From NCBI RefSeq assembly GCF_001194135.2, contig NC_068983.1:52239501-52273512 (forward strand): 34,012 nt of DNA, in the 5' to 3' direction. Shown in pieces: positions 1-34,012 of the stretch. The notes below the pieces were generated by a model that was not told the origin of the DNA, did not search any database, and saw only the letters and a list, made by a program, of their open reading frames with translations. Numbering within the stretch: position 1 is the stretch's first letter; each line of letters starts with the position of its first letter. A program made the translations under genes and the position numbers. This DNA comes from Octopus bimaculoides. Lineage: Eukaryota.

Positions 1-35
<35 letters not shown>

Positions 36-41
36 GTGTGT
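1..41. repeat. (TG)n microsatellite
   Basis: Direct reading; one C interruption. Confidence 0.95.
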
Positions 42-170
42 ATTATTTTGATGGGTAAGAATCATGCTTCATTTTATCCACGTGAAAAGCAAAAATGAAA
101 ATCAGTCGTGGAGTTCATTAACCGTTAGAATTATTTAAATAACCTGGCTGCTAATGAGTGTAATTATATA

Positions 171-338
171 TTCTTTTCTACTCTAGGCACAAGGCCAGAA
201 AATTTGGGTGAGGGGGGGCCAGTCGATTACATCGACTCCAGTACGCAAATGCTACTTAATTTACCCAGCCCGAAAGAATGAATAGCAAAGTCGATCTGGG
301 CGGAATTTTAACTCAGAATATTAAAGACAGACGAAATA
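171..338 (-). mobile_element. tRNA-derived SINE family A, 5'-truncated copy
   Basis: Reverse complement of the family A tail (ttcttttctactctaggcacaaggcc) and body; matches the + copy at 520-732. Confidence 0.85.
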
Positions 339-519
339 TATATATTTTTTAAGCCCTTGACGACATCTCCAGCTGATTTATTCAGTGCACATTTGCAGGC
401 TGAAGAGAGTAGATACCACCCTAGCTCCGAGACCACAAGTTCACGTGATTTCAATTTTATTAAATCGCTTCAGTGGTGGGTGCCCGTACGCCAGGTGTAG
501 CATTATATATAGAATATAA

Positions 520-732
520 GGCGGCGAGCTGGTGGAAACATTGTCACGCCGGGTGAAATGCTTAGTGATATTTCTTCTGTCATTACGTTCTGAGTTCAAA
601 TTCCGCCAAGGTTGACTTTGTCTTTGATCCTTTCGGGGTCGATAAATTAAGTACCATTTGCGTACTGTGGTCGATGTAATCGACTGATCCCCTTCCCCAA
701 GATGTCGGGCCTTGTGCCTAGAGTAGAAAAGA
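520..732 (+). mobile_element. tRNA-derived SINE family A, near full length
   Basis: Starts ggcggcgagctgg (A-box-like), B-box-like gagttcaaattcc at 592-604, central ...cctttcggggtcgataaattaagtacc, tail ccttgtgcctagagtagaaaag; more than 10 homologous copies in this window. Confidence 0.88.
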
Positions 733-1790
733 TTTTATACAGATATAGAAAATACAGTGTAATACAATCAGTGAGTTAGTAACTAGCAAACTAGTCCGTT
801 AGAAAATCTCTTTTCGAGATAGAGGCAGTATAAGAAGCAAAAAGTATATATGCAAGGTGCGTGTGCTACACTTTTTTGCGTAAATTCTTTGGTATACGTT
901 CATATTTCTGACGGGTACATTTAAGGTCTCTCCTTGCCAGAACTGGTTTTACCTTAGTTTTTGCAATGCCAATCTGATTTTAGAAACGTTACCTCTTGAA
1001 GCATATAACAATGCAGCAGTGTAAGTGACTGAAGCCTTATATATCCCTGCCCAAACTATCACGCTTTTTTTAAGAAACCAAATAGTTCGAGCATTATTTA
1101 AATCTACATATTTGCAAGTAAAAAAAATGTAATTAGATGAATATTCAAGAAGTTCAAGTTATATAACGCATATGAATTTATACAAGCAAGGACTTTATAT
1201 ATTTATATATATCCATACAAACTATATATTTATACAAACAAGGAATTTATACAAACAATATTTGTCATATTGTCTATAGAAAAACAGTCGAATAATAAGT
1301 AATGTTTTTATTATTTTGTGCAACCCCTATACATGCTATACATGCATTAAGTATATGGAAATAAATGTCGTGTTCCAGTAATAAAAAGTGATTCCCCATA
1401 AATTCAATGATTGATTCTCACCATGGCAACTTGTAGTTCCACGCGTTTATATGACTGACATGTGTCAAGACCAGGCAAGAGGACAAAATGCTTATGCATG
1501 CCTGTTTGCAATGACTAATTTTTGTCAGCTCTTTTGAAAGCAAGGCACTATATTTTTCAATTATGTTCTAGTGATATGGTTTGTTTGAGATTGTTTAACA
1601 ACGCACGTGTTTTAGCTATGGTGCATGATACACACCTGACAATAAAAGCTTAAAGTGAACGATGTGCTCCGTGTTAATGTTATTGCTATATGGATTTTGT
1701 TTCTATTTATGCCTCTCAGAATGGTTGGCTGTGTTTCTTCTCGTAGGTTAGGAGTTTAAATGTTCAATACAATAATAATAACAAACATAT

Positions 1791-2250
1791 GCCCTGATGC
1801 AATACCAAGAAGTGGCTCTCATTGATTCTGACCTTAAATGATTGGAACTGTTATAATGTACATGTTTAGTCTTGATGTAAAAGATGATCTACTGCAAATA
1901 TTCTGCTCCGTACCACGAATTTGATTGTATGTTGCCTGACCTTAACCAGCTGAGCATGTCCCTTATTAACTGACGAAATGTGCATCTCTGATAGCAAGCA
2001 GAGATAGTTGGGGAGCATCATATTCATGTGTTGAGAGGAATTCTTTGGGTTTTCAATTATTCACACCTGGAAACGTGGATGTTTCATTCATCATCCTTAA
2101 ACAAACTTTATTCAGGTAACTTTTGAGCGATATAGGCTAATTGACATGACTTGCGCCCTCTCTGAAAGGTCATTCGCTGTTTATATTGATATGAGATCAT
2201 CATGTTGTGCACATATGCTTGTGATGCATGTGGCTAGGGTACCATTCTCG
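1791..2250. repeat. Unclassified interspersed repeat abutting the PLE fossil
   Basis: Recognised from memory as a common octopus repeat (gccctgatgc...atgtgttgagaggaattctttggg...catccttaaacaa); no second copy in the window to confirm. Confidence 0.35.
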
Positions 2251-2252
2251 TC

Positions 2253-3160
2253 CTACAATTCAGATCTAAGATTAATTTTCGGGCTGTAGTTCGAAATTGA
2301 AATACCTTCTATTCTCATTTTCAAATATCTGTTTCTTTAGCTTCAATAGAAACTTGATTTTCTTTAGTGTGGCATTCCCCAAGCTGTTCTTTCTTATTTC
2401 CTCACAGACGAAACAATAGCATAGAGATTTCTCTAGTCTTTCTGCGAACTTGTCTAGTAGAATTCCGATCTAGAATTAATTACATTCGCTGCTTAAGATT
2501 TTATATACCATGTAGGATGGCAGATATATATTTTCATCTTTGATCAAGTAGTTGGGCAATACGCATTATGTGTTGTTTTGTCTTGGGCTGATTTTAGTTA
2601 GCACCCTACTCTGGGGAGCCAGAGAGTGTACTATCCATATATTCAATCCTTCCTCATGGATCACACTGCGGATTACAACAGTTGCATTTTATGTTCGTCA
2701 CAATGTAGCAGTCTCAAGAAGAGAAAAAAACGTGTGATCCTTAGAAGTGTAGGTTTTGTTAGGTGGTCTGACGATGTCCTTGCGTTTGGTAAAAGTAAAA
2801 GAGCATGGATAGCCATTCGCCATCAGTAGTTTTTGGAATTACGTGATGTTGGAGGTTTTGCTTTCAGCTTAGCTGCCTTTACTTCGTGTTCACTCCTAAT
2901 GAAGGCCGTCTTAGCTCTGATGGGCACAGGTCGATTATAACATATAAGCATACATCTGCATGTCGCTTTTATCTCCGTAAATGTTAGAGGAGTTGGATCC
3001 GTTCTCTATAAATGTGAATCAAAAATCAAGAAGAAATAAGGAACTTTTGTTATTGGGCTGCTTCACTTCAAACTCTATATGTTTATCGATATTGTTGCAC
3101 ATATTATATATTTGAACATCATCCACGAACTCCCGGCTGTATGTGTAACTGTACAATTCC
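2253..3160 (-). mobile_element. Decayed Penelope-like retroelement (RT C-terminus plus GIY-YIG endonuclease)
   Basis: Manual minus-strand translation with stops and frameshifts: FVDD (3129-3118), NNIDKHIEFEVKQPNNKSSLFLLD, PIRAKTAFIRSE, KLLMANGYP, VYKILSSECN*F*IG (2508-2464), TRQVRRKTRE, KMRIEGISISNYSPKINLRSEL* (stop 2255-2253). Order and spacing fit PLE RT followed by GIY-YIG. Confidence 0.8.
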
Positions 3161-4602
3161 TCTACTCCTTTCTTCTAAAAACATTCAGTAATTATTCTTT
3201 TCGATTACCATATTACTAATTATATTGATAATTTAAGTAAATTTAATTCTATTCTTTAGGTACACCCTGTCTTTTCCAATGTCAGCATTTGCCGCTGCGT
3301 ACAATAATGATACATCGTAGTAACTTAATTAATATTAATGTAATTTTATTGTAGCATTTTCGCTGCTATAGTTTTCAGTGGTAACTTATTCAGTATCTGC
3401 TTTTATTAGTAGTGAATATACGTTGCCTCTTTTTTTATATTTCAATAAATAAATTTTCTTCCTATTTTTCTAATATTATGTTTTCAAATATATACAGACT
3501 CATCCATTTTTCTCAGAATGAATTTAGATCTAAATTTTATCGAAGTATCTCAAACATTTTGCAATGAACCGACAAGATCGTTGATCGTATTATCAATCAG
3601 GAATCGAAATGTTTAACGCCATATAAAGCTAATCTAATTCTCATATCTATGTATGGAAAAAATATAATTCCTTTCTATGTCTAATATATGAAGTTACTAT
3701 AGAATCAGCAATAGAAATAATCATGTCCTTATAAGGACAGGAACTACGCATAAAAATAATAGTTTGGTTTTTGTTTTCATAAATTCTAGAAGTCTTATAT
3801 CGGTGAGTTTCTGACTTGGTTAGTTATGGAACTTTCTCTGTTGTTGCACTTGTTATGCTGTTGCTCGTTTCTTAGTCCTCGTTGTTACTACTTCATATAG
3901 TTTCATACATAATTAGCACAGCGATCGTACCGCATTCAAAATCAAATGGAGCCTATTTGGATAAGTTAGCAAAATATTTATACTACTTACAATAAACATT
4001 GCCAAAACGTCACATATTTCGTAAGAAGCCGTATAGAATATTTGGTGCTATAATGAAATACTCTTGATGTAAGAAATAATATTTTAAGTAGTTACATGAG
4101 AGAATACACTGTGAATAGCTGTATATCTTACAGTAATATGCATTTCTCCCAAGTGACATGGCATTATTATTTGACAATATTCTCCATTGATCGAGGTTTC
4201 ACTATTAATCTATGTGATACTTATTTCATTGCTTTACGAGTTAAGTTTTCTTATTAGGTATCTTACATCTACGAAACTGCAGTGGTCGTTTCTTTTGTCG
4301 AAGTAATATAAGTTTGCATTTCAACCATCCTCTGTCGATTGTCTTCATCTCTTTTCATATATTTGTAACTATAAGCCTTATTTTCTTTTCCATATTATCA
4401 AGAAACACGCCGGGCTTCTTCAAATAATATTCGAGATATTTCTGCGACAATTCCGTAGTTACAATTTCTTTTAGTTACAGATCTTTTTTATGCTTTTATG
4501 CCAAGAATGTTATTTAAGGAATACCTAAGATTGCAACTTCTCATTTCTTTCCTATTGGGGCGATATTTTTCGTTGGTATACTGAAATCGATATTCCATCA
4601 AT

Positions 4603-5016
4603 AGGAGTGGCTGTGTGGTAAGTAGCTAGCTTACCAACCACATGGTCCCGGGTCAGTCCCACTGCGCGGCATCTTGGGCAAGTGTCTTCTACTATAGCCT
4701 CGGGCCGACCAAAGCCTTGTGAGTGGATTTGGTAGACGGAAACTGAAAGAAGCCCGTCGTATATATGTATATATATATATGTATGTGTGTGTGTATGTTT
4801 GTATGTGTGTGTTTGTCCCCCCAACATCGCTTGACAACCGATGCTGGTGTGTTTATGTCCCCGTAACTTAGCGATTCGGCAAAAGAGATCGATAGAATAA
4901 GTACTAGGCTTTTAAAGAATAAGTCCTGGGGTCGATTTGCTCGACTAAAAGGCGGTGCTCCAGCATGGCCACAGTAAAAAGACTGAAACAAGTAAAAGAG
5001 TAAAAGAGTAAAAGAG
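4603..5016 (+). mobile_element. tRNA-derived composite SINE family C, full length
   Basis: Head aggagtggctgtgtggtaag...cttgggcaagtgtcttctac, internal (TA)/(TG) tract, tail gctccagcatggcc...gactgaaacaag(taaaagag)n; homologous to 13382-13769 and 32013-32543. Confidence 0.9.
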
Positions 5017-5222
5017 AATGTTGAAATAAAATTCACTTGTCCTCAAGGAAACTTTGAAGGAAATGCATGCTCAAGGATTCCCAGTACGTTTTACACTCTG
5101 TAAACTGATCGGCTAATGACAACATTTGTACAGGCGTTACCCATTTAAAGGTTACCCATGTAATTTGCTAAATTACATGTGAATGGCCACATGTATACAT
5201 GCAAATGTGTGTGTATATATAT

Positions 5223-5695
5223 TTTTTATCTTTTACTTGTTTTAATCATTAGACTGCGCCCAGTGCTTTTTAACCCATTACCTCCCATAATTCTATTAAC
5301 TGGAATTTTGTTTATGAAACTTTGATTTCTAGGATAAAACAGCCTTAGAGACACGCTGGAATGATCAAAATAACATTTCAAAATAACATTTTAAATAGAA
5401 ATAAGCGAGAATTGGGTGAAAAATTAGCAAACCTCATTTGAATATCAGAGAAATATACCTAGTAGATATAGCAAAAACGATAGATATGTGTAAATATTGA
5501 CAGCTAATTACGAAATTTGTAATTTTTAAGTGATCTCATATGAGATCACTAGTAGGTAATGGGTTAAACTTGGTATTTATTCTATCGATATCTTTTGCCG
5601 AGCCGCTAAGTTGCGGGGACAGAAACACACCAACAGCGTTTATTAAACAGTGATGAAGGGAAAACACCCGCACACAAATACACATACACACAGGG
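5223..5695 (-). mobile_element. SINE family C degenerate copy interrupted by a MITE
   Basis: Tail fragment 5223-5268 (cttttacttgttttaatcattagactgcg) and middle fragment 5568-5695 (tattctatcgatatcttttgccgagccgctaagttgcgggg) flank the MITE. Confidence 0.7.
5274..5563. mobile_element. piggyBac-type MITE (290 bp)
   Basis: TTAA at 5270-5273 and 5564-5567 flanking perfect 10-bp TIRs CCCATTACCT / AGGTAATGGG; a TTAA target plus CCC terminus is the piggyBac signature; no coding capacity. Confidence 0.8.
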
Positions 5696-6089
5696 GTTAC
5701 GAGGCTCGGGAGATAATCAAAAATGTTGGGCAAAATTAGGGTTTGTTAATTTGACGTGATTTGATTTTGAGAGAATAACATGTTAGATATGGGTAAGTTT
5801 TGGTTTATATTTTTCAACGAGGTACATTTCCTTATTTAAAAATGCTAGAAATGTTTAAGTTTTGGCTTATATTTTTCAATGAATTAGGTTTCTTTGTATA
5901 ATCTAACTTGTACTGGTGTTCTAAATGCACATTGATAGAATGGAAAGGTTACAAATTGTGGTAGCAGTTGTTTTGCGCATCTGTCAATGTGTTCACTAAA
6001 GGGTATCATTCTGTATTCTGGGAATACAATCTGCTGTCGGTGCAGAGTGCATCTGAGCGATAATCCGGTGGACCCTAATCAACATAGGG

Positions 6090-6430
6090 AGGTCGTGGAC
6101 GTGGTGGTTGTGGCGGCGGCGCTGACGGTGGTAGTAATGAATGTTGCAATGGCTTTGGTGGTGATGAAGGGGAAGAAAGTAGAAGATGACGACGGTGACG
6201 ATAATAATGATGTTGACGATGATGAAAGTAGTGGTGGAGGAGATGGTAGTGACTTGGTGGTGGAAGGAACGCTACTGATGATGAAAATGTTAACGATATA
6301 GTATTATATAAATATAATATAAATTAATAATAATAATATAACAATATAATATAAATTTTAGATAGTATATTATTGTTATGATGATTATAATAATAATAAT
6401 AATAATATAATGGTAATAATAATAATGATG
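6090..6430. repeat. Decayed (GGT)/(GAT) and (AAT) trinucleotide low-complexity tract
   Basis: Direct reading; explains the V/D-rich ORF 5987-6301. Confidence 0.8.
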
Positions 6431-6433
6431 ATA

Positions 6434-6717
6434 CAGTTCTATATTTAAGAGATGAGAAATTATGTACATTATTTACATTATTTATGCCCGTGGGCATATA
6501 GTGTAGTGGCTAAGAGCGCGGGCTACTAACCACAAGATTCCGAGGTCGATTCCAGGCAGTGACTTGAATAATAATAATAATAAAAACATCGAAAAATACC
6601 TTAGGAATGAGAACCCAGGTTCGAAATTTCCCCACGACACCTGAAGGTTGGAGGGTATATCAGCCGAAACGTTGTGTTAACAACAAACAAGATGAGGACA
6701 AATATCCGTCAATTATA
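6434..6717 (+). mobile_element. Family H element (tRNA-like head plus hammerhead motif), solo copy with inverted 3' tail
   Basis: Body 6486-6717 is homologous to 8630-8886. 6434-6478 is the reverse complement of the family 3' tail. Flanked by direct repeat AATAATGATGATA (6421-6433, 6718-6730). Confidence 0.85.
6637..6677 (+). ncRNA. Minimal type-I hammerhead ribozyme motif, core damaged
   Basis: ACAC-CTGAA[GAA deleted relative to the 8.8 kb copy]-GGTTG gagggtatat CAGCC-GAAAC-GTT-GTGT. Helix I ACAC/GTGT, helix II 5 bp with one GU, palindromic ACGT in place of helix III. Confidence 0.6.
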
Positions 6718-7898
6718 AATAATGATGATATAATACAATAATAATATAACATAAATCTCTAATATATCACTAATACAATAATGATAATAATAGTATAATA
6801 TATTATAATATAACATGAATCTATAATGACAAACAGCACAAAACCCCAGTAGACACAATATCTTCAATCAACAACCTCACGAAATTGTATACCATGCGAC
6901 GTCTATAATAATGATGAGGAAGAGGAGGGGGAGAATAAGAAGAAGGAGAAGATTAAGAATAATAAGAAGAAGAAAAAAAAGAATATAATTATATAATATA
7001 ATATAGAGATAATGTAATATAAAACAATGTATCACTTCATAGGAGGAACTTTAGAATTTTCCTAGAATTCATTCGTAAATTAATCATGAGCAAGATTAAA
7101 TATTTGATAATAATTTCTCTTTGCAGCGTAAATTTCCTCTCTATGTTATTGTTCGTAATAGAATATCAAAGACTTATTTTCCAAAACATACAACATCATC
7201 GAATGGTAACTCTGTTAGGAGAAGCAGTTTCAGCCAAACACGTTTAAGCACGCTATTTTTCGCTGCTTGTAAGGTGTAAGAAAGATTTATATCCTATGCT
7301 TTGAACGCATTATAACGCCTAGTACTATGGACATATGAAGATATAAATGAGTGAAGCGGTTAGCACATGTGAAATTCTACGTAGCATGTATTTAGCACCA
7401 AATTTTATACTAATGTCAGATAAGATGATGGAACTGGCAGAAAATTTATCAAAACCTTCAAAGTCCAGAGAGTGTAAGGAGAAATTTCTTAAGTGATAGC
7501 AGCATTTTATTTGGTCTAATGAAAACACGATAGAGTTTAATAGCGACGTAACTTGTAATTCTATTTATGTGATTGAAACAGTCCAATTCACAAGTCAGCT
7601 GCTAATTGGTCAATTCTTTGATTTAGTTTATTGTTTTGATGAATTAAGAAATAAAATAAGCATAATGCAATATTGAATGTGAAAAATAAATGGTGAGAAA
7701 TTATATTAATGAGGCAAATTTCAAATCATGCTTTTCGTGTTATAATTTTAATGTTTAGCACTACAGCTACAAGTCACTCATCAGAAATCTCATAGGAATA
7801 ACTGAATTCGTTGTGCGAAAATAAGCATGAACTGCATGGGGGTGTAAATGTAATAGTTGATCTACTGATAATATACATCCATCTTAACTGCATATATG

Positions 7899-7917
7899 AT
7901 AATAATAATAATAATAA

Positions 7918-7948
<31 letters not shown>

Positions 7949-7980
7949 AAGAAGAAGAAGAAGAAGAAGAAGAAGAAGAA

Positions 7981-8012
<32 letters not shown>

Positions 8013-8016
8013 AGAA
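7899..8016. repeat. Compound (AAT)n(GAA)n microsatellite
   Basis: Direct reading; source of the poly-K/F/L ORFs. Confidence 0.95.
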
Positions 8017-8266
8017 AGAGTTTAAACAAAGAGCTGAGGAGGAGAGAAAAGAAGACCTTCTTGAAATGAAAATGCATGGACAGTTTGAAAGGAATGAACA
8101 AGATGTTAAGGATAATACAGCATCGTGGGCATGGCTTGAGTGAGGTGATTTGAAGCGTTCCACCGAAAGCCTGATCATTGCTGCACAGGACCAGGCTGAT
8201 GCTACCAATTCAGTGAAGCATAACATCTATAAAACTTCTGACACTCAGAAATGCAGAGCCTGTGGA
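8017..8266 (+). mobile_element. R4/Dong-like non-LTR retrotransposon internal fragment (post-RT region to start of zinc knuckle)
   Basis: One frame with a single stop: KMHGQFER..SWAWLE*GDLKRSTESLIIAAQDQA..TN..K..I....KCRACG, matching the R4-clade pattern HGQF..W.WL..G.LK.ETE..I.AAQDQA followed by CxxC. Confidence 0.8.
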
Positions 8267-8274
8267 TGGGAGAG

Positions 8275-8606
8275 CTGCTCATATCTCCTTCGGGTAAAAC
8301 CACCAATAAATGAGAATATGACCAAAGACTGCGTGTACTCCATCCCAAAATAAGGGTAGACGAACATAATAAACCTGTGACATGAGGAAACATTGATAAA
8401 TCGGGTATAGCTGATCTGGTATGGAAAAATGGTGACCACCTCCCCCTGTGGGATGAAGAGACAGAGAACACCACTGGAAAATACGAAAACTAAAAGAAGC
8501 AGCACATATGCTAGGACACAACAACCTCCTAAGCAGACCGGGTGCAGATATGAACAGCATATGGGAACCGGTATTAAGAAAGGATAGAAAAATATTAGAT
8601 TTATAA
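8275..8606 (+). mobile_element. Penelope-like element GIY-YIG endonuclease 3' fragment
   Basis: Across two frameshifts/deletions: VKPPINENMTKDCVYSIP / KIRVDEH..KSGIADLVWKNGDHLPLWDE / DREHHWKIRKLKEAAHMLGHNNLLSRPGADMNSIWEPVLRKDRKILDL* (stop 8604-8606). The CxC..YxG segment is deleted. Confidence 0.78.
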
Positions 8607-8629
8607 GCTCTAAAATTCACTCCATAATT

Positions 8630-8886
8630 GCCCACGGGCATATGGCGTAGTGGTTAAGAGCGCGGGATACTTACCCCTAGATTTCGAGTATGATTCTACG
8701 CAGTGACCTGAACAATTATAATAAAAACATCGAAAAATACCTTAGGAATGAGAACCCAGGTTCGAAATTTCCCCAAGACACCTGAAGAAGGATGGGGGGT
8801 GTATATTAGACGAAACGTTACGTTAACAACAAACAAGATGAGGTCAATATATATACAATGTACATAATTCCTCATCTCTTAAATAC
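8630..8886 (+). mobile_element. Family H element (tRNA-like head plus hammerhead motif) directly behind the PLE ORF end
   Basis: A-box TGGCGTAGTGG (8643-8653); shared aacatcgaaaaataccttaggaatgagaacccaggttcgaaatttcccc with the 6.5 kb copy; CTGAAGA...GAAACGTT; tail tgtacataattcctcatctcttaaata. Confidence 0.85.
8778..8824 (+). ncRNA. Minimal type-I hammerhead motif, core intact but helices degenerate
   Basis: ACAC-CTGAAGA-A-GGATG...TAGAC-GAAAC-GTT-ACGT; helix II and the helix I 3' strand are mutated relative to the 6.6 kb copy. Confidence 0.55.
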
Positions 8887-9139
8887 AGGTGGAGGTTGAG
8901 TTAACCTGTGATCACAACCGTTAGTCGAATAGGTATCCCGTAAAATATTCTGGTTGTGCACACAAAGCAAAAGAAGACACCTCTACGGATATTTAACGCC
9001 TGCTGTAATGAACTGGCATTTACCCATCACCTGTTATTATTCATTTGTTTATATGTGTGTGCATATATGTATATAGTTATACTTGGGGATGGTCATCTGT
9101 TGCCAAATAAACACATGCACTATTTATTTGATCTTCACT

Positions 9140-9200
9140 CATTATTATTATTAGTAGTAGTAGTAGCAGTAGTAGTAGTAATAGTAGTAATAGTAGCAGC
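9140..9200. repeat. (TAT)n(TAG)n microsatellite
   Basis: Direct reading. Confidence 0.9.
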
Positions 9201-10810
9201 AGTAATAGTTTATTTGTCAGAATTCTCTAGTCACAGATTCTGTAACCTCTATCAAATTTCTGTTTCTGGTGTCTGGCCTGGACACACAAGCCACAGAAAG
9301 TCGCTGAATAGGTCACAGAATGTGTACCGAAAGAATTCTGAGAAATAAACTAAAGTTGAGGTAAAGATCAAATAATTAGGATGTGTATTTAATTGACAAA
9401 AGATGGCCGTCCTCAAATATAACAATATATGTTTGAACACACGATTCCACATCAAGAATTTACAAAACCAACGCACAAACGTATATATATATATATATAT
9501 ATATATGCATTCACTAACAGAAAATGCTTGATATATTCGTCTATTCCCGTTGAAATACATGCTATACATATCCAAATTTTCAGTGTCATATACATAAAAC
9601 ACACTTATACAATAATGGGGGCTGTATTAAATGAAATTATAATGTTGGTGATTGGATAAATAACTTTTCGTTTTAATTGTATGACCATATTTCAAGCTAT
9701 AGCAAATCCAATATGCAGGAAATAAGATAATATTAGGCAGTTTCTGGATGAACATTATGCAATAAATATCGATTGAAGTCTCTGCAAATTCATCAATTCG
9801 GATTTATTGCTGACATTTGCAAATGTATGCAATAGAATATTATGCTTCTCGAAAAGAAGTCACACATTCAGAAACCTTTGAAGCAGGTGGACACATTTTT
9901 ATAATTGAACCATAGATTGTACAATTTTACAATCGATTTATGTTTCTAGACAATGGTAAGTGTCTCACACAGAGGTATAACACCGTATGTTAACCTTTTG
10001 TAGATTTGCTCAAAATTTTGGAGTAGGTGAGTGCTTGCAGTTATTCAAGTCGATATATTGTTGGCGTAATGTCCAGCAGTCAACTTACTGAAAGAGCTAA
10101 TTTCTAAAATAATGAATTAGCTATACTTGTGCACATTTGAAAGATAGTCATAACATTTAAAAATACAATCAGCTATTCATCAACGTTATGGTTAACCAAA
10201 ATTCCATACCTTGTCATTAACGATCGGCACTTAACTTAATAAGGTGGGTCTATGAATATGATATTGGAGGCATTAATATATTATGTGCTGTAGAATTAAA
10301 TGGGTGAAGTCACGCGATTTCTAATTGTGAGATCAGAATAGGTAAATGAGTGATATTTTATATCATGTGTGTTAGACACCCAATCATATTTCTATTTACA
10401 ATTGATTATTGGTATTTCAATGCGGGTGAGAATATTTTTTGTTGTATTATTCATTTGCTGCTTCATTATTTTGATCATTAAGATAGTCGGTTGTGTTTCA
10501 ATATCCTACAGATTCTAATATATAAGAGCGTTTGTATGTATGTATGTTTATCCCATATATATATATATCGTTGTTAAACTGTCGTATGTCCAAATGCGGG
10601 TTTTTCTTACAATATTTATTTTTGCTTGCAATGCCAAGATATCAAAATTTGTTAAGTCGAGTACAACGGTCTTGCTATGGAACGGTGAAACTATTTTTTC
10701 GTTTCCTGGAAAAAAAAACAACACTTTGTGCATACGACAGTTTTGCATAATAGCAACCAAATATATCTCATGATTTTGTGTTGATGACAAACATCAGGTT
10801 TTCGCTAATC

Positions 10811-10994
10811 CTTTCTACTCTAGGCACACTAGTAAAAAAATTGGGAGTTGGAGCCAGTGGATTAGATCGTACCCAGTACGAAATGATGAAAGCAAAGTCG
10901 ACCTCAGCGGAATTTGAACCCAGAACGTAGAGACGGGCGAAATACCATTAAGCATTTCATCCAGCGTGCTAACAAATCTGCCACCTCACCGCCT
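10811..10994 (-). mobile_element. SINE family A with internal deletion
   Basis: ctttctactctaggcac...aaagtcgacctcagcggaatttgaacccagaacgt...gtgctaacaaatctgccacctcaccgcc. Confidence 0.85.
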
Positions 10995-11104
10995 TCAGGT
11001 TCTCTATACTCGTTTTACGTATTTATGTATAGACATACTCTCGGTTCTCTCATTATTGCTCCACTGTTATGGCTGGAATGAGGGCGGACTGTATCCGCAC
11101 GCAG

Positions 11105-11240
11105 AATTTTTTAACCCCAGTTGCGTACGCTGGAGCAACGTAAGATAAAGTACTTTAACACCATAGCACAACGCAACACTCGGTTCAGAGAAGAAAGCCA
11201 CGATGTTAATACCTGAATACAATATCGCAATATCTTAAGC
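11105..11240 (-). mobile_element. Degenerate SINE-like fragment (third family)
   Basis: tggagcaacgtaagataaagtac...cacaacgc resembles the reverse complement of the widespread SINE segment gttgtgtccttgagcaagacactt...gttgctcca; from memory only. Confidence 0.4.
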
Positions 11241-11364
11241 TCTCAGCTATGGACCTTCACATATAGATTTGCATTACTATATCCATGTATATATATGTAT
11301 ATACATATATATATACAAACTATGTGGTTTTTTGTCAATACATTGTCTTATACAAAATGCCAGA

Positions 11365-11415
11365 CTAAGGTATAGGTACAAGAGGTGGTCAGCCAAATTA
11401 TAAGGAGTAGACAAC

Positions 11416-11418
<3 letters not shown>
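11365..11418 (+). repeat. Short interspersed repeat family E, copy 1
   Basis: ctaagg..taggtacaagaggtggt...taaggagtagacaaccac matches the reverse complement of 30037-30090. Confidence 0.75.
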
Positions 11419-11447
<29 letters not shown>

Positions 11448-12431
11448 NNNNNNNNNNNNNNNNNNNNNNNNNNNNNNNNNNNNNNNNNNNNNNNNNNNNN
11501 NNNNNNNNNNNNNNNNNNNNNNNNNNNNNNNNNNNNNNNNNNNNNNNNNNNNNNNNNNNNNNNNNNNNNNNNNNNNNNNNNNNNNNNNNNNNNNNNNNNN
11601 NNNNNNNNNNNNNNNNNNNNNNNNNNNNNNNNNNNNNNNNNNNNNNNNNNNNNNNNNNNNNNNNNNNNNNNNNNNNNNNNNNNNNNNNNNNNNNNNNNNN
11701 NNNNNNNNNNNNNNNNNNNNNNNNNNNNNNNNNNNNNNNNNNNNNNNNNNNNNNNNNNNNNNNNNNNNNNNNNNNNNNNNNNNNNNNNNNNNNNNNNNNN
11801 NNNNNNNNNNNNNNNNNNNNNNNNNNNNNNNNNNNNNNNNNNNNNNNNNNNNNNNNNNNNNNNNNNNNNNNNNNNNNNNNNNNNNNNNNNNNNNNNNNNN
11901 NNNNNNNNNNNNNNNNNNNNNNNNNNNNNNNNNNNNNNNNNNNNNNNNNNNNNNNNNNNNNNNNNNNNNNNNNNNNNNNNNNNNNNNNNNNNNNNNNNNN
12001 NNNNNNNNNNNNNNNNNNNNNNNNNNNNNNNNNNNNNNNNNNNNNNNNNNNNNNNNNNNNNNNNNNNNNNNNNNNNNNNNNNNNNNNNNNNNNNNNNNNN
12101 NNNNNNNNNNNNNNNNNNNNNNNNNNNNNNNNNNNNNNNNNNNNNNNNNNNNNNNNNNNNNNNNNNNNNNNNNNNNNNNNNNNNNNNNNNNNNNNNNNNN
12201 NNNNNNNNNNNNNNNNNNNNNNNNNNNNNNNNNNNNNNNNNNNNNNNNNNNNNNNNNNNNNNNNNNNNNNNNNNNNNNNNNNNNNNNNNNNNNNNNNNNN
12301 NNNNNNNNNNNNNNNNNNNNNNNNNNNNNNNNNNNNNNNNNNNNNNNNNNNNNNNNNNNNNNNNNNNNNNNNNNNNNNNNNNNNNNNNNNNNNNNNNNNN
12401 NNNNNNNNNNNNNNNNNNNNNNNNNNNNNNN
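11448..12431. other. Assembly gap (N run) flanked by (TA)n
   Basis: Ns. Other gaps: 19489-19680, 23444-24016, 24858-24902, 28257-28315, 32264-32338. Confidence 0.99.
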
Positions 12432-12473
<42 letters not shown>

Positions 12474-12579
12474 GCACACATCCGCTAAAGTTTATGTATG
12501 TTTAAATATGCGCATATCTATGTTTATACATGCACGCTCACACAAGCGCACTCATACATACACACGCTTATATATGTAT

Positions 12580-12581
<2 letters not shown>

Positions 12582-12630
<49 letters not shown>
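12582..12630. repeat. (TAGA)n microsatellite
   Basis: Direct reading; a second (TAGA)n tract lies at about 24724-24768. Confidence 0.92.
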
Positions 12631-12631
<1 letters not shown>

Positions 12632-13381
12632 ATTTACATTACGTTAAGAAGTTTTCTAATTTACTAATAACATTTTGCCACGTTTTCTAAACCAATATTC
12701 GTAATTACACATAAGAAAATAATTATATTTTATCTGTTAATTTCTTCATTTCATATCCTCCACATAACAATATTCGTCATCATTATCACTTTCTCGAATA
12801 TTGCTTGCAGCATGGTCATCATCATCAACTTCATCATGTTTACAATATATTTAAATGATGCTTAGTCGCCTGAAGTCTGTTCGTAGCTGTAAGAAATCAA
12901 ACTCAGCCGATTGAATTTGTGCCATTGGAACTATTAAAGAAAGCAGAATATTCCTACATTTCGCTTTCCTATGCATTAATTAATTAATATGAAATTAATT
13001 TAGTCTTCAAATTAACGAATAAATTGTCAGGTTTATCTTAGGTTCTGCTTTGAAGAAATCATAAATTATCAAACTGGATAGGTTGATAGGGAATTTTGTC
13101 ACAGTAATTATTTAATGAATTATAAACATAAAAATTTCTTTGGAATAATAATGTTGTTAATGGCTAAATTTGATCACTAGATCTAGACTCTTAGGAAATT
13201 GTATGATTAGAGCCATTATTTCTGCTGTAGTTCGTTCGCATTTCATCATAGGAGTTTTGCACTTTCAATGCCTCTGTGTAGTATAAATAATTGAGCATAA
13301 TATAATTATAATTACAGCGCGGAAGATACTCGTCGAACCAACTGCGACATGGTCACTGATGCGTTTAGTGAAATGTGTTAT

Positions 13382-13769
13382 ATTCTTTTATTCTTTTACT
13401 TGTTTCAGTCACTTGATTGCAGTCGTGCTGGAGCGCAGCCTTAATCGAACAAATCGATCCCCGGACTTAATCTTTGTAAGCCTAGTAATTATTGTATTAA
13501 TCTCTTTTGCCGAACATAAACACACTTAACATCGGTTGTCAAGCGACGGTGGGGGCACAGACGCAAATACACAAACATATCCACAAATATATGCACAAAT
13601 ATATATATATACGACGAGCTTCTTTCAGTTACGTACACAAAATCTATTCACAAGTCTTTGGTGGGCCGGAGGCTAAAGTAGGAGAAACTTGACCAAGGTG
13701 CCACGCAGTAGGACTGAACCGGGAACCATATGGTTGAGAAGCTACCTTCTTACCCCACACCAACGCCTG
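13382..13769 (-). mobile_element. SINE family C, near full length, diverged
   Basis: Reverse complement of tail (ttcttttacttgtttcagtc) through head (ggtgccacgcagtaggactgaaccggg...cttaccccacac). Confidence 0.88.
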
Positions 13770-14007
13770 TAGTACATTCTTTGAAAATATGCATTGCACG
13801 ACCAAGCGTGATAGTCAATGAAATGAGACGAAACGTTTTTCACAAGTTTATAGAAAACGTAAACACATGCCCTTAAATTCCTTAAAGTATCCTTGGGTCA
13901 GTTACTTTCAAATTGCAAGCTAAATATTTTCCAGTGCAAATGTCGATAGCGTATTCTTTGTTTCAATCAGTTAACTCCGGCCAAGAGAGGACAGTGTCTT
14001 CAAAACC

Positions 14008-14160
14008 TTTTAGGCGAATTAACTGATCCTAGTATTTTTTTTTTATGTAGCTTGATACTCATTCTGTCAGTCATTTTCCACACCGCTAGTTTATGGGAAC
14101 GTAAACACACTAACACCGCTTGTCAAGTGATGGTCAAGACATAGACACACACACATATGT
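14008..14160 (-). mobile_element. SINE family C middle fragment, degenerate
   Basis: ccgctagtttatgggaacgtaaacacactaacaccgcttgtcaagtgatgg resembles family C ccgctaagttacggggacgtaaacacacca...gttgtcaagcgatgg. Confidence 0.6.
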
Positions 14161-14546
14161 GTGTGTATATATTATATATATCAGTGTTGGCCAAAAGTGA
14201 CCCGATGACATGTGAAAATTCCATAAATATTATTTGTAATTCTGTATTGACTCGAATGAAAGAGTGTGTCGCTCAAGAAGGACTTCAGTTCGAACAATTG
14301 TTATGATGGTTCATATTTAGATGCTTTTATGAAAGTCATTAAGGTGTTAAACAAATAAATCTTGGAATTAAATGGTTTTGGTTTACTGTCAGGTGACTTT
14401 TGGCCGTCTCTGTATGTATATATATATATATACATATACTCTTTTAAACAAAATAATATATATATCTATATATATATATATATATATCTATATATATATA
14501 TATATATACATACATATATATGTGTGTGCGAGTGTGTGAGTGAATA

Positions 14547-14580
<34 letters not shown>

Positions 14581-14629
14581 ATGTATGTATATACACATAT
14601 GTATGTATTGTTATTATATATTTATTTGT

Positions 14630-15287
14630 GTCATTCAGCTTATTTCAAGATTTTTTGCTCATAGAGACAACCGGTTTCTAACGTAGATCCAAGGTGCCTT
14701 CATTGGAATATCAACATCAACATTTTTGCTTGTATGTATGTATGTATGTATGTATGTATGTATATATGTATGTATGTATGTATTGTAATGCATATAGTTA
14801 CATATCAAGACATGCCCATATATATTTAAATGATAAAATTTTGGAAATATTGACAAATTTTTACAGTTCCAATGATGGACTGGATCTGTAGTCCTCGAAT
14901 TAGCTTTCTCTTTTCTGGTTTTGAGAAGCTTAATTTCTCAAAATTGATATTTAGACAGTGTGTTACATGACCCAGGGCCCCGATAATTATAGGTATAAAC
15001 CTGAACATGCCATCTGGATAGAGTAACTGCAGATTTATCACTGTAGGTATTCTCATTTTCACTGATCTTCAGCTTTATATCAATATTGGCTTTGCAGCTA
15101 ATTTCCACAATTGTACAGTTTCTCCTCTCTATCCCAAATCATTATATCATGTATGTTGTGCTTACGTATCATTGAGGTCTCCACTGGTACATTACGCCAG
15201 TATTCCTTTTTATTATAAGTGGCTATGGCTTCTACCGTATTGTGGGTTTCAATTTCTTTGTCCTCGGGACTATCCTTCCAACGGATA
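14630..15287 (-). mobile_element. RLE-type (R4-like) non-LTR retrotransposon, 5'-truncated 3' end
   Basis: KEYWRNVPVETSMIRKHNIHDIMIWDREEKL / CTIVEISCKANIDIKLKISENENTY / NLQLLYPDGMFRFIPIIIGALGHV..LQIQSIIGTVKICQYFQNFII*. This fits a decayed restriction-like endonuclease (PD..E..K..KY) and the C-terminal PIIIGALG motif, followed by a 3' UTR containing a (TACA)n tract. Confidence 0.8.
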
Positions 15288-15434
15288 GCTTCTTTCAGTT
15301 TCCGTCTTTCAAATCCAGTAACAAGGCTCTGCTCGGCCCGACGCTGTAGTAGAAGGTGCCACGCAAGGGGGATTAGACTCTGAACCACGTGGCTGCGAAG
15401 CAAACTTCTTACCATACAGTGAAGCCGGCACCTA
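15288..15434 (-). mobile_element. SINE family C 5' head, fused to the R4-like fragment
   Basis: Minus strand taggtgccggcttcactgtatggtaagaagtttgc...gacggaaactgaaagaagc; stops exactly at the LINE junction. Confidence 0.8.
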
Positions 15435-15510
15435 AAATCTAACTTTCAATGTGGTGTACTATTTCCTTGAAACGACATAAATACCCGTGCAAACACACAC
15501 ACAAATATGT

Positions 15511-15686
15511 TGACCGCTAAATCCATAAGTTTGTTTTTATTCTCTCTCTTTATTTCCTCATGTTCCTTCCTGTTGAAGAGCGTCGGCTCGCAATGTAAAA
15601 GACTTTCTAACCTTCCCGAGCGTCAAACTAATACACCTGCTTCTTCATACACCTGCCTTCGTCTTTCGTTTTTCTGTAAATTTCAG

Positions 15687-15688
<2 letters not shown>
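15511..15688 (+). mobile_element. Family B hammerhead-bearing short repeat (core mutated)
   Basis: CTGTTGA-A-GAGC gtcg GCTC-GCAAT-GTA-AAAGA; 23-nt identity ttcccgagcgtcaaactaataca with the minus-strand copy near 28.44 kb; ends at (TA)n. Confidence 0.75.

Positions 15689-15744
<56 letters not shown>
15688..15744. repeat. (TA)n microsatellite
   Basis: Direct reading. Confidence 0.95.
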
Positions 15745-15747
<3 letters not shown>

Positions 15748-15770
15748 AGATAGATAAATAGAAAAACAAA

Positions 15771-16086
15771 CGTGACCTCGGTGGAATTTGAACTCAGAAC
15801 GTAAAGACAGACGAAATACCGCTAAGCATTTCACCGACCGTGCTAAAGTTTCTTATTTCTTAATTGCCCGCAATGGGCTAAACATAGAGGGGACAAACAA
15901 GGACAGTTAAAGATATTAAGTCGATTACATCGACCCCAGTGCGTAAATGATACTTAATTTATCGGCCCCGAAAGAATGAAAGGCAAAGTCGACTTTAGCG
16001 GAATTTGAACTCAGAACGTAAAGACAGACGAAATACCGCTAAGCCTTTCGCCCGGCGTGCTAACGTTTCTGCCAGCTCGCCGCCTT
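15771..16086 (-). mobile_element. SINE A' (alternative tail) joined to a partial SINE A
   Basis: A' 15853-16086 with tail cttatttc..ttgccc.caa.gggctaaacatagaggggacaaac; partial A 15771-15852. Confidence 0.85.
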
Positions 16087-16979
16087 AAAAATTGCAAAAT
16101 ATTAACTACAGTACATTTCTGAGCGTGCCCTATAACCAACATTACTTAAACCGTTAATATTGATTTTTTTTTACATTGGCACAAGATCATAAATTGTTGG
16201 GGAGGATATGATGGAATATATCTAGCCATTACTTAACTCACATTTTATATTAACAACCTAGAAATGATGAAGAAACAAATCAATGCCGAAAATCAAAGGA
16301 GAGCCCTAAAGGTTTCATCTCTCATCGTAAAGGAGTGTTTTAAATATGAGATGGTTGTTTTTTTTATTTTTTATGTCAATCTCCCGATTCGGACGCTTCC
16401 AGCTAGGCGTTTTTTATATTTCATTTTGTACACCACAACTATGAATTACATCATTTAACAATACTTTATTACACGTGATAATAACATATAACAACGAAAT
16501 GTATACACACGCATATATAGACACTCATATAGATATATATTTATATAATGTATGTATTCATATATACATATATAGATATGTACACATAAACTCGTTCTAT
16601 TCCTGTGTCCTGCTTTTTTCTCTTTTCTAGCTATATTGAATATTTCTTTTTTCACTCTTCCATATAGTTTTCTCCGTGTTTCTCTCTTTTCTTTTGATGC
16701 AGGATTAATGTCGGAAATGTTAAGACACATTCCTCACCGAAGATTTAAACATGTACCATATTTTTCAAAATATATCCAGCCACTACGTAATTCACATTTT
16801 ATATTATCAACTCAGAAATGATGGAAAAAATAAAGAATCAATTCCGAAAAGATGAGAGTCCAAGGGGATCCCTGTATGGCTCATGTTAATGTTTACTTTT
16901 ATTCACCGCTATATGTTTTTTTTTTATTTTTTACTTATATATACATTCAAAATGTAACCACATGTGAATCGTTAACGAT

Positions 16980-17140
16980 TTTTCCCGCTCCGTCTTACTT
17001 TTCTGTTGGACTTTCCTCTGTTTCTGAAGAAGAGCTTTGCTCGAAATGTAAAAACCACCTTTCTTTCCTTCCTTGAGCATCTACTAATACTTTATATGTA
17101 CCGTGTCCTCGCTTTGTTGATTTATGTTTGTTATTCGTTT
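16980..17140 (+). mobile_element. Older family B relative with canonical hammerhead core
   Basis: GTTT-CTGAAGA-A-GAGC ttt GCTC-GAAAT-GTA-AAAAC (17020-17055); downstream ttccttgagcatctactaatac resembles family B ttcccgagcgtcaaactaatac. Confidence 0.65.
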
Positions 17141-17321
17141 TTCTTTTTTGGTGGCGGGGTGAATTCCAAACTGTTCAAATGGATCAAATTGACCTGTTAT
17201 TTTGTTTAATAATAGTATAACCATTATAGAAAACTAATGTGTGTTGCTGCCACCTATAGCTGCATTAACTGAATTAAAATATGATTGGGTATATAACGTC
17301 GAAATATAACAAACGAATGAA

Positions 17322-18220
17322 TAACATTGGTTTTTAAATTTTATCACAAAGCCATCAATTTTGAGGTTGGATTTATGACGGTTACATCGATCCAACTGCT
17401 CAACTGATGCCTATTTTATCGACTCCGATAGCATGAAATGTAAAGTCGACGTCGTCAAGATTCTAAATTAAAAATGTAAAAATGGACGAAATGCTGCTAA
17501 GCATTTTTCCCGGCATGCTAAAGGTTCTACAGCTCAGCCCCTTAAACATTTGAATTACATCATAAATATGTTACATAACGCTGAAGATATAACAAACAAT
17601 TGTGTGTAGTTTAAACGAAAGATCAGGTTGATTGGGCAGAAGGATTGTACAGAAGGTGATTAGTTAATACCATCGATAATACTACGAAAATAACTACTAT
17701 ATTTTACTGACCTTGCAAAGTATGAGGTGGGGGATTTGAACTGAAAACATAAAATATCTGAAAACATGCTTTTTTCCAACGCATTTTCAATGACTCGAAT
17801 TCAATACCCGAAAGAGTATAGATTATAGTTTTCGAATTTAGTTTTGAGGGGAAATACACGTGTCAATTACATCAAACCCCAGCACTTGAGTGATAGCTTT
17901 CCTATCGACCCTGTGGGACGAAAGGTGGGAATCGAACATAGAATAGAAAGAATTGGAACAAAAACTATTCTGCAGTTTTCTAAAACTTGACCCATTTTAC
18001 TAATCCACTCCTGCAAGGAATATAACAAACATGATTACTCTAATTTAAACATGAAGACAGAGGAGCAAGTCAATTGTATTGAGTTTAGACGTGAGAGGCA
18101 TACTATCCTTCCGACCCAAGAGATTAAAGCTAATTTGTTTTCTTGATGTGATTGAATTTAGAACATAGAGTCGGAACAAGTCATATGAGAAATGTTTTCC
18201 AATGCTTCAATGATTCTGCA
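17322..18220 (-). mobile_element. Run of three to four old, degenerate family A-related SINEs
   Basis: Recognisable pieces at about 17322-17545, 17620-17790, 17830-17990 and 18060-18220 (tatcgac, gtcgac, atttgaactg/aatttagaac, gctaagcattt). Confidence 0.55.
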
Positions 18221-18254
18221 ATTGTACAGCTTTAAGGAATATAATTAAAAATCC

Positions 18255-18460
18255 TTTCTTGTCTACTCTAGGCACAAAGCCCGAAATTTTGGCCGAGAGG
18301 GCCAGTCGATTGGATCGACCCCGGTACTCAACTGGTACTTAATTTATCGACCCCGAAAGGATTCGTAAAGTCAACCTCGGCGAAATTTGAACTTAGAACG
18401 TAAAGACACGAAATACCGCTAAGCATTTCGTCCGGCGTGCTAACGATTCTGCCAGCTCGC
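18255..18460 (-). mobile_element. SINE family A, full length and young
   Basis: High similarity to the reverse complement of 520-732, from tail to gccagctcgc head. Confidence 0.9.
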
Positions 18461-18506
18461 ATATATAATAATACATATGATATATCGTAATATATTATAA
18501 TTCCAA

Positions 18507-18677
18507 ATTTTTGCCACAAGGGCAGCTTGGGGGAGGTGGTGATGAGTCAATTGCATCGACTCCAGTGTGCAACTGGTACTTATTTTATCGACCCCGAAAG
18601 GATGAAAGGCAAAAAACGAATTTGAACTCAGAATGTAGCGACGGGCGGAATACCGCTAAGCATTTCGTCCAGCGTGT
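18507..18677 (-). mobile_element. SINE family A variant
   Basis: aactggtacttattttatcgaccccgaaaggatgaaaggcaa...gaatttgaactcagaa...ccgctaagcatttcg. Confidence 0.8.
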
Positions 18678-19680
18678 GTAGTAAAAACTCAAGGAATGTA
18701 TTATGGATTTCTCGAACTATCACCCCTTTTTTATTAACAGTAGTTATGAACTGCCCTTAGATTTAGAGGGTTTTATCTCATTTCCTACAGAGATTAAAAT
18801 ATACAAAAATTACGTATCTATTCTTGTAAACATATAATTCAATACACTCTTACATAACAGCCCAGTGTAACACCTCCGTTTCAAAAGATTAATTTCCGTT
18901 AACTATTTCTATTATTAATTATGTAAATTCGATTGAACAAAAACGTTAATTTATTTACTATTTATAAAACTATAATTTCTTATATGCAAATATGCTGAGG
19001 TGAATTCTAAGGTGGTGAAACATCGGAATGTAATTGTCCATTGCTTGACATAGTGATCAAACTCTTTTTCGCGTAGCGCGTAAACTAATAGAGAATTAGT
19101 TTTCATTTTTCGTTCCTTCAAAATATCAGTAGTGCCTCTGCTTACATTATATGCATGGTCACATCAACCACCGATTTGTCTTTTGAAACAGCTGTAAAGA
19201 TATGAGCTAATCACATCATATACAATTTCATATAAATATATGCATGACGTCCATTATCGTTTGTCTGTCTCAACTATAAGTGTGTGTGTGTGTGTGTATG
19301 CATCCATGATAAACATGTCTGTATGTATATAATATATACATCATGCGTATAAATACATTTATTCACATATTTATGCATGAGGTGGCATATATTCTGAATG
19401 GCGTATGTCTCTGCTCTCTGCCTGTGTGTGTGTCTGTTATGACACCAAACGATAAAGTCATTCGAAACAACGCTGGTGATAGGAGGGANNNNNNNNNNNN
19501 NNNNNNNNNNNNNNNNNNNNNNNNNNNNNNNNNNNNNNNNNNNNNNNNNNNNNNNNNNNNNNNNNNNNNNNNNNNNNNNNNNNNNNNNNNNNNNNNNNNN
19601 NNNNNNNNNNNNNNNNNNNNNNNNNNNNNNNNNNNNNNNNNNNNNNNNNNNNNNNNNNNNNNNNNNNNNNNNNNNNNNNN

Positions 19681-19768
<88 letters not shown>

Positions 19769-20424
19769 CATCCATGATAAACATGTCTGTATGTATATAA
19801 TATATACATCATGCGTATAAATACATTTATTCACATATTTATGCATGAGGTGGCATATATTCTGAATGGCGTATGTCTCTGCTCTCTGCCTGTGTGTGTG
19901 TCTGTTATGACACCAAACGATAAAGTCATTCGAAACAACGCTGGTGATAGGAGGGATGAAACGAAAAGTCACACAAGCGATATATTTAAATCTCGGCTGA
20001 AAACGATGCTGGCTGTATTGATTTTCCTCTCAACTGGATCACAAATGTTGGCATCTTAATGAAAATACATGATGCTAACATAAATCCTTCGGTACATTTG
20101 AAATACGATTTAACGCTAATCGTAACTAATGGCTTAGTCCACAAACATATTTGTTTAAAAAAAACATCAAAAACAAGAGAAAGTTCTATGCATAAACAAC
20201 AAGTCTGTTTGTGGAATATTTTTTTATTCCTCAGATCACAAGTAATAGTGGTTTATCATACACTACTCAGCTTTCGTTTTCTTTTCCTCCTTCTATACTC
20301 CATATTCTACGCTACGTTCCATTCACTTTATCAACATTTTCTGTTCTACTTTGTTTTTCCTCTGTCATAGCAACCGCATATGTACCCTTATTTCGATTAA
20401 TGTCTTCATAATAATAAATAGAGA

Positions 20425-20425
<1 letters not shown>

Positions 20426-20489
<64 letters not shown>
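20426..20489. repeat. (TAT)n microsatellite
   Basis: Direct reading; a (TAG)n tract follows at about 20916-20987. Confidence 0.93.
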
Positions 20490-20493
<4 letters not shown>

Positions 20494-20914
20494 TGTTGTT
20501 ATTATCATTAATAGTGGTAGTGATAATAGCCGCAGCAGCAACATTTTCTATATGCTATGTTGGTTTGCAGAACCGAGCGATGTACAAAATTGAATTATAG
20601 ATTTTTTTCATAGTCATTTTCTGAGTTCAACACCATGTCGTTGAAATGAGGACTGGACCGATTCATACGATTTGTCTAAAGTAAAGTGTCACCCAAATAG
20701 TGGAGTTGATGTAAATGTGTGACCTTAGGCGTTTCATTCTTTCAGGAGCTGATAAAATTAAAATGCTAGCCAAATTCCGAGTTGAAATTCGAAGAGTAAT
20801 AAATAAAAATAACTACTAGTTGAACACTGCGGTTGATATAATCAACTTCTATCTTCCCTCGAAAATTGCTAACCTTATCCGAAAATTTGAATCAAATATT
20901 ATTATTATTATAGT

Positions 20915-20988
<74 letters not shown>

Positions 20989-21463
20989 ACATTTTTCTTA
21001 TTCTATGTAGTTGATTGGCCGAACCAAGCGACGGACAATACTATATTGTAGACTTTATATATGTTCTGACTTAAATTAGGCCGACATAAGGTTTGACCTT
21101 CACCCCTCCAGCTTCTATCAAACAATGGACACTCAGTTTAACTGACTTTTACATTTTCCCAAATTTTGCTCTTCATATTTAAATAATTGTTAAATCTGGG
21201 GATTCCATTTTTCGTCAATGTCGGGTCAATAAAATAATATACCTGCTAGGTTTCCACTTCAAGTTCCATAGGGGACAACATTGTTCTCCATCTAATAAAG
21301 ATCTAATCAGGTACTGGGGTCAAGTTAATCTTTTAAACATTTCCTGACAAATTTCGCACCTAGTATCAATCTCAGAAACATTTAAGGTTGTTGGATTGAG
21401 AGAACAGTTAGAGGTCGAGGAAATACTTTGCTGTACTTCATCAGACTCTTTTCATAATGAGCC

Positions 21464-21671
21464 TGAATCTTAGTACGCCGGGCGAAATGCTTGGAGGTAT
21501 CTTGACTGTCTTTATGTTCTGAGCTCACATTTCGATCAAATTTCGCCGGGGTCGACATTGCCTTTCATCCTTTCGGGATCGATAGATAAATAAGAGTTGC
21601 GCACTGGCGTTGATCTAATCGACTGGTTCCCTCCCCCAAAATGTTGGGCCTTGTGCCTAGAGTAGAAAAGG
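21464..21671 (+). mobile_element. SINE family A
   Basis: tagtacgccgggcgaaatgctt...cctttcatcctttcggg...gggccttgtgcctagagtagaaaag. Confidence 0.85.
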
Positions 21672-21776
21672 ATAATGAACCTGAACATCGCTGCAGTTTA
21701 ACTTCTCTTCCATCGACTAAAGGCTTCTCTCAAATTCCCGACAGTATACCTAAATTAGAAATATGTTTTCCCTAAT

Positions 21777-33977: not shown

Positions 33978-34012
<35 letters not shown>

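Follow-up and report, generated by a model that had tools for sequence, protein, structure and literature searches.

The question raised by this locus is whether a short unit that combines a tRNA-like head, a hammerhead and a fixed tail, here called family H, is an independent SINE or a part of the Penelope-like element (PLE) next to which one of its copies lies. SINEs usually have a LINE as partner, and RepeatMasker-style classifications are not known to include a tRNA/Penelope class. The window, i.e., the whole stretch of 34,012 nucleotides analysed here (Octopus bimaculoides, contig NC_068983.1, positions 52,239,501 to 52,273,512), had been reported in a preliminary description to hold two related copies of H, the second with its head 23 nt after the stop codon of a PLE. 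Both points were borne out. The copies at 6486-6717 and 8630-8888 are ~85% identical (BLAST of the window against itself: 6485-6705 with 8629-8852, 84.6% over 227 columns, E 7e-67), and the PLE stop codon lies at 8604-8606. The same self-comparison found no third copy of family H in the window. The family consensus matches copy 1 with 94% identity over 249 nt, and this copy also has an internal (AAT)n stretch (Table 1).

Table 1. Positions of family H features and adjoining sequences in the window
Feature	Position	Strand	Basis or remark
H copy 1, ORF-less, head to short tail	6486..6717	+	consensus match, alignments
Palindrome in H copy 1	6483-6498		
A-box-like TAGTGTAGTGG in H copy 1	6499-6509		
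B-box-like segment in H copy 1	6542-6553		
GTTCGAA box in H copy 1	about 6618-6626		
Hammerhead remnant in H copy 1	6637-6677		3 nt of CUGANGA deleted
Left target-site duplication of copy 1, AATAATGATGATA	6421..6433		identical 13-mer at 6718-6730
Right target-site duplication of copy 1	6718..6730		perfect 13-bp match to 6421-6433
Inverted, 5'-truncated fragment of H long tail	6434..6478	-	reverse complement of ...ATGTACATAATTCCTCATCTCTTAAATATAGAACTG
H copy 2, terminal module of 5'-truncated PLE	8630..8888	+	long tail to 8888
Exact A box in H copy 2	8643-8653		
Degenerate B box in H copy 2	about 8684-8695		
Hammerhead remnant in H copy 2	8778-8823		
PLE 3'UTR remainder GCTCTAAAATTCACTCCATAATT	8607..8629	+	bridges ORF and H head
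PLE ORF 3' remnant (linker end and GIY-YIG-type endonuclease)	8270..8606	+	frameshifts and in-frame stops
Fragment with LINE-like C-terminal sequence (...ESLIIAAQDQA...CRACG), outside H	8010..8269	+	target of copy 2 insertion

The family carries PLE-type insertion marks, namely target-site duplications of variable length (13 and 11 bp), a tail extension of ~30 nt at one end only, and an inverted truncated copy upstream. The inverted tail fragment (40-45 nt) is 88% identical over 40 nt to the reverse complement of 8849-8888. Neither this fragment nor the perfect 13-bp duplication around copy 1 had been noticed in the preliminary description. The inverted-fragment arrangement recurs in O. vulgaris locus L001 (9971-10048 and 11804-11844), and further inverted pieces occur in L005 (351-444) and, as a head-to-head pair, in L007. 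On either side of copy 2 stand GTGGATGG (8262-8269) and GTGGAGG (8889-8895), which probably represent a target-site duplication, though an imperfect one. As described in PMC8557442, PLE insertions show an inverted 5'-truncated copy and a one-sided tail of 30-40 bp, and template-jump products, e.g., tandem and inverted pieces, are common among them. Copy 1 (6434-6717) and copy 2 (8270-8888) are separate PLE-style insertions, and the latter is a 5'-truncated PLE that keeps the last ~340 nt of its ORF. The idea that both copies are the two pseudo-LTRs of one decayed PLE was rejected, as copy 1 has its own perfect target-site duplication; no RT-like sequence was found in 6731-8009. A further proposal takes 6434-8888 as one composite, a DNA transposon or foldback with 40-nt terminal inverted repeats, or takes the motifs as products of chance. 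Segments 6439-6478 and 8849-8888 are indeed inverted repeats, and the A box alone is not significant. However, the perfect duplication encloses copy 1 while none flanks 6434/8888, the same units occur singly at other loci, and hammerhead matches are absent from all 50 shuffles of the window and first five loci, so that such a composite or coincidence is scarcely credible.

The H unit is continuous with a PLE at its upstream end. Window positions 8346-8869 align unbroken to O. vulgaris L001 10114-10641 (82.5% over 537 nt), and this alignment crosses the ORF end, the 3'UTR and H in one run. The junction of stop codon, 3'UTR and head is identical in three Octopus copies (window copy 2, L001_A and L006), and the GCTCTAAAATTCACTCCATAATT 3'UTR, conserved in L001_A and L006, remains recognisable in L005, L004, L003 and L002. 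The ORF remnant at 8270-8606 shares 81-85% amino-acid identity with P0001 and P0002 from O. vulgaris, and the RT-bearing PLE ORFs in L002 and L005 are counterparts that run continuously through the remnant region. The Pfam GIY-YIG model gave no match on the endonuclease fragments; the GIY-YIG-type assignment was made from motifs and from homologs named GIY-YIG by JGI. Four other PLE families have the same block order after the ORF. In the L003/L002, L004 and L005 families, which come from other organisms, the order is ORF end, GGTTTATAA, hairpin, A box, B box, GTTCGAA, hammerhead and GATGAGGACAA tail, and in L002-L005 this homologous order comes with an RT upstream. The A/B boxes are degenerate in L007, and the module is absent from L008, a distant PLE in which the hammerhead follows ~70 nt after the stop codon. 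A 5' repeat was seen in L005 in partial form only, from the hammerhead loop onward and adjoining the inverted fragment. The LINE-like piece at 8010-8269, presumably a LINE by its motif, is left out of the repeat unit common to the window, L001 and L006 and had no Pfam match. The 3' part and the whole H unit are common to a PLE and not to a LINE.

The adjacency to a PLE is not peculiar to this locus, since it is also found in L001, in L006 and in the homologous families. The preliminary description had left two alternatives, a PLE pseudo-LTR with a Pol III-type promoter that sheds short copies and an independent SINE class that parasitises PLEs. The contiguity of head and 3'UTR and the homologous position of the head favour the first, and the second fits the junction data poorly. 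Under the second, H would be a tRNA-derived SINE with a borrowed PLE tail, and the ORF-linked copies would be chimeras formed by template jumps from SINE RNA to PLE mRNA. Such jumps are common in PLE insertions, as noted above (PMC8557442), and unclassified SINEs are very abundant in octopus genomes (PMC13282606). Nonetheless, this explanation is quite improbable, because the three Octopus copies share an identical junction and because several diverged PLE families of other organisms have the head at the homologous position, with conserved blocks on both sides. A conserved junction and a homologous position are what descent within the PLE predicts, not repeated jumps. Judged from these alignments, H did not come to lie next to the PLE as a free SINE.

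The hammerhead consensus that had been combined from the two damaged window copies is confirmed by intact Octopus hammerheads in O. vulgaris L001 (11920, minus strand) and O. sinensis L009 (10035). The intact form is ACAC-CTGA(T/A)GA-A-GGCTG-loop-CAGCC-GAAAC-GTT-GTGT. Both ribozymes in the window are damaged as reported, copy 1 by the loss of 3 nt of CUGANGA and copy 2 by mismatches in helix I and helix II. Searches with Rfam, at gathering thresholds and at E<=10, found neither a hammerhead nor a tRNA in the window, L001, L005, L006 or a 111-nt slice. The Rfam hammerhead models evidently do not cover helix-III-less PLE variants, and we therefore wrote a descriptor of our own and controlled it with shuffles. 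In the window and 10 loci together it matched 9 instances, two of which are one orthologous copy in two species; the window and first five loci, with 5 real instances, yielded 0 matches in 50 shuffles. The features of minimal type-I hammerheads (CUGANGA...GAAA, an extra nucleotide between 9 and 10.1, G10.1-C11.1 and a palindromic 15.2-16.2) are present in L001_B and L009_D, and also in the related families L005 and L008. One pair of helix II covaries between families, being UA in four and CG in three. L004 and L007 have natural G12A variants, which are presumably inactive. C15.2 and G16.2 adjoin directly, which leaves helix III no way to close inside a single molecule; by this geometry, the predicted ribozyme forms helix III only as a dimer. 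MFE and cofold predictions were uninformative because alternative pairings win, and PLE mini-hammerheads cleave poorly in vitro (PMC4209133).

The A and B boxes of the head are incomplete in the window and better kept in some other copies. The A box TGGCGTAGTGG noted earlier at 8643-8653 is the only exact TRGCNNAGTGG in the window, but it is weak by itself because at least one match also appears in 18 of 100 shuffles. The B-box-like gaggtcgattcc is present at 6542-6553 as described. It differs by one deletion from GGTTCGANNCC, a consensus that is not matched in either window copy even with one mismatch allowed. In better-preserved copies, RGTTCRANNCC sits 43 nt downstream of an exact A box; the exact A-box core and GTTCRANNCC occur at this distance in L006, L009_D and L010_D, and 0.04 occurrences of the combined A/B-box pattern are expected in L009. 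The GTTCRA core is enriched in H modules, and no T4 run was found inside H. ARAGORN at default settings detected no tRNA in any H copy (matches appeared only at thresholds cut to 70% or lower and were not trusted), and the Rfam tRNA model did not match the H head, even in 110-nt slices. The head consensus aligned to an approximate tRNA-Ile-like query with a score of 42, compared to a maximum of 30 in 300 shuffles; this alignment is a lead only. In the Octopus and L005 families the unit begins exactly at a hairpin of 5-6 bp, the sequences of which differ.

The ORF-less copies share a start zone close to these boxes. Three independent head-bearing copies without an ORF (window copy 1, L001_C and L009_D, the last with an ortholog in L010) start within ~8 nt of one another, 13-21 nt upstream of the A box, and none of them starts in the 3'UTR between stop codon and head. 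The ORF-less unit, known from a very small sample, is ~270-320 bp long, non-coding and dispersed, with target-site duplications. Our survey of ~100 kb of independent Octopus DNA yielded four ORF-less insertions and one unselected PLE-linked insertion; L010 is orthologous to L009 and thus adds no independent copies. Six-frame H peptides had one match only in the protein collection, an O. sinensis protein, and the L009/L010 locus was reached via isoform X1 of the O. sinensis protein and the O. vulgaris ortholog. In the O. sinensis mRNA model, an H copy supplies the start codon of one gene isoform, so that Pol II transcripts include H. An exact 25-mer of H had 0 matches in JGI metagenome contigs. 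Elsewhere, H copies are single or form inverted pairs, and those in the window lie 2.1 kb apart with separate target-site duplications; no head-to-tail tandem repeats with hammerheads were found in the window or the loci.

These copies could be severely 5'-truncated or template-switched PLEs, in which the tRNA piece is a passenger or has another PLE role and there is no SINE-like life. Truncation at the 5' end is usual for PLEs, and solo PLE mini-hammerheads have been attributed to truncated PLEs (PMC4209133). It also occurs here: L001_B and L009_E begin inside or after (AAT)n and are thus truncated inside H, and copy 2, L001_A and L006 are truncated PLEs. The rejection of the head by tRNA detectors is in line with this explanation as well. 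However, simple truncation is unlikely to account for a ~8-nt start zone shared by three ORF-less copies, located where a type 2 Pol III start would lie, for the lack of any start in the 3'UTR between stop codon and head, or for the A/B boxes kept at canonical spacing in better-preserved copies.

Alternatively, H could be a discrete RNA unit whose 5' end comes from the Pol II start of the PLE, from RNA processing, or from an RT stop or switch at the 5' hairpin. The promoter of the element is known to sit in PLE pseudo-LTRs (PMC6765202), the hairpin falls exactly at the unit start in two sets of families, and the O. sinensis mRNA model includes H. Such an origin is nevertheless rather unlikely, since copies of an RNA from a Pol II start lose the upstream promoter, the start is followed downstream, at tRNA-like distances, by the A and B boxes, and an RNase P-type cut at tRNA +1 would fall ~9 nt downstream of the ends seen.

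The explanation to which we give slightly better than even chances is that family H is the terminal module (3'UTR/pseudo-LTR region) of an Octopus PLE and that the ORF-less units come from short RNAs initiated at the head. The putative module consists, in order, of a short hairpin, a tRNA-derived A/B-box segment, (AAT)n, a GTTCGAA box, a PLE-type minimal type-I hammerhead and a hairpin-forming tail. Both window copies would have arisen by PLE-style target-primed reverse transcription in separate events. The ORF-less units would stem from short RNAs starting at the head, with the internal A/B-box promoter (Pol III type 2) as their most likely source, and with an internal promoter each copy would keep its own. 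These RNAs would extend past the hammerhead as far as the PLE 3' end and be copied in trans by the PLE RT/endonuclease, so that H would act like a SINE that sits within the autonomous element serving as its partner. The hammerhead, presumably inherited from the PLE, would cut between GUU and G only upon the pairing of two copies, be it in trans or within tandem RNAs. The common start sites, the box spacing and the lack of a T4 run suggest that short RNAs may arise from a Pol III-type promoter in the pseudo-LTR. The rejection of the head by ARAGORN and the Rfam tRNA model was counted against this, as was the state of the boxes in the window, where neither B box fits and copy 1 also lacks an exact A box. 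The tiny size of the survey and the 5' truncation of L001_B and L009_E count against it as well. Being part of the PLE itself, the head may also serve the PLE in some other way. The broader proposal, which we hold at somewhat less than an even chance on sequence evidence, is that a PLE lineage present in Octopus and in other ENA assemblies incorporated an internal Pol III promoter of tRNA origin into its pseudo-LTR and thereby turned every terminal repeat into a SINE that propagates itself via PLE enzymes.

From retrozymes and Sm-alpha there are hints that short hammerhead RNAs can be mobilised by PLE enzymes. If the A/B-box module is a working Pol III promoter, it would offer a tangible path by which an autonomous PLE gives rise to a SINE-like parasite built from its own terminal part, parallel to the tRNA- and 5S-bearing LTRs of TRIMp3. 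H would then be the first SINE family with a Penelope-like partner and nested in that partner, and would connect SINEs of the Sm-alpha type with retrozymes and PLEs. In octopus genomes, ~11.6% of the DNA consists of SINEs, and the majority of those active recently lack a classification (PMC13282606); if the proposal is true, H could explain part of this large unclassified load, and a working promoter would aid octopus genome annotation. The SINE-like reading predicts a sharp spike of 5' ends within ~10 nt upstream of GCCCGTGGGC, and without a functional promoter only ordinary truncated PLE ends would be left of the finding.

Family H is a twist on known elements, not a new class. The earlier suggestion that a tRNA-plus-hammerhead PLE-SINE was not a standard described class was overstated, as the SINE-like Sm-alpha and Sj-alpha of Schistosoma, with a hammerhead, a tRNA-derived part and transcription by Pol III, were already known (Ferbeyre 1998, Laha 2000; PMC2770079, PMC6765202). 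Similar to PLE pseudo-LTRs with minimal type-I hammerheads (Cervera & de la Pena 2014, PMC4209133; Lunse et al. 2017, as cited there, also deals with these ribozymes), H follows an RT/GIY-YIG-type ORF, has the extra nucleotide between 9 and 10.1 and G10.1-C11.1, and is scattered in the genome as solo copies. With no helix III loop and a palindromic ACGU, a PLE-type ribozyme must pair as a dimer. H also shares inverted truncated copies and one-sided tail extensions with PLE insertions (PMC8557442). In contrast to PLE pseudo-LTRs, H has an insert of ~250-450 nt between ORF stop and hammerhead, which holds the putatively tRNA-derived A/B-box segment and repeated GTTCGAA boxes and is lacking in the distant PLE L008, and its ORF-less form has a discrete 5' end at the A/B-box segment.

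According to their descriptions (PMC2770079, PMC6765202), Sm-alpha and Sj-alpha are, like H, short non-coding retroposons, with a type-I hammerhead and a tRNA-derived Pol III promoter, which in H is putative; the likeness is one of architecture. In the literature Sm-alpha has a canonical hammerhead and the elements often form tandem arrays, whereas H has a PLE mini-hammerhead and is dispersed. No sequence shared with an autonomous partner is reported for them, whereas H forms a physical segment of the PLE presumed to be its partner. Metazoan non-LTR retrozymes (PMC7229834; preprint 10.64898/2026.07.22.740005) resemble H as non-autonomous, hammerhead-bearing derivatives of PLE pseudo-LTRs that are proposed to use PLE enzymes. 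However, retrozymes are tandem repeats of ~170-400 bp with a hammerhead in each and are expressed as circular RNAs, and a tRNA or Pol III module is not reported for them in these sources, whereas H copies are single and dispersed. TRIMp3 elements (Cassandra, Helenus, Ajax; PMC10886601), as H is proposed to do, embed a promoter stemming from a gene for a small RNA in the terminal repeat of a retroelement; their LTR promoters are 5S- or tRNA-derived Pol III promoters thought to come from SINE insertion into the repeat. Unlike H, they belong to the non-autonomous LTR elements, lack a ribozyme, have target-site duplications of 4-5 bp, and contain both a primer-binding site and a polypurine tract. 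Their promoter is not reported in an autonomous partner, whereas the H module is carried by the autonomous PLE itself.

The H repeat is very probably the terminal module of a Penelope-like element (PLE), and both window copies were very probably made by a PLE. BLAST of the window against itself aligned 6485-6705 with 8629-8852 at 84.6% identity (227 columns) and found no third H copy in the 34 kb. N runs (assembly gaps) at ~11.4-12.4, 19.5-19.7, 23.4-24.0, and 32.26-32.34 kb, adjoining TA/CA microsatellites, indicate that the window derives from a gapped scaffold, and these gaps could conceal more H copies. Translated over frameshifts, the degenerate ORF that precedes copy 2 matched four proteins; identity reached 81-85% for the top two, of which one is from Octopus vulgaris. 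Our comparison loci were an O. vulgaris chromosome locus (L001), a metagenome contig with octopus-like DNA (L006), a gene locus of O. sinensis (L009) with the orthologous O. vulgaris locus (L010), and ENA assemblies from organisms other than Octopus (L002-L005, L007, L008), which have nothing in common with Octopus apart from the PLE. Window 8346-8869 aligned without a break to L001 10114-10641 (82.5% over 537 nt) across the ORF end, stop codon, 23-nt linker, and H, and L006 has the same ORF-linker-H junction, reaching further into the ORF. Window copy 2 and the L001 and L006 copies are independent insertions, as their flanks differ. The homologous ORF of L002 and L005 runs upstream into reverse-transcriptase motifs (protein P0005: RVT_1, E 1e-11). 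The recurring junction and these upstream motifs bear out the link to Penelope proposed in the preliminary description.

In a multi-family alignment (Octopus, L003/L002, L004, L005), conserved blocks follow the ORF in an identical order (see table). In the L007 PLE the A/B boxes are decayed, and the distant PLE of L008 is without the A/B-box module, its hammerhead lying ~70 nt past the stop. Given the unbroken junction in the Octopus copies and the block order kept across PLE families, the tRNA-like head, as judged from these alignments, was inherited within this PLE lineage and forms an integral part of it. On the same grounds, it is not a SINE that chanced to land beside a PLE. Exactly where the H unit begins (window 6483-6498; L005 3038-3051) stands a hairpin of 5-7 bp and a 2-nt loop; Octopus (TATGCCC-GT-GGGCATA) and L005 (TGTCCA-GG-TGGACA) have different sequences here, suggesting that the structure is conserved. 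The window and L001 also have in common at least two further families of short interspersed repeats (75-93% identity), with no similarity to H.

Features of the H insertions, conserved blocks downstream of the PLE ORF, and other shared repeat families
Feature	Position	Structure or sequence	Context
Copy 1 insertion	6434-6717	inverted long-tail fragment, ~7-nt junction, H head to short tail	inside 13-bp target-site duplication
Copy 2 insertion	8270-8888	5'-truncated PLE, long tail	flanks GTGGATGG/GTGGAGG
Block 1		ATATGGGAACC	end of ORF
Block 2		A-rich stretch	
Block 3		GGTTTATAA	
Block 4		short hairpin	
Block 5		A box, CATGGCGNAGTGG	
Block 6		B box, RGTTCRANNCC	
Block 7		variable region	
Block 8		GTTCGAA box	
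Block 9		hammerhead	
Block 10		AAAGATGAGGACAA + tail	
Other repeat families	4605-5017, 13384-13759, 15854-16084, 30751-30942, 32014-32538		window
Other repeat families	1542-1956, 2901-3131		L001

The insertion structures resemble those of known PLEs. A perfect direct repeat, AATAATGATGATA, brackets copy 1 at 6421-6433 and 6718-6730, and the final ~45 nt of the copy 2 tail recur in inverted orientation at 6434-6478; the preliminary description had overlooked both. L001_A, an H copy in the O. vulgaris locus, has the same layout (inverted tail piece, then direct copy, short tail) within an 11-bp duplication. Copy 2 split a fragment with LINE-like C-terminal sequence (8010-8269), and in L005 and L007 inverted copies adjoin direct copies. 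Published drawings of PLE insertions show, beside the upstream repeat, a copy that is inverted and 5'-truncated, together with a tail of 30-40 bp at a single end (PMC8557442), and the structures in the window, L001_A, L005, and L007 match this inverted truncated copy and one-sided tail. Since each window copy has its own PLE-type structure, the two represent separate PLE-type events, and their reading as two repeats of one element was rejected. Several of the insertions are located in AAT-type microsatellites. The split fragment reads ...GDLKRSTESLIIAAQDQA...KCRACG after a long (AAG)n run (7920-8010); its C-terminal motif marks it as a putative LINE piece, and Pfam returned zero matches for 8010-8269.

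The H hammerhead carries the hallmarks of PLE ribozymes. Rfam detected a hammerhead in no H copy, and because it misses even intact ones, we wrote our own descriptor (CUGANGA, an optional extra nucleotide, helix II of ≥4 bp, GAAA, a 15.2-16.2 pair with a 0-6 nt loop, UH, helix I of ≥3 bp). It found nine instances in the window and 10 loci, including pseudo-LTR copies of L005 and L008, and none in 50 shuffles of the window and first five loci, which hold 5 real instances. The H copies L001_B and L009_D, with the L010 ortholog, read ACAC CUGA(U/A)GA A GGCUG-loop-CAGCC GAAAC GUU GUGU, so the combined consensus proposed earlier exists as genomic sequence. Both window ribozymes are damaged, as claimed: 3 nt of CUGANGA are missing from copy 1, and helices I and II of copy 2 contain mismatches. 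Covariation is modest (paired cells 77% vs 19-57% for slid partners), with one helix II pair alternating between U-A (four sequences) and C-G (three). Features that Cervera and de la Pena name as hallmarks of PLE mini-hammerheads (PMC4209133) are present: a nucleotide intervenes between 9 and 10.1, G10.1 pairs with C11.1, and 15.2-16.2 is palindromic. Zero nucleotides separate C15.2 from G16.2, and helix III thus requires two molecules or two copies to form.

Other hammerhead-like sequences were also encountered. L005 95-138 (minus), which lies outside the PLE pseudo-LTR, holds a second, different hammerhead, ACTACA CTGATGA GGCGT-AATA-ACGCC GAAAC-ACGT-GTC TGTAGT; its helix I has 6 bp and its 4-nt loop 3 is palindromic, and it could represent a retrozyme-like element or a further PLE family. 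The descriptor match at window 17018-17056 (plus), CTGTTT CTGAAGA A GAGC-TTT-GCTC GAAA TG TA AAAACC, has a helix II of just 4 bp and a context unlike H, and could reflect chance or the remains of a different PLE family. G12 is changed to A (AAAAC for GAAAC) in the hammerheads of L004 ~8176-8225, L007 ~9620-9670, and the L007 inverted twin; the change is expected to abolish catalysis, yet it occurs in two PLE families of one organism.

The head contains Pol III-like promoter motifs. Reading the sequence placed the motifs of the preliminary description where it had located them. The B-box consensus GGTTCGANNCC was found in neither window copy at ≤1 mismatch. The A box TGGCGTAGTGG (8643-8653) is the sole exact TRGCNNAGTGG in the window and by itself weak evidence, as at least one match arises in 18% of shuffles. 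Better-preserved copies combine an exact A box with RGTTCRANNCC 43 nt downstream, the spacing seen in tRNA genes; 0.04 such combinations are expected in L009. In all families, H modules contain the B-box core GTTCRA 2-5 times each (p≤0.01 in most). In L005 (module 3117-3330) the cores form three tandem ~21-nt units, AAGTTCCCRAGTTCGAAAAGT; repeated cores could represent several sites of TFIIIC type or a different kind of protein-binding array. No T4 run occurs inside H. The head consensus aligned with a tRNA-Ile-like sequence from D loop to T loop at a score of 42 (maximum 30 in 300 shuffles), a lead only.

A small census (~100 kb of independent Octopus DNA) contained four insertions lacking the ORF and a single unselected one linked to it, window copy 2. 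The head is present in three of the four ORF-less insertions (window copy 1, L001_C, L009_D), and these start within ~8 nt of each other, at GCCCGTGGGC or slightly before it and 13-21 nt ahead of the A box, with none of the three 5' ends in the 3'UTR; such clustering, in three copies, would not be explained by random 5' truncation. On balance, we lean toward a SINE-like behavior predicted from these motifs and ends, in which the pseudo-LTR would hold an internal Pol III-type promoter launching short RNAs that extend to the PLE 3' end and would be copied in trans. Against this, ARAGORN and the Rfam tRNA model rejected every head, the truncation of two copies, L001_B and L009_E, falls within H, and the sample is small.

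One H copy lies within an octopus gene. At L009 10002-10110 (O. sinensis CM016884.1), its GTTCGAA box, hammerhead, and tail start encode the start, MRTQVRNFPKTPEEGWRVYQPKRCVNNK..., of predicted protein LOC115224785 isoform X2; this cysteine-rich membrane-protein gene model thus owes its start codon and initial coding sequence to the insertion, which is common to O. sinensis and O. vulgaris (orthologous copy in L010).

Much of this architecture is already known. In a literature search (Repbase and Dfam not covered), we found no report of hammerheads in octopus SINEs or of a tRNA-derived A/B-box module in a PLE pseudo-LTR. A recent O. vulgaris annotation gives 11.6% SINEs, the recently active ones mostly unclassified (PMC13282606). 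Mini-hammerheads of PLE pseudo-LTRs and their dimer dependence have been described, as have thousands of solo PLE mini-hammerheads "probably related to truncated PLEs" (PMC4209133). In schistosomes, Sm-alpha and Sj-alpha are SINE-like elements that derive from a tRNA, bear a hammerhead, and are apparently transcribed by Pol III (PMC2770079, PMC6765202). Animal retrozymes are proposed pseudo-LTR derivatives dependent on PLEs (PMC7229834; preprint 10.64898/2026.07.22.740005), and TRIMp3 elements are defined by tRNA- or 5S-derived Pol III promoters within LTRs (PMC10886601). Given these four precedents, H is a variation on described elements.
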